The notes below the pieces were generated by a model. That model was not told the DNA's origin and did not search any database. It saw nothing but the letters and a program-made list of their open reading frames with translations. A stretch of 64,000 bases of DNA from an uncultured Phycisphaerales bacterium. Its GTDB lineage: Bacteria > Planctomycetota > Phycisphaerae > WQYP01. The stretch is taken from the NCBI GenBank assembly GCA_903845195.1, contig CAIMWO010000019.1:56277-120276 (forward strand), read 5' to 3'. Positions 1-64,000 of the stretch are shown one piece after another (the stretch's first letter is position 1; each line of letters opens with the position of its first letter). The position numbers and the translations under genes are program-made.

Positions 1-151
1 ATCCCTCAGCGGAATCGTCAAAGCTCCGCGCCGGCACCCCCTGCCGGAAATCCGCTGCCTTGGTCCACGTCTCATACCCCGCCAGCAATTCCCCCGCCGC
101 CAACTTGAATCGCCAATCTTTGTCCAACGACACCCGCGTTCGATTCGTCAT
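1..151 (-). CDS. 5' part of a probable GH2 glycoside hydrolase (runs off the window)
   Basis: Manual translation MTNRTRVSLDKDWRFKL...ARSFDDS resembles the SLDxxWRF...FDDS N-terminus of GH2 enzymes. Confidence 0.5.
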   Translation of the reverse strand, partial: MTNRTRVSLDKDWRFKLAAGELLAGYETWTKAADFRQGVPARSFDDSAEG

Positions 152-745
152 TTGTCATGTTCCTGCTTGGGTTGAGCATTGCCTTTTCACGTCAAAATCC
201 ACCTTTCGGCAGCGACGCATCGCCGCATTGTATCAACGCGCCCACGTGTGAACAGGCCGAAGCCGCGGCGGCGAATCGATGCAGCCGATACACAAAATGC
301 CTAAAAACGCCATCCACAGAAGGACCAATTTGCACCTTTTTTCACATTGTTAACCTATTGTACAAAATGACTTTACATTCACACACCAAAGGAATACTCG
401 TCCCGCGGAGTTGACTAGTACCTTTTTTCACAATATATTAAGCCTAATTAGTCGTTTACCCCGTTACGAAAATTCACTTCCGCACCGCAAATCCACCGTC
501 CCGCTGCGCCAGCGCCGACGCCACAATCCTTCCCCCCCCTTCCCACAAGGTCCCGGTCCCCCCGACCGGGATCATTTTTGCCCCGCCACATAACTCACAA
601 CACATGGCGTCCCCCCGCCACGCCATCCCACGTTATGCGCTACCCCGACAACTCCGTTGCACGCAACGATTTCGCCGCGTAATCTAACACGGGTTCGGGG
701 CCACTTGGGCGCAACACTGGACGAACGCACTCGGAGTAACTGCAC

Positions 746-1300
746 ATGACTAACACACCAAACGAACAGAACGATCCAAGCAAAATACCCGCGGCCGTTG
801 ATCCCTCGCCCATTCTTTCGCTTTACACGTCCCCAGACCCGCGCTTTCTGTCCGCGAGTCAGGCCCGCGCCTTCAAGATGGCTCAGAAGCGCGCCGTAAA
901 ATCGTTGAAGATTGCGTCGGTGGTCCTGCTTGTCGCCGTCGTCATCGTTGTGTGTGGCATCTCGCTAGACCGTGACTTGCGACAATACATACTCGTGTGG
1001 GTGGGGCCTTTCCTTCATGGCACAATCGCGATTGGTCTTTGGATTTGCGCTGAGATGTTGGAGCGCAATCAACTAAAAGCCATGTTTGCGGCAAGGATAG
1101 GCATCATCTGCTTTGTGAGTTGGATCGTCTTCAATTTCGTCGCAACTTGGTGGATCTCGGGCAAGCTGGGCAGCCCCTCTTTCTGTTTTGGAGTCCCCAT
1201 ATTTCTTTTGCTGTTTCTGATGGCCTGGATGGCCATGGACCGCGTCAAATGGACCTTCACGCAAGCCGACCAGAAGATCCGCTCTACGAAAAGTTCTTGA
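746..1300 (+). CDS. Hypothetical membrane protein (about 4 TM segments)
   Basis: 184-aa ORF, GGAG RBS upstream, hydrophobic segments. Confidence 0.7.
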   Translation: MTNTPNEQNDPSKIPAAVDPSPILSLYTSPDPRFLSASQARAFKMAQKRAVKSLKIASVVLLVAVVIVVCGISLDRDLRQYILVWVGPFLHGTIAIGLWICAEMLERNQLKAMFAARIGIICFVSWIVFNFVATWWISGKLGSPSFCFGVPIFLLLFLMAWMAMDRVKWTFTQADQKIRSTKSS

Positions 1301-1385
1301 GCAATTTCCTTGGTGCCTTGAATTCCTGATGGCTCAAATTCTCCCGCGAAGTCCCAGGCACACCAAGGCCGTCCGTGCTGGTCAC

Positions 1386-2426
1386 TCACGATCGCCGCAA
1401 CAATTCCAGCAACTCCCGATCCAACTTGTGCTCATGAAAATCCTCGTACGCCACATCCCCTCGCTCCGAATCCACCACCCCAAACGGTCCGCGAAAATTC
1501 CACAAAGCCCACCCTATCCCATGGCCCTGCAGAATCTCCAGCACTTCCGTGAACCACGCCAGGAACACCGCGTGCGGCGTCTTGTTAAAACACCCGCCCT
1601 CGCCGCAGTGCACGCCCACCCCGCGCTGCACCAGCGCCGCCCACGGGGCATAATACGCCTCCAGCTCCGCCCGGCCCCACGTGCTGCCAAAATGATCCGC
1701 CCCCGGCCACCGCGGCGCCTGCGTCCACGGATAGTTCACCCACGGCGCCTGGTAATGACTGATCCCAAACGGTCCATACGCCCGGCAACTCTGACCCACC
1801 TGCTGATCCCCTAGATCGATAATCTCCTTCACCACCTCCTGCCCATACGTAAGCCCGTCGGCCACGATCAGCCGCTCCGGATCGACGCCGCGAATGGCCG
1901 CCACCGCGCCCCGAACCACCTGCTCGTGATTCTTCCGCGTCAAGCCACACGCGCCCGGCGATGGCGGCTCGTTCACCAGATCGAAACTCAATCGCTCCGA
2001 GGGAATCCCCTTGTACCGCAGCGCCAGCGCATGCCACTGCGCACAAAACATCCCCTGCATCGCCGGATCGGTCCACAGACTCCGCGCCTCCGCCGGCGGA
2101 TTCACGCAGTAACCCGGCGCCCGATGGAAATCGAGCGACACATGAACGCCATACTGCCGCCCCAGCTCCACCAGCCGATCGATCCGCTCCAGCGTCTCCA
2201 CGCGGAACCGCCACGCCCCCCCCGACCCCCCCGCCGGATCGGCCACCGTCCAAAAACGGTAATCCATCGGAATCCGCACGAAATCAAAACCCCACTCGCG
2301 GATCCATTCAAAATCCGCCTCCCGAAAATCCCCCGCGCCCCCGGCGCTGACCAGTTCGCCCCCCGGCTCCCAGATAAACATCTCCAGCAGATTAAACCCG
2401 CGCCACCGCGGCAGCTTGTTGGTCAT
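1386..2426 (-). CDS. Glycoside hydrolase family 5 (cellulase-like)
   Basis: WRGFN, GFDFVRIP, LDFHRAPG, catalytic NEP, HCGEGG and WALWNF motifs; start set at MTNKLP. Confidence 0.9.
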   Translation of the reverse strand: MTNKLPRWRGFNLLEMFIWEPGGELVSAGGAGDFREADFEWIREWGFDFVRIPMDYRFWTVADPAGGSGGAWRFRVETLERIDRLVELGRQYGVHVSLDFHRAPGYCVNPPAEARSLWTDPAMQGMFCAQWHALALRYKGIPSERLSFDLVNEPPSPGACGLTRKNHEQVVRGAVAAIRGVDPERLIVADGLTYGQEVVKEIIDLGDQQVGQSCRAYGPFGISHYQAPWVNYPWTQAPRWPGADHFGSTWGRAELEAYYAPWAALVQRGVGVHCGEGGCFNKTPHAVFLAWFTEVLEILQGHGIGWALWNFRGPFGVVDSERGDVAYEDFHEHKLDRELLELLRRS

Positions 2427-2620
2427 ATAGCGTACCTTCTTGAAGTTCCTTCTCAAAGCACAATCTCGCGCTTCGTTCGTGCGCTCTCGTAAATGGCGCA
2501 CCGGATCGTGAGTCACTCGTTGTACTCATCGCCGAGACGGACCGCAACCGGCGTGAAGCAAAACAACGACGTAAATAAATGAGCCACCATTAAACACCCA
2601 AAACACAAACCTGTGAGAAC

Positions 2621-2666
2621 AAAAAAGAGGCGGAGATAATTGTTCTAAACAATTATCCCCGTCTCT
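2621..2666 (-). terminator. Intrinsic terminator downstream of the terminase gene
   Basis: Long inverted repeat agaggcggagataattgtt/aacaattatccccgtctct with an A-run on + (U-run on -). Confidence 0.6.
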
Positions 2667-2679
2667 GTCCTGATTCACT

Positions 2680-2714
2680 ATTTGTGTTCATTCGTGTTCA
2701 CTTGTGGCTAATTT
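2680..2714. repeat. Dispersed TTCGTGTTCA-type repeat (TGTTCATTCGTGTTCATTTGTGGCTAATTT); also at 4230, 4376, 5651, 7123, 40259, 53498, 56428 (inverted) and 56516
   Basis: Near-identical copies read directly from the sequence. Confidence 0.9.
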
Positions 2715-2735
2715 ACGTTCGTTTTCGCCGCAGCG

Positions 2736-4199
2736 TTAATAATGCTTCACCTCCACCCCCACCCGCGGCGCCAATTGATTGACCACCGCATAACGCAACG
2801 CATCAATCGGATGATCGTGCGTCCCATCCTTGATCGGCTTGCCCGCACTGTCCCGCCGATACGCCTGCATCGCCGCAATCAAATGCACGCACGCCGGATC
2901 GATCAGCAGCCGCGGCTCCCCGATGGCCGGCTCCAGCAGATCGTCGATCTGCCGCAACCCCTCATCGATCGCCATCGCCCGCGTCCGCACCGCAAACCCC
3001 GCCTCCTGCAACACCTTCACATCCGTCTTGCCGGAATGACTGTTCGTCTGCCGCCCCGCCACATCGCAATAAACCACGTCGATGGCGCGATTCCGCTGCC
3101 GCATCGCCCGAATATTCTTCTCTAGCGAGAGCTGCCGCGCCACCAGCTCATCCAGCACCCACAACATCGGCCGCCCGCGCTCGTCCCGCAGCACAGCGAT
3201 CCACAAACACACGAACGCCCCGGCAAAACCAAAATCGACCCCGGCAATCTGCATCTCCGGCACCCGCGCCCCCTCCCATCGCCGCACGTGCTTCTCCACC
3301 CGAAACCCCGCAAACACCGCATCCTTCCACCGCGGCGGCATGCACAACATTTCATGCTCCCACGTTGCCTGCCCCACCCGCCCCTGCATCGCAATCACGT
3401 CGTCGATCTTCATAAATCCCTCAGCCTTCCTGGCCTTCCCCCGGCAATCGCCCCACAACGGACACTCCCCACACACCCGCGCCTCCGGACACTTCTCGAT
3501 CACATCCCACACGCACCACGAAAAAACCTTCCGCCTGCTCCCCGATGATTCCAGAATCTCCTGCATCAGCCCGCCCGGTTTGTGCATTGTCGAAAACGCC
3601 TCGATCGCCTCGCGCATCGCCACCCCGCCGCGACCCTCTTCGCCCACGCTCCGCGTCACCAACTGCGCCGCCGACCACACGTCCGGATCGAACAACTCCA
3701 CCTCGTCGCAGCGCAGTTTCTGAACCCGCTGCCCGCGCACCGACCGATCCGACTGCGCCAGAATCTCCACGCGCGATCCGTTGGTCAACTCCATCCGCCG
3801 CCGCGTCGGCGACGCCGCCAGCAGATGCTCAAAATTCGGCTCGATCAATTGCCGCAGATACGCATACATCTTCTCCGACTGTTCGAGACTCCCACCCAAA
3901 ATGCGAATCTGCACCCCCGGCTTGAACAGCAGATCGAGCAACGTCGCCACCGCCCCCAGCATCGTCTTGCCCCCGCCCCGGCACGCCCACACCGCACGAT
4001 CCCCCGGATGCTCGAAAAAACTCGCGCACAAATAATCCAGCGGCGAAACATGCCCCCTGCAAACCCCCTCCCGCGGCAAACGCAACTGCAACTTCCATTG
4101 CAGCCAGATCCACAACGTCCCCCGATCCCGCGGCGCCCCCTCCAGCGCCCCATCCGTCTTCTCCCCCCATTTCTCCACGCTCAACCGCGTCTTGCGCAT
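2736..4199 (-). CDS. Phage terminase large subunit-like protein
   Basis: Walker A RGGGKT, Walker B CDEVE, coupling motif STMH, RNase H-like nuclease motifs GVDFGF, YCD and DHPIDALRY; Cys-rich CPEARVCGECPLWGDC insert. Confidence 0.85.
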   Translation of the reverse strand: MRKTRLSVEKWGEKTDGALEGAPRDRGTLWIWLQWKLQLRLPREGVCRGHVSPLDYLCASFFEHPGDRAVWACRGGGKTMLGAVATLLDLLFKPGVQIRILGGSLEQSEKMYAYLRQLIEPNFEHLLAASPTRRRMELTNGSRVEILAQSDRSVRGQRVQKLRCDEVELFDPDVWSAAQLVTRSVGEEGRGGVAMREAIEAFSTMHKPGGLMQEILESSGSRRKVFSWCVWDVIEKCPEARVCGECPLWGDCRGKARKAEGFMKIDDVIAMQGRVGQATWEHEMLCMPPRWKDAVFAGFRVEKHVRRWEGARVPEMQIAGVDFGFAGAFVCLWIAVLRDERGRPMLWVLDELVARQLSLEKNIRAMRQRNRAIDVVYCDVAGRQTNSHSGKTDVKVLQEAGFAVRTRAMAIDEGLRQIDDLLEPAIGEPRLLIDPACVHLIAAMQAYRRDSAGKPIKDGTHDHPIDALRYAVVNQLAPRVGVEVKHY

Positions 4200-4383
4200 G
4201 ATCCCCCCCTCGCCTCTCAACAACATCGCGTTCATTCGTGTTCATTTGTGGCTAATTTGAGTCGTCCAAAATCCCATCAAAAAACCTCTGTGCGTCCTCC
4301 GTGTCTCTGTGCCTCTGTGGTAAAATTTTCGCGGTCCGCCGTCCGTCGTTGTTCAATTCTCTTCCTCTCTCCAACATTCGTGT

Positions 4384-4941
4384 TCATTCGTGTTCATTTG
4401 TGGCTAATTTATTTCCCTCGTCGACCGCCGTACTCTCCGACGATTCACCGCCTCGCACCTCATCAGGCCCACACCCATCCCCCCTGCTCTCCAGCGGCCG
4501 CAAGCCCGCCCGCCTCTCCAACACTTCCTTCAATCCCGAAATAATGTCGCGCTGCGACTCCTCGTTCATCGGCCGCTTGACCGCACGCTTCGCCGACTTG
4601 CCCAACTTCGCTTTCCCGCGCCCGCCGCCCTTGCGCCGCAGACCGGATATCTGCAGCACCTCCAGCGCCGCTTTGAATGCCAGTTCCGGATTTTCCTTAT
4701 CTTCCACAAGCCGCAGCACACAGCCCATCGCCGACGGCGCAGAGCTCCCCGCCAAAATGATCCCGTGAATGTGCGACAACACCCGCCGACTCGTCAACTG
4801 TGCCATCCCGTTACGCGTCTGCAGCATCTTGAGCAACTGCATCACCGTCAGACGCTCCTGCTCCAAAAGTGTCTTCAAATCGCGCGTGGTAGCCAGTTCG
4901 TCAATCACGTGCCGGATTCGCTCTTTCCGCTTCATCTTCAT
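4384..4941 (-). CDS. Hypothetical helical protein, possible terminase small subunit
   Basis: Lies between ParB and the terminase; good RBS; C-terminus supplied by a repeat; function inferred from position only. Confidence 0.55.
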   Translation of the reverse strand: MKMKRKERIRHVIDELATTRDLKTLLEQERLTVMQLLKMLQTRNGMAQLTSRRVLSHIHGIILAGSSAPSAMGCVLRLVEDKENPELAFKAALEVLQISGLRRKGGGRGKAKLGKSAKRAVKRPMNEESQRDIISGLKEVLERRAGLRPLESRGDGCGPDEVRGGESSESTAVDEGNKLATNEHE

Positions 4942-4961
4942 CCCCCTTCCAAAAAAGTTCC

Positions 4962-5567
4962 TCAACGACCCATCGCATTCCCACGCTCACGGCACCAACT
5001 CAACAACGCCGCCGCCACGTCACCGTTCGTACGCTTCAATTCCGCCACCAGCCGCCGCTTCTCCTCCCCCGGCAAAAACACCGTGAACGCCTCCGGCATC
5101 TCCGCCGGCAACGACGCCGCGGCCGGCAGCGGCGGCGGCCCCCGATACAGCAGCTTCCGCAACGTCCGATCATCCTCCGGCAGCAACATCGCCAGATCGC
5201 CCACGCCCGCGGTCTGATCCAGTTCACGCACCAACGCCAACCGCTTGCCCGGCACATCTCTGCCCGCAAGACGATTCACCGTCGCCAGCATCAGCAGCGA
5301 TTGCGCATCATCGAGTTCCCACACCAAACACGCCGCCTGCCCGTGCCCCAGCCCTTCCAGTATCCGCTTGCGATGATGCCCGTTGATGAGCTGATATTCG
5401 CCACCGATTTCCGGGTGCGGCCGCACCAGCAGCGGCTCATACCGCCCGGTCTTTTCAATATGCCGCGAAAGCTTCCGCAGCGCCCCCGCCGCCATCACGT
5501 TCGCATTCGCCGGATGCGCGTGCAACTTCACCAACTCGATCCAATGAATCACATGTGCATCATTCAT
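4962..5567 (-). CDS. ParB/Srx N-terminal domain protein
   Basis: LHAHPANAN, PLLVRP, YQLINGHHR and NRLAG motifs typical of phage-type ParB proteins. Confidence 0.85.
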   Translation of the reverse strand: MNDAHVIHWIELVKLHAHPANANVMAAGALRKLSRHIEKTGRYEPLLVRPHPEIGGEYQLINGHHRKRILEGLGHGQAACLVWELDDAQSLLMLATVNRLAGRDVPGKRLALVRELDQTAGVGDLAMLLPEDDRTLRKLLYRGPPPLPAAASLPAEMPEAFTVFLPGEEKRRLVAELKRTNGDVAAALLSWCRERGNAMGR

Positions 5568-5658
5568 AACTTCCCCTTTCCCCAAAAAAACCTCTGTGCG
5601 TCCTCCGCCCCTCTGTGACTCTGTGGTTCAACTTTTTCCCTTTCTCAAACATTTGTGT

Positions 5659-6390
5659 TCATTCGTGTTCATTTGTGGCTAATTTATCTTCGTCGTCGCG
5701 CATTGTAGTGCGAGCGTCATCACCCCTCCGCCACAGGTAATACACCGGCTGACTCAGTAATCTCTTGCGTGCCGCACAGATCAGCGTCGGTGCATCGCCA
5801 GTCTGCAACCGCGTGAAACGCTGCAGCTCACGCACCAGCAGCAGTGTCACACCGATCCGCCCCGCGTCGACCAGATCGATCGGCCGAAGCCCCTCATGTT
5901 CCAGCGCCGCCATCAAACGCTGTGCCCCTGCGTCCGCCGGCCGATCGTACGATTGCATCCCCGCCTGCGCAAAAAACGGATGCACCCGCCCCATCGCCGC
6001 CAACGCCTCCACGTACGGCGTCTGGGCCGTCGCCAGCGCCTCGCGCACCAGCGCCCGCGCCAGTCCCACCGAACGAAACACCGGATGCACGATGACGCGC
6101 GAAATCGTCCGCATCTCACTGTTCAGCCGCGCCGCCAGCAGCGCCCGATCACCGCCCACATATCGCCCCGGCAACGCCGCGTGACGCAACGAACAACACA
6201 ACGCCGGCAAACTCTCCACCAACACCCCCGCCACACACCCCGCGCCCCCCGCCGGCTCATACCGCGCCACCAACACCCGCATCACCGCCCGCGGCCGCCC
6301 CGATCGATAATGAAAAGCACTCAGCCCATGATAATCCGCCAAATCGCCCACACCGATACGCAAATCATTCCAAACCGTACACACCGCCAT
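5659..6390 (-). CDS. GNAT acetyltransferase (COG2401 C-terminal-like)
   Basis: FHYRS, ISRVIVHPVFRSVGLA acetyl-CoA motif, AAMGRVHPFF. Confidence 0.8.
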   Translation of the reverse strand: MAVCTVWNDLRIGVGDLADYHGLSAFHYRSGRPRAVMRVLVARYEPAGGAGCVAGVLVESLPALCCSLRHAALPGRYVGGDRALLAARLNSEMRTISRVIVHPVFRSVGLARALVREALATAQTPYVEALAAMGRVHPFFAQAGMQSYDRPADAGAQRLMAALEHEGLRPIDLVDAGRIGVTLLLVRELQRFTRLQTGDAPTLICAARKRLLSQPVYYLWRRGDDARTTMRDDEDKLATNEHE

Positions 6391-6431
6391 AATCGCCTCC
6401 CCCCATCATTCCTCGTTCGGCCTTTCATCGT

Positions 6432-7100
6432 TCATCGTTCAACGTTCATCATTTCGCTCCCCACTCTCACCTTTACCGCCGGCAACAGATCCGCTCCAAG
6501 ATCCTCATACGTCGTCGCCAACACCGCCGCCCGCGGCCGCCCCGTCTCCACACTCCGCCGGATAAATTTCCCAAGCCCATACGCCACCACCTTCGCCGTG
6601 ACCCGATCCAGCGTCGCTCCAAACTCATCCGCCATCAGCACCGCCGCATCCGACGCAAAAAACTGCGCCAACCGATACCGAAATCGTTGCCCCTCCGACA
6701 ACACCGCCGGCGACCGCAACAGCACCCGCGCATCCGACAATCCCGCCCGCGCCAAATGCCCCAGCGCCTCCTCCAGCGGCACAGCAAAACAATCCACCAG
6801 CGCCCTATCCGTCGGCAACTCGATCTCCTCCAACCGCATAATGCGCCACCCCGGCCGCAGTGCGCGAATCTGCGCCTCCGCCGCCCGCAGCAAAGTCGAT
6901 TTCCCCACCCCCGACGCACCGGTGATCAACACCACCTCCCCCGGCGCCACACGCAACTCCACCCGCTCGAACAACGCACATTCGCCCCCCGCCTCCAGCC
7001 CAATCCCAAACAACGCCGCCACACTCAGCACCCGATCGCTCACCGCCACCGGCCGCACCGGCACCCGCGCCGACAAACACATCGTAATCCCCGTCTCCAT
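6432..7100 (-). CDS. Soluble ABC-type ATPase (COG2401 N-terminal-like)
   Basis: Walker A GASGVGKS, signature LSEGQ, Walker B ADEF with LDRVTA; no permease nearby. Confidence 0.85.
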   Translation of the reverse strand: METGITMCLSARVPVRPVAVSDRVLSVAALFGIGLEAGGECALFERVELRVAPGEVVLITGASGVGKSTLLRAAEAQIRALRPGWRIMRLEEIELPTDRALVDCFAVPLEEALGHLARAGLSDARVLLRSPAVLSEGQRFRYRLAQFFASDAAVLMADEFGATLDRVTAKVVAYGLGKFIRRSVETGRPRAAVLATTYEDLGADLLPAVKVRVGSEMMNVER

Positions 7101-7211
7101 ATTCCCCCCCTCTCTTCCCAATATTTGTGTTTATTCGTGTTCATTTGTGGCTAATTTACGTCGTCGCCCCCCGCTCTTGAAATTTGCGCCTCGAAACTCG
7201 AAACTCCCCCC

Positions 7212-7718
7212 ATGCTCCTTCTCAAACGCCATCTCGTGCAACTGGTCCGCGAAGGCAAAAAGCGCCAGACTGTGCGCCTCTGGACCCGCCTCATGCTCCG
7301 CGCCGGCATGATCAGCTTCACCCCCGGCCTCGGCCGCATGCGCATTCTCGCCGTCGATGAACTGGCCTCCCTCCAGGACCTCACCGAAGCCGATGCCCAC
7401 GCCGACGGCTTCCCCTCCCGCGCCGCTCTCCTGGCCGAAGTCCACCGCATCTACGGCTCAAAAATCCCCGCCGGCCGCCGCATCTTCCGCATCCGCTTCG
7501 ACTGGCCCATCGATGACCTCGGCCGCAAACTCGTCCTTGCCGATCCCGCCCCGACCCTTGCCGCCGCGCCCGCGCCTCACGCACTCCCGCCAAAACCACG
7601 CTCTCCTAAATCCCCCTCCGCCAAAATTCCCCGACCCCGACCCCGCAAATCCACTTCCATGTCCGCCGCCCAGCGCCAACAACTCCGCGCCTACCTCCTC
7701 GCCTCCCAACCCGCCTGA
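7212..7718 (+). CDS. ASCH (PUA-like) domain protein
   Basis: GKKRQTVR and LTEADAHADGF motifs. Confidence 0.8.
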   Translation: MLLLKRHLVQLVREGKKRQTVRLWTRLMLRAGMISFTPGLGRMRILAVDELASLQDLTEADAHADGFPSRAALLAEVHRIYGSKIPAGRRIFRIRFDWPIDDLGRKLVLADPAPTLAAAPAPHALPPKPRSPKSPSAKIPRPRPRKSTSMSAAQRQQLRAYLLASQPA

Positions 7719-7789
7719 AAAATATCGGCGTTCATCCGCGTTCATCGGCGGTTCCCCCCCTCTTCAGATTTTCCCCAGGACTCCCCGCC

Positions 7790-8470
7790 TCACGCCACCC
7801 GACCCAGCAACGTCCGCGCCGCCAACTCCGTCGGCACCTCCTGTTGGCCCGCCAGCATCATCACCAGCAACGAACGCGAAAGATCGATCTCCTTCCGCAC
7901 CTGGTGCAGCGTCTTGCGATGGTCCGTCGCAATCTCGCGCATCACCCTGCCGCATAAAAAATGCTCGCGCGCCGTCGTCTGCAATTGCCGCGGAAGCCTC
8001 TGCCCAAATTCCACCGCCAACGGAAAACACGGGTCCAGCATCGCATCGCGCAACGCATTGAGCCGCCACCGCAAACGCCGCGGCTTCACCTGATGAATCA
8101 GCGCCAACTCCCGTACCGATACGCCCCGATCATAATGTGCCTCCACCAGCGCCCGCTCCGCCGCCGGCAGATTCGCCGCCCGCCTCACCACCAACTGCCG
8201 CGATGCCCGCTCGTTCGCATATCGACCCGTCCGCCGCCGGTTACGTTGGATAGACATCATATGCACATCGTGCGATTCACGAGCTTCGTTCGGCAATTTC
8301 CGTGATGCCTCTGCCAGCTCCTCCGTCTCCCTAAAATCGTCAGAATCCATGTCATTTACTGATTCACGAATATCATCTCCCCCCATATCCTCCCCCACAT
8401 CCAGCCGCCCACCACATTTCATAACTTGATGCCCTAACTTGGGATAAGACTTAATCATGATGCTCTCCAT
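7790..8470 (-). CDS. Tandem sigma-70 region 4-like HTH protein (start uncertain, possibly 8260)
   Basis: Two LPxxxR...G.S/MREL/IA HTH-like repeats. Confidence 0.65.
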   Translation of the reverse strand: MESIMIKSYPKLGHQVMKCGGRLDVGEDMGGDDIRESVNDMDSDDFRETEELAEASRKLPNEARESHDVHMMSIQRNRRRTGRYANERASRQLVVRRAANLPAAERALVEAHYDRGVSVRELALIHQVKPRRLRWRLNALRDAMLDPCFPLAVEFGQRLPRQLQTTAREHFLCGRVMREIATDHRKTLHQVRKEIDLSRSLLVMMLAGQQEVPTELAARTLLGRVA

Positions 8471-8544
8471 TTACCGCTAAAAGACACTTCTTCCCGCCCC
8501 CGGACATCTTTCACCCAAAATCGCATAAACCGCCTCTCCGGGAC

Positions 8545-8599
8545 TTGAAACGGCCGTTTAACTTTGTATGATTATAATACAACAGTCAAACAGATGCAA
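8545..8599. promoter_or_regulatory. Overlapping divergent sigma70-like promoters with a palindromic operator candidate
   Basis: + strand TTGAAA-16-TATGAT (8545-8572); - strand TTGCAT-17-TATAAT (8599-8571); imperfect palindrome TTGTATGATTATAATACAA at 8564-8582. Confidence 0.6.
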
Positions 8600-8681
8600 G
8601 AAAGAATCCTAATAAAAACCTAACTTGTGTCTGCCGTTACAGTTGAATCAAGAACGGATTCGTCCCGTCAAGGAGTGACCC

Positions 8682-9527
8682 ATGAGCAAGAAAACCGAAG
8701 CCCCATCAAAGACCTCCGCTTCCGAAAACGCCCCCCCCCATTCCACCCCCCACACCATGCCCCGCGCCGCATCCCTCGAAGCTCTCGGCGCCGCACTCCG
8801 CCACCGCCGCGAAACCCTCGGACTCACCCTCGACGCCCTCACCGCACTCACCGCCATCAGCAAACCCTACCTCTCCAACATCGAAACCGCCCGCGCCCCC
8901 GGCCCACCCTCCGAAGAAAAACTCACCAAGCTCGCCGCCGCCCTCAAAATCGATGAGCCCTCACTCCAGGCCGCCGCCGACTGGCTCCGCACCCCCGCCT
9001 CCGTCCGCGACCTCCTCCAACAACTCGAACACGCCCAGGAATCCCTCGCCCACCCCGCGCGCCGGTTAGGCATCGCCGGCGCCCTCCCCGTCCGCGGCGT
9101 GCCCGTCATCAACAAAGTCGCCGCCGGCCGCGCCACCGACTTCGGCGACCTCGACTACCCCGTCAACGTCGCCGACCACTACGTCCCCGCACCCGACCTC
9201 CCCTGCGCCGACGGCACCGAAGTCCGCGCCAGCTTCGCCGTCCGCGTCACCGGCGACTCCATGGCCCCCGATTACGCCGAAGGCGATCTCGTCGTCGTCG
9301 CAGAAGGCGCCGCCGCCGACGGCGACGACTGCCTCGTCCGCCTCGGTGCCCGCGAAAATTTTGCCACCACCCTCAAACGCATCTACTTCGAAAAAGAAGG
9401 CGACACCATCATGCGCCTCCGCCTCGTCCCCTTGAACCCCGCCCACGCCACCTGGAAAGTAAAAGCCGAAGAAGTCACCGGCGTCTACCCGGTGTTATAC
9501 AAGATTACGCCACGGCGTGGGCGATAA
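8682..9527 (+). CDS. XRE-HTH plus peptidase S24 repressor (CI/LexA-like)
   Basis: HTH ISKPYLSNIE, cleavage site VAAG, catalytic GDSM and TLKR. Confidence 0.9.
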   Translation: MSKKTEAPSKTSASENAPPHSTPHTMPRAASLEALGAALRHRRETLGLTLDALTALTAISKPYLSNIETARAPGPPSEEKLTKLAAALKIDEPSLQAAADWLRTPASVRDLLQQLEHAQESLAHPARRLGIAGALPVRGVPVINKVAAGRATDFGDLDYPVNVADHYVPAPDLPCADGTEVRASFAVRVTGDSMAPDYAEGDLVVVAEGAAADGDDCLVRLGARENFATTLKRIYFEKEGDTIMRLRLVPLNPAHATWKVKAEEVTGVYPVLYKITPRRGR

Positions 9528-9601
9528 CCGATAAAGACTAGAACCTGCTTTACATTGTGCGTTCTGCGAACACTAGCCTCGCTTCTCATGAGATCTTTAC
9601 A

Positions 9602-9841
9602 ATGGAATTAGCTACCCGTCTGTTCGTTCGATTCCTCGTCATGTGTCTTGCTGCCACACTTGTCGTTATAGGCATCGTCGCATTTTCGTCCGTACCCGGT
9701 GAACAAGGATTCGACAGTATGGCTTCCATGCTGATCGGAGTCCTTATGATTGCTGGAGGTGGCATAATCGCATTTGCTGCCTTCTTTCTGCGATGGGAAA
9801 AATTCAAGCAAGTTCTGAAAGCGTTGTTGAGTGGAATATGA
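9602..9841 (+). CDS. Small 2-TM membrane protein
   Basis: Two hydrophobic helices, lower GC. Confidence 0.55.
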   Translation: MELATRLFVRFLVMCLAATLVVIGIVAFSSVPGEQGFDSMASMLIGVLMIAGGGIIAFAAFFLRWEKFKQVLKALLSGI

Positions 9842-9892
9842 ATCCTGAACGAAACGCGCTGAAACGGGCATTGTCGCGGAATTCGGCACTTG

Positions 9893-9961
9893 TCATTCCG
9901 AACCCGCAAACCCCAGCGATTCATCCAGCCAATCGTCCGAGCGCAAAACCGATCGCCGTTG
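9893..9961 (-). repeat. Displaced duplicate of the secA 3' end (direct repeat of 11544-11612)
   Basis: Encodes QRRSVLRSDDWLDESLGFAGSE*, identical to the SecA C-terminus; 62/69 nt identical. Confidence 0.95.
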
Positions 9962-9978
9962 ATATCGCCCCAGTGAGT

Positions 9979-10986
9979 TCATTTCAACACGTGCATTTCC
10001 ACGGCGCGTATCGCCGATGCGAATCGGGTTTCCCAGTCCCCTGAAATCATCACGTATGGCAAGCCACGCTGGTCGAGTTGGTCGAGCATTCGTTGGCGCA
10101 TCAATGCGCGTTGCGCTGGTGCGCCGAGGTCGCGACTGGTGTCGGGTATCCAGGGAACGTCGATGTCGGTAAAGAGGTAAAGATGGACGAACTGGTGCAT
10201 ACGATCAGCCATTTCCGTGACATATGCGGGCGAGCGGCCGTAATACTGTTGGGAATAGATGAGGGTGGTAATGGCCTCGGTATCCATGAAGAGAATTCGG
10301 TGGGCTTGCCGGCGGAAACGGTCGTGATCGGCAAAATGACCGCGAGCGATTATCTCCATATCTGGGTACTCGCAATGCCGTTCACCGAGATAGTCACGTG
10401 CCCATTCGGGCTGCCAGATCGTGCCGAAGTGCCGGGCCAGTTGTTCGCAAAGCGTGGTCTTACCAGTAGATTCGGGGCCGTAGATGCAGACGGTTCTGAC
10501 GAAGTAAGCGCGCACCACCGGATCGAGATATTCCCAGCAGGCCAGCGGATTGGCGCGCACTTGAGTGGCGGATATCGGTACGGCGTTTCGGGCCTTGTCG
10601 ACCAGCACGTGGCTACAGCCCAGGTATTGCGCCATGACCTCGCCATAGTCTTCGCTGGTGAACAACGCTTCGGGGCTTTGGCCGTCGCACACTTCCCGCA
10701 ACGCCTGGGTCCAGAGGAGATAGAACTCGTCCGGCGTGGTGCATTCATGCGGGAAATACGGAAGTGTGCTGGGCTGCACGACGACGATGACATCGGGGTA
10801 GAGCTGGCGGATCCAAGCGGCACGGATTTCAGGCGAAATAGATTCGTCGAGACGGCTGCCCACGGCCACGTAAAGTTTGCTACAACGGCGGCGCGCGGTC
10901 TCAATGAGGAACTGATGACCCTTGGTCAGGGGATAGAACTTGCCAAGGACGAGGCCGGTTGCAAAGCGTTCAAGGTCTTGCGCCAC
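9979..10986 (-). CDS. nadR: NadR-like NMN adenylyltransferase / ribosylnicotinamide kinase
   Basis: GKFYPLTKGH (HIGH-like), FTSEDYG, ISATQVR, GPESTGKT; GTG start overlapping pnuC. Confidence 0.9.
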   Translation of the reverse strand: MAQDLERFATGLVLGKFYPLTKGHQFLIETARRRCSKLYVAVGSRLDESISPEIRAAWIRQLYPDVIVVVQPSTLPYFPHECTTPDEFYLLWTQALREVCDGQSPEALFTSEDYGEVMAQYLGCSHVLVDKARNAVPISATQVRANPLACWEYLDPVVRAYFVRTVCIYGPESTGKTTLCEQLARHFGTIWQPEWARDYLGERHCEYPDMEIIARGHFADHDRFRRQAHRILFMDTEAITTLIYSQQYYGRSPAYVTEMADRMHQFVHLYLFTDIDVPWIPDTSRDLGAPAQRALMRQRMLDQLDQRGLPYVMISGDWETRFASAIRAVEMHVLK

Positions 10987-11522
10987 GCGATGATCCCCAT
11001 GATGCACAGCACGGTAAATAATCCGTAAGTGCCCAGGGTAATCCACATTCCCAGGCACGCCAGCACGATAAGCGAAACGAGATCTGCGACGAAATAGACG
11101 CCCCAGGCCTCGTAGAGTTTGATGCACAGCATATACTCCGCGACGAGGCTGGCTACAGTGATGAGGCTGTCCCAAAATGGCGCGGGGTCTTCCGTGATAC
11201 GAAAGATCGGATAAAGAATAACCATGCCCAACACGCCCGCGATGATCAGAAATCCGGCCGTGCGTAGTTTCGTCTTGCCGATGCGAATCAATTTCATTCC
11301 CGAGCAGTGGTCGCGGCGGGTCCACATCCACCAGCCGTAAAGGCATTCGATGACGTAGAAGATCTGCAGGCCGACTTGGGCGTAGAGTTTCTGCTCCCAG
11401 AACACATTGAGGAGGGCGACCGAACCGAGAACGCCAATGGGCCAGTTGACGTCTTTCTCCCGCACAATCAAGTAGACGCATATCACATTAGTGATGAAGG
11501 CGACCCATTCCATCCAACTCAT
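10926..11522 (-). CDS. pnuC: Nicotinamide riboside transporter PnuC
   Basis: NWPIG, YGWWMW and PFWDSLIT motifs; hydrophobic; adjacent to nadR. Confidence 0.9.
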   Translation of the reverse strand: MSWMEWVAFITNVICVYLIVREKDVNWPIGVLGSVALLNVFWEQKLYAQVGLQIFYVIECLYGWWMWTRRDHCSGMKLIRIGKTKLRTAGFLIIAGVLGMVILYPIFRITEDPAPFWDSLITVASLVAEYMLCIKLYEAWGVYFVADLVSLIVLACLGMWITLGTYGLFTVLCIMGIIAWRKTLNALQPASSLASSIP

Positions 11523-11543
11523 GTTGTGTGTTCCAGATAAAAG

Positions 11544-13607
11544 TTATTCTGAACCCGCAAACCCCAGCGATTCATCCAGCCAATCATCGGATCGCAAAAC
11601 CGAACGCCGCTGCTGCAGCGCGATGCGCTGCGCCCGCTTCTGCGCCCGCACAATCGCCCGCCCCGCCAGCTTGGCGACCATCCCCGTCAGCGGCGCCTTC
11701 GTACTGCCCGCAAGTCTTCGCAGCAGCCGCACCATCCGCGGCGTATACCGGGCCATCAGCTCGTCTTCCAGAGACACCATCGCCACCGCACTGCCCGGAT
11801 CGCCCTGCCGTGCCGCACGCCCGAACAACTGCCGGTCGACCCGCCGCGATTCATGCCGCTCCGTCGCCAGCACGAACAATCCCCCCAGATCCGTCACTCC
11901 GCGCGCCAGCTTGATGTCTGTGCCGCGCCCCGCCATGTTCGTCGCCACCGTAATCCGCCGCAGCGACCCCGCCCCCGCCACAATCTGCGCCTCCTCCTTA
12001 TGCCGCACCGCATTCAACACCTGGTGCGTCAGCGCCGTCGGCAACCCCGCCAGCATTTCCGAAAGCCGCTCCGAATTTCCCACCGAACGCGTCCCCACCA
12101 ATATCGGCTGATCCTTATCGTGCAGCGCCACGATCTGCCGCGTGATCGCCACCCACTTCGCATCTTCGCTCGCAAAAATCTGATCGGGCAGCTGCCTGCG
12201 AATGCACGGCTTGTGCGTCGGAATCACCACCACCGGCAAATGATAGATCTGCCACAGCTCGCGCGTCGCCTCCCGCGCCGTCCCCGTCATCCCGCACAGC
12301 CTCTTATAACTGCGGAAAAATCGCTGAAAGCTGATCCGCGCAAACGTATCCTTCGGCGGATTCACCTTCAGACTTTCCTTCGCCTCGATCGCCTGGTGCA
12401 GCCCCTCGCGCCACGTGCGGTCCGGCATCAACCGCCCCGTGAATTCGTCGACGATCACCACCTTCGGATCGCCCGACTCCTCATCCGCCGCCACCACATA
12501 CTGCTTGCCCAACCGGTAAAACTCCCGCGCGGTCAGCGCCTGCGTCACCAGCTCCTCCGCACGCCGCGCCCCATGCCAGATCCCCCCCAGCGGCTCCCCC
12601 GCCTCCATCACCTGCGAAAACCCCTCATCCGTCAGTTCGATCTCGCGAAAGCGCGCATTCACCTTGAAATGCTTCTGCGGCATCAGCGTCGACGCAATCT
12701 TCGCCGCCTCCTGAAACGCCTCGATCTGCTCTTCGTTGGGCGCATCGCCCGAAATAATCAGCGGCGTCACCGCTTCATCGATCAAAATCGAATCAGCCTC
12801 GTCGATAATCGCAAACGCCAGCCCGCGCTGCACCAGCCGGTCCGTCCCCTGCCCATACAACACCTTGGCCAGAATTGCCGAAGGAAGATTCCGCATGTGA
12901 CCCAGCGCCAGCCGATCGCGCAGAAAATCGGCACACACTTCCTTGTTGGTGCAATACGTGATGTCGCAGTGATACGCATGCCGCCGCTGGGCCGGCTCCG
13001 ACTCGCCATTAAGCGAATCCACCGTCAGCCCGCAAAACTCGTAGATGGGCCGCATGAGATTGGCGTCGCGCTGGGCCAGGTAATCGTTGACCGTAATGAT
13101 GTGGCAACCCTTGCCGCGCCACCCCGCCAGCACCGCCGGAATCGTCGCCGTCAGCGTCTTGCCCTCGCCCGTCGCCATCTCCGCGACGCACCCGTGATAC
13201 AGCGCCAGCGCCCCAGCCACCTGCACCCGGTAATGCTTTTCCGACCGCTTCCGCGCCGCCACCTCGCGCACCAGCGCCGCCGCCCGCAGCACGTCCTCCG
13301 CCGTCTCCTTGCCCGTGCGAAACTTCGCGCGAAACTCCAGCGCCGCCTCATGCAGCGCCGGCTCCGTCAACTCCGCAAAAAACTTGTCATACGCCAGCAC
13401 CTGATCCGCCATCCGCAGATACCGCGCCGTCGAATGCTTCAGCCGGAACAAATACCCCCGCGCCGCATCAAACAGCGCATCAAAATCCTGCGGCAACGGC
13501 GAAGTCGGCGCCCGATGCGCCAACATCTGCCAAGTAGCCGACGGCACCACATCCACCGGCAAAGCCGGCGCCGGAGCCTGATCAGAAATGGTAGTGTTCA
13601 ATGCCAT
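11544..13607 (-). CDS. secA: Short accessory SecA-like ATPase (lacks the C-terminal wing/scaffold region)
   Basis: EMATGEGKT, VNDYLA, DEADSILIDEA, GMTGTA, ATNMAGRGTDI, QLFGRAARQGDPG; only 687 aa. Confidence 0.9.
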   Translation of the reverse strand: MALNTTISDQAPAPALPVDVVPSATWQMLAHRAPTSPLPQDFDALFDAARGYLFRLKHSTARYLRMADQVLAYDKFFAELTEPALHEAALEFRAKFRTGKETAEDVLRAAALVREVAARKRSEKHYRVQVAGALALYHGCVAEMATGEGKTLTATIPAVLAGWRGKGCHIITVNDYLAQRDANLMRPIYEFCGLTVDSLNGESEPAQRRHAYHCDITYCTNKEVCADFLRDRLALGHMRNLPSAILAKVLYGQGTDRLVQRGLAFAIIDEADSILIDEAVTPLIISGDAPNEEQIEAFQEAAKIASTLMPQKHFKVNARFREIELTDEGFSQVMEAGEPLGGIWHGARRAEELVTQALTAREFYRLGKQYVVAADEESGDPKVVIVDEFTGRLMPDRTWREGLHQAIEAKESLKVNPPKDTFARISFQRFFRSYKRLCGMTGTAREATRELWQIYHLPVVVIPTHKPCIRRQLPDQIFASEDAKWVAITRQIVALHDKDQPILVGTRSVGNSERLSEMLAGLPTALTHQVLNAVRHKEEAQIVAGAGSLRRITVATNMAGRGTDIKLARGVTDLGGLFVLATERHESRRVDRQLFGRAARQGDPGSAVAMVSLEDELMARYTPRMVRLLRRLAGSTKAPLTGMVAKLAGRAIVRAQKRAQRIALQQRRSVLRSDDWLDESLGFAGSE

Positions 13608-13682
13608 AGGAATGTTTCACGTTTCAAGAGTACAACAACTCCGTTGATGTTAACACCAACAAACCCACGAAGGATGACAACT

Positions 13683-14408
13683 TCACGCAAAGCGACACGT
13701 GGTGATTATCTTTCCGCACGGCGATTGTGGGCAAGGAACGCTCAGGATGACGGATTTCGTCACAGGCGTTACAAGTCCAGACCATCTGGCTGGTTTATGA
13801 TAGCTCCTGACGCCATTGGTGACTGAATCAGGCAACTGCGAAGCCTTGAGCACATCGGACCGAATTCGCGAGTATTCGCTTGCAACCTTGGTAAGTTCTT
13901 CAGAATCAACATCGCGCGGATTCCTCACCCAGACCGTCTTTCCTAATTCGCGTGTAACCAACCGAATGGGTTCCGCAAGATCCGAGTCGCCCGATACGAC
14001 GATCGCCCGGTCATATTTGCCCAGATGTGCGTCATTGAGCAATCGCGCCGCCAGGTTGACATCCGACCCCTTCTCCGTACGCACCCATACGCTCACCGCG
14101 CACGAAGGCGAATTGGCACATCCAACCAGAGGCTGATATTTCTTGTGACGAGCGAACTGCCCCTTGATTATCTCCACGGTGGGACAGGCGATGGCCAGAG
14201 CACGATGATAAACATCCTGCCGCTGTGCTTTTTGGGGATCGGAGGGTGTACTGGAAACCATCGCGGTGCAGTAAATGACCTTCTCAACCGGCAGTCCCAG
14301 ATTCAGCCGTTCCGCGAATTTTGCTAGGTCGAGCCAGTGAAGGCGGTGAGGCCTGATAATGCCGTGATACAGATTAAAACCATCGATGTAAACCCGTGTT
14401 GCCGGCAT
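13683..14408 (-). CDS. NYN domain (PIN-like) nuclease
   Basis: YIDGFNLY, EKGSDVNLA and VSGDSDL motifs. Confidence 0.9.
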   Translation of the reverse strand: MPATRVYIDGFNLYHGIIRPHRLHWLDLAKFAERLNLGLPVEKVIYCTAMVSSTPSDPQKAQRQDVYHRALAIACPTVEIIKGQFARHKKYQPLVGCANSPSCAVSVWVRTEKGSDVNLAARLLNDAHLGKYDRAIVVSGDSDLAEPIRLVTRELGKTVWVRNPRDVDSEELTKVASEYSRIRSDVLKASQLPDSVTNGVRSYHKPARWSGLVTPVTKSVILSVPCPQSPCGKIITTCRFA

Positions 14409-14518
14409 AAATTCCCTTTCAGTACCCGTGCTTGAGAAACCGAAGTAGTATGTATATTATAATTCCCTATATGGGCTTCTAATAAGTAAGCCACGCTTGC
14501 GTCTCTGACGCAAGTTTC

Positions 14519-14551
14519 GAACCGCCGCCGAAAGACGGCGGTTCTTTTTTT
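14519..14551 (+). terminator. Intrinsic terminator on the + strand
   Basis: gaaccgccg/cggcggttc stem followed by 7 T. Confidence 0.7.
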
Positions 14552-14563
14552 CCCATTACACGT

Positions 14564-16885
14564 CTACCCATTCTGCAGCTTGCGATGAAAAATCTGCAGC
14601 AGCTTCGTCCACGCCTGCATCACCAGCGGCTTATTCTGAAAATCAAACCGCACCACCACCGTCTGCCCCGGCAATAGCGGCAGCGGCCGATCCGCCAGTG
14701 CGGTATTCGCCAAATCTGTCGGCGAGTAAAGAACCTTCAGCCGATCGATGCGCACCTCGAAAAAATGCTCCGTCGTCTTCGTCCCTTCGCGATCCTCACC
14801 CGTCGTCGCCAAATCCCCGCCCACCGCATACCCCAGCGCTGCCGACGGAAGCTTCTGCGAACCTGCCGGAAAAATCGCCGCAATATGACCCGACAATAAA
14901 ATGTCCGGACGCCCGCGCACCCGAATCTCCACCTGCCGATCCGCCTCGTTCGCCAGCAACCCCGCTTCATCATTGGCCACCGCCGCCCGCACCAGCAGAT
15001 GATCCAGCCCCGCCACCAGCCCCACCTTTTCATACCGCTGCAAATACGCGAACCGCCGCGACTCCAGATCCGGCGCCACCACCGTCCCCGCAATCGCCGA
15101 CCGCATCGTCAGCAGCGCCATCCGCTGATCCGCATTCCGTAATTGCTCATCCACCGTCGCAATCTGATCCTTCACCAACTGCGAACTGCTCTGCTGCCCC
15201 CGGTTCGCCCCCCCCGCCCCCCCGCCCGCCGCCGCTCCACTCGCCCGGTTCACTTCCTCAGCAAACAGCAAATCGTATTGCCGGCTCAACCGCGCCCGCT
15301 CGGCCACCAGCTCCTTCCGCTCCGCCTCCAACTGCGGACTCTGCGCCACCACCAGCGGCGTACTGGCCACTGCCAGCGGCATATTGAAACGATCCCGCGG
15401 CAACCCGTCATCCAAATGCCGCACGAATCCCTCCACCTCCACAAACAATTCCTGCAATTCCACCGGCTCCACCACCCCCTGCGCCCGCCCATGCGCCGGC
15501 GCCGGAATAATCCCCACCCCGAAAATCGCCGCCGCCGCAAACACCGCCGTCGTCGCCTGCGCCCGCCCGCGATTCCGCGCCAGCTCCGGCGAACTCACCA
15601 AATACCGCAAAAATTTCCCCAGCGGATACAACACCCACCCCACCACCGCCGCCACCGCCATCACCGTCGCCAGCAGCACCAACATCCCGTTCAGCGTCGT
15701 GATCAGGTAAATCATGATGCTCACCGAAACCACCACCCGCATAATGAACGACGCCACGGCATACGCAAAAAACCACGCCTGCTCCGAACGGCTGAACGCT
15801 GGATTCCGCGTCTGCTTCAACCCCCACACGTACCGCTTCACCAGGTAATACACATACTCTTTCGATCGCTGGCCGAGATTCGGAATCTCCAGCAAATCCG
15901 AAAGTATGTAGTACCCGTCATAACGCAACAGCGGATTGGCATTGAACACCAGCGTCGAAAAACTCGCGATGAACATCACGTTGTACGTAAAACTGTGCAG
16001 CCAGTGCCCCTCCGGCGTATTCGCCCACACCATCCCCGCCACCGCCGCTATCGCAAACTCCACCCACATCCCTGCCGCCCCCACCATCGCCCGATGCCAT
16101 TTGTTCCGCAACGCCCACGAACTCGACGCATCCACATACGGTATCGGCGTGAAAATCATCAGCATCAATCCGATGACATGCACCTCGCCCCCCGTCCCCG
16201 ACTGCACGCCGAATTTCTTGCACGAAATGGCATGCCCCATCTCATGACACGCCTTGATGCACGCAAACGCTACATACAAGTACGCCAGATTCTCCGGATT
16301 CAAAATCCCCCGCGCGCCACCCGCAACTTTGTCCTGCCAGTCCGTAACGTGCGCTATCATATAAAACGCCGTCCCCACCAGCCCCAGCCACACCACCAAC
16401 CCCACCGGCGAAAAGATCCACCCCAACGCCCCCAGCCACCGATTCAGAAACGCATCCGGATCCACCAGCGGCAACCGCGCAAAAAGAATGTTCATCAAAT
16501 AACTGGTGATCTCCCGCTGCTTCCGCTTCTTGTACCGCGCAAATAACGCATGCGTGTCCGGCGTCGTGTCCGCCTGCAACAGGTTCGACGTGTACAACTG
16601 CCCCAAAAGCTGGATCACCTCGCCCTGCGTCGGCGCTTCGTCACCCAACTCGCCGCAGACAATCTTCCACGCCTCCGCCACCGTGCGCTTCCCGTCCAGC
16701 ACGCCGATGAACGCGTACGCCGGCTCCGCCAGGCGAAAAAACGCATTGTTCGTGTGATCCTGCACCACGTGCCACGACTGCCCGCGAAAATGCTGCCGCG
16801 TCACCTGCACCGTGGACCGCAACCGCGGCCGCAACTCCGCCACGCGATACCACGACTCATGAAATGTCGGCCGCTCCACACCCAT
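14564..16885 (-). CDS. Site-2 protease (M50) with N-terminal PqqD-like and C-terminal HlyD-like regions
   Basis: HEMGH and NANPLLRYDGYY motifs, TM core, coiled coil plus adaptor-like C-terminus; start at MGVERPTFHESW. Confidence 0.85.
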   Translation of the reverse strand: MGVERPTFHESWYRVAELRPRLRSTVQVTRQHFRGQSWHVVQDHTNNAFFRLAEPAYAFIGVLDGKRTVAEAWKIVCGELGDEAPTQGEVIQLLGQLYTSNLLQADTTPDTHALFARYKKRKQREITSYLMNILFARLPLVDPDAFLNRWLGALGWIFSPVGLVVWLGLVGTAFYMIAHVTDWQDKVAGGARGILNPENLAYLYVAFACIKACHEMGHAISCKKFGVQSGTGGEVHVIGLMLMIFTPIPYVDASSSWALRNKWHRAMVGAAGMWVEFAIAAVAGMVWANTPEGHWLHSFTYNVMFIASFSTLVFNANPLLRYDGYYILSDLLEIPNLGQRSKEYVYYLVKRYVWGLKQTRNPAFSRSEQAWFFAYAVASFIMRVVVSVSIMIYLITTLNGMLVLLATVMAVAAVVGWVLYPLGKFLRYLVSSPELARNRGRAQATTAVFAAAAIFGVGIIPAPAHGRAQGVVEPVELQELFVEVEGFVRHLDDGLPRDRFNMPLAVASTPLVVAQSPQLEAERKELVAERARLSRQYDLLFAEEVNRASGAAAGGGAGGANRGQQSSSQLVKDQIATVDEQLRNADQRMALLTMRSAIAGTVVAPDLESRRFAYLQRYEKVGLVAGLDHLLVRAAVANDEAGLLANEADRQVEIRVRGRPDILLSGHIAAIFPAGSQKLPSAALGYAVGGDLATTGEDREGTKTTEHFFEVRIDRLKVLYSPTDLANTALADRPLPLLPGQTVVVRFDFQNKPLVMQAWTKLLQIFHRKLQNG

Positions 16886-17101
16886 AAGAAGTCTCCCAAG
16901 TTGAACCCCCCAGAGTGTACCCGAATCCCTCCACCCACAAACAGCGCCCCAACCCCCAACCCCCAACCCTCACCCCTCACCCCTCACCCCTCACCCCTCA
17001 AGACTCAAGACTCAAGACTCCCCCGCTCCCATTGGCAATCCCCCACCCGCGCGGTACAAAACCCACCTGACCGGCAACACCGCACCCACCGAGGAACCCC
17101 C

Positions 17102-17626
17102 ATGGGCCCGCGCAGCAAAAAAGTCATCCACTACGAAGCCGCGTTCGAAGATTACCTCCGCCAGAAAGGCCTCCCCTACATCGCCGTCGATGAAGCCAAG
17201 AAAGCCCTCTTCGCCGGCGCCAAACTGAAATCCTTCGACTTCGTGGTCTACCGCCCCACCGGCAAAAACCTCCTCGTCGACGTCAAAGGCCGCAAACTCT
17301 CCCCCGCCAGGAACGGCAAAGGCGGCGCCACCGCCCTCCAAAACTGGACCACCCGCGAAGACATCGACGACCTCCGCCAATGGCAGGAAATCTTCGGCGA
17401 CGGCTTCTCCGCCATCTTCCTCTTCATGTTCCACTGGCCCGCCCGCCCCGAAGAATCCCCCTTCCCCGACCTCTTCGCCTTTCAAGACAAGTGGTATGCG
17501 ATGCAAGCCATCTCCATCGCCGACTACCGCACCCACATGAAACCCCGCTCCGCCGCCTGGGGCACCGTCCACCTCCCCATGGCAGATTTTCGAAGATTGG
17601 CCAAACCGTTTGAAGAATGGTTGTAG
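17102..17626 (+). CDS. HYExAFE family protein (PD-(D/E)XK-like)
   Basis: HYEAAFE, KSFDFVV, LLVDVKGR. Confidence 0.85.
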   Translation: MGPRSKKVIHYEAAFEDYLRQKGLPYIAVDEAKKALFAGAKLKSFDFVVYRPTGKNLLVDVKGRKLSPARNGKGGATALQNWTTREDIDDLRQWQEIFGDGFSAIFLFMFHWPARPEESPFPDLFAFQDKWYAMQAISIADYRTHMKPRSAAWGTVHLPMADFRRLAKPFEEWL

Positions 17627-17674
17627 CGTTATGGTACGACGCTTATCTTGGCCTATTGGCCATTGGGAGGAGAT

Positions 17675-18499
17675 GTGGTAACACGTAACAAAAATGAGGG
17701 GGAACACTCGCCGCCTCGAGAGGTCGTTGAAGCATGCGCGATCTTGCTCGACAGGGCGGCAGATGCCGAATCACTCTCCAATGACGACAAAGAGGGGGTG
17801 TACGAGGGGGTAATTGCAGAAGCTCGCACGCTACCGCCAACCCACATACTCGCTGCCGTTGATGCCGCAGTAAGGGCGAGAAAAAGGCGGAAACACTACA
17901 CGCTGCTGATTCTTGGCTCGTTTGCGGATTTTCCGGACGTGACTGAGCGGCTGCGGGAAACCCTGTCATCGTCTGACGAACAGCAGAGAGCAGATGCACT
18001 CCAGTTGATTGGCATCCACCGCCTCCGCACGCTCGCACCCCTCCTCGCGCCCGTCATATTAAGCGACACGAACCAATTCTGTCGCATGTCCGCCATCCAC
18101 GCTGCAGGCATATTGCATGATCCAGTGAATCTGCCAGCGATTCTCGAAGTAGCCCAACAACCCTCTTCCGACCTCGATTGGTCAATCGTATGGGCTTTAA
18201 AGCAGTTTGCCACCCCCGAGTGCGAACCATTCCTCCGCCTATATTATGATGCCGAGCGGGAGAAATCACACCGTATTGTCGCGGCTTGGGGTCTCTCCAA
18301 GTTGGGTGATACCAATGCACATTCCTACCTTATCGCCATGTTGGACGACCCAGTTGTGCATCTCCCGCATATGCATGATCCGGGGCAATCACTGCGGGCA
18401 GCGCAGGCGATATGTGATATCCACGGATGGCCGTTCAAGTGGGACCGCGACTATGTGGCCGCAACAAAGAAACGAATTAAACGAGCTGGATTGTTTTGA
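17675..18499 (+). CDS. HEAT-repeat protein
   Basis: Repeated helical RxxAxxxLG units; start uncertain. Confidence 0.65.
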   Translation: MVTRNKNEGEHSPPREVVEACAILLDRAADAESLSNDDKEGVYEGVIAEARTLPPTHILAAVDAAVRARKRRKHYTLLILGSFADFPDVTERLRETLSSSDEQQRADALQLIGIHRLRTLAPLLAPVILSDTNQFCRMSAIHAAGILHDPVNLPAILEVAQQPSSDLDWSIVWALKQFATPECEPFLRLYYDAEREKSHRIVAAWGLSKLGDTNAHSYLIAMLDDPVVHLPHMHDPGQSLRAAQAICDIHGWPFKWDRDYVAATKKRIKRAGLF

Positions 18500-18632
18500 A
18501 CTTCTCGCTGTCTTGAGTACTCCGGTAACTATGTAATGAAAACAGCCCGCCCCAGGCGGGCCGCCAACAAAGACCCCCCTTGGTGCCTTGGTGTCTTGGT
18601 GGTGAAAACTCCCCCCGCCTCGCGCGCAAAAA

Positions 18633-19619
18633 TCACGCACTCGTCACCGCATCCGTCCCCAGCTTCCGTATCCGCTCATACCGCTGATCCACCAGCTTCT
18701 CCACCGGCACACGCTTCAACTCGCGCAGCGTCTTATCGATATACTTCTCCACCCCATCCGCCGCCGCACGCGGGTTCCGATGCGCGGCCCCCAGCGGCTC
18801 CTCGATAATCTCATCGATGATCCCCATCGACTTCAAATACTTGCTCGTCAACTTCAGCGCCTCGGCCGCATCCGCCGTGTTCTCCCCGCCCTTCCACAAA
18901 ATCCCGCTGCACCCTTCCGGCGAAATCACGCTGTACCACGCGTACTGCATCATCGCCAGCCGATCGCCCACGCCGATGCCCAGCGCCCCGCCGCTGCCCC
19001 CCTCGCCGATCACAATGCACACGATCGGCACCCGCAACCGCGACATCTCGCGCAGATTCACCGCGATCGCCTCGGCCACCCCGCGCTCCTCCGAACCGAT
19101 CCCCGGATACGCCCCCGGCGTATCGATGAACGTCACCACCGGCAGCCCGAACTTCTCCGCAAACTGCATCTTCAGCAGCGCCTTGCGATACCCCTCCGGA
19201 TGCGCACACCCAAAATTGCACGCGATCTTTTCCTTCGTGTCCCGCCCCTTGTGATGCCCGATGATCATGCACTTGTGCCCGCTGATCCGCCCCATCCCCG
19301 TCACCATCGTCTTGTCATCCCCGAATTTCCGGTCCCCATGCACCTCGTCAAAATCCTTGACGATCATGTCGATGTAATCCCGCGTCTGCGGCCGCGCCGG
19401 ATGCCGCGCCACCTGCACCGTCTCCCACGCCGTCAGGCCCTGGTACGTCTTGCGCAGCATCGCCGTCAGACTCTGCCGCAGCGCATTGATCTCCGCCGAA
19501 TAATCCGTCCCCTTCGTCTCCTGCAGCGTCACCAGATCCCCGATCTGCCGCTCCATCTGCAGGATCGGTTTCTCAAATTCCAGCGTAAACGCCGTCGAAG
19601 TACTCGCCTGCTTGGCCAT
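18633..19619 (-). CDS. accA: Acetyl-CoA carboxylase carboxyltransferase alpha subunit
   Basis: LEFEKPI, ARHPARP, PEGYRKA, DTPGAYPG, GEGGSGGA. Confidence 0.97.
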   Translation of the reverse strand: MAKQASTSTAFTLEFEKPILQMERQIGDLVTLQETKGTDYSAEINALRQSLTAMLRKTYQGLTAWETVQVARHPARPQTRDYIDMIVKDFDEVHGDRKFGDDKTMVTGMGRISGHKCMIIGHHKGRDTKEKIACNFGCAHPEGYRKALLKMQFAEKFGLPVVTFIDTPGAYPGIGSEERGVAEAIAVNLREMSRLRVPIVCIVIGEGGSGGALGIGVGDRLAMMQYAWYSVISPEGCSGILWKGGENTADAAEALKLTSKYLKSMGIIDEIIEEPLGAAHRNPRAAADGVEKYIDKTLRELKRVPVEKLVDQRYERIRKLGTDAVTSA

Positions 19620-19860
19620 GGCAAACTCCCTAAACACGAACACCGCCTCCTGCAGCGGTGCGGCGATTGTATCAGAACCTGCCCCCAGCCTGAACGGCAC
19701 CGCCCCAACAACCGCTATCTCACACCCCCTCCGCGTCCCGTTTGAAAACTGAAAATTGAAAATTCGCCCCCACGCCGCCTTGGTCGTAAGCGAGCGGCCA
19801 ATCCCTCACCCCCTCTCGACCTCCACTTCCTCTTGGTCCCCTTGCCAATTGCATCGCGCC

Positions 19861-20394
19861 CTAAATCCATCTGAGATTCTCACATCTCAAATCAGCATCC
19901 ATCGGAATTCGGTCGTGGCAAAAACCTGTAGCTGATTGTGCCAACGCGATCGCAATTTCATATATATGATCGACTCCTGAATTCCCACCGCCAGCCGCCT
20001 GCTGTTTACTAATCTGACGATCACGAATCGCAGCGAACTCCGCCGGCAGAGAACCTGTTGTAATCAGGTGCCAAGTTCCCCGATTCAAATTGTGCTCGAT
20101 CGACCAGGTACACACGCCATCGCGCCAGCCGCTCGCCGTACTCTCCATCGAGTGCTCTTCAAACCCGCAAGTGACGACCTCAGTATCCTTTGAAGCCGCC
20201 ATGAGCGTCTTAGGCAGCCTTAGTTGTGGATCATAGAAATTCGAGATCACGAGATACCAACCGGTTGGCAGCCCAACCCCTTGTAGCGTGTCACAGGGGT
20301 CAGACCATTCACCCGTAGATTCTAAGCCCAGCGACTTCAAAACCTGATCGCGCTGACCACCACGAACGCCCAGCCAAAAATTTGAATATCCCAC
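19861..20394 (-). CDS. Hypothetical protein (lower-GC cassette, immunity-like)
   Basis: Globular 3' part of ORF 19861-20754; GTG start after rsgA. Confidence 0.6.
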   Translation of the reverse strand: MGYSNFWLGVRGGQRDQVLKSLGLESTGEWSDPCDTLQGVGLPTGWYLVISNFYDPQLRLPKTLMAASKDTEVVTCGFEEHSMESTASGWRDGVCTWSIEHNLNRGTWHLITTGSLPAEFAAIRDRQISKQQAAGGGNSGVDHIYEIAIALAQSATGFCHDRIPMDADLRCENLRWI

Positions 20395-20476
20395 GAGCAC
20401 ACCCGTTTCACGCAACACTGATTCATCTGAATATAATTCCGATCCCCCGTTCTCTCCAACGTCTTCTGCAATCTTT

Positions 20477-21760
20477 TCACCGCCCCCACTCCCGCTGCCG
20501 CTTCTTATCCAAAGCCGCCGTCGCCCGCTTCGCCAACTTCTTCTGCTTCCGCCCGGTGATGCGGTTTTCGCGCTGGGCCAAAACCGCCACCTCCCGCTGC
20601 AACTTCTGGTAACTCTCGAACCGCCCCGCTTCCAACTCGCCACGCTCCAGCGCACCCTTGATCGCGCACCCCGGCTCCGTCTCATGCCGGCAATCCGTAA
20701 ATTTACACTGCGCCGCCAGCGCCTCCACATCGCCAAACGTCCCCAGCAACGCATCCGTCGCCTCGCCCAGCGAAAGCCCCCGCAGCCCCGGCGTATCGAT
20801 GATCAATCCCCCCGCCGCGGTCCGGATCAAATGCCGGAACGTCGTGCAGTGCCGCCCCTTGTCATCGAGATCCCGCGTCTCCATCATGTCCTGAATGTCC
20901 GCCTCCGCCAGGTGATTCACCAGCGTGCTCTTGCCCACCCCCGAACTGCCCAGCACCACCGCCGTCGTCCCCGGCTTCAGATATTCCTTCACCGCATCCA
21001 TCCCCGCCCCCGTCACCACGCTCACCACATGAATCGCAATCCCCTCGCCGCCAACGCGCCGCACCTCCGCCACAAACGGCCCCGCGTCCGCACACAAATC
21101 CCCCTTCGTCAGCAACACCACCGGCCGCGCCCCCGCATCCCGCGCCAGCGTGATGTACCGCTCCAACCGCCGCAAATTAAAATTCTCGTTCAGCGACGTC
21201 CCCAAAAACGCCACATCCACATTCACCGCCAGAATCTGATCGTCCCCGCCCGCCGCCCCCTCCAGCCGCCGCACCAGCACCGTCCGCCGCGGCAATATCC
21301 GCGTAATCACCAGCGACCCGCCCGCGCTCTTCTCATTCCGGGTGCCATGCCCAGTGGGGTCGGGGCCCCGCTGGGCATGTTTCCCAGCGGCCACCGCATT
21401 CAGTTTCTCCCTCTCCTCCATTTCGCGTTTCGCGCCGCCCGTTTCCTGTTTCGCGTTTCGCGTTTCGTCTTTCGCGTTTCCTATATCGCGTTTCTCCTCC
21501 ATCCCCCGCAGCGTCACCCAATCCCCCACCGCCGGAAAGTCCGCCCGCACGGCCCCCTCATGGCGCATCTTGCCGGAAATCTCCGCCCACAATCGCCCCG
21601 CCGCCGTCTGCACCAGGTACGCCTCGCGATGTTCCTGGATGACGCGCGCAATCGTATCGTGTTGCACATCCTCTTCCAGCGTCGCCAGCATCGCCGCGAA
21701 CCACTCATTCCAACCATATTGTTCCAGATGCAACAAAGCCCAATTCCTCCAATCCCCCAT
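20477..21760 (-). CDS. rsgA: Ribosome small subunit-dependent GTPase A, with a repeat-derived insert
   Basis: AVGDWV, TKGDL, GSSGVGKS, DTPG, CKFTDCRHETEPGC; start approximate. Confidence 0.95.
   Translation of the reverse strand: MGDWRNWALLHLEQYGWNEWFAAMLATLEEDVQHDTIARVIQEHREAYLVQTAAGRLWAEISGKMRHEGAVRADFPAVGDWVTLRGMEEKRDIGNAKDETRNAKQETGGAKREMEEREKLNAVAAGKHAQRGPDPTGHGTRNEKSAGGSLVITRILPRRTVLVRRLEGAAGGDDQILAVNVDVAFLGTSLNENFNLRRLERYITLARDAGARPVVLLTKGDLCADAGPFVAEVRRVGGEGIAIHVVSVVTGAGMDAVKEYLKPGTTAVVLGSSGVGKSTLVNHLAEADIQDMMETRDLDDKGRHCTTFRHLIRTAAGGLIIDTPGLRGLSLGEATDALLGTFGDVEALAAQCKFTDCRHETEPGCAIKGALERGELEAGRFESYQKLQREVAVLAQRENRITGRKQKKLAKRATAALDKKRQREWGR
21339..21384. repeat. REP-like palindrome inside rsgA; family also at 28771, 62019, 62226 and 62904
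   Basis: cgggtgccatgcccagtgggg..ggggccccgctgggcatg. Confidence 0.9.
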
Positions 21761-21839
21761 TCTACCCGAGCCGCCCCCACAAATGATCAATTGCCGCGCT
21801 CCGTACCGTTGCCCTCAATAGCGTTCGAGGCCGAACGCA

Positions 21840-23033
21840 TCAGTCCCTTCGTTGCGCCTGCAGTACAACTGAAATGTCGTCGACAGGTCCGTTCTGCTCG
21901 ATCCGCGGAAGACTCGCCAGAAACTCCGGCCCGCATCCGTCGATCCACAGCCACTTCCCATCAAACTTCTTGGGGCGAAGCAGCAGATTTCGCCGGACAA
22001 AGTAGCTTACCAATAGGCAGCACCAAATAACTACGATCATGGGCACTACAATTCCCACCTCTTCATCGTGCATACCATAAATTAGAAACAGGAATACGCC
22101 GGCGCTCAGAACTCCAGCCCCGATTGAGCACAAGACCCACATATGCTTTGCCCATCTGTGGCGTGTGCATAAATGGGCCTTGATCTCAACGATCGTGCCG
22201 ATTCTGCAATACCCGAAAATAGCATCCAATTTGCGAGCCAGGACCAAGCCGATAATCAATCCCACAAGCCCATGCAGCCCAACATCTCCTTCATTACCGT
22301 AAAGTAATCGCTCGGGTCGTAGTTGTGCGCCATCACGATTGCACACGGCACATCGTTCCGGCAATTCGGCGCCATGGATCACCGCCAGGCGTTTTCCGTC
22401 CGTGCCGAATTGACTATCGTCCTCCTCAAACACGGTTGCACCCACCGTGGTCGGGGCCGCAGTTTCAGTTCCATCGATCTCGGCATATTGAACGCCTTGC
22501 CGAATAATAGTCCCATCAACGTCCTGGCCCTTCAGATATTCATATGCCGTTACGGCATTCCTAATCCCCAAAATCTTGACGAGCTTCGCAAGCCTGTTTA
22601 CACCCGATACCTCTTCGTCCGACTCTTGATTGAGCGCCTCTCGCAATGCATCTGCCGTACCGCCGCAGGTTCTCGCGAGGACCTCTGAATCCCCTGACAA
22701 CTGCTGCTCTAGTTCGCCTGTGTCTTCGCCGTAGAAATATCCGGGTTGGGAGCAATACGTATCTACCAGCTTCCCATTCTCCCAGACCCAATATTCCAGA
22801 ACATCATCGTCATGCACCATCAATTGCATCACTACCCCGCCCACCTTGTCCGCCACCCCCAGGCCAAACTCTTCGTCCTGTCCATATCCTTCAGAGTAGA
22901 CCCCCACCCACCCTGCCGACGCCGGACCCACGAGACATCGAATCCCACGCGCCCGCGCCACCTCCGTTGCTATGTGCAAAACCCGCTCTCGTTCTTGGGT
23001 CTTCACTTGCACGCATCCGTAACTCTCGCGCAT
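21840..23033 (-). CDS. Hypothetical two-domain protein (acidic N-domain plus Cys/His-containing membrane C-domain)
   Basis: 397-aa ORF; LPERCAVCN...HLCTRH followed by TM helices. Confidence 0.65.
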   Translation of the reverse strand: MRESYGCVQVKTQERERVLHIATEVARARGIRCLVGPASAGWVGVYSEGYGQDEEFGLGVADKVGGVVMQLMVHDDDVLEYWVWENGKLVDTYCSQPGYFYGEDTGELEQQLSGDSEVLARTCGGTADALREALNQESDEEVSGVNRLAKLVKILGIRNAVTAYEYLKGQDVDGTIIRQGVQYAEIDGTETAAPTTVGATVFEEDDSQFGTDGKRLAVIHGAELPERCAVCNRDGAQLRPERLLYGNEGDVGLHGLVGLIIGLVLARKLDAIFGYCRIGTIVEIKAHLCTRHRWAKHMWVLCSIGAGVLSAGVFLFLIYGMHDEEVGIVVPMIVVIWCCLLVSYFVRRNLLLRPKKFDGKWLWIDGCGPEFLASLPRIEQNGPVDDISVVLQAQRRD

Positions 23034-23228
23034 TGGGGAACTCCTCTTGATGTCTACCCGGCCAAGCCCCCGATGTCACAGGACACTCCTCAATGCGCAA
23101 CATTATGATGCCGGTCTCAAGTACGGGCAACGCTGCATTAGCTCTCATCCCAAAAGATGCGCGTGGAGCCTTCCCAACCTCGCGTCTCGAAGTCCCAATT
23201 AACCATTTAACAACTTAACCCCTTAACC

Positions 23229-23280
23229 AAAAAAAGAAGGCCGCGGGAGCATGTCTGTAGCTGGTGCTCCCAGCGGCCTC
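23229..23280 (-). terminator. Probable intrinsic terminator
   Basis: ggccgcgggagca/tgctcccagcggcc stem with an A-run on the + strand. Confidence 0.5.
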
Positions 23281-23340
23281 GGCGGAGGAGGAATTGACCA
23301 CCCCACCCCTCATCCCTCTATTTTCTCCCCTCCCTCCTGA

Positions 23341-23461
23341 AATTCAGAATTCAGAAGTTAGAATGCCGTCCCCGTCTTCTTGCTTCTTTATTCTTGCTTC
23401 TTGCTTCTTCGCACCAACGTCGCCCCCCATTCTGAATTCCGAACTCTGAATTCTGAATTCC
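23341..23461. repeat. Heptamer (AATTCAG/CTGAATT) tandem repeat family; also near 24388, 24969, 25572, 30162, 31770, 32264, 33474, 38042, 39474, 40422, 44885 and 45153
   Basis: Directly visible 7-mer tracts translating as NSEFRIQ. Confidence 0.9.
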
Positions 23462-23474
23462 GCCCCCCCCGCCC

Positions 23475-23799
23475 TCACGCCACCCGCAGTTCTCGCCTAA
23501 GCGCCAGCGACGGATGCGCCGTGATCGACAGCGACTGCGCCGAATTCTCCGGCACCCACAGCACGCTCCCGTTCCCAATCACCCGCGTTCGCAAGTCCCG
23601 GTCCTCCACATCATCGATCACAAAAAAAGCATACCGATGCTTCCCCGGCGGCAGATCGATGATGCGCTCCCAAAGATCAGCCCCCACCTGCACCAAGGGA
23701 TGTGCATTGGAATGCCAATTGTTGAAATCACCCAAGATCGCCACGTGCCGCGCACTGGGCACCCGAATTCGAATCGTATGCGGTACTAAAACGTTCATG
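23475..23799 (-). CDS. CBM48 / glycogen-binding early-set domain protein
   Basis: ARHVAILGDFNNW and LPPGKHRYAFFV motifs. Confidence 0.85.
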
Positions 23800-24432
23800 T
23801 TTTTCCTCGTTTCTTTGCCGCCATCCCGCATCGCAATCCCGCTTTATCTAAAAAACAGGATCACAACCCCGGCAACAGCAGCCGTCGCGCCTCCACGGCG
23901 CCTAACCTAACTCTTTGTCATTTCAATAATTTGTGCGTTACATCAAGATTCCGTGTGCCTGCATCTCACCGACACATGCAACACCACATTCGCCCCGCAC
24001 AAGGCCGCCCGCCGCAGACCGCAGCAAGCATATTAGAGGATGACCCAACCAACTTCATAAACTAAACACCTACTATTCCTATCAAAAAAGTAGGATATCG
24101 GCGACCCAGCCCCTTGTCAACATCCTCTTATTCGAAAACTCCCTCCGCCGGAGACCATCAAATTCCCCACAGGTCGAACCCCTCCCTCACAAGAAATCTC
24201 AAAACGGAGGGATCCGCCGATGAACGCCGAGAAACGCCGATGTCGGACATAATCCAAAAAATATCTGCGTTCATCCGCGTTCATCGGCGGTTTCCCTCGC
24301 CAAGTCTCGAAGCCACGAACCAACACCCACGCCCCAAAAATTTGTGCCCATTTGTGCCCATTTGTGGTCCCGTCCCGTCGTCCCCCCATTCTGAATTCCG
24401 AACTCTGAATTCTGAATTCCGCCCACCCCCGC

Positions 24433-24894
24433 CTACACCGGAAACCCCCGCCCCACTCTCGGCTTTCCCGTCTTCCGCCAGACGATCGCCAAGCACCCCG
24501 CAGCAATTCCTGTGGGAAACCAGAGCGGAAAAGTAATAATCCACCTCTGAAACGGTGTGGTTGTCTCGCGCCACGCAAAACCGCGCAACAGCAACCCCGC
24601 CGTTTGCCAATCAAGAACGAATTGATGACGGTGCGCGCTTACGCGCCAGCCGGGATCCAAGAGGTCGCTATCGGGAAGTAGCAAGCGTTCCGTATACAGC
24701 AAGCTCATGTTTCCGTAACCGACGCGGAAGTACCAACCTTGGAAATCGTCTTCAAGGAGCGAGGCAACCGGAGCTCCCGCACGCCGGATCATGCCGACCA
24801 CTTGCATGTCAACCACATAACTCGCAGCCCACGTCCCCGCGCATAACAACAGCGCGCCCAGAAAAAATCCCCGAATCACCAACCGCCTGCTCAT
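24433..24894 (-). CDS. Membrane protein with a C-terminal RGFPV tail
   Basis: N- and C-terminal TM segments, PLWFP, basic tail. Confidence 0.65.
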   Translation of the reverse strand: MSRRLVIRGFFLGALLLCAGTWAASYVVDMQVVGMIRRAGAPVASLLEDDFQGWYFRVGYGNMSLLYTERLLLPDSDLLDPGWRVSAHRHQFVLDWQTAGLLLRGFAWRETTTPFQRWIITFPLWFPTGIAAGCLAIVWRKTGKPRVGRGFPV

Positions 24895-25090
24895 TCCCCC
24901 ATCCTACCCGCCCCCCAAAAATTTGTGACCATTTGAGCCCATTCGTGGTCCCCTCCCGTCGTCCCCCCATTCTGAATTCCGAACTCTGAATTCTGAATTC
25001 CGCCCCTCCCGCGGCCCACGGCCCACGAATCACGGCCCACGATCCGCCGCCCACTAGCCGCCAACCACCCCCCACCGTTACACTGCCCCC

Positions 25091-26014
25091 ATGAACGATA
25101 CCCCCTTATTAACACCCTTCCCCCGCGTCGCCATCCTCGGCGTCGGTCTCCTCGGCGCCTCCCTCGGCCTCGCACTCAAAAAACGCCAACTCGCCACACG
25201 CGTCCTCGGCGTCGGCCGCGCCAACTCCCCCTCCCTCCAAACCGCCCTCGACCGCCACGCCATCGACGAATCCTTCACCGACCCCGTCGCCGCTTGCCAA
25301 TCCCTCGCCGCCGGCGACCTCATCGTCCTCGCCACCCCCGTCCGCCAATTCCCCGACATGCTCCAGCGCATCGCCCCCCACCTTCCCCCCGGTGTCCTCA
25401 TCACCGACGTCGGCTCCACCAAATCTCAGGTCCTCCAATGGGCCCACGACCTCCTCCCCAACACCGTCCACTTCGTCGGCTCACACCCCATGGCCGGCAG
25501 CGAACAAAAAGGCCCCGCCGCCGCCCGCGACGACCTCTACGAAAACGCAGTCTGCCTCGTCTGCAAAACCCATTCAGAATCCAGCATTCAGAATTCAGAA
25601 TTATCCCCCACCGCTCGCATCACCGCCCTCTGGACCGCCCTCGGCATGCGCGTCATCCCCACCGACGCCGCCACCCACGACCGCTGGGTCGCCACCATCT
25701 CCCATCTCCCCCACGCCCTCGCCGCCGCACTCGTCAACACCGCCGCCGCCGACCCCGCCTCCCTCCAATCCATCGCCGGCGGTTTCCTCGACACTACCCG
25801 CATCGCCGCCGGCGACACCACCATGTGGACCGACATCTTCCTCACCAACCGCCCCGCCGTCCTCGCCGCCATCGACCAGTTCGCCCAACAACTCCAAACC
25901 TTCCGCACCGCCATCGCCAACAACGACGAACCCGCCATCCGAAAATCCCTCGACTCCGCCCGCACCACCCGCCAATCCCTCGCCGACCCGCGCAACAAGA
26001 GGAACTCCGAATGA
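25091..26014 (+). CDS. tyrA: Prephenate/arogenate dehydrogenase
   Basis: GVGLLGAS, DVGSTK, SHPMAGSE, ISHLPH, DTTRIA. Confidence 0.95.
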   Translation: MNDTPLLTPFPRVAILGVGLLGASLGLALKKRQLATRVLGVGRANSPSLQTALDRHAIDESFTDPVAACQSLAAGDLIVLATPVRQFPDMLQRIAPHLPPGVLITDVGSTKSQVLQWAHDLLPNTVHFVGSHPMAGSEQKGPAAARDDLYENAVCLVCKTHSESSIQNSELSPTARITALWTALGMRVIPTDAATHDRWVATISHLPHALAAALVNTAAADPASLQSIAGGFLDTTRIAAGDTTMWTDIFLTNRPAVLAAIDQFAQQLQTFRTAIANNDEPAIRKSLDSARTTRQSLADPRNKRNSE

Positions 26015-26175
26015 CGACGTCACACGATCTTTCAATTGCATTCCTGCTCATCGTCGGCGGCCTGATTTCGGCCATGATGTGCGGCATCGGCCAGATCCTC
26101 TTCTTACTGCTCCGTCGAAAGAAAACTTCGCAAGGCTTTCCGGTCGATCCCCGCGCCAAGGGGAACACCGAATGA
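26011..26175 (+). CDS. Micro membrane protein 1 (54 aa, GFPxD tail)
   Basis: MTTSHDLSIAFLLIVGG...RRKKTSQGFPVDPRAKGNTE; ATGA overlap with tyrA. Confidence 0.75.
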   Translation: MTTSHDLSIAFLLIVGGLISAMMCGIGQILFLLLRRKKTSQGFPVDPRAKGNTE

Positions 26176-26339
26176 CCGAAAATATGACTCCTCTATTACT
26201 GGTCCTCGCCGCCGCCTTTGCGCTGATGGCCCTCATTACCGTGGGCCTCCTGTTCTTCGTGCGATTCTTGCCGCTCTACCGGAAAACGTCGCCGAACGGT
26301 TTTCCGGTCGATCTCCGCGACAAAAGGAACTCCGAATGA
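26172..26339 (+). CDS. Micro membrane protein 2 (55 aa)
   Basis: MTENMTPLLLVL...RKTSPNGFPVDLRDKRNSE; ATGA overlap. Confidence 0.75.
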   Translation: MTENMTPLLLVLAAAFALMALITVGLLFFVRFLPLYRKTSPNGFPVDLRDKRNSE

Positions 26340-26503
26340 TGGTTCAAGTAGTGCCAGTGCGGCTCATCATCGTCCTGTTCTCCTGCGGCTTCCTGCTGGC
26401 CGTCATCGTCGGAATCGGTGCACTCCTCTTCTTCCTCCTCCGTCCCAAAAACCCCTCCCAAGGCTTCCCCCTCGATCCCCGCGACAAAGGGAGTTCCAAC
26501 TGA
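26336..26503 (+). CDS. Micro membrane protein 3 (55 aa)
   Basis: MMVQVVPVRLII...RPKNPSQGFPLDPRDKGSSN (manual translation). Confidence 0.75.
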   Translation: MMVQVVPVRLIIVLFSCGFLLAVIVGIGALLFFLLRPKNPSQGFPLDPRDKGSSN

Positions 26504-26655
26504 TGGGCTTTCTCTTCCTCCTTCTCCTACTCGCCACCGGCTTCTTCCTGGCCGTCCTCCTCGGTGTCGGCCTACTCCTCTTCTTCCAACTCCACCGAAA
26601 AAAAGCCCCCCAAGGCTTCCCCATCGATCTCCACAACCAAGGGAGAACCAAATGA
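26503..26655 (+). CDS. Micro membrane protein 4 (50 aa)
   Basis: MGFLFLLLLL...HRKKAPQGFPIDLHNQGRTK; TGATG overlap. Confidence 0.75.
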   Translation: MGFLFLLLLLATGFFLAVLLGVGLLLFFQLHRKKAPQGFPIDLHNQGRTK

Positions 26656-26801
26656 TGGGCATTCTCGTCGTCCTACTCGCCGCCAGCCTCTTGCTCGCGG
26701 TCCTCGTCGGCATCAGCGTGCTCCTCTACGTCCTGCTCCACCGCAAGCAAGATCCACAAGGCTTCCCCATCGATCTCCACACCAAGAGGAACACCCAATG
26801 A
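26652..26801 (+). CDS. Micro membrane protein 5 (49 aa)
   Basis: MMGILVVLLAA...HRKQDPQGFPIDLHTKRNTQ. Confidence 0.75.
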   Translation: MMGILVVLLAASLLLAVLVGISVLLYVLLHRKQDPQGFPIDLHTKRNTQ

Positions 26802-26958
26802 TCACAACTTCGCCGTCGCATGGCCATGAACACCACCAAGTCACCAAGACACCAAGACACTTATTGTTTTTATCTGAAAAGCTTGGTGTCTTGGTGCCTT
26901 GGTGGTTGAACTCCGTCCTCGTTTCCGGAATGACCCCCGCAATACGCGCGGTGCACTG

Positions 26959-27639
26959 ATGGCCGGCGCCCTCTACATCTGGATCATGCTCGGCTTCTTC
27001 ACCTGCGCCGCCGCCCTCATCCTCCTCATCACCGCCCTGCTCTACCTCGGCCATTGGTACCAGAAAAAAACCACCGGCGCCACCCACGGCTTCCTCGAAA
27101 AACCCCCCGACCCCCCAAAATCTCCTGCCACACCTCGTCAGAAAACTCCAGCGGTTCTTTCCATAGGCATCGAAGCGCACCTTGAAGAAGATTCGATTCG
27201 AAAAGTTCTTACAGAGTTATTTTCGAAACAACGCGTTCGCTCGCACAACGAGCTACTCGAGGAAACAGGTTCGCTGCCTTGGGAAGAAATCGCGGATATT
27301 GAGTTTTCCTTGAGCCATCCTCCGAAGGGCGAATTACAGACGGTTCTCGATTTGACAATGTATCGGCACACGGATCAAGATCTGCATCATCTCAACGTAA
27401 TGATTGCAGGCAATCTGGCGCGCTTGCTCAACTGCCGTGCGTATTGTGATGGCAGCGGGTATGTCAAAGATCTCACGCCATACAGTGGCTTGATGTTTGC
27501 ACCGGATGGCACGTGTTGGCTTGCGGATGACTCGAACACCGATTTCGCCGACGGTACTGGCGGCTCCATCCGGCTGGTGAAACAGCTCGAAATCGAAATT
27601 CCGCCTATGCCCCCCACAGATGAAACACCCGGGAAATGA
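26959..27639 (+). CDS. Hypothetical protein: array-like TM unit fused to a lower-GC globular domain
   Basis: MAGALYIW...QKKTTGATHGF then a composition shift near 27130. Confidence 0.55.
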   Translation: MAGALYIWIMLGFFTCAAALILLITALLYLGHWYQKKTTGATHGFLEKPPDPPKSPATPRQKTPAVLSIGIEAHLEEDSIRKVLTELFSKQRVRSHNELLEETGSLPWEEIADIEFSLSHPPKGELQTVLDLTMYRHTDQDLHHLNVMIAGNLARLLNCRAYCDGSGYVKDLTPYSGLMFAPDGTCWLADDSNTDFADGTGGSIRLVKQLEIEIPPMPPTDETPGK

Positions 27640-27683
27640 GTATGCGAAGTTATAATGACTCGATCTAAGACAAGAGACGAGAG

Positions 27684-28106
27684 ATGCCGACCCTGAAATC
27701 GAAAACCTCCCGCAAACTCCCCACCACCATGGCCGCACTCGTGGCCCTCTTCCCGCCGCGCGCCATCCACGACAACGTCAGCTACGACAACACCCAGGAA
27801 ATCATCGACCACCTGCTGTCCGTACCGCACCGCACCCGCGATCAGGATCTCTACCTCGACACGCTCACCGTATTGCTCGAAGCCTATGAAGATGAGCACG
27901 AAGCCCTCGATCCCGCCGAAGTCTCACCCCTCGAAGCGCTGCGCACGCTCGTCAGCGAACACGCCATGACCCCCACCCACCTCGGCGAAATCCTCGGCGA
28001 CCGCTCGCTGGGCACACGCATCCTCAAGGGCCAACGCGAACTCTCCAAAGCCCACATCCGCGCCCTCGCTGCCCACTTCCACGTCAGCCCGGCGCTCTTC
28101 CTGTAA
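27684..28106 (+). CDS. higA: HigA-like HTH antitoxin (no adjacent toxin)
   Basis: LLEAYEDEH and ILKGQRELSKAHIRALAAHFHVSPALF motifs. Confidence 0.85.
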   Translation: MPTLKSKTSRKLPTTMAALVALFPPRAIHDNVSYDNTQEIIDHLLSVPHRTRDQDLYLDTLTVLLEAYEDEHEALDPAEVSPLEALRTLVSEHAMTPTHLGEILGDRSLGTRILKGQRELSKAHIRALAAHFHVSPALFL

Positions 28107-28116
28107 GGCCCCGCCC

Positions 28117-29190
28117 ATGCATATCCCCGACGGATTCCTCGACCCCAAAACCGCCCTCGCCACCGGCATCCTCGCCGCCGCCGGCCTCGCCGTCGCACTC
28201 CGCCAAACTCACAAAAATCTCCCCCGCAAACAAATCCCCCTCCTCGGCCTCTCCGCCGCCTTCGTCTTCACCGCCCAAATGCTCAACTTCCCCGTCGCCG
28301 GCGGCACCTCCGGCCACCTCATCGGCGCCGTCCTCACCGCCGCCCTCCTCGGCCCCAGTGCCGCCGTCATCGTCATCTCCTGCGTCCTCATCGTCCAATG
28401 CTTTATGTTCGCCGACGGCGGCATCACCACCCTCGGCGCCAACATCTTCAACATGGCCCTCGTCGGCGGCGTCGGCGGCTGGACCCTCTACCACCTCCTC
28501 ACCCGCATCTTCCCCGGCCTCTTCGGCCGCATCCTCGGCGCCACCTTCGCCGCCTGGGCCTCCACCGTCCTGGCCTCCATCGCCTGCGCCGGCCAACTCG
28601 CCGCCTCTGGCACCGTCACCTGGTCCCTCGCCTTCCCCACGATAGCCGGCATCCACGCTCTCATCGGCATCGGCGAAGGACTCATCACCGCACTCGTCCT
28701 CGCCGCCATCGCCCGCACCCGCCCCGACCTCCTCGGCCTCCCACCCGAAACGTGCCCAACAACTCCATCACGGGTGCCATGCCTTACGGGGCAGGGGCCC
28801 GAGGGGGGGCGTCAGGCATGCGTTGACCAGCCCTCTGCCGAAAAATCTTCCACACCTCCCTCTACCTCCACCCCCGCCCCTCAACCCTACGCCTCCCTCC
28901 TCGCCTACGGCCTCCTCATCACCCTCGGCCTGGCCCTCTTCATCTCCCCCCTCGCCTCCACCTGGCCCGACGGCCTCGACCGCGCCGCCCAATCCCTCGG
29001 CTTCCATCACCTCGAATCCACCACCCGCCCCCTTCCCGCCCCCGCCCCCGACTACAAAATCCCCGGCCTCCCCTCCGGCCCCCTCGCCACCTCTCTGACC
29101 GCCGCCCTCGGCTCCCTCCTCGTCTTCACCCTCTCCTACCTCCTCGCCCACTCCCTCACCCGCCAAACCAAATCGAACCCCAAGCATTAA
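28117..29190 (+). CDS. cbiM: Co/Ni ECF substrate component CbiM/NikM fused to a PDGLE domain
   Basis: MHIPDGFL, GTSGHLIG, FADGG, HALIGIGEG, WPDGLD, PDY. Confidence 0.9.
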   Translation: MHIPDGFLDPKTALATGILAAAGLAVALRQTHKNLPRKQIPLLGLSAAFVFTAQMLNFPVAGGTSGHLIGAVLTAALLGPSAAVIVISCVLIVQCFMFADGGITTLGANIFNMALVGGVGGWTLYHLLTRIFPGLFGRILGATFAAWASTVLASIACAGQLAASGTVTWSLAFPTIAGIHALIGIGEGLITALVLAAIARTRPDLLGLPPETCPTTPSRVPCLTGQGPEGGRQACVDQPSAEKSSTPPSTSTPAPQPYASLLAYGLLITLGLALFISPLASTWPDGLDRAAQSLGFHHLESTTRPLPAPAPDYKIPGLPSGPLATSLTAALGSLLVFTLSYLLAHSLTRQTKSNPKH

Positions 29191-29222
29191 CGAGCCCGAA
29201 GCGTCAGCGCCGGGCCGCCCCC
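29189..29222. repeat. ACGAGCCCGAAGCGTCAGCGCCGGGCC repeat; also at about 30679, 38092 and 39420
   Basis: Four near-identical copies. Confidence 0.85.
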
Positions 29223-29320
29223 AACCTCATCGCCCCTCCTCTGTGATAATTGAAAATTGACAATTGAAAATTGCGTCATTGGTCATTGGTCATTGCGTCA
29301 TTGGTCATTCGCCCCCGCCC

Positions 29321-29617
29321 CTACGCCACCGTCAGCGTCAGCCCCAGCGCCTTCGAAACAGCAAACAACGTCGAAAGCCGCGGATTCCCCCGCCGCGACA
29401 ATGCCCGGTACAAACTCTCCCGCTCGATCCCCGCCGCCTTCGCCACCCGCGCCATCCCCCCGCGCGCCTCGGCAATGCGCCGCATCGCCACCAGCAACAC
29501 CTGCGGCTCCGCCGCATCCTCCATCGCAGCCCGCAGATATTCCACTGCAAAATCCGGATCCTCCCTGAGTTTCTTCTTCATAATCGCATCATGCGAAACA
29601 CTCGCTTTGCTTTTCAT
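29321..29617 (-). CDS. Addiction module antidote protein (HI1420-like HTH)
   Basis: GGMARVAKAAGIERESLYRALSRRGNP. Confidence 0.9.
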   Translation of the reverse strand: MKSKASVSHDAIMKKKLREDPDFAVEYLRAAMEDAAEPQVLLVAMRRIAEARGGMARVAKAAGIERESLYRALSRRGNPRLSTLFAVSKALGLTLTVA

Positions 29618-29619
29618 AG

Positions 29620-29943
29620 TCACAGGCTCCGTCGTTTGTAATCCCTCAGATACTCCATCGCCCGCGCGATATCGGCGGATTGGCGATGTTTGTCTCCCCC
29701 ACATAACAACAATATGCACACGCGCCCAATGACGGCGTAATACACCCGATAACCGGGACCAAGATCGATCCGCAGTTCCCACACACCTTCACCCACCGGT
29801 TTGCAGTCCCCGAAATTCCCGGCCGACAATCGTTCCAGCCGCGCCGCAATTCGCGCCGCCGCTCGCACATCCTTCAGCGCTGCCAGCCACGACTCCAATA
29901 CAATCTTGCCCTGCGCGGTGCGATACTGACGAAGCTCAAACAT
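29620..29943 (-). CDS. Addiction module killer protein (HI1419 / RelE-ParE-like)
   Basis: GNFGDCKPVGEGVWELRIDLGPGYRVYY, LLLCGGDK. Confidence 0.92.
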   Translation of the reverse strand: MFELRQYRTAQGKIVLESWLAALKDVRAAARIAARLERLSAGNFGDCKPVGEGVWELRIDLGPGYRVYYAVIGRVCILLLCGGDKHRQSADIARAMEYLRDYKRRSL

Positions 29944-30210
29944 TACTTGATTGTATCTTATAAGTTACTAACGGGCAACGCAAAAATCTCCCATTCTCCT
30001 ACCCCGACGCCCCCAATCTCATCCCCCACCCCTCTGTGATAATCGAAAATTGCGTCATTGGACATTGCGTCATTCGCCCCCGACACTCCCACACCCCCAA
30101 ACTCCAACACATCTCTTCGTGGTCTTCGCCCCTTCGTGTCTTCGTGTTTACGCCGTCCTCCCAATTCTGAATTCCGAATTCTGAACTCTGAATTCGCCTA
30201 CAATCTCCCC

Positions 30211-30795
30211 ATGAGACTCTGGACCCTCCACCCCCGCTACCTCGACGCCCGCGGACTCGTCGCCGCCTGGCGCGAAGCACTCCTGGCCCAGAAAGTCCTC
30301 GCCGGAAAAACCCGCGGCTACCGCCACCACCCGCAACTCCTCCGTTTTCGCGCCCAGCAAAAACCCCTCCCCGCCATCGCCGCCTTCCTCACCGCCCTTG
30401 CCCGCGAAGCCACCCGCCGCGGCTACCACTTCGACGCCTCCAAAATCTCCCGCCCGCGCACCCGCCGCCAAATCCCCGAAACCCGCGGCCAACTCCAATA
30501 CGAATGGCAACACCTCCTGACCAAACTCCGCACCCGCGACCCCCGCCTCTACCGCCAACTCCGCGCACTGCCCCAGCCGGATCCCCACCCCCTCTTCCGC
30601 CTCACCCCCGGCCCCGTCCAACCCTGGGAACGCCCCACACCACCGAAACGCAGAACGAACCCCAAAACGAACTCGAAGACGAGCCCGAAGCGTCAGCGCC
30701 GAGCCACCCCCGCCTACCAACCCCCGATTCTGAACTCTGAATTCCCCTTCATCCCGCGTCTCTCTCTCCCCGAACCCCCGTTCAAATCCTATTAG
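30211..30795 (+). CDS. Pyrimidine-dimer DNA glycosylase (T4 endonuclease V-like)
   Basis: MRLWTLHPRYLD..GLVA.WREALLAQ, GYRHHPQL; C-tail is repeat-derived. Confidence 0.88.
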   Translation: MRLWTLHPRYLDARGLVAAWREALLAQKVLAGKTRGYRHHPQLLRFRAQQKPLPAIAAFLTALAREATRRGYHFDASKISRPRTRRQIPETRGQLQYEWQHLLTKLRTRDPRLYRQLRALPQPDPHPLFRLTPGPVQPWERPTPPKRRTNPKTNSKTSPKRQRRATPAYQPPILNSEFPFIPRLSLPEPPFKSY

Positions 30796-30892
30796 CCCAA
30801 ATTGCGTGAACAGATGCTTTCGACAAGTGCCAGGGCGCGCCCTGCGATCCATCGACCCGCACCCCAGCCAGTGGTTAAGATGTTGATAGACT

Positions 30893-31468
30893 ATGAACGA
30901 CTTACCAAACATTACGTCTCGAGCTCGCGATCTTCTGTCGGAACATGGCGAGGTACGGGCGCAGCCTATATCAGATTGGGGAGGCACCTTCGAATTACCT
31001 CTTGAGGTGGCAGCTTTCTATGCGCAGGTTGGGCCGTATGACATCACGATCGAAGGATACGGCAATCCGTACTTCCTCCCGCGATTGGCAAAACTCTGGG
31101 ACTTTCAGAAGGGATACCGCTGGCATGGGTTCACTGGCGAGCGGCTCAAGGATTGGGACGAGAACTGGCTGGTCGTTGCGGATGAAGGCGGCGACCCTTT
31201 CATTTTCGACCGAGACTCGCGGAAGGTGTTGTTCGCGCTTCACGGAACAGGTGTATGGAAACCGGAGACGTGGTTCCCAAGTCTGCCGACAATGGCCGCG
31301 TGCCTCGCAATCCTTGGCAAAATCGTTCGTGCGGCTGGAAAAAATCTTACAGATAGTGACTGTCTGATTCGCCCAAAACATCGGCAACACGCGATTTCTG
31401 CCATCGCACGCGTCATCGGATCCCGAGCAGAAGCGGAAGCGATTGTCGGCGGAGCAGGATGGGGTTGA
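30893..31468 (+). CDS. SMI1/KNR4-like immunity-type protein
   Basis: LPxxxxxFY and WLVVADEGGDPF pattern. Confidence 0.6.
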   Translation: MNDLPNITSRARDLLSEHGEVRAQPISDWGGTFELPLEVAAFYAQVGPYDITIEGYGNPYFLPRLAKLWDFQKGYRWHGFTGERLKDWDENWLVVADEGGDPFIFDRDSRKVLFALHGTGVWKPETWFPSLPTMAACLAILGKIVRAAGKNLTDSDCLIRPKHRQHAISAIARVIGSRAEAEAIVGGAGWG

Positions 31469-31930
31469 CCACCTCGCCGTCAGAGATCAGGAATGCTTTG
31501 GTTATCCGCCGCCGCGATGAAGTACCGCAACACCGTTTTCATACCAATCGAATCACCCCAATCGCACATTCACGATGCCCTCCGCAAATGCCGAACATCT
31601 CCGCATCTACTACAACACGGTGAATCTCCGTCCAACCATTGCCTCCCCTCCCCTCACTCACGTAGACCCGTCAAGCTCTCCATCACACACTCAAATCTTC
31701 GTGCGTCCTCCGTGCCCCCCCGTGTTCTCCGTGGTTAAGAACGTTTTCGTGTCTTGGTGTCGTGGTTCAACTCTGAATTCCAAACTCTGAATTCTGAATT
31801 CCGCCACCCCATCTCCCCGCGACCACTTGCCCCACTTCCGTTATAATCCCGCCCATTCCCTTGGCTGACGCCGAAGCGCCCGCCGAATTGAACGAACTTA
31901 ACCAATTCCTTGAATTGAACGAAAGAACCC

Positions 31931-34900
31931 ATGCCCGTCTACCGTATCGAAGTCCGTGCCACCCATCCCCAGGACGATCCCTCCGGCGCCGGCGTACTCC
32001 ACGAAATCCGCCAGCTCGGCATCAACGAAGTCTCCGACGTCCGCTCCTCGCGCATCTTCCTCCTCCAGGGCGACGACGCCACCCTCACGCCCCCCAACCT
32101 CGACCGCATCGCCAAAGAAGTCCTCATCGACCCCGTCACCGAAACCTTCACCCTCGGCGTCGAACCCCTCCACCCCAACACCCGCACCATCGAAGTCCAC
32201 CTCAAGCCCGGCGTCACCGACCCGGTGGCGACATCGTGCGAAACCGCCATCAGCGACCTTCTCAATTCAGAATTCAGAATTACCCCTCGTCCAGGTCCTC
32301 ACCGGCCGCAAGTACACCCTCCTCGGCCAATCCACCCTCCACGACGACCTCCTCCGCATCATCGCCAAACGCCTGCTCGTCAACGAATCCATCGAGACCG
32401 GCCACTTCGAACCCTTCACCCCCGCCGAATTCCCCAAGGGCCGCCCCTACACCTTCAACCTCACCCACGTCGCCATCCGCGACCTCTCCGACGACCAACT
32501 CCTCGACCTCTCCCGCAAAGGCCACCTCTTCCTCGACCTCCGCGAAATGCAGGCCATCCAAAATTACTTCCGCACGCTCGAGCGCGACCCCACCGACGCC
32601 GAACTCGAAACTCTCGCCCAAACCTGGTCCGAGCACTGCGTCCACAAAACCCTCAAGGCCTCCGTCGAATACACCTTCATCGACCGCCGCTCACCGTCTC
32701 GTGATTCGTGGTCCGTGGCCCGTGACCCGCAGCCCGAAGCCGCCACCCCATCGCCCACCGAACCACGAACCACGGACCACGGACCACGAACGATCATCAT
32801 CGACAACCTCATCAAACAAACCGTCTTCAAAGCCACCATGGACCTCCAAAAACCCTGGACCATCTCCGTCTTCAAAGACAACGCCGGCGTCATCGAGTTC
32901 GACGAAGACAACGCCGTCTGCTTCAAAGTCGAAACCCACAACCGCCCCTCCGCCATCGAACCCTACGGCGGCGCCGCCACCGGCATCGGCGGCTGCATCC
33001 GCGACGTCATGGGCACCGGCCTGGGCGCCAAACCCTTCGCCAATACCGACATCTTCTGCTTCGCCGACCCCACCACACCCGTCGAAACCCTCCCCAACGG
33101 CGTCATCCATCCCCGCCGCTCCGCCCAACGCGTCGTCGCCGGCGTCCGCGACTACGGCAACCGCATGGGCATCCCCACCGTCAACGGCGCCGTCTTCTTC
33201 CACGATCGCTACGTCGGCAACCCCCTCGTCTTCTGCGGCACCGCCGGCGTCATGCCGCGCAAGTTCGCCCAAAAAGGCCAAGCCCGCCCCGGCGATCACA
33301 TCATCGTCCTCGGCGGCCGCACCGGCCGCGACGGCATCCACGGCGCCACCTTCTCCTCCGACGTCGTCACCACCTCCCACGCCGATGAATTCTCCCACGC
33401 CGTCCAGATCGGCAACGCCATCACCGAAAAGAAAACCCTCGACGTCATCCTCCAAGCCCGCGACTACGGCACGAATTCAGAATTCAGAATTCAGAATTCA
33501 GAATTGCCCCCCGGCCCACTCTTCACCGCCATCACCGACTGCGGCGCCGGCGGCCTCTCCTCCGCCATCGGCGAAATGGGCGAAAAAACCGGCGCCACCG
33601 TCAACCTCCACAAAGTCCCTCTCAAATACGAAGGCCTCTCCTACGCCGAAATCTGGATCTCCGAAGCCCAGGAACGCATGGTCCTCGCCGTCCCCCCAGA
33701 AAATGTCCAAACCCTCCTCGACCTCTGCGCCGCCGAAGACGTCGAAGGCACCGACATCGGCATCTTCGACGGCACCGGCAAACTCACCCTCTACTACAAC
33801 CCCGCCACCCCAAACCCAGGGATTGAATCCCTGGGCTCGTCCCCATCGACGGAATCCCCGGCCACCCCCACGCAAAACACCATCGTCGCCCAAATGGATA
33901 TGTCCTTCATCCACGACGGCATCCCCAAGCCCACGCGCAAAGCCGTCTACACCGCCCCCACCATCGTCGAACCCCACCTCCCCATGCCCAAGTCCGGCGC
34001 CTTCGCCGCCACCCTCCACCAACTCCTCGCCATGCCCTCCATCGCCAGCAAACATTGGATCATCCGCCAGTACGATCACGAAGTGCAGGGCGGCACCATC
34101 ATCAAACCCCTCGTCGGCGCTTCCAACGACGGCCCCGGCGACGCCGCCGTCGTCAAACCCCTCCTCTCCTCCAAAAAAGCCGTCGTCCTCGCCAACGGCT
34201 GCCAGCCCCGCTTCGGCGATATCGACCCCTACCAGATGGCCCTCAACAGCATCGATGAAGCCATCCGCAACACCGTCTGCGTCGGCGGCAATCCCGAGCG
34301 CACCGCCATCCTCGACAACTTCTGCTGGCCCAAATGCTCCGATCCCCAGCACCTCGGCGCCCTCGTCCGCGCCTGCCAGGCCTGCTATGACGGCGCCATC
34401 GCCTACTCCACCCCCTTCATCTCCGGCAAAGATTCCCTCTCCAACGAATTCATCACCGACAAAGGCGAACGCATCCAGATCCCCTACACCCTGCTCATCT
34501 CCGCCATGTCCGTCATCGACGATGCCGCCAAATGCATCACCATGGACGCCAAACAGTCCGGCAACCAGCTCCTCCTCGTCGGCCTCACCAAGCGCGAACT
34601 CGGCGGCTCGCACTACTACGCACTCCATGACTTCATCGGCGCCTCCGTCCCCACCGTCGACCTCAACCTCGGCCCCGCCACCGCCCGCGCCGTCGCCGGC
34701 CTCATCGATCAGGGCCTCGTCCGCTCCGCTCACGATCTCTCCGAAGGGGGCCTCGCCGTCGCATTGGCCGAAATGCTCTTCGCCGGCTCCCTCGGCGCCA
34801 CCATCGACCTCGCCGGCGTCCCCTGCGCCGAAGATGCCGATGCCGACGACGTCCTGCTCTTCTCCGAATCCCCCTCGCGCTACCTCCTCGAAATCCCCCC

Positions 34901-35087
34901 CGAACATTTCGACACCGTCGCCCGCACCCTCAAAGCCGCAAATGGGGGGGGAGGCATCCGCTTCGGCGTCCTCGGCACCCTCCACGACCGCCCGTCGCTG
35001 AAAATCCGCTCCATCAAATCCGCCTGGCTCATGGACGAACCCATCGACACCCTAAAAAAATCCTGGCTCGCCCCCCTCGATTGGTAA
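31931..35087 (+). CDS. purL: FGAM synthase PurL with N-terminal PurS-like domains; +1 frameshift at 32264-32281
   Basis: QTWSEHCVHK, VETHNRPS, GRDGIHGA, DCGAGGL, SEAQERM, QYDHEV, ISGKDS; N-terminus (KPGVTDP) lies in another frame. Confidence 0.92.
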
Positions 35088-35308
35088 CGTCTCGCGCGGG
35101 TGCACGTCGGCGCGGGCCAATCGGCTATCGCAGATATGACCAGCGTGCGAACTCAATCCAATGCCCCTCCCGGCTTGCCTCTTCGCGGTCCGCCGCCGTC
35201 ACCCACAATTCTGATGTACACCCTCTCGCGCCGATCTGCCCTTTTCAATTTGGTCACGAGTACAGGGTTGCGGTACAATTCCAACGTGTCGTTTGCGGAG
35301 CCTCCCTT

Positions 35309-35725
35309 ATGCAAACCCTGAAACTGCCCGCCAAATCTCAGCTGGATGCCCTGCTCCGCAGGGTACAGCGGAATGGCGCGCTTCGTCTGGTTCGCGGCGG
35401 ACGAACCGTCGCCATTCTTCAACAGCCCAGCGAACCCTGCCTGGATTTTCGCCCACTCAAACTCACCAAAGAGCAGGAAACACGATTTAACGCCCATTTC
35501 GACGAAATGAACCGTAGACATCCACCGCTCGAATTCGCATCCGTCGAAGCGGCTGTCGAATACCTGCGCAAGAGGCTCCCCGATGAAGATACTCCTGCCA
35601 CCGTCGTTCCTCGAAATGCTCGAAATGCTACCGCAGCAAGATCGCGCAAACGTGCTCCTCGCGGTGGCAAAACTGCAGCAGGCGTTCAAGCATCCTCACG
35701 AGCATTCCGGACTCGGACTGCGTAA
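35309..35725 (+). CDS. Putative antitoxin upstream of the RelE-like toxin (3' end uncertain)
   Basis: MQTLKL...FASVEAAVEYL; RBS GGAG; long overlap with the toxin. Confidence 0.5.
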   Translation: MQTLKLPAKSQLDALLRRVQRNGALRLVRGGRTVAILQQPSEPCLDFRPLKLTKEQETRFNAHFDEMNRRHPPLEFASVEAAVEYLRKRLPDEDTPATVVPRNARNATAARSRKRAPRGGKTAAGVQASSRAFRTRTA

Positions 35726-35861
35726 GCTTAGACCCCATATTTGGGAAATCCGCATTAACCTCGATATCCGCGTGGTCTTCCGCTTGTTCAACGATGTTGC
35801 CGAAATCGATCTCGTGGGCAACCACGACGATGTCCAGCGTTATCTCAAGTCTATCCGTTAG
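35583..35861 (+). CDS. RelE/ParE-like toxin
   Basis: GLRKLR..IWEIRINLDIRVVF, VGNHDDV. Confidence 0.75.
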   Translation: MKILLPPSFLEMLEMLPQQDRANVLLAVAKLQQAFKHPHEHSGLGLRKLRPHIWEIRINLDIRVVFRLFNDVAEIDLVGNHDDVQRYLKSIR

Positions 35862-35895
35862 AATGAAACCGCATACGATTACGAGGAGCAACAGC

Positions 35896-36138
35896 ATGGC
35901 GGTCAATTGGCCGGTCTATCGTCTTCGTGTGGGTTCCATGCTCTTTGGTATCGGCATCGGACTTGCGTGCGGGACAATGTGGGGCAGCGCAACTCCGTTT
36001 GTTCTCAAGACTATTGCTGCAGTGTGTATGATATCTGGCGGGATCATTGTTCATATGACCCGTAAGGCTCTTCCCGAGATCAAGCCAAAGGTTGGTGGTG
36101 CGCTCCCTGCCGAGTTTCCGACAGGGTCGGGGAGCTAG
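35896..36138 (+). CDS. Small 2-TM membrane protein
   Basis: GAGGAG RBS, two hydrophobic helices. Confidence 0.5.
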   Translation: MAVNWPVYRLRVGSMLFGIGIGLACGTMWGSATPFVLKTIAAVCMISGGIIVHMTRKALPEIKPKVGGALPAEFPTGSGS

Positions 36139-36264
36139 TTGGCAGGCCGACTATGCTTACCTTGAAGTAATTGGGGAATCCCGCTGAAATGAAGTATTTT
36201 TTAGGATGTCTTTGAGCTTTTTCGTAAAATGGCGCCGATGGTTCGATTCTGAAAGGGCATCTCG

Positions 36265-36927
36265 ATGCGAACAGCATTCATTCTTCTGATTCTGGCCGTT
36301 ATGGGGGCTGGTTCCGGCTGCAAAAAGACTGAACCGCCGAAGGTACCAACAAGCACTGCGGCAACGATACCGATGACGGCGGCGGAGATTGTCCAAGAGC
36401 AGGCGGTGGTAGCCGAGATTGAAAAAGCGGGGGGTTGTGTCACACGGGTCGTCTACCCTCCAAATGGACCGGTCACTGGAGTGGACTTCATGAATCCCAA
36501 CGTACCCAATGAGGTCTTGGATCATCTTAAGGAACTGAAGCATCTTGATTCGCTATCATTGTCGTTCACCGGATTGACCGACGAGCGACTGAAACATCTG
36601 GAGGGGTTGAATAATCTTCAAACTCTGTTTTTGCAGAACCCTGAGATTACCGATGCGGGGTTAGTACATCTCAGAGGTCTTGTACAACTTAATCATTTGG
36701 ACTTGGGTTCGACCAAGATTTCCGATGCGGGATTAGAGCATTTGGTGGGGCTGAACCATCTTCAAATTCTTGGATTGAATGAGACCAGTGTTACTGAAAC
36801 AGGATTGGTGCGTCTCAAAAAGCTGAATGAACTTAAGGCACTGTACTTACGGAACACCAAGGTGACCGACGAGGGCGTCAAGAGGCTAACGGATGCACCG
36901 CCGACGTGGGTAATCGTGCGCTGGTAA
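36265..36927 (+). CDS. Leucine-rich repeat lipoprotein
   Basis: Lipobox-like GSGC; 24-aa LxxLxLxxTxITDAGLxHL repeats. Confidence 0.88.
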   Translation: MRTAFILLILAVMGAGSGCKKTEPPKVPTSTAATIPMTAAEIVQEQAVVAEIEKAGGCVTRVVYPPNGPVTGVDFMNPNVPNEVLDHLKELKHLDSLSLSFTGLTDERLKHLEGLNNLQTLFLQNPEITDAGLVHLRGLVQLNHLDLGSTKISDAGLEHLVGLNHLQILGLNETSVTETGLVRLKKLNELKALYLRNTKVTDEGVKRLTDAPPTWVIVRW

Positions 36928-37083
36928 GGTATATGAACGGTCCCACCTTTCTCAGCTTTTCTCCCCCAGCCGTAGTGATGAACACCGCAACTGCTTGTAC
37001 TATTGTCTAAACCAAAGACGCCGGGGCCCCGTCGCCAAGCCCCCTTCATTCTCAATCGCTCGAAACGCAGGAAGCAAAAACCC

Positions 37084-38040
37084 ATGAAACTCGACACCCT
37101 CTATAACCGTGACTGCATCGCCGGCATGGCCGAAATCCCCGCCGGTTCCATCGACCTCGCCTTCGCCGATCCCCCCTTCAACATCGGCTACACCTACGAC
37201 GTCTACGAAGACCGCCGCGCCGCCGACGAATACCTCGACTGGACCAAACAATGGGGCGCCGCCGTCGTCCGCGCCCTCAAACCCACCGGCACCTTCTGGC
37301 TCGCCATCGGCGATGACTTCGCCGCCGAAACCAAAATGATCTTCCAACGCGAACTCGGACTCTTCTGCCGCTCCTGGGTCATCTGGTACTACACCTTCGG
37401 CGTCAACTGCAAATTCAAATTCTCCCGCAGCCACACCCACCTCTTCCACTTCGTCAAAGACCCCAAAAACTTCACCTTCAACCACGACGCCATCCGCGTC
37501 CCCTCCGCCCGCCAACTCGTCTACGCCGACGCCCGCGCCGACGCCAAAGGCCGCCTTCCCGATGACACCTGGATCCTCCGCCCCCAGGACGCCGCCCACA
37601 GCTTCACCCCCGAAGAAGACGTCTGGTACTTCCCCCGCGTCTGCGGCACCTTCAAAGAACGCGCCGGCTTCCACGGCTGCCAGATGCCCGAACAACTCCT
37701 CGGCCGCATCATCGAAACCTCCTCCAACCCCGGCGACACCATCCTCGAACCCTTCGGCGGCAGCGGCACCACCCTCATCGTCGCCAAAAAACTCGACCGC
37801 CGCTTCCTCGGCTTCGAGCTCTCCAAAAATTACGCCGACCAAATCCACTCCCGCCTAAAATCCACCAAAATCGGCGACCCCCTCTCCGGCGCCGCAGAAC
37901 CCACCGTCTCCGCCCCCACCACCGCCAACGGCAAACAAAGAAAAACCACCAACCCCACCCCCCCCAACCCTATCGCCCCCGCCACCAAACGCCCCCGCAA
38001 AAAATCCGCCCCCACACTGCAAACCCCCTCCATGTTCTAA
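37084..38040 (+). CDS. Orphan N4/N6 DNA methyltransferase (beta class)
   Basis: DPPF motif IV precedes EPFGGSGTT motif I. Confidence 0.9.
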
Positions 38041-38209
38041 CAATTCAGAATTCAGAACGAAGAATTCAGAGTTTCGTCCCCTGTCCCGCAAACGAGCCCC
38101 AAGCGTCAGCGCCGGGCCACCCCGGGCCGGAACAATCCCCATGGAACCGCTCCCCCACCCACGCGTCCAACACCATTGCGATCCCCTGTCCTTTCTCGTG
38201 GAGGCGGCC

Positions 38210-39379
38210 ATGACCACACTCCGGCTAGTTCTCTCGTGTCTGACCATCCTCTTCAGTTTGCTGCTGGCAGCCTGCGGCACTGGTGACACCCGCGGCACCG
38301 CCGCCACGCCCTCCCCCACTCCTCCCGCCAGCGGAAACCCCGGACCCGCCGGCCCCGGTAACGCCTACAAAGTCACCGGCCCCTATGCCCACGACAACCT
38401 CACCATCTTCCTCATCCATGGTCCCGACAAAATCAAAGGCAAAGCCTATCTCTCCCTCCAGGAAGCCATGGCAGAGAAAAAAGTCATCGTCCACGAGACC
38501 GGCAACGTCAACGAGCTCACCATCGAAAACGTTTCCAATGAAGATGTCTACCTCCAGTCCGGCGACATCGTCAAAGGCGGACGCCAGGATCGCACCATCC
38601 AGAACGACCTCGTCCTCCAAGGCAAGAGCGGCAAAGTCCCCCTCCAGGCCTTCTGCGTCGAGTCCGGCCGCTGGTCCGGTCGCCGCGGCGAAGAATCCAC
38701 CGCCTTCGCCAGCTCCGGCAACGCCCTGGCCAGCAAAAATCTGAAAGTCGCCGCCAAAGGCGCCAGCGACCAAGGCGCCGTCTGGCGTGAAGTCGCCCAC
38801 TCCCAAACTAAGCTCGCCGAAAACGCCGGCGGCTCCGTCGCTGATGCCCGTTCTGCTTCCAGCCTCCAACTCTCCCTCGAAAACCAGAAAGTCCAGGCCG
38901 CCACTGAGTCCTACCAGAAGGAACTCACCCAGGTCGTCCAAGGCAAACCCGACGTCGTCGGTTACGCCTTCGCCATCAATGGCAAACTCAACAGCATCGA
39001 CATCTACGCCAGCAACGCCCTCTTCAACAAAATGTGGGACAAAAACCTCCAGGCCGCCTGCATCGAGGCCTTCGCCGAATTCCACCAAGACGCTCAGTAC
39101 GTCACCCTCAAACCCGAAATCGTCACCGCCGCCCTCGCTGACGCCGCCACCGGTCAGGCCGCCGAAAAATCCCTCAACCCCCGCGTCAAACTCATCAGCC
39201 GTGAATCCAAATACAACTGGCAGTACGAAACCTACGACAACCAGGCCGCCGCCCCCGCTCATATCAACATCCTCACCCGCGACCCCGAATCCGAAAAACT
39301 CATGCAGCAACACAACCAACCAAGTCGCTCGACGGGCAATAACCTCCAAATCAATTCCCCACCCACCACGCAGCGCTAA
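38210..39379 (+). CDS. Lipoprotein with an ARPP-1 (DUF6569)-like domain
   Basis: LLAAC lipobox; GDIVKGGRQDR, FCVESGRW and QGAVW motifs. Confidence 0.75.
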   Translation: MTTLRLVLSCLTILFSLLLAACGTGDTRGTAATPSPTPPASGNPGPAGPGNAYKVTGPYAHDNLTIFLIHGPDKIKGKAYLSLQEAMAEKKVIVHETGNVNELTIENVSNEDVYLQSGDIVKGGRQDRTIQNDLVLQGKSGKVPLQAFCVESGRWSGRRGEESTAFASSGNALASKNLKVAAKGASDQGAVWREVAHSQTKLAENAGGSVADARSASSLQLSLENQKVQAATESYQKELTQVVQGKPDVVGYAFAINGKLNSIDIYASNALFNKMWDKNLQAACIEAFAEFHQDAQYVTLKPEIVTAALADAATGQAAEKSLNPRVKLISRESKYNWQYETYDNQAAAPAHINILTRDPESEKLMQQHNQPSRSTGNNLQINSPPTTQR

Positions 39380-39722
39380 TTGTTTCTGCCTATGGAGAAT
39401 TCAATTGCCATGCCCCCCAAACGAGCCCCAAGCGTCAGCGCCGGGCCACCCCCGCGCATACCAACCAACCCCCATTCTGAATTCCAATTTCCCGTCACCC
39501 CCGAGCTGACCAGCAAGGTGCTGTCCTGTCACGCCGCCGGAACTTGCTGACGTGCGACGCACTCCCCAACCGCACATCCACAATACCCTCAGCAAATGCC
39601 GAAGCTCCTCTGCATTTGCAGTGCGGTTCACACCAGCGATAATACTCCATATGTTCAAGCCGTCGGCAACAAGCCAAGCGTGGCATAGTCAGTTAGAACC
39701 ATGTAACCAAGTTTGAGTGAAC

Positions 39723-40187
39723 ATGAGCAAGGCCGGATCGGTAATCATCGCGGGGCTCATGCTGGCTTTTTCATCGCAGCAGGCCCTCGCCGATTGGCAC
39801 CACCATTCCGGTTCGTCGGGCGTCCCACCCGATCCGCACATGGAGGCTTGTGTTGTAACGGTTGCGGTCAGCCTGGCATCAACTCTCGTGATCCTCTTCC
39901 TTGGCGGACCGCTCCTGATCATCTGGGGCCGCAGAATTCTCCACACCTTGTGGTTGCTGCCCCTGGCGAATCTTCTGCTGTATCTGGTGTCCATCTCCCT
40001 GCAGCCATACCCGGGAGGATTCGGTGCGCGGTTTGAAACACCGGGACTGTTCTATACGCTCGCCGAGATCGTGTTTGTGCTGGTGGCGAGCATGATCGTA
40101 GCTTTGATCGTCATGGCAATTCAGTGGCTGCTGCGAAAGCTCCGCCCGGTGCCCGGCAAACGCCCCACCTCTCTCAACCCGCAATAA
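39723..40187 (+). CDS. Hypothetical membrane protein
   Basis: Signal peptide plus 3 TM segments. Confidence 0.6.
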   Translation: MSKAGSVIIAGLMLAFSSQQALADWHHHSGSSGVPPDPHMEACVVTVAVSLASTLVILFLGGPLLIIWGRRILHTLWLLPLANLLLYLVSISLQPYPGGFGARFETPGLFYTLAEIVFVLVASMIVALIVMAIQWLLRKLRPVPGKRPTSLNPQ

Positions 40188-40466
40188 ACATCCCAACCCT
40201 TTCGTGCGTCTTCGTGCGCTTCGTGTCTTCGTGGTTCAATTCTCCTCCTCACTCCAACATTTGTGTTCGTTCGTGTTCATTTGTGGCTAATTCACGTCGT
40301 CCAAAATCCCATCAAGAAAACTCTGTGCGTCCTCCGTGTCTCTGAGTCTCTGTGGTGAAAATATCATCCCCTTCGTGGGTCTTCGCATCCTTCGTGCCTT
40401 CGTGGTATCGTCGTCCCCCAACTCTGCATTCTGAACTCTGAATTCTGAATTCAATAAAGGCCTCCC

Positions 40467-41303
40467 ATGCCCACCCCTCCCACCCCTCTCCTCTACGAAT
40501 CCCACATGCACACCCCCCTCTGCCGACACGCCCGCGGCACACCCTCCGACTACGCCGCCGTCGCCCTCCAACGCAACCTCGCCGGCATCATCGTCACCTG
40601 CCACAACCCCATGCCCAACGGCTACTCCGCCAGCGCCCGCATGCTCGAATCCCAATGGCCCGACTACCTCGCCCTCGTCGCCGCCTCCGCCGCCCAATTC
40701 GCCGGCCGCCTCGACATCCGCCTCGGCCTCGAATGCGACTACGCCCCCGGCTTTGAAGCCTTCCTCGAACATCAAATCTCCTCCAATCCCCTCCACCACG
40801 TCCTCGGCTCCGTCCACCCCCAGGTCGGCGAGTACCGGCAAAAATATTTCAACGGCGACCCCATCGCCTACCAGCGCACCTACTTCGACCACCTCGCCAT
40901 GGCCGCCGAAACCCAGCTCTTCGATACCCTCTCCCACCCGGACCTCGTCAAAAACATCTCTCCCAAAGACTGGCAGCTCCCGCGCGTCATGGACGACATC
41001 CGCCGCGCCCTCGACCGCATCGCCAAAGCCAGCACCGCCATGGAACTCAACACCTCCGGCCTCAACAAGGAAATCCCCGAGATGAACCCCGGCCCCGAAA
41101 TCCTCCGCGAAATCGCCCAACGCAAAATCCCCATGGTCCTCGGCGCCGACGCCCACGACCCCATCCGCGTCGCCGACAAATTCGAAGAAGCCCTCACCCT
41201 CCTCGAATCCACCGGCCACACCCACATCCACTTCCACCTCAACCGCCACCGCCACCCCGTCCCCATCCCCACCGCCCGCGCCTCCCTCACCCCGTTACCG
41301 TGA
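40467..41303 (+). CDS. hisK: PHP-family histidinol-phosphatase (HisJ/HisK-like)
   Basis: HMHTPLCRHA, GLECDY, GSVH, SHPDL, ELNTSG, GADAH. Confidence 0.88.
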   Translation: MPTPPTPLLYESHMHTPLCRHARGTPSDYAAVALQRNLAGIIVTCHNPMPNGYSASARMLESQWPDYLALVAASAAQFAGRLDIRLGLECDYAPGFEAFLEHQISSNPLHHVLGSVHPQVGEYRQKYFNGDPIAYQRTYFDHLAMAAETQLFDTLSHPDLVKNISPKDWQLPRVMDDIRRALDRIAKASTAMELNTSGLNKEIPEMNPGPEILREIAQRKIPMVLGADAHDPIRVADKFEEALTLLESTGHTHIHFHLNRHRHPVPIPTARASLTPLP

Positions 41304-41588
41304 CATCCCAATATCTTCAATTTTCCGCTTCGCCCCCGAACCCACATCAACCATTTTGCTGATGCGCGCAAAATGGTCGCCCGAATCGTGACCCAATGTT
41401 TCACAGGCTGTTACGGCTTTCTGAATCACGATTTCAAAGTTCCGCCATTGCGCATATCCAAGAAGCACTTGCAGATCTCGAGCCAGCCAGAACTCCGTCC
41501 CGGTATCGCCGTGCTTTTGAACCATCGCTTCGAAACTGGAGTGCAGTTGGATAATTGTGTTCCTTTCCTGCTCTGCAAAATGCCGCAA
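41295..41588 (-). pseudogene. dinD: Truncated DinD (BRO-N-like) fragment
   Basis: FWLARDLQ.LLGY..WRNF, DHF, GSGAKRKIED; stops at MSR* where the family continues. Confidence 0.75.
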
Positions 41589-41733
41589 CCAACAATCTCC
41601 GGTTCGAAGCGATGTCCGGGCCAGACCGATAGAAAATGTGCTTTCACACGCGGCGGCAACGGTGAGAATGGCGCGGAGGTTGCGAAACTCCGACGAGGGA
41701 CGAAGATGGATGGCCTAGCTTGAGGAGTGACGC

Positions 41734-42306
41734 ATGGCGTGGGTGCAGATCGGCGTGTGGGGCGATAGCCTGGTGCATGGAGGCTTGGATGTGGAAATGG
41801 GCGGGTGGGTCCACCGCATGCGGTGTTACCTGGCCGGGCGCGGGTTGGGAGATCATTGTTTTGAGCTGGGCCTTGGCGGGCAGAACTCGGCCGAGGTGCT
41901 GGAACGGCTTGGGGCGGAGCTGCATTTTCGGCAGGGGTATGTGGATCATGTCATCGTGGGGGTGGGGATCAATGACATCCACTATGCGCCAAAGTTGACG
42001 TCACCGGAGGAGTTCAGGAGAAACCTGGAAGCCCTGGCGGAAATCGTGAAGGCGGAAAAAAAGACGCTGCACCTGCTGTCGCTCACACCGGTGCGCGGGG
42101 CCGTGGATAGGGCGAAGTGGGACGCAACGAATCGGACGATCAGGGAAGTGGCGGAGGATCGCCGGGCGCACTGGATTGATGTGCGGGAGGCGTTTGATGC
42201 GGCAGACCTCGTGGATGATGTGCACCCCAACGCGCGCGGGCACGAGAAGCTATTTGAGACGATCAAGCAGGCCCTGATGGGCTCGGGCGTGATTCCGGGG
42301 GAGTAG
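41734..42306 (+). CDS. SGNH/GDSL hydrolase
   Basis: GDSL, GIND and DVHPNARGH blocks. Confidence 0.9.
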   Translation: MAWVQIGVWGDSLVHGGLDVEMGGWVHRMRCYLAGRGLGDHCFELGLGGQNSAEVLERLGAELHFRQGYVDHVIVGVGINDIHYAPKLTSPEEFRRNLEALAEIVKAEKKTLHLLSLTPVRGAVDRAKWDATNRTIREVAEDRRAHWIDVREAFDAADLVDDVHPNARGHEKLFETIKQALMGSGVIPGE

Positions 42307-42690
42307 GCGAGCGCTTCACAATCCCACCACGAGCCTGAAGGGCTCCCACATGATAGCCGGTGGCAAGCGCCGCGAGCCTTGCGAGCCCGCGCCGCCACCG
42401 GTTCCCATTCCCACAGCCCCCACGACTCTGAAAGAGTCGCACATCCACCGAAATAAAGAGGACAGGAATCATTTCCCCCTCCGATCCGCCACCCCGCGTT
42501 CAACCCGTCTCAAATCCCAACTCTGAAATCTCAAATCCTAAATTTCAAATCCTCCCCACCACCCGCCCCGCCACCCACCAGCAAAAATCCCGTTTCGCCG
42601 CGAGCCGCCACAGGCGAGCGCTTCCACCCCAACCACGAGCCTGCAAGGCTCCACCTAAAGTAGCCGTGGGCAAGCACCGCGCCGCCCACG
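42306..42690. repeat. Two imperfect copies of a ~70-bp REP-like unit (about 42306-42375 and 42613-42682)
   Basis: ggcgagcgcttc...ccacgagcctg.a.ggctcc...tagccg..ggcaagc.ccgcg. Confidence 0.7.
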
Positions 42691-42817
42691 GACGCCGCCA
42701 AAAAAAATCCCCCCGGACCCTGTAGGGGTCCCCTTCCTCCGCCCACCCATTTCACATGCTACCTGTCCTCCAAACCGCTATATTGCCCCCAGCAGGAACC
42801 GAGCTCTAGGACTTAAC

Positions 42818-44794
42818 ATGCAGCGTGAATACTACTCCGCTTCGATTGCCACGTTCTTGGAAACAAGACCCGAAGACATTGTTGGCATCCTCGCAACAAA
42901 CAATCAATTTTCTCTGGAAACAACTCAACGTGACGCATGGATGGAACAAATCACCATCCTGCGCGCGCTTCTCCCCCCATACGACGGATCGATCTACTTC
43001 GAATATTCAATCCCGCGCATGGGCAAACGCATTGACGTCGTCCTCCTCATCGGCCCCATCATATTTGTCCTCGAATTCAAAATTGGCGAAACAACCTTTG
43101 CAGCACACGCAGTCGACCAAGTCTGGGATTACGCCCTGGACCTGAAAAACTTCCACGAATCCAGCCACGAACAATTCATCGCGCCCATCCTCATCGCTAC
43201 GCGCGCCAAAGTCGTTGCCCCATGTGTCGCAGTCACGCCGCAGGATGACAAATTACTTCTTCCCATCAAGACCAACACTGACCTGCTCGGCGACGTACTC
43301 GGCAACGTCCTGCGCTTCGCAGAAGGCGCATCCATCGAACGCGATCAGTGGGAACGTGGGCGCTATTGTCCCACCCCCACCATCGTCGAAGCGGCCATGG
43401 CCCTATACCGCGGCCATTCCGTAAGTGACATCTCTCGAAGCGATGCGGGTGCCACCAATCTCACCCAAACCTCCGCGCTCATCTCCGAGATCATCCGCTC
43501 CTCCAAGGAATCCTCCGTCAAATCCATCTGCTTTGTTACCGGCGTGCCCGGCGCCGGAAAGACCTTGGTGGGGCTCAATGTTGCCACCGAGAACATCGAC
43601 AAATCCGGAGATAACTACAGCGTCTTTCTTTCAGGCAACGGCCCGCTCGTCGCGATCCTGCGCGAAGCCCTGACCCGAGATAAAGTCCGGCACGAACGGG
43701 AACGGGGCCGGAAAATCACCAAGGGCGCAGCCATGAGTGAAGTCAAAATGTTCATCCAGAATGTGCATCATTTCCGCGACGAGTGCCTTATTGATTCCGA
43801 TCAACCCCCCATCGAACACGTGGCATTATTCGATGAAGCACAGCGCGCCTGGAATCTGGAACAGACTTCAAGCTTCATGCAGCGCAAGAAGAAACGCCCT
43901 GATTTCAAACTCTCCGAACCAGAGTTCCTTATTTCCTGCTTGGATCGCCACCCGGACTGGGCCGTCGTCGTTTGCCTCGTTGGCGGTGGCCAGGAGATTA
44001 ACACTGGAGAAGCTGGCATCAGCGAGTGGATCGACTCACTCAAGCGCTCGTTCCCCCAATGGCACATCTACATCTCCTCGCGCCTGACCGACAGCGAATA
44101 CGGCGCCGGGAAAGTGTTGGAGCAACTGGAGTCACGCCCTAACGTCGTCGTCAAAGACGACTTGCATCTCGCCGTTTCCATGCGCTCCTTCCGCGCTGAA
44201 CATGTGTCCCTGTTAGTGAAGCAGATTCTTGATCTCCGTGTGGACGATGCCAAGCTCGCACTGGAAAAAGTACAAGCGAGATACCCCCTTGTTATCACCC
44301 GTGATCTTTGCGCAGCGAAGCGGTGGCTCAAGAACAAGGCCCGCGGATCGGAACGCTATGGGATCGTCGTCTCTTCCCAGGCCGAACGCCTCAAACCTCA
44401 CGCCATCGACGTGCGATCTCCCATGGATCCCATTCATTGGTTTCTTGATGGCAAAGAAGATGTGCGTTCATCCTATTACCTCGAGGATGTCGCCACCGAA
44501 TTTGACGTACAAGGACTCGAACTCGATTGGGCCTGCATCACCTGGGATGCCGATTTCCGCTACACGAAGGATGGATGGGAACATCGGTCCTTCGTGGGCT
44601 CCAAGTGGCATCACATCAAAAAGCCCCAGCGGCAGACCTATCTAAAAAATGCGTACCGCGTCCTGCTGACGCGCGCCCGCCAAGGAATGGTCATCGTCGT
44701 TCCCCCCGGCGACCCAGAAGACCCGACGCGCAACCCCAAGTTCTACGACCCCACATTCGAATACCTACAGTCCATCGGGTTCAAAGTCATTTAA
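42818..44794 (+). CDS. DUF2075-type SF1 helicase with an N-terminal PD-(D/E)XK-like nuclease
   Basis: RIDVVL...[35 protein letters not shown]. Confidence 0.88.
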
Positions 44795-45249
44795 ATACGA
44801 GCCCCTCACATCGTCCTCCGTGCCCTCCGTGTTCACCGTGGTTAAGAACGTCGCGCGTCTTCGTCGTAACGTCGCCCCCAACACTCTGAATTCCGAACTC
44901 TGAATTCTTAATTCCGCCGCCTCCCTCCCCTCGCTTCACTCTGCCAAAAACAACCGGCCAGGTCCATTTATAATGGACATATCTATATATAAACTAATAA
45001 TATGGGTGCCCCCAACTCCAGATAATAGCGCCCCCTGCTTTCCATTCCCATTCAGCATTCATCGTTCCCCTCCTCTCCCCGTCACTCCCACACCCCCAAA
45101 CGCCGATACCTCCCTTCGTGCCTCTTTGTGATAACCTCGCCCCCACCTCCCCATTCTGAATTCAAAACGCTGAATTCTGAATTCCGCCCCCCCGCGATTC
45201 CCGTCAGTTTTCTATTTTCCATTTTCCATTTTCTATTAACCTCCGCCCC

Positions 45250-45999
45250 TCACCTATACCCCACCTCCACCCTCACCCCCTGGGCCCCCAGCCTCCCCGC
45301 CAGCGGCTTCAATACATTCCCCATCGCCTCCAACCCCGCCGCCTCCGCCTCCTTCTTTATCAACATCCCCTTGGCCGCCAGCACCGCCCGCGGCTTCAAC
45401 TCCTGCACCGCCCGCTCCCGCGTCTCCTGCTTGTCAAACCGCGCCCACCCGCCCTGCACGCTCAACGTCTCGATCTTCGCCGGATCGATCGCCACCATCT
45501 CCTCATCCAGCACCGGCCGCGGCACCCGCACCATCACCACCCGCCGGCTCGCCGAATACTCCAGGTCCGACTCCCCAAACTGCCGCAAGTCGATCGCATA
45601 CTGCACCTTCACCTCGCGCGCCACCACCCGCGCCGTGTTCGTCCCCCAATACACGCCCCAGCTCTGCGCACTCTCCGCCCGCTCGATGCTCGCCGTAACC
45701 GTCGTCTGCAACACCACCAGCTTGCTCTGCCGCTGCACATCCTCCACCGTCACCAGCGCCAGCGAATGAATATCAATCTTCGGCCGCGCCGCATCCGCCA
45801 CCATCCGCCCCGCCGCCCCCACCGCATCCGCCGGCGCATTGACCAATTTATAGATCACATAAATCGTCGGCAGCCCGATCAGCAACATCAGCACAATCGC
45901 CACCGTCGCAATCGCCCACGGCCACTGCGACCGCGCCCTGACCACCACCGGCGCCTCACCCCGCCCCGCCCCATCCGCCACCGTCTGACCATCCCGCAT
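45250..45999 (-). CDS. DUF4230-like membrane-anchored protein
   Basis: Single TM; VQYAIDL and VRVPRP motifs. Confidence 0.7.
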   Translation of the reverse strand: MRDGQTVADGAGRGEAPVVVRARSQWPWAIATVAIVLMLLIGLPTIYVIYKLVNAPADAVGAAGRMVADAARPKIDIHSLALVTVEDVQRQSKLVVLQTTVTASIERAESAQSWGVYWGTNTARVVAREVKVQYAIDLRQFGESDLEYSASRRVVMVRVPRPVLDEEMVAIDPAKIETLSVQGGWARFDKQETRERAVQELKPRAVLAAKGMLIKKEAEAAGLEAMGNVLKPLAGRLGAQGVRVEVGYR

Positions 46000-46401
46000 C
46001 GTCTCATGCTCCCAACAAATTTTCCGCTCGCATCACTCCGCGCACGTCACATCAGCGGCGTCCGCCATGGCCTGATGACTCTAGGCGATCCCGCGAAGAC
46101 ATTCCCCCGCTCATCATCATCATCGGCGTTCATCCGCCTTCATCTGCGGTCCCTCTCCCCCACGTCCGCCAACTCCAGGCGAGCCCTCTTCAAAATCGCT
46201 CGAGTTTGCCCCAAACGCTTCAAAACTGCAAAAAATCACCTCAATATCATGCAAAAGCACTCAAAACACATGCAAAACGCGCTCAAAACAGGTCCAAATC
46301 AGACCGTTTCCGATCCGCTCCCATTCCCCACCCAAACGCCCGTTTAGTCCGAATTCCCCATTTTGACTCCCGCCACCCTGTCACCCCGATTGTGCGTGGC
46401 T

Positions 46402-46723
46402 TGTGGATAACCTCTTTGGACACTTTGTCGCAAACTAGCCTGTTTGCAGAGCTTACCTAGTCTCTCTGACGCATTAGCATTGACATCAACAGCATTATCG
46501 TCCGGTCAACAGGTCAACCCGACACCCGCCCGACATGTTATACACCGCCCCGCAGATGTGCACATGAATGCTAACCCATTTTAAAATCATCACTTACAAC
46601 TTTTGAATTCCCCTTCTCCACATACTGACAGTCCCTACGACGAGTACTACTGAGTATTTATACAATAAACATTCATAAAGGCTTAAAACTCGGACATTTC
46701 GGATACATCCGCCGTGTGGATAA
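46402..46723. promoter_or_regulatory. Candidate replication origin / DnaA-box region
   Basis: Perfect TGTGGATAA at 46402 and 46715, near-match TTATACACC at 46538, AT-rich 46570-46690, next to dciA-dnaN. Confidence 0.55.
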
Positions 46724-46742
46724 CCTGTCGAAACCGCTCCCC

Positions 46743-47231
46743 TTACGCATCCGACGTCAACCCCCCCTGGACACACGTTTTCACCCTATAAATAGCCCCC
46801 CTTGACCCCGTCTGCAGTTGCCGCAGCAACCCGCCGCGCAATAAACCATCCAACTGCGCCCGTGCCGGCGCCGACGCCATCGACACATTCAATGTCCCGC
46901 GCGTAAACCCTTGTATCCGCGAGTGTTTATACAATTCCTCCGGCACCAGTTCCTCCCACAATTCCGCGATCCCCTCCATCTTCTTCCCCGGCTTGGCGAT
47001 CACCTTTTCAAACCACGGCAGCAGCACATCCCCCAATTTCGCCGCATCCCGCGTCCGCGGATTCTTCTTATTCGTCAACAACCGCTGCAGAGAGTAAATC
47101 TCCCGCGCATCCCCGATCGGCTCAACATTGGCCACCGACGCATTCCGCACCGGCCCCGCCTTCCGCCCGCCGGCTCCATCCCCCGCACCAGCGCCCTGTC
47201 CCCCCGAACCTTTCCGCCGCTGCGTCGTCAT
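46743..47231 (-). CDS. dciA: DUF721 / DciA family protein
   Basis: LGDVL, WEELVP and GTLNVS pattern; downstream of dnaN. Confidence 0.7.
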   Translation of the reverse strand: MTTQRRKGSGGQGAGAGDGAGGRKAGPVRNASVANVEPIGDAREIYSLQRLLTNKKNPRTRDAAKLGDVLLPWFEKVIAKPGKKMEGIAELWEELVPEELYKHSRIQGFTRGTLNVSMASAPARAQLDGLLRGGLLRQLQTGSRGAIYRVKTCVQGGLTSDA

Positions 47232-47323
47232 CGCCTCACCCTGAACTCCGTTCGTTCCCGATCGTTTTTGACCGGCTCCCCAGCATACGACCTGACCGCA
47301 CGATCGGCAAAAACGTTGCAGCC

Positions 47324-47351
47324 AAAGAAAAAGCCCCGGCAATCCGGGGCT
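47324..47351 (-). terminator. Intrinsic terminator after dnaN
   Basis: agccccgg/ccggggct stem with an A-rich run on the + strand. Confidence 0.65.
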
Positions 47352-47393
47352 CTACTCAGCTAATTTTTCTCTGAAAACGGATTGAACGCGCGA

Positions 47394-48524
47394 TCAGCTC
47401 AAATTCACCGGCATGACCACGTACAGGAACCCAGGCCCGCTTCGCAGAAGTCCCGGCTTGTTCGGCGTCTTCATTTCGAACGTGACCTGCTCGTTGTCCG
47501 CAACCTTCAACGCGTCCATCAGGTAGTTGGGATTGAAGCCGATCTCGATCGCTTCGCCGGTGTACTCGACGGGCAGGTCGATCTTCGCTTCGCCCATTTC
47601 CGGTGCGCGGCTCTGGATCGACAGCGTGTTGTTGCCGAACGCCAGACGCACACCCTTCGATTCCTCGTTCGTCAGCAGTGCGGCCCGGCGGACGGCCGAC
47701 AGGAAACGGTCGCGGTTCATCGTGACCTTCTTGTCGGAATCCTTCGGGATCACATCCTGGTACGGCGGGAACGTGCCTTCAACCAGCGAGCACGACATCG
47801 TCGCCCCCACGCCGCCGGCTTCGGACGAAACCTGCACGAACAGCTTGTTTTCCTTGAACTGCAGCGAAACGGTCTGCTCGGGATCGGTCAGCAGCCGTTC
47901 GATGAGGTTGATAGCCTTGATCGGAATCACCGCCGAAATATCCTTGCCCGCCCCGTCGTTGGTGATGTCATCCTTGGTTTGTGCCAGGCGATGGCCGTCG
48001 GTGGCGACCAGCGAAATCTTCTTGCCCTTGCGTTCCAGCAGCACGCCGTTGATGGCGTAACGGGTCATTTCGCGGGCCGCGGCAAAGCGGGTGCGATCGA
48101 GCAGTTGCCGGAAGCTGCCGGCGGTGAGGGCGAAATCGGGCTCGCCGTCAAAGCCGGAGATCGGTGGGAATTCCTCGGGGTTGTAGCCGAAGACTTTGTA
48201 GTGGGCATCAGAGCCCTTGATGGTCGTCGAATCGCCAGTGGTTTCCAGCGTCAGCGTGTCATCCGGCGAGTTGTTCACGATCTCCGAGAGCTTGCCCGCC
48301 GGGATCAGCGCCACGCCCGCCGCGGCAATGTCCACCTGCGTCAGCGTGTATTGCAGGGCCAGTTCCATGTCCGTGGCCACGAGGGTCAGCGTCTTGGCTC
48401 CGCCGGCGTTCCCGGCCACAAGCTTCACGCAAGTCAGCACGGGCTTGGGCGTGCGGGTGAGCACCACCGATGAGGCCAGACCCAGGGCTTCCACCAGAGC
48501 AGCACGATTAACGAGGACTTTCAT
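47394..48524 (-). CDS. dnaN: DNA polymerase III beta clamp
   Basis: ATDME, RYAINGV, VATDGHRL, GTFPPY, GFNPNYL, VVMPV. Confidence 0.97.
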   Translation of the reverse strand: MKVLVNRAALVEALGLASSVVLTRTPKPVLTCVKLVAGNAGGAKTLTLVATDMELALQYTLTQVDIAAAGVALIPAGKLSEIVNNSPDDTLTLETTGDSTTIKGSDAHYKVFGYNPEEFPPISGFDGEPDFALTAGSFRQLLDRTRFAAAREMTRYAINGVLLERKGKKISLVATDGHRLAQTKDDITNDGAGKDISAVIPIKAINLIERLLTDPEQTVSLQFKENKLFVQVSSEAGGVGATMSCSLVEGTFPPYQDVIPKDSDKKVTMNRDRFLSAVRRAALLTNEESKGVRLAFGNNTLSIQSRAPEMGEAKIDLPVEYTGEAIEIGFNPNYLMDALKVADNEQVTFEMKTPNKPGLLRSGPGFLYVVMPVNLS

Positions 48525-48621
48525 AGCGTCGACCTTGACTGAAAAGATCCATCGGACAGGATGTGGGGACACTCCCACAAGTGTGCAAATCGTACTGCAA
48601 GCGGGGCGGCACGCCAAGCGG

Positions 48622-49875
48622 TTACAGGCCGGGATCCACCGGCGGCGGCGCGACTTCCACAGAACCCCCGACGGCCGACAATGCCGGGGAGGCTGCCCGC
48701 CCGGCGCCGGGGCGCACCGGCGTGCCGCACTCCGGACAACGATCCGAGGTCAGGCAATAGAGGTTGTACCCGCAGACGGGGCATAGCGGCTCGATCACGC
48801 GGATGACGAATTGCAGGTGGCAGGCCTTGCACGCCGATTCGCCCATAGGCACCGATTGGTGCACCCCGCAGCGCGGGCAGACCAGGGCCAGTTCCTTGAG
48901 TTCCATGGAGACCGGGGCGACGCGATCGACCCGGCGATTGAGTGCGGAGACAACAATCAGGGCCAGGCTGCCGCAGGCCGTGGCGATGGATCCGGCAATG
49001 GTGAAGCGTCCGAGCATCGCATCGTCGATGGCATTGATCGGCTGGGTTATCAGGAACAGGATCATGCACAGTGCGGCGGAGGCGGAGCAACCCATGGTCG
49101 TCCACATCAGCCAGCTTTGCCCGGGCTTGAGGCGGGCCATCAGCAGAAGGTTGATATGGGCCAGCAGAATGCAAAGGGTCACCAGGATGCCCATCACGCG
49201 GCCCCAGAACTCATTCTCGGATTTCGTCCAGACGCCGATGACGCCGATCACCATTGCGGCGAGGCCGAAGAGAAGCCCGGCGAAACGGAAATAGCGGCGA
49301 TCTCCGCAGCCGAAGTTGACCATGAGCAGCGCGCAGACCGTCCCGATGCCGTAGGGGATCATCGCTGTGCCCCAGAGATTCTCGGAGAGGTGGTCAGAGC
49401 TCCAGAGGAAACCTCCGGAGGCGGGCACCCAGGCGCCGGCGAGGCATACCAGGTAGGCGTAAACGGCCATGGCCACGAACAACCAGACCGCGACGCGTGC
49501 CCAGCGAACGCTCTGCAGCAGCAGCACGCCCGCCGCCGGAATGCCGGTCAGCAACAGAAAGCCCCAACTGGCGCCGATCCGCCAATACAGGTCGCTGCTG
49601 AGGCCCAGCCCGTCAAGCCAGATCAGCGCCAGGACAAACACCCAGCTCAAGAGGATTACGCCCATGGCGGAGAGTCCGCCTGCCCGCAGCTTGGGACGAT
49701 CGGTCAGCAGCGACGCGGGCAACAACAGCCCGGCCGCCACCGCGGTGGCGATGGACGTGCCCAGCAGCCGCGCCAGCATCTGGTCCGAAGTGACCAGGAT
49801 GGCCATGATGCCCATGAAGGCCGACGCGGCCAGGGCGGCGAGCATGACGATGAGGAGGAGTTTGCGGGGTGTCAT
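48622..49875 (-). CDS. Multi-pass membrane protein with C-terminal Zn-ribbons
   Basis: About 10 TM segments; CPRC..CKAC and CPVCGYNL...CPECG. Confidence 0.8.
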   Translation of the reverse strand: MTPRKLLLIVMLAALAASAFMGIMAILVTSDQMLARLLGTSIATAVAAGLLLPASLLTDRPKLRAGGLSAMGVILLSWVFVLALIWLDGLGLSSDLYWRIGASWGFLLLTGIPAAGVLLLQSVRWARVAVWLFVAMAVYAYLVCLAGAWVPASGGFLWSSDHLSENLWGTAMIPYGIGTVCALLMVNFGCGDRRYFRFAGLLFGLAAMVIGVIGVWTKSENEFWGRVMGILVTLCILLAHINLLLMARLKPGQSWLMWTTMGCSASAALCMILFLITQPINAIDDAMLGRFTIAGSIATACGSLALIVVSALNRRVDRVAPVSMELKELALVCPRCGVHQSVPMGESACKACHLQFVIRVIEPLCPVCGYNLYCLTSDRCPECGTPVRPGAGRAASPALSAVGGSVEVAPPPVDPGL

Positions 49876-49989
49876 GGGGTGCTCCTTTGCTGCGGATGAT
49901 ACCGCGCGGAATTCGCGGGAACAGCAGAATCTCGCGCGGTATACTTGCGACAGATTGGGCAATCAGGATAGCAGCGTGGAGGCAACGAC

Positions 49990-50835
49990 ATGCGGATCTG
50001 GCAACAGGTACTGGCGGGGATACTGGTGACGGGGTGCGGGTTTTTGATGGCGGCGCCACCGCCAGTGCGCGTTGGCGGCGGAAACACCATTTCAGCGGAA
50101 TACCGCGCGGAACTGATCAAACGGCGTGCGTTGGCCGAAGCGACCTATCGGAATTGGGCCGCAGCTACAGCTAAGGCTCCCCCGACGACCGCATCGACGA
50201 GGCCAGTACTCCGTTTCTTTCGTATCAACACCGAAAGCCGTCGCGTGGTCTACGTCATCAAGCATAGTGGGTCGATGATGGACAACTTCGATTTTTTGCG
50301 GGAGGAAGTGAAATGGTCAGTGCGAAGACTCTCGCCATCGCAGGAATTCAACGTCGTCATGTGGGAGGAGACTGCTGACGTAATTTTCGACAAGGACCGA
50401 TTGGTAAAGGCGACCCAAGACAACATCCAAACCCTTGCCAAGCGCATTGCGGAGTTTGTGCCGCAGGGCCAAAACGATGATATTTATGACCCTCTCAAGC
50501 AGGCTTTCGATGAAGCATTCAAGATGAAACCGGATACGATTATTTTTGTTGCGGATGGGCATTTCGATCCCAAGCTTGCTGAATTCGTCGCGCAAACTAA
50601 CAAGAAATTGAAGATTTCCATTCACACCGTGGCCTTCGTGAATAAAGAACCCTCTTACGAAGAACGGTTGCGAGATCTCGCCAAAGATAACGGCGGCCAT
50701 TACACGTTCGTGAGCGAAGAGGATTTCGATGCGCTTGCGGCCCAGTTCGCACCCTCGGCGACTGCCCCCGGTTCCCAACCCGCCACGACAACTGCCCCAT
50801 CTTCGGCACCAGCGGCTTCGGCAGAGAAGGAGTAG
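49990..50835 (+). CDS. Secreted vWA-domain protein
   Basis: KHSGSM (degenerate MIDAS), ADG, IHTVAF, LAKDNGG. Confidence 0.8.
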   Translation: MRIWQQVLAGILVTGCGFLMAAPPPVRVGGGNTISAEYRAELIKRRALAEATYRNWAAATAKAPPTTASTRPVLRFFRINTESRRVVYVIKHSGSMMDNFDFLREEVKWSVRRLSPSQEFNVVMWEETADVIFDKDRLVKATQDNIQTLAKRIAEFVPQGQNDDIYDPLKQAFDEAFKMKPDTIIFVADGHFDPKLAEFVAQTNKKLKISIHTVAFVNKEPSYEERLRDLAKDNGGHYTFVSEEDFDALAAQFAPSATAPGSQPATTTAPSSAPAASAEKE

Positions 50836-50840
50836 CACCT

Positions 50841-52070
50841 GTGAGAAGCGTATGGATCGTACTTTTCAGCGGCATCCTGGCGTTGGCAGGATGCATGGCC
50901 GCACAGACACGCCATGACGTGACTGCGAGCACCTCGTCCGCTTCGGAACCGGCGACCATGCGCTTAGGAGGGAAAGGCAGGTCCACAAAGAGCATCGTCT
51001 ACATCATCGACAGCTCGGGGTCCATGTTCGATACCTTCGATTTTTTTCGTGAGGAAATCAAGTATTCCGTCGGGAGGATGGATCCGACGCAAAAATTCGC
51101 CGTGCTCATGGTCTCTGATGAAGTCACAGAGGTAGCCGGGGAAAATGAAAAGCTCGTTTACGCGACGCAAGCGAACAAGAGGGCTTTCGAAAAGGCGATT
51201 GACGACGTCCGTGCCCAGAGTTGTGGTGATGATTTGCTGCCATCGTTTGAGCAAGCGTTCAAGACGGCATTCGCAATGAAGCCGCGGTACATCTACTTCT
51301 TGACGGATGGTCGATTCGATCCCAAGCTCTTGACGTTTGTCAACGAACTCAACACCAAACAAGAAGTCAGGATCAACACCTACCCGTTCGTGAACCGCGA
51401 ACCCTCTTACGAAGCGGAAATGCAGGAAATGGCCGAGGACAACGGCGGAAAGTGCAAATTTATATCGGAAGACGAACTCGTAGAGCGCCACCGGGAAAGA
51501 TCGCCGCCCGCAACGACGGCCGCCGCCACGAAATCGCAGGTGACATTTTGCGGCCTTGTCGTCGAGACTTCGCGTGTCGTCTATATCATCGATCAATCGG
51601 GATCGCTGCTCGACAACCTCGAAAATATGCGAGCGGCACTCAAGAATTCAATCGCGAAGCTTTCACCATCGCAGCAGTTCGGCATCGTTGTATTCGATGC
51701 AGGTGCAAGAATCATCGCAGGATCCAATCAAGGGCTTGTCGATGCGTCCGAGCAGAATATTGAACGAGCCAAAGCGGCGATCGATGCGCCTGGGAAGCCC
51801 ATGATAAGTGGCGATCTCCTTGTGCCAGCCGCAGACGCATTTGAGCAATCATTTTCCCTGCGCCCGGACGCGATCGTCTTTGTCACAGATGGCCATTTTG
51901 ATCCCAAGCTCGCCGAGGTGGTCGCGCGACTCAACAAGAAGCACCAGGTTGCCATTCACACGATAGCGTTCGTGAACCGAGAGCCCAGCTACGAGGAACA
52001 ATTAAAGAAAATGGCCAAGGACAATGGCGGGAAATACAGGTTCGTCGCTGAAAAGGATCTCAGCAAATAG
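50841..52070 (+). CDS. Lipoprotein with two vWA domains
   Basis: LAGC lipobox; DSSGS and DQSGS, two TDG motifs. Confidence 0.85.
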   Translation: MRSVWIVLFSGILALAGCMAAQTRHDVTASTSSASEPATMRLGGKGRSTKSIVYIIDSSGSMFDTFDFFREEIKYSVGRMDPTQKFAVLMVSDEVTEVAGENEKLVYATQANKRAFEKAIDDVRAQSCGDDLLPSFEQAFKTAFAMKPRYIYFLTDGRFDPKLLTFVNELNTKQEVRINTYPFVNREPSYEAEMQEMAEDNGGKCKFISEDELVERHRERSPPATTAAATKSQVTFCGLVVETSRVVYIIDQSGSLLDNLENMRAALKNSIAKLSPSQQFGIVVFDAGARIIAGSNQGLVDASEQNIERAKAAIDAPGKPMISGDLLVPAADAFEQSFSLRPDAIVFVTDGHFDPKLAEVVARLNKKHQVAIHTIAFVNREPSYEEQLKKMAKDNGGKYRFVAEKDLSK

Positions 52071-52099
52071 GATATTCGCATCTGCAAGGAGTTTCTCCC

Positions 52100-52786
52100 A
52101 TGAATACGCCGCTTTTGATTTTGGTTGGGAGCATCATGGCGGTGGCGGGATTTGCCGCGGCGCAGACGCGGCCGGCGGGTACGGCCAGCGCGCCGGCCAC
52201 CTCGCAAGCGGCAACGACGACCGCAGCCACGAAACCTCAGGTGACATTTTGCGGCCTTGCCGTCGAGACTTCGCGCGTCGTTTTTGTCGTGGATCACTCG
52301 GGTTCGATGCTCGACACGCTCGATGATCTGAAACGGATGGTCAAGAAATCCATCGTTAAGATTGCGCCGCCCCAACAGTTTGGAATCGTTGCCGTTTCGT
52401 CCGACAAGGCATCAATTATCGCGCAGTCGAAGCTCAAACTTTTCGAGGCCACGCCGAAAAATATTGAGAGTGCACAGAAGGCGATCGATGAACTTCGAGG
52501 GCCGAGTTCGGGTGATGATCTTTTGCCGCCACTCCAGGAAGCTTTCGAATACGCGTTTAGATTACGGCCGGATACGATCATTTTTATCACGGATGGCCAT
52601 TTCGATCCCAAACTGGAAATGATTGTCGCACGGCTCAACAAAAATCAGATAGTTGTCATTCACACCTTTGCCTTGTTGAACAAAGAGCCCAGCTACGAAG
52701 AACAGTTAAAGAAAATGGCCAATGACAACCGCGGGAAGTACAAATTTGTGTCGGAAAAGGACCTTGAGCAGAACAATCGGAAGTAG
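52100..52786 (+). CDS. Secreted vWA-domain protein
   Basis: Signal peptide; DHSGS, TDG. Confidence 0.85.
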   Translation: MNTPLLILVGSIMAVAGFAAAQTRPAGTASAPATSQAATTTAATKPQVTFCGLAVETSRVVFVVDHSGSMLDTLDDLKRMVKKSIVKIAPPQQFGIVAVSSDKASIIAQSKLKLFEATPKNIESAQKAIDELRGPSSGDDLLPPLQEAFEYAFRLRPDTIIFITDGHFDPKLEMIVARLNKNQIVVIHTFALLNKEPSYEEQLKKMANDNRGKYKFVSEKDLEQNNRK

Positions 52787-52813
52787 CCTTGCCGGATGAA
52801 AGGAGTTGGCAGC

Positions 52814-53461
52814 ATGAAAAACATTGCGTGGTGTCTGATCGGGCTGGCGCTGCTGACGGCGGGAGTGGTGGCGGGTTGCCAAAGCACGCAGATGGTAGCG
52901 ACCAGCGCGCCGGCCGCTTCGGAACCGGCGACCATGTATGGGACCGGTAGCATCAGAACCAAGAAGATTCTGTATATCGTCGATGGTTCCGGTTCGATGG
53001 TGGATAACTTCGAAGCAATGCGAGACGAAGTGTTGAGAGCTGTCGGCAATCTGCCTCCGACCCAGCGATTTGGTGTCATCCTGATCACTTACGGTGATGC
53101 GCTGGTGGTAGCCGGTGAAAAAGAGAGTCTTGTGCCGGCCACGCCGGAAAACAAGAAGGCGCTCAAGAGGGCGATCAACGCAGACCGCTCGGGCGCAGGC
53201 GCCGATATGCTGCTGGCGTATGAGAAGGCCTTTAAAACGGCGTTCGCAATGAAACCGGAGATCATCTATTTTGTGACCGACCAATATATTGAACCCAATG
53301 TGTTGGGAACCATCGCCGACCTCAATGCTGACAAGAAGGTGAAACTCAGTACTGTTGCATACTTGAATCGCGACCCAGCTCTACAAGAAGAGCTTCGGAC
53401 GATGGCCAGGGATAATGGCGGAAAATATAAATTTGTCTCCGAAAAGGCTCTCGGCCATTGA
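52814..53461 (+). CDS. vWA-domain lipoprotein
   Basis: VAGC lipobox; DGSGS, TDQ. Confidence 0.82.
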   Translation: MKNIAWCLIGLALLTAGVVAGCQSTQMVATSAPAASEPATMYGTGSIRTKKILYIVDGSGSMVDNFEAMRDEVLRAVGNLPPTQRFGVILITYGDALVVAGEKESLVPATPENKKALKRAINADRSGAGADMLLAYEKAFKTAFAMKPEIIYFVTDQYIEPNVLGTIADLNADKKVKLSTVAYLNRDPALQEELRTMARDNGGKYKFVSEKALGH

Positions 53462-53788
53462 ATCTGGCGCTCCAGTTGCCCAAGCGCTTCCTCGCATATT
53501 TGTGTTCATTCGTGTTCATTTGTGGCTCATTTACGTCGTCTCTGTGACTCTTTGGTGAATCTTCCTCGTCGCCTCGGCGACGATTTGCTCCGCTCAACAT
53601 GTTCAGATAAATTACCGATATTGATGTTCGGTAGGACGTCGGTGTGCGTTGGGATATCGCCAACCGCTGGTGCTGCCCTCGGGACAGTTCCAGCAGTTCG
53701 CGCCATCCTCAGTGGGTTGTACACGCCGTTCCGCCAATCAGGACGCAGGCGTTTTGCGCCCGAACGTGTACTACTGCTCAGGTGGCCG

Positions 53789-54604
53789 ATGGTCTCCGAA
53801 GAACTCCTCGTGCAATGCGAAGAAATGCTCGGCTACAGGTTCGTCAACCACGACCTGCTTCAGGAAGCCCTCACCCACGCCTCCATCGCCGACGACCGCC
53901 GCCTCTCCAACGAACGCCTCGAATTCCTCGGCGATGCCGTGCTCGGCCTGGTCATCTGCCACCGCCTTTTCGAACTTTTTCCCGATTACCTTGAAGGCGA
54001 CCTGACCAAGCTCAAGAGCGCCGTCGTCAGTCGCCATACCTGCGCCATCGTGGCCAATGCGATGGGCCTGACCGACCTGCTGTTCGTCGGCAAGGGCATG
54101 ACCGGCCGCGCCGAACGCCCCAGTTCGCTGGCCGCCGGTGCGCTGGAATCCATCATCGCCGGGATTTATCTCGACGGCGGCTTCGAGGCGGCCCGGGCCT
54201 TCATCCTTCGCCATATGGATGCGCACATCGAATCCTTCGCCGCCACCAGCCACCAGCAGAATTTCAAAAGCCTTTTGCAACAGCACGCCCAAAAGCAGCT
54301 CAACGCCACGCCGGTCTACGAACTCGTCGACGAAAAAGGCCCCGATCATTCCAAGTGTTTCGAGGTGCGCGTGGTCATCAACGGCCGCGGCTTCGGCAGC
54401 GCCTGGGGACCGGCCAAGAAACAGGCCGAACAACGCGCCGCGCAGATCGCCCTGGAAGAACTTGGCGTCATTCAGCCCGGCGAAGGTTCAGAGATGCCGT
54501 TCGATCCGGCCGAACACGCCTCATCGACCAATGCCGAAACTCCCCCGCCCGAGCTGACCGATGAAGGCCAGTCCGGCGATCAATCGTTCTCCGCGAATAT
54601 TTAA
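53789..54604 (+). CDS. rnc: Ribonuclease III
   Basis: NERLEFLGDAVL, EGDLT, dsRBD GPDH...KKQAEQ. Confidence 0.97.
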   Translation: MVSEELLVQCEEMLGYRFVNHDLLQEALTHASIADDRRLSNERLEFLGDAVLGLVICHRLFELFPDYLEGDLTKLKSAVVSRHTCAIVANAMGLTDLLFVGKGMTGRAERPSSLAAGALESIIAGIYLDGGFEAARAFILRHMDAHIESFAATSHQQNFKSLLQQHAQKQLNATPVYELVDEKGPDHSKCFEVRVVINGRGFGSAWGPAKKQAEQRAAQIALEELGVIQPGEGSEMPFDPAEHASSTNAETPPPELTDEGQSGDQSFSANI

Positions 54605-54819
54605 AATGCACGAATCACCCATCCCCTCAGAGCCGTGCGGCTCCGCCGCCGGCCCAATGCCCGCGCCTTCCGCGTGCAGTACCCGCTACCCGAAAATCAA
54701 AAATACCCTAGAATGTGCAGAATCTCGGTGTTCTCGGTGTCTTCCGTGAGAACCCGTCTTTTGTCGAAGCCCGTTTCAAGGTTTTAAGATTTCAAACGCG
54801 CTTCATGGAGATCCACAAA

Positions 54820-55683
54820 ATGGCTTCCCCGGCCGCCCCCATCGGCGTGTTTGATTCCGGACTCGGTGGCCTCACCGTCGCCCGCGCCATCCGCACGCTC
54901 CTGCCGCGGGAATCCATCGCCTATTTCGGCGACACCGCCCGTCTCCCCTACGGCACAAAAAGCCCCGCCACCGTCCACCGCTTCACCCGCCAGTGCCTGC
55001 GCTTCCTCATGGGCGTTCGCCCGAAGCTCCTCGTCGTCGCCTGCAACACCGCCAGCGCCCTGGCCCTGGCGCAGCTCCGCAATGATTTTGAAGTCCCCGT
55101 CATCGGCGTGCTGGAACCCGGCGCCGTCGCCGCGGTGGAAGTCGCACGCCAGGCCGCCCGCTCCGGCGGATCCACGCCAGGCCGCGCCCAGCGCATCGGC
55201 CTGATCGCCACCGAAGCCACCATCGGCTCCAACGCCTATCCCGCCGCCATCCGCGCGCTCGATCCGGCCCTCCAGGTCATCGGCCGCGCCTGCCCGTTGC
55301 TGGTGCCCATGATCGAAGAAGGCCGCGAGGAAAGCGACTTGATCGTCGGCCTGGTCCTCCGCGAATACCTGCAGCCCTTCCTCGAGATGGAAATCTCCGC
55401 CCTCATCCTCGGCTGCACCCACTACCCCATTTTCGCCTCCGCCGTGCAGGAAACCCTCGGCGAGGAAGTCACGCTCATCGACTCCGCCCGGCAAACCGCA
55501 CTGGTGGTCCGCGACCAGCTCGCTACAATGCACGCGCTTTCGCAGAGCCCCCACGATGGCCGCCTGACCTGCTACGTCACCGACCAGGGCCAGCGCTTCG
55601 AACGGCTGGCCTCGCGGTTCCTCGGCGAAGCCGTCGGACAACCCGTGTGGGTGACGCCCGAAATGTTGGAGACCGTGGAATGA
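54820..55683 (+). CDS. murI: Glutamate racemase
   Basis: FDSGLGG, PYG, ACNTAS, LGCTHYP. Confidence 0.97.
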   Translation: MASPAAPIGVFDSGLGGLTVARAIRTLLPRESIAYFGDTARLPYGTKSPATVHRFTRQCLRFLMGVRPKLLVVACNTASALALAQLRNDFEVPVIGVLEPGAVAAVEVARQAARSGGSTPGRAQRIGLIATEATIGSNAYPAAIRALDPALQVIGRACPLLVPMIEEGREESDLIVGLVLREYLQPFLEMEISALILGCTHYPIFASAVQETLGEEVTLIDSARQTALVVRDQLATMHALSQSPHDGRLTCYVTDQGQRFERLASRFLGEAVGQPVWVTPEMLETVE

Positions 55684-56402
55684 TCGTACGATTCAGCACT
55701 GGAAAACTCTTCGCCGCCGTGATGCTTCTGGTGGCCCTGTCGCTGGGCGGCTGCGGCAGCGGCGACACCTATGCCGCGCGCGACTTCAACGAACTCATCC
55801 CCCGCATGATGAAGGCCGTCAATCAGGGCTCGCCGCAGGAAGCCGCCGCCAATCTCTTCAACGTCACCAGCGCCGATGAGCGGCGCGACGCCGTCGCCTA
55901 TCTTGAAACCCGCCCCTACGGCCATGCCGAAGCGTACATGAAGGCCTACAAACTGCTCGCCACCGATCCGCACCCGATGGTCCGCGCCCAGGCGATGCGT
56001 GCCCTGGGCAGCTCGCATGATCCTTCCATCGTGAACGTTCTGGTGAAGGGGCTCAATGACTCCGACGTGACCGTCCGCCGCGACGCCTCGATGGCCCTTC
56101 AGTCCACCTATTCCGAAGTGGCCCTCGAATCGATGATCCTGCACCTCAAGGGCGATGAAGACGAGCAGGTACGCACCAACCTTGCGCTGGCGATGGTTCA
56201 GGCACGCAATCAAAAATCCATCCGGGCCCTGATCGACGCGCTCGACGATTCCAATGCCGCCGTGAACTACTGGGCTCACCAGTCGCTCATGGGCCTGACC
56301 CAGCAGGATATCGAACCCAACGGCAAACTCTGGCTCGAGTGGTACCGCAAAACCTATCCCGAACCCGGCACGACCCCAAGCGCCACCACCCGCAGCAAAT
56401 AG
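55680..56402 (+). CDS. HEAT-repeat lipoprotein
   Basis: LGGC lipobox, D.DxxVR repeats, ATGA overlap with murI. Confidence 0.85.
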   Translation: MIVRFSTGKLFAAVMLLVALSLGGCGSGDTYAARDFNELIPRMMKAVNQGSPQEAAANLFNVTSADERRDAVAYLETRPYGHAEAYMKAYKLLATDPHPMVRAQAMRALGSSHDPSIVNVLVKGLNDSDVTVRRDASMALQSTYSEVALESMILHLKGDEDEQVRTNLALAMVQARNQKSIRALIDALDDSNAAVNYWAHQSLMGLTQQDIEPNGKLWLEWYRKTYPEPGTTPSATTRSK

Positions 56403-56615
56403 CACGGCAGCCCTGGACGACGGCCGTAAATTAGCCACAAATGAACACCAATGAACACAAATGTAAGAAAAAAGAATTGTTGGGATTGAGATCATCAAGA
56501 CTTTTCTGATGCAGTATTTGTGTTTATTCGTGTTTATTTGTGGCTAATTTAGGGTGGTTGGCGCCGTAGCGCCAGTCGGCGCTTGGGCGACCCAGTGCAG
56601 CAATTTCAGGTGACT

Positions 56616-57611
56616 ATGCGCGCCCTCCATTTTGATGGCTCAACCGTCCAATTCAAACGCGCCTGCCCGGAACCGCAGCTCGCCGGTGGAGCAGGTGGCG
56701 AAGCCCTCATCAAAATTCACGCTGCCGGCGTTTGCCAGACCGATTACGAAATCGCCCGCGGCTACATGGGCTTCCAGGGAATCCTCGGCCACGAATTTGT
56801 CGGTACCGTCGTACAGCTCAACACCAGCGCGCCTGCCGCGGAAAGCGACTGGCTCGGCAAACGCGTCTGCGGCGAAATCAACTGCGTCTGCGGCTCCTGC
56901 GAAATGTGCCAGCGCGGCCTCTCCACCCACTGCTTCCGCCGCACCGTCATCGGTATTCTCAATCACGATGGCGCCTTCGCCGACCTCCTCCGCATCCCCG
57001 TCCGCAACCTCCACGCCGTGCCCGATCACGTCACCGATGATGAAGCCGTCTTCACTGAACCCCTCGCCGCGGCCTTTCAGGTGCTGCGCCAAGTGCCGAT
57101 CGAAAAACGCACCCGCGCCACCGTGCTGGGCGACGGACGCCTCGGCCAGCTCGTCGCGCAAGTCCTGGCCCGCACCGGTTGCACGCTGACCCTCGTCGGC
57201 CGCCATCCCGAGAAACTCGCCCTCGCCGAACGCATCATCAACACCGGCAATCTCCGCATCATCCTGGACTCCGAGCTAACCCCCCGCCGCGATCAGGATG
57301 TCGTCGTCGAGTGCACCGGCCGCGCCGAAGGACTCCAGCGCGCCCTGGCCATCGTCCGCCCCCGCGGCACCGTCGTGCTCAAAACCACCGTCGAAAAGCA
57401 AAAACCCATGAACCTCGCCCCCGTGGTCATCGATGAAATCACCATCCTCGGCAGCCGCTGCGGCCCCTTCGGCGATGCACTCGCCGCCCTGGCCCGCCAC
57501 GAGGTCAACGTCCTCCCGCTCATCTCCCGCCGTGTAAAACTGGAAGACGCCGCCGAACTCTTCGCCCCTAACCGCAAACCCGACGGCCTCAAGACGCTCC
57601 TGACCTTTTAG
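56616..57611 (+). CDS. Zn-dependent MDR alcohol dehydrogenase
   Basis: GVCQTD, GHEFVG, CGSCEMC..C, GDGRLG. Confidence 0.92.
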   Translation: MRALHFDGSTVQFKRACPEPQLAGGAGGEALIKIHAAGVCQTDYEIARGYMGFQGILGHEFVGTVVQLNTSAPAAESDWLGKRVCGEINCVCGSCEMCQRGLSTHCFRRTVIGILNHDGAFADLLRIPVRNLHAVPDHVTDDEAVFTEPLAAAFQVLRQVPIEKRTRATVLGDGRLGQLVAQVLARTGCTLTLVGRHPEKLALAERIINTGNLRIILDSELTPRRDQDVVVECTGRAEGLQRALAIVRPRGTVVLKTTVEKQKPMNLAPVVIDEITILGSRCGPFGDALAALARHEVNVLPLISRRVKLEDAAELFAPNRKPDGLKTLLTF

Positions 57612-57625
57612 GGACAGACTTACCC

Positions 57626-58111
57626 GTGAATGACACGGCCCCAAAAATTCTCGACTACGACCATCATTCGTCCGCGAAGGATCCGCGCGCTCGCTGGGTG
57701 CTTCCCGGCTTTCTTCTGGGAATGGTGATAAGCGGAATCCTCATCAATGGTCTGGTTGCATCGATCTTGTTGTGGCAGCGTATGGACTACGATGCTACTT
57801 TTTATCCATGGATTGACGGACTAGTGGTTAGCGCGGGCTTTACGATATTCGCTTTTCTACCAAGTAGCCTGGCGCTGGGAATCTGCCTTTGGCTTCGCCG
57901 CATCATTGTGAAAGAAGTGCGTTTCGCTAGCTTTCGCGCAGCGTTACTCTGGGGCGTGCTTGCAGGTCTTTACCCACTCTCGTTGGAAAGGTTCTTATCC
58001 ACCAGTGTTTTCTGGAGCATAGCGATCTTCATCGGAGGCTTGATCTGGCTCCTGCTGATTTCCATCCTCGCGGGTTTCTTCCTCTGCTACCGCAGCCACC
58101 TGCGCGAGTGA
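57626..58111 (+). CDS. Hypothetical 4-TM membrane protein
   Basis: Hydrophobic, N-terminal ILDY, lower GC. Confidence 0.65.
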   Translation: MNDTAPKILDYDHHSSAKDPRARWVLPGFLLGMVISGILINGLVASILLWQRMDYDATFYPWIDGLVVSAGFTIFAFLPSSLALGICLWLRRIIVKEVRFASFRAALLWGVLAGLYPLSLERFLSTSVFWSIAIFIGGLIWLLLISILAGFFLCYRSHLRE

Positions 58112-58301
58112 CATCCCCTCCTCCCGCTAAGGTCCGCCGCTCAAACGGCCGATAACGATCATTGGACGTGAGCGGCGCTGGCCCCAGTGGCGTGATGCAT
58201 TCCACGGCCCGACGCCCCTCACGGTTCCAGTGTCGCCCCGCCCGCGCGCCGCGACCCCGTTCGCTTCGTCTTTCGCACGCGTTCCGTTCGGAGCCTTGCT
58301 C

Positions 58302-58961
58302 ATGGCCAAAGCGCCCGCACTGATCCTCTCCTCCGGCGGACTCCACAGCCTCGTCGCCGCCGGCATCGGCAGCCGCGAATACCGCATCGCCATGCTCTTC
58401 ATCAAGGACGGCCGCGAGTCCGAACGACATGCCCAGGCCGCGTTCGAGCGCCAGGTCGCCCACTTCAAACCCATGAAATACTGGGCCGTCGACGGCTCCC
58501 TGCTCCGCCAGATGACCATGCCGCCCGAATCTGCCGGCCTGGTCAATTCCACCTGCTCCGATCCCCAGTCGAACCTGCTGCCCACGCGCGAATTGCAGTT
58601 CCTCGCCATCGCCGCCGGTTTCGCCCGCCAGATTCACGCCCAGACCATCCTCTGGGGCGCCCAGTACGATGCCAAACAAAATGATGCCCTCGCCCGGAAC
58701 ATGGAATTGGTGCAGGTCCTCAATCAGTTGCTGGAAATCGTTTCTCCCGAGGCGCCGGTCGTCGTCAAAACGCCTCTCATGGGCCTCGAAGATCAGCAGG
58801 TCATCGAACTGGGCTACCAGATGGCCCTCCCCTTCGGCGCTTCCTGGACCTGCCAGATGCCGATGGATCATCCCTGCATGAGCTGCCCCGCCTGCACCCG
58901 GCGTACCCGCGCGTTCCGCGCCGCGCAACTCACCGATCCCCTGGTAGTCAAGACCAAGTGA
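58302..58961 (+). CDS. QueC-like PP-loop protein (divergent)
   Basis: SSGGLHS, KTPLM, SWTC...PCMSCPAC. Confidence 0.75.
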   Translation: MAKAPALILSSGGLHSLVAAGIGSREYRIAMLFIKDGRESERHAQAAFERQVAHFKPMKYWAVDGSLLRQMTMPPESAGLVNSTCSDPQSNLLPTRELQFLAIAAGFARQIHAQTILWGAQYDAKQNDALARNMELVQVLNQLLEIVSPEAPVVVKTPLMGLEDQQVIELGYQMALPFGASWTCQMPMDHPCMSCPACTRRTRAFRAAQLTDPLVVKTK

Positions 58962-59027
58962 TTCTTCCGCTCCGAATCCCGCCTGCACATTGAGACACTC
59001 TTAACGATCCCCCGGTTCCCCGGTACA

Positions 59028-59903
59028 ATGCCCGCCATGAACAAAACCCTCCTCATCATGTTGGGATCGCTGGTCGCCGCCGCAGGCTTGCTGGCCGGCT
59101 GCGAAAGCAACATCGTGCCGATGAAACCGCTGCAACGCATCGAAACCTGGCAGCCCGATGAGGTGGTCCCCCTCCAGCCCACCACCACGCAGGCCGCGGA
59201 AGAACCCTCCACGGCGCCGGCGACACAAACCGCCTCCTCCCAGCCTGCCACCGAGCCGTCCACCCAAACCGCACTGACGGAGCCCGCCACCTCACCCGCT
59301 ACCCAAACTGCAGACTCCCAGCCCGCTTCCCAACCGGCAACCCAGCTCGCATCCACCGAACCGGCCACGCAGCCGACCACCCGCCCGGGCAAAATGATCG
59401 TGAAAATCATCGACCCCAACCAGACCATCCGCTACGTCTACCACGCCAGTTACGATCGCACCTGGCAGGAAGCGATGACCCTCCTCAACAAGACCGGATT
59501 CACGCTCGATCGCAAAGACTACCGCCTCGGCGTGCTGACCACTCAGGCGCTCCCCTCCGCACAGATCGTCGAGCCCTGGAAACGCCAGCACGCCGGCTTC
59601 ACCAACGCCATGGAAAACACCCTCAACTGCCAGCGGCGGCGCGTGCGGCTGACCGTCTCGGCCGTGCTGAACAAACCGGAATTCTACGAAATCGCCGTCC
59701 AGGTGCTCGTCGAACGCCAGACCAATCCCACCGAAACGCTCACCGCGCCCGCATTCGTCCAGGGATCGGGCTTCGGACGAAGCTACGAATCGTTGCGGAC
59801 CGACTACGGCGCCGACGACACAGAAAAATCGATCTGGGTTCTCCTCGGCCACGATCCCAAGCTCGAGAAGAAACTGCTGGACCAGTTGTTCGAGAAAATC
59901 TGA
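59028..59903 (+). CDS. Lipoprotein with a Thr/Pro/Gln-rich linker
   Basis: LAGC lipobox, ATQP repeats, globular C-domain. Confidence 0.75.
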   Translation: MPAMNKTLLIMLGSLVAAAGLLAGCESNIVPMKPLQRIETWQPDEVVPLQPTTTQAAEEPSTAPATQTASSQPATEPSTQTALTEPATSPATQTADSQPASQPATQLASTEPATQPTTRPGKMIVKIIDPNQTIRYVYHASYDRTWQEAMTLLNKTGFTLDRKDYRLGVLTTQALPSAQIVEPWKRQHAGFTNAMENTLNCQRRRVRLTVSAVLNKPEFYEIAVQVLVERQTNPTETLTAPAFVQGSGFGRSYESLRTDYGADDTEKSIWVLLGHDPKLEKKLLDQLFEKI

Positions 59904-60024
59904 CCCCCCCCAAATATAGTGATCGCCCCACGATCGGCCCGCCACCGCACAACCGCGCGCCGCTTCAAAATCATGCGCTGCTTCAGAGCCGTGCGGCTTC
60001 GCCGCCGGCCCCATGCGCCCCGCC

Positions 60025-61908
60025 TCATTTCGTCGCATCGCCGATCTGCGCCAGAATATCCTTGGCCTTGGTGGTATTTCCGGCACTCTGAAGCTTGCCG
60101 GCGTACATCCTCCCCACCTTGTACCAGTTGCTCTGCTTCATGAACGGCCCGGCCATCTGCTGCGGCCGTTGAATCCGCGTCCACGTCTGCTCGTACAGCG
60201 ACAAAATCTTGTCCGCCTTGCCGCTCAGCAATTCCTCCGCCTGCGAAAGCGCATCGAGCACGAACGGACCCGCGTTGCAGTAACGCTCGATGACATCCAT
60301 GTAGCACTGCCCCGCCTTGTTCTTCTGCTCGTGCTTCTCCCACATGTGCGCCTGCCCCATCCGGATTTCCGCCGCCAGATCCGACCGGTTCTTGAACATG
60401 TTGAACGCACCGTTCCACAGCGTGTTCTGATCGGCGGGATCGTCCACCGTCTCAATCATCGGCCCCAAAACCGACAGCGCAAAATCCGGATACTTGCTGC
60501 CGCAGAGTTTCAGCAGCACCTCGCTCCACTTCTTCTTCTGCTCCAGCGAAAGCTTGCCCTCGCTGGCCAGATCGCGCACCGCAAACCACGCGCGTGGATT
60601 CGCACGATTGAGATTCAGCGCCGGTTCCAGCAGACCCAGCACCGATGCCGCCTCCGCCCTGCGCGGAGCGGGGCGGAGATTGGCCGGCTCGATATCCCAT
60701 GCCACAGGCGAAAAATTCTCCGCGCTCTTCAGACGCAGCGCCGCATCCGTCAGCGCCACGCAGTTCTGCCGATCGACAGGCTTGGTCCCGATCAACTCCG
60801 CCAGCAGCGAAACGTAACTGTCCGGAATTTCCTGCTTCGCCTGCGGATCAAACACGTTCCCTTTGACCCCCCGGTACTCCTCGTAACGCCCGACATCAAA
60901 ATTCCAGAAGCCATGGCCATTCTGCGCCTGCAAAAATCCCACCCACGCATGTCCCACCTCGGCGCTTTGCCCCACGGTGTACGCCGTCGGCACGCCGATC
61001 GCCTTGCCGATGGCCATCGCGTAATACGCCTGGTCCGCGCACACGCCGCCGTATTTCAGGATGTTCGGCAGGTTGAATCCCTTCTCCGTCACCTTCTTGG
61101 GCGTGGCATGAAGGAAATGCTCGTAGTCGTAGGCGATGTCGAAAAAGTGCCGCCCGATGATCTCGTCGTGCACATACTTGCCCAGCGCCCACTTCATTTC
61201 ATCGATCGACGCCGTGGTGTCGACCACGTAAATCAGCAGTTCCGCCGGCACCTGCTTGATGCCGAAGTTCATCACGCTTTCGTTCTTGACGTAGTAGTCG
61301 AAAATATCGATCGGATCGGCCGATTGGGTCGAATTCTCGTTGATCTGCCGTGAGAACGGCTTGTCGTGCACCACGCAGATCGCGGCCGCCAGCGTGGCAT
61401 ATTTGTCGAGTTGCTCGCCGCGCTTCTCACGCAGTTTGTCGAGCATTGCGTAAACGTCTTTCGGATGATTCCCGGGATTCAGCAGAAAAACCAGCGTGTG
61501 CGCCAGGCCGTCGTTGGTACGCAGATATTTAAGTAGCGGCTGGCGGCTCTCCTTCTTGGCTGCTTCGAGCGTCGCGACCAGCCGCAACGCAAAATCGGCC
61601 TCGCGAAAGGCATCGAGGCTCTTCTCGCCGGCCGTCGCCGCCACCTGGTCGAACAATCCCTGCGCCTTGGTGTGCGCCGCCGCAAAATCGCCGTCGTTCT
61701 GCAGCGCATCGAGAATCGCCGCCGCCTGCATTTTGACCGTTTGTTCAATCGTGATTCTCGAAGCCGGCTGCGATGCGGCCGTACCCGGCGCCTTGGCCGT
61801 AGTCGCCGTAGGCACCGGCGCCGTCGTCTGAGCCTGCGTGAAAAATCCACCCGATACCGCCAGCACCGCCACCGCCAGACCCGTTGCGATTCGTCGCATG
61901 TCTTCCAT
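60025..61908 (-). CDS. Secreted transglutaminase-like protein with a helical C-terminus
   Basis: Signal peptide; GGVCADQA, GHAW and WNFD suggest a Cys-His-Asp triad. Confidence 0.7.
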   Translation of the reverse strand: MEDMRRIATGLAVAVLAVSGGFFTQAQTTAPVPTATTAKAPGTAASQPASRITIEQTVKMQAAAILDALQNDGDFAAAHTKAQGLFDQVAATAGEKSLDAFREADFALRLVATLEAAKKESRQPLLKYLRTNDGLAHTLVFLLNPGNHPKDVYAMLDKLREKRGEQLDKYATLAAAICVVHDKPFSRQINENSTQSADPIDIFDYYVKNESVMNFGIKQVPAELLIYVVDTTASIDEMKWALGKYVHDEIIGRHFFDIAYDYEHFLHATPKKVTEKGFNLPNILKYGGVCADQAYYAMAIGKAIGVPTAYTVGQSAEVGHAWVGFLQAQNGHGFWNFDVGRYEEYRGVKGNVFDPQAKQEIPDSYVSLLAELIGTKPVDRQNCVALTDAALRLKSAENFSPVAWDIEPANLRPAPRRAEAASVLGLLEPALNLNRANPRAWFAVRDLASEGKLSLEQKKKWSEVLLKLCGSKYPDFALSVLGPMIETVDDPADQNTLWNGAFNMFKNRSDLAAEIRMGQAHMWEKHEQKNKAGQCYMDVIERYCNAGPFVLDALSQAEELLSGKADKILSLYEQTWTRIQRPQQMAGPFMKQSNWYKVGRMYAGKLQSAGNTTKAKDILAQIGDATK

Positions 61909-61969
61909 CCTTTTGCGTGAAACCCCGAGAAATGAACCCCCTCAGCGTATCTACTTCACCGTGCCAACG

Positions 61970-62378
61970 TCAATTGACGGAAGAAGAATCGGAAATGAAA
62001 ACGGAAAGATAAGGGAAACGGGTGCCATGCCCAGTGGGGCAGGGGCCCCGCTGGGCATGCTTCCGGTAGGAGTTGTCCGGACACATTTTCACTTACCTTG
62101 CAGAAAACCGAGTGTTACTCTTTCTCCCAAAGATCCTCAGCACCGGCAAACCTGCACGCGTCTGGACTTCCCTCGCCGCATCAATTGACGAAAACGGAAA
62201 CGAAAACGGAAACAAGAAACAAAGACGGGTGCCATGCCCAGTGGGGCAGGGGCCCCGCTGGGCATGCTTCCGGTGGGAGTTCTCCGTACACAATCTCACT
62301 TGCCTTGTAAGAGCCTCGCGTTACTCTTTCTCCCATGGATCCACAGCATCGAAAAACCTGCAAGCGCCTAGATTTTCA
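61970..62378. repeat. Imperfect ~210-bp tandem duplication containing a REP palindrome and the RAYT 5' end
   Basis: Both units begin tcaattgacg and contain the REP and gttactctttctccca. Confidence 0.85.
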
Positions 62379-62904
62379 TGGCCACGCTCATTTCCTCACC
62401 TTTTCTTGTTTTCGCCGATAACCTTTTCTCAGCAAAGATCGTTCGCGCCAGTGGTTAATCAGGGCGATCGCCCGCGCCAAGCGCCTTCATGACTTTCATC
62501 TCTGGGCATGGGTCATCATGCCCGAGCACGTCCATCTGCTGATCTGGCCACAGCGCGAGGATTACTCGATTTCGGCGATCCTCACATCGATCAAGAAGCC
62601 TGTTACCAATGCGGCGCTCCGTCACATTCGTCGCACCGCTCCTGAGTTTCTGAATTTCATGCGGGATGAACAGCCCAACGAAAACACCGAGTATCGATTC
62701 TGGCAGCGCGGCGGCGGTTACGACCGCAACCTTTGGACGCCCAAAGACATCTGGGAAAAGATTGTGTATATCCACCGCAACCCGGTGCGACGCGGACTGG
62801 CCAAACAAATGGAAGAATGGCCTTGGTCGAGTGTTCAGGACTACCTGAATCTCAGAGAAGCACCATTAATTCTGGATCGCGCCAGTTTACCCGCGTCCTG
62901 GTAG
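62335..62904 (+). pseudogene. REP-associated tyrosine transposase (RAYT) with an in-frame TAA at codon 29
   Basis: HFLTFSC, MPEHVHL (HUH), FWQRGGGYD, YIHRNPVRRGL, WPWSS; TAA at 62419-62421. Confidence 0.88.
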
Positions 62905-63017
62905 GAAGCATGCCCACCGGGGCCCCGCGCCCCACTGGGCATGGCACCCGAAAATATTTCCACCCCCGCGCGCTGGCGGCATCGCCTGATCCTCGCGCAA
63001 ATGGTTATCATCAAACC

Positions 63018-63821
63018 ATGTCCACCATCAATCACGATCTGCCCTGCCTCACCTGCGGCTACAACCTGCGCACGCTCGATCTCGCCGCCCGCTGCCCCGA
63101 ATGCGGCCAGCCCGTCCATGCGACGCCGCCCAATCCCGTGACCAATGCCTCGGCACGCGGCGCCACAATCGCGGCCGTGGGAATCCTCATGGTCTTTGCA
63201 TCATGGAGCGCATTATTTGTGGATGGGATGTATCAGATAACCAATAGCTTGGGCCACACAGGAATTTATTTTGCCATGATGTGGACGATCGCCACGCAGG
63301 CCGTCTGGCTGATCGGCATCGTTTTGCTGACCAAGCCGCGGAGCTATGACCTGCGCCCGGTCCTCTGCTGGTTTACGCGCATCACCGCCGCACTGAGTCT
63401 TCTCGGCATCACAATGATCGTTATCTGCGGGCTGGCCTGGCATGATTCTAGATGGGCTCGTGAATTCATCGTGCATATGTGGTGCCTGACCCTCGCCACC
63501 TGGGCGCTCTCCCTGACCGGCTGGGGATTATGGACCTGGCGCATCGCGCGTTCGCTGAAAAGAACATGGTTGGCGAGGCAGTCCTTGCTGATTGCTTTTC
63601 TGATCCCGCTGGAAGTCGGCGCGCTGATTGCCGTTTTGGTGCTGTTTTTTATCGTCTATTCCCTTTTCGATCCCCTGCCGCTTTCGGCAAACGTGATGAT
63701 CATCTCATTCTTCGGCACTGGCCTGACGCTACCCTGGACCGCAGCAGTATCCTTCCTGCTGGCCCGCGCGATCCGCCGTGAACTGAAATCGCCGCAATCC
63801 CCAACCCCCCCAACCCCTTAG
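63018..63821 (+). CDS. Membrane protein with an N-terminal Zn-ribbon
   Basis: CLTCGYNL...CPECG followed by about 6 TM segments. Confidence 0.8.
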   Translation: MSTINHDLPCLTCGYNLRTLDLAARCPECGQPVHATPPNPVTNASARGATIAAVGILMVFASWSALFVDGMYQITNSLGHTGIYFAMMWTIATQAVWLIGIVLLTKPRSYDLRPVLCWFTRITAALSLLGITMIVICGLAWHDSRWAREFIVHMWCLTLATWALSLTGWGLWTWRIARSLKRTWLARQSLLIAFLIPLEVGALIAVLVLFFIVYSLFDPLPLSANVMIISFFGTGLTLPWTAAVSFLLARAIRRELKSPQSPTPPTP

Positions 63822-63845
63822 TTCTCACCAGAACACCGCCCCCCC

Positions 63846-64000
63846 TCACCCATTCAGCGTCCGCTTATGCACCGCCAGCGCCGCCTCCTTGATCGCCTCC
63901 GGCAGCGTCGGATGCGCATGACACGTCCGTGCGATATCCTCCGCCGACCCCGCAAACTCCATCACCGCCGCCGCTTCCGAAATCATACTGCTCGCCTGCG
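63846..64000 (-). CDS. lpdA: 3' end of dihydrolipoamide dehydrogenase
   Basis: Manual translation ...[29 protein letters not shown]. Confidence 0.9.

Follow-up and report, generated by a model that had tools for sequence, protein, structure and literature searches.

A tandem array of five predicted small membrane-protein genes, linked by stop/start overlaps to the end of tyrA in an uncultured Phycisphaerales bacterium

Five consecutive small open reading frames (ORFs), hereafter units, follow the tyrA gene of an uncultured Phycisphaerales bacterium in the window (the whole stretch of 64,000 nucleotides analysed here, whose numbering is used throughout), each of them overlapping the stop codon of the gene before it. 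We regard these ORFs, with moderate confidence, as real and translated paralogues, the products of a tandem amplification that started from a single small gene, itself translationally linked by then to the 3' end of tyrA. The features of the locus are as follows.

25091..26014, plus strand: tyrA (prephenate/arogenate dehydrogenase), first gene of the coupled chain
25982..26014, plus strand: last 11 codons of tyrA (ADPRNKRNSE and stop), a copy of the repeat tail with the SD-like tract and ATGA restart for unit 1
26011-26175, plus strand: unit 1, 54 aa, profile match E 1.1e-26, recorded as P0001 on 13 contigs
26172-26339, plus strand: unit 2, 55 aa, which diverges most and has 3 inserted codons 3' of the helix, recorded as P0004 on 15 contigs
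26336-26503, plus strand: unit 3, 55 aa, recorded as P0022 on 11 contigs
26503-26655, plus strand: unit 4, 50 aa, TGATG junction with unit 3, recorded as P0005 on 11 contigs
26652-26801, plus strand: unit 5, 49 aa, recorded as P0002 on 11 contigs
26798..26959, plus strand: 53-codon open frame that joins unit 5 (ATGA) with the gene that follows (TGATG), with neither helix nor relatives
26832..26906, no strand assigned: REP-like hairpin of 8-base repeats (CACCAAGA; period 8 in Tandem Repeats Finder), in the spacer 3' of unit 5
26959..27639, plus strand: 226-aa ORF made up of a clade-specific small membrane protein (residues 1-65) and an extension (residues ~66-226)

The first gene matches the Pfam models PDH_N (5.1e-29) and PDH_C (4.3e-23), as well as the NCBIfam prephenate dehydrogenase models (best E 3e-68, every match lying below the equivalog cut-off), and a tyrA match is present in 42 of the 45 genomes of the family. 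Each unit is made of a short N-terminus, a single hydrophobic helix (best 19-residue Kyte-Doolittle mean 2.31–2.96), a basic cluster and a tail of the form QGFP[VIL]D[PL][RH]x[KQ]. This is the anatomy that an earlier note on this DNA had described, with five consecutive ORFs that each have one helix and a conserved tail. Pairwise nucleotide identity between units is 0.52–0.74 and all indels between them are whole codons, while Tandem Repeats Finder detects the three youngest copies only (26386-26802; period 146, 2.8 copies, 77% matches). Neither the units nor 20 members of their family (see below) match any model of Pfam, NCBIfam or PADLOC above cut-off, in keeping with the unrecognised type of small single-pass membrane gene proposed earlier, and our literature search (supplementary files excluded) found no account of the unit family or of such an array. 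The five proteins are deposited as predicted proteins on 11–15 public contigs.

The array is not an assembly artefact: in run X1, possibly the source sample, one Logan contig covers 25700-27099 with 0 differences, and three runs of another study contain pieces that likewise match with 0 differences. Five DNA runs, from two studies, contain the stretch 25900-27200, and no RNA run is listed as containing it. As this bacterium, of freshwater or lake origin, is uncultivated, direct experiments would have to use heterologous hosts.

Four junctions (tyrA/unit 1, unit 1/unit 2, unit 2/unit 3 and unit 4/unit 5) are ATGA overlaps and the remaining one (unit 3/unit 4) is TGATG, while an SD-like purine tract (GAGG, GGGGA, AGGA or GGAG) lies 8–13 nt upstream of the ATG of every unit; the linkage reported in the earlier note, with a ribosome-binding site within the preceding tail, is therefore found at all junctions. 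The final 33 nt of tyrA are identical to the tail of unit 1 at 26/33 positions and to that of unit 2 at 27/33, which falls within the range observed among the units (21–28/33) and confirms that the C-terminus of TyrA is itself a copy of the repeat tail. The tyrA gene of the closest relative (G004) has a similar end (LLDPRKMKEGT), and those of other genera have different ones. SD sites are in use in this genome, which has a canonical anti-SD at its 16S end (contig C13) and core SD motifs upstream of 31% of 2606 long ORFs, versus 11% in a control window.

In bacterial operons, termination-reinitiation occurs at ATGA or TGATG overlaps whose SD lies within the end of the preceding coding sequence. 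Related loci also show this restart device, namely G004 (TTGA), G042 (GTGA, TGATG), L046 and L047 (ATGA) and L049 (ATGA). The array departs from usual restart overlaps in its six or seven successive overlaps, with near-identical signals multiplied by duplication, and in a tyrA tail overwritten by the same restart signal. In the mechanism that we propose, the final ~8 codons of each unit and of tyrA would have mainly an RNA role, combining an SD-like tract with an overlapping stop/start, so that a ribosome ending one cistron would restart on the next and the tyrA message would give the entire chain. Overlaps and SD-like tracts thus speak for the translational chaining suggested in the earlier note, the units being presumably translated.

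Such chaining bears directly on a toxin-like role. Type I toxin sets (ldr, ibs, hok-type) consist of tandem hydrophobic peptides of ~20–60 aa with quickly diverging helices, each under a promoter of its own, paired with an antisense RNA and kept silent. The units share the tandem copies and the diverging helices with these sets but are coupled to a housekeeping gene, and a scan of 24800-28200 for terminator-like and sigma-70-like sites (sigma-70 consensus, planctomycete promoter types being outside the scan) found none inside the array, hence no signals for separate or antisense transcripts of this kind. That the units are membrane-damaging peptides (type I toxin, holin or bacteriocin-like) and the array a diversified arsenal appears quite unlikely to us, even if their size, single helix and charged C-terminus are like those of type I toxins, which also form tandem paralogues, and even if their helices evolve fast (omega values below). 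Restart chaining to a housekeeping biosynthetic gene implies that the units would be made whenever TyrA is made; moreover, no toxin family of Pfam, PADLOC or NCBIfam is found above cut-off among the units and the 20 family members, no immunity or export gene is adjacent, and the conserved part is predicted to be cytoplasmic and motif-like rather than an amphipathic pore face. Altogether, nothing in the analysis seems to favour toxin or receptor-decoy roles.

The earlier note had called for a comparison of dN/dS between helix and tail, and its outcome requires the tail to be divided. Across the 12 codons around RK-x-QGFPxD, the mean pairwise differences by codon position are 0.29/0.15/0.53, and omega (Nei-Gojobori) is 0.08–0.19 in 5 of 10 pairs, i.e., 5 of the 7 computable ones (exceptions: units 3 and 4, 0.88; units 3 and 5, 0.42), bearing in mind that each pair offers 7.5–9 synonymous sites, with small counts, and that pairs are non-independent. 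In the three other pairs, omega could not be computed because pS reaches 0.82–0.97 while pN is 0.22–0.35. Synonymous codons alternate across units (Gly GGC/GGT, Phe TTT/TTC, Pro CCG/CCC), and the motif is constrained at the protein level. In the helix (0.53/0.26/0.44), the second position varies least and the 19-residue hydropathy stays at or above 2.31 in 5/5 units, i.e., its chemistry is preserved and its sequence identity lost, omega for N-terminus and helix being near 1 (0.49–1.69). Finally, the last 8 codons (0.38/0.30/0.21; pS 0–0.39) vary least at third positions, a reverse pattern that points to nucleotide-level constraint, and their most plausible role is to supply the SD and restart signal for the gene that follows. 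What the earlier note took for one conserved protein tail thus holds for the basic cluster-x-QGFPxD part, whereas the last 8 codons are kept as DNA.

At face value, the extra copies could be a neutral by-product, tandem duplication having copied a small ORF along with its start signals, so that the copies would be functionless or the ORFs untranslated. Helix omega near 1 fits this reading, as do the absence of extra copies from the 400 other genomes of the class, the hints of truncated or recombined forms in environmental contigs (P0023, P0025, X4 record 14) and the other phases that are open in this C-rich stretch (25392-26339, plus strand, 315 aa; 26276-26713, minus strand, 145 aa). Because other phases are commonly open here too, frame integrity is weak evidence, and the earlier argument from intact frames to selection is upheld by the codon pattern rather than by intactness alone. 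Indeed, the excess of third-position changes in the motif and the conserved second positions of the helix both argue against neutrality, and ATG, SD tract and overlap are kept in 5/5 units at 26–48% nucleotide divergence, with indels of whole codons only and an identical sequence across runs of two studies. When neutral change was roughly simulated (20% per site, 5000 trials in each case), an open frame with helix was retained in 0.05–0.30 of trials and GFP in 0.23–0.26, which makes joint retention low. We consequently hold the neutral reading to be unlikely.

Beyond this locus, the units are, judging from their sequences, members of a rare family of small proteins with the signature helix-AGxG / LRRK / P-[RQ]-G-F (alignment A6). 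They match the 20-row profile with E 1e-18 to 1e-22 and were recovered with E 1.7e-16 to 1.7e-19 in a search of 5.8 billion proteins, both profiles including the units themselves; independent support for family membership comes from a profile of the units only, which recovered the external members P0006, P0007, P0009 and P0010. The large search gave 18 protein clusters at E <= 0.001, all of 46–56 aa and named, where the source gives a name, “hypothetical protein”; the units have the same size, the single helix and K-x4-G-F 3' of it. In the alignment of 20 members, three residues (K40, G45, F46) are invariant, G25 is found in 17/20, column 27 is small in 20/20 and column 31 is F/Y in 20/20. Further searches added nothing to the family: 85 pattern matches in a metagenome scan with the five units and 31 in a genome-collection scan with the RGF[ED]V group left 0 confirmed, the best ESM Atlas score for family member P0018 (0.79) was under the useful range, and none of 8000 scored candidates was a longer protein ending in the unit module (weak evidence). 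A C-terminal module common to larger proteins of the same genome was also considered and attributed to chance (2 census hits outside the units vs 1 in a reversed control). A neighbour at 24433-24894 (minus strand) ends in RGFPV and one C3 ORF in GFPV followed by 9 residues, neither being listed by the profile search of the genome.

The taxonomic distribution of the family is patchy. A single unit follows tyrA in two other genera, with a TTG start overlapping the tyrA stop (TTGA) in G004 and the order tyrA-GTGA-unit-TGATG-next gene in G042, from which single copy emerges as the ancestral state. Of the 30 tyrA loci that were read, 2 are followed by a unit, to which G042 is to be added, and the distribution is uneven even within the family of the organism. 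Elsewhere, the ATGA overlap is with an EF-G gene (L046, L047) or with a 334-codon frame (L049), while some members (L053, L059) are solitary, their start being overlapped by no upstream frame of at least 120 codons. Neighbours thus vary by lineage (tyrA, EF-G, IF-2-like/RbfA-like ORF flanks identified by eye, or none), and, owing to these differences, genomic context names no partner. In a phylum-wide sample, weak matches (E about 5e-5) were found in 3 of 400 other genomes. The genome search with an HMM of the units, advised in the earlier note, did reveal a family, but more than one copy only here, in 1 of 401 genomes of the class; the extra copies are clearly dispensable on that count, and the array appears as a lineage-specific amplification. 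Its description as an expandable cassette array consequently finds some backing in environmental contigs, with hints of structural variants (X4 record 14, P0023, P0025, P0006), but little in copy number across the class. Another environmental record, P0024, is a variant of unit 4 with one substitution.

Downstream of unit 5, the 53-codon frame may merely pass ribosomes on, or be due to chance. The hairpin that it contains (-43.2 kcal/mol, z -5.26) belongs to an element dispersed in the genome, its 15-mer having 10 matches in the window vs 0.16 expected, and an Rfam search of hairpin and array gave far sub-threshold hits on the hairpin only. Part of the spacer (TTTCCGG..GA.CCCCGC) looks tail-like by eye. 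The spacer (26802-26958) was therefore searched for remains of a sixth unit, but its DNA is not significantly similar to the units, local alignment scores of 16–21 lying within the shuffles (means 15.7–16.3, maxima 23–26), and this idea is not supported.

The degenerate sixth unit that the earlier note placed at 26959 proved instead to be a gene of a separate conserved family of small proteins (MAGAxYIWIM...GHWxxKKxTGAxHGFLE, normally 65–84 aa long; alignment A7). This family is single-copy and found in 9 of 401 class genomes, all of family f1, to which the window belongs (window copy E 3.5e-30), and its gene stands directly behind tyrA or a unit in the relatives whose loci were read. For the 226-aa ORF of the window, similarity to relatives is confined to residues 1–64 (matched in 5 of 41 genomes, counting the one that contains the window); the extension (~66–226) has a lower G+C (0.47–0.55 at 27100-27600 vs 0.67–0.72 in tyrA) and is absent from every relative, and the AF2 model (mean pLDDT 51.7) is confident at the helix only. 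One could see the units as decayed partial 5' copies of the membrane anchor of this gene, given the common architecture (helix, basic cluster, x-GF) and 30% identity to unit 1. This origin is most improbable: the profile-profile comparison of the two families gives a probability of 5.7% over 16 aligned columns, G004 and G042 hold both types adjacent as distinct genes, and the unit family is found without the 26959 type in other lineages.

As for the units themselves, which we take to be real paralogues, each would be a ~50-aa single-pass inner-membrane protein, N-out and C-in by the positive-inside rule, with the basic cluster acting as a stop-transfer. The cytoplasmic half of the helix would bear a conserved packing face (A-G-x-G ... 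F/Y), followed in the cytoplasm by a short juxtamembrane motif (P/S-Q/R-G-F-P/D/E-V/I/L). A prediction of homo-oligomers (four copies of unit 4 with the 20-row alignment) scored 0.02 vs a mark of 0.42 and is uninformative either way.

The ribosomal exit tunnel is ~30–40 residues long, a length that matters for the idea that the units are leader or arrest peptides acting in cis, like MifM, SecM or VemP, where each unit would sense membrane insertion and gate the next cistron. An N-terminal helix, a conserved C-terminal motif near a stop that overlaps the next start and Pro-rich residues in that motif are all compatible with arrest. Yet the stop comes only 17–20 residues after the helix ends, a distance shorter than the tunnel, and the helix would therefore still be inside the ribosome at termination, where insertion cannot pull the stalled chain. 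In addition, the cistrons that come next encode more units and a small membrane protein instead of any insertase or translocon component, and some family members are solitary (L053, L059), so that we find arrest scarcely credible.

Among known systems, small single-pass accessory or regulatory membrane proteins such as MgrB, AcrZ, CydX, KdpF and CcoQ/CcoS (reviewed in PMC12648545) are the closest in kind: like the units, they have <60 aa and one TM helix, are usually missed by family libraries and often lie within operons. Proteins of the MgrB/AcrZ/CydX kind are, however, normally single-copy and encoded in the operon of their membrane partner, whereas the units are five diverged copies behind the gene of a cytosolic enzyme, bear a conserved juxtamembrane GF motif and have no sequence relation to them. 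Likewise, accessory subunits are encoded with a defined membrane complex, while the neighbours of the unit family are tyrA, an EF-G gene and unrelated genes. The succession of a hydrophobic helix and RRK also recalls the sorting signals VPDSG-CTERM, PEP-CTERM and LPXTG, and 3 of 20 family members have sub-threshold Pfam hits to VPDSG-CTERM (best E 0.0018; cut-off 25 bits). In contrast to these signals, which have a motif before the helix and end a larger secreted protein, the units are free-standing ORFs of 49–55 aa without signature before the helix and with the conserved motif after the basic cluster.

By analogy with other bacterial small membrane proteins, the helix could pack on a membrane partner while the GF motif binds a cytoplasmic surface, a function that we put forward tentatively and with somewhat less than even confidence; five diverged helices would then provide more dose or slightly different partner preferences. 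A bolder version, which we consider rather doubtful, sees in the units an undescribed class of micro-proteins, i.e., free-standing “membrane hooks” made of a helix and a juxtamembrane K-x4-GF docking motif, carried on housekeeping messages through a stop/start overlap. The conserved partner that such hooks recruit or tune would be located in the cytoplasm or in the membrane and might be encoded by the coupled gene itself (e.g., TyrA), and the five-copy chain would diversify the helix while docking motif and restart signal stay constant.

Annotation often misses small membrane proteins, of which very few families have been described beyond the model bacteria. The present locus yields a clean family definition, with a 20-member alignment and an invariant juxtamembrane motif, and, as a natural experiment, it allows constraint on the protein to be told from constraint on the RNA within one short tail. 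It also gives an example of a restart signal multiplied along with its gene, even overwriting the end of the gene of an essential enzyme. If the motif is indeed a docking site, it would represent a new short linear motif in the cell biology of Planctomycetota; otherwise, the array would still be a useful test case for small-ORF callers.

Five ORFs of about 50 codons (u1 to u5) adjoin tyrA with zero spacing, each encoding 0–8 N-terminal residues, a single helix of strong hydrophobicity (best 19-residue Kyte-Doolittle mean 2.31–2.96), a basic cluster and the tail x-Q/N-G-F-P-[VIL]-D-[PL]-[RH]-x-[KQ]-x3. The junctions of the array are all ATGA, with the sole exception of u3/u4 (TGATG), and a purine tract lies 8–13 nt upstream of each unit start. 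Five consecutive ORFs with such links and ribosome-binding sites had been described in the earlier note from the sequence alone; coordinates, overlaps and purine tracts were all found, and this description of the locus is largely right.

Features of the array
25091-26014, + strand: tyrA (Pfam PDH_N and PDH_C)
26011-26175, + strand: u1, 54 aa, ATG start
26172-26339, + strand: u2, 55 aa, ATG start
26336-26503, + strand: u3, 55 aa, ATG start
26503-26655, + strand: u4, 50 aa, ATG start
26652-26801, + strand: u5, 49 aa, ATG start
26798-26959, + strand: bridging frame of 53 codons between u5 and the next gene

The stop/start overlaps and their SD-like tracts form a chain from tyrA through u5, possibly continued by the bridging frame (26798-26959) as far as the gene behind it, and a scan for terminators and sigma-70 consensus promoters found no site resembling either inside it. 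The 16S end of the window's genome carries a canonical anti-SD, and core SD motifs precede 31% of its 2606 long ORFs; the corresponding figure for a control window is 11%. Tandem Repeats Finder reports the youngest part of the array only (period 146, 2.8 copies, 77% matches), missing the older copies because the pairwise nucleotide identity of the units is merely 0.52–0.74. Misassembly does not explain the array: the public run X1, possibly the source sample, has a contig covering 25700-27099 with 0 differences, and three runs of a second study yield contig pieces with the array's exact sequence wherever they overlap it. The runs holding this stretch are freshwater and lake metagenomes. Environmental contigs, each single and short, hint that the array changes shape: record 14 of run X4 (222 nt, depth 7.4) joins u1 letters to the u2 tail, which would mean one unit fewer, and departs from u3 after RPK into unrelated DNA, in agreement with database protein P0023, while P0025 is the u4 body with a different tail and P0006 a distinct unit from a relative.

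Open frames are in themselves little proof of genes, since this C-rich stretch is open in other phases too; hence, the earlier argument from intact frames to selection is weak alone, but the codon-position pattern does support selection.

Mean pairwise difference between units at codon positions 1/2/3
Helix: 0.53/0.26/0.44
Linker and GFPxD (12 codons): 0.29/0.15/0.53
Last 8 codons: 0.38/0.30/0.21

Across linker and GFPxD, omega is 0.08–0.19 in five of the ten unit pairs, 0.42 for u3-u5 and 0.88 for u3-u4, the other three being saturated (pS 0.82–0.97, pN 0.22–0.35). Moreover, the synonymous codons of the motif's Gly, Phe and Pro differ from unit to unit, which points to purifying selection on the protein. 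Residue identity drifts in the helix, where the hydrophobic second codon position is kept (omega 0.49–1.69 for N-terminus plus helix). The last eight codons are conserved in nucleotides and not in amino acids (pS 0–0.39, omega at least about 0.7), and accommodate both the SD-like tract and the stop/start overlap that serve the following cistron. These opposite patterns imply that the tail, earlier taken as one element, is indeed conserved but is double: a peptide motif followed by an RNA signal. Indels between units are whole codons without exception. The units could instead be a neutral by-product; in a crude drift simulation of 5000 trials for each source unit, with sites changed at random at a rate of 20%, open frame and helix were both retained in 0.05–0.30 of the trials and the GFP triplet in 0.23–0.26, so five intact copies would be unlikely under drift. 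With small substitution counts and non-independent unit pairs, the codon-level pattern is good but not conclusive evidence that the units are genes.

The surroundings of tyrA were examined in 30 of 42 family genomes with a tyrA match. Directly 3' of tyrA, seven of these 30 loci, the window's own included, have a membrane protein of 65–84 aa, a second small protein (consensus MAGAxYIWIM...GHWxxKKxTGAxHGFLELP) differing in type from the units; of the 401 class genomes, 9 have it, each a member of the window's family. The ORF at 26959 (+), previously read as a sixth degenerate unit, is a distinct gene, the window's copy of this protein: its residues 1–64 match the relatives, and the profiles of its family and of the unit family align with a probability of 5.7%. 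At 27130-27639 this ORF gains about 160 residues of lower G+C (0.47–0.55), found in no relative, which look like a gene fusion or captured gene; the nearest Atlas cluster, a free-standing hypothetical protein of about 160 aa (score 0.92), is a lead only. For the gene at 27684-28106 (140 aa, HTH-like C-terminal end), PADLOC PD-Lambda-2_B is matched over its N-terminal part (E 7.1e-11); with the preceding low-G+C stretch, this gene may form an inserted two-gene module. A 357-aa ORF, in which a CbiM permease carries a PDGLE/CbiN-like domain at its C-terminus, follows at 28117-29190.

A true unit occurs in single copy in two relatives, G004, whose tyrA is the closest to the window's (64% identity), and G042. 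The G004 unit, ending in KKNARGFDVQPPTKNPPQ, has a TTG start overlapping the tyrA stop, while the G042 order is tyrA-GTGA-unit(...RGFPMDDRKGSGN)-TGATG-next gene. From these single coupled units, the ancestral order was tyrA, one coupled unit and the second small protein; in the window's lineage, the unit then multiplied along with its own restart signal. Shared synonymous codons divide the copies into two groups, u1-u2 and u3-u4-u5. A further 46-aa one-helix ORF of G004 (tyrA locus stretch L017, 1128-1265, − strand, end IVPRRS), between unit and second small protein, could be a unit that has decayed or diverged. That the tyrA C-terminus copies the repeat tail is borne out by its final 33 nt, identical to the u1 tail at 26 positions and to the u2 tail at 27, as good a match as between unit tails; the tyrA end of G004 is similar, and those of other genera are unrelated. 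Evidently, the repeat has overwritten the tyrA end, probably by unequal recombination.

Other repeats are found nearby. A REP-like hairpin at 26832-26906 (8-base repeats CACCAAGA, 24-bp stem, −43.2 kcal/mol) recurs as an element at 18579-18601, 30132-30146, 31745-31767 and 40219-40233; its 15-mer has 10 matches across the window where 0.16 would be expected. Within tyrA, the heptamer ATTCAGA is repeated in tandem (4.4 copies, 25572-25602) and translated in frame as ...SSIQNSELS..., and related GAATTC/AGAATTC tracts lie in intergenic DNA upstream (24950-25000, 24114-24536). Finally, a 153-aa membrane protein without family (24433-24894, − strand) ends in helix-WRKTGKPRVGRGFPV; this end was rejected as a unit motif, its likeness being within chance.

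A units-only profile searched against 1.84 billion cluster representatives matched P0006 (52 aa), three units of the window itself and, more weakly, four other proteins, of which P0007, P0009 and P0010 (48–56 aa) were admitted to the family and P0008 (258 aa) was left out. Of 8000 candidates scored in the second round, 18 clusters reached E ≤ 0.001; every one is 46–56 aa long and lacks Pfam domains, and any source name they carry is 'hypothetical'. In the 20-member alignment, K40, G45 and F46 are invariant, R38 is found in 16 members, G25 in 17, a small residue at column 27 and F or Y at column 31 in all 20; thus, conservation extends into the helix, over its cytoplasmic half. The family is rare in whole genomes: 11 of 401 genomes of the class at E ≤ 0.001, with more than one strong copy in the window's own only, where no unit beyond the five was found, and weak matches in 3 of 400 others sampled across the phylum. 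Its context is variable, the unit overlapping the EF-G gene stop in two metagenome contigs and a 334-codon frame in G266, another genome, and being free-standing or between other genes in other lineages. Pfam, NCBIfam and PADLOC hold no family at cut-off for the units, in line with the earlier view of an unrecognised type of small membrane peptide.

Ribosomes would restart cistron by cistron along the overlap chain, so that the units would be made together with TyrA. By the positive-inside rule, the motif would be cytoplasmic, with the N-terminus on the outer side of the membrane. Only 17–20 residues separate the helix end from the C-terminus, so that, given the length of the ribosomal tunnel, the helix is still inside it at termination and insertion would have to be post-translational; a force-sensing arrest peptide like MifM or SecM is therefore physically implausible. 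Toxins and leader peptides are rival readings; the gene context of the units points to no partner. We favour, by analogy, units acting like other small membrane proteins, the helix packing through its AGxG face and the GF motif docking. Altogether, the locus is real and tidy: a new, rare, predicted family of small membrane proteins, amplified five-fold in one uncultivated bacterium.
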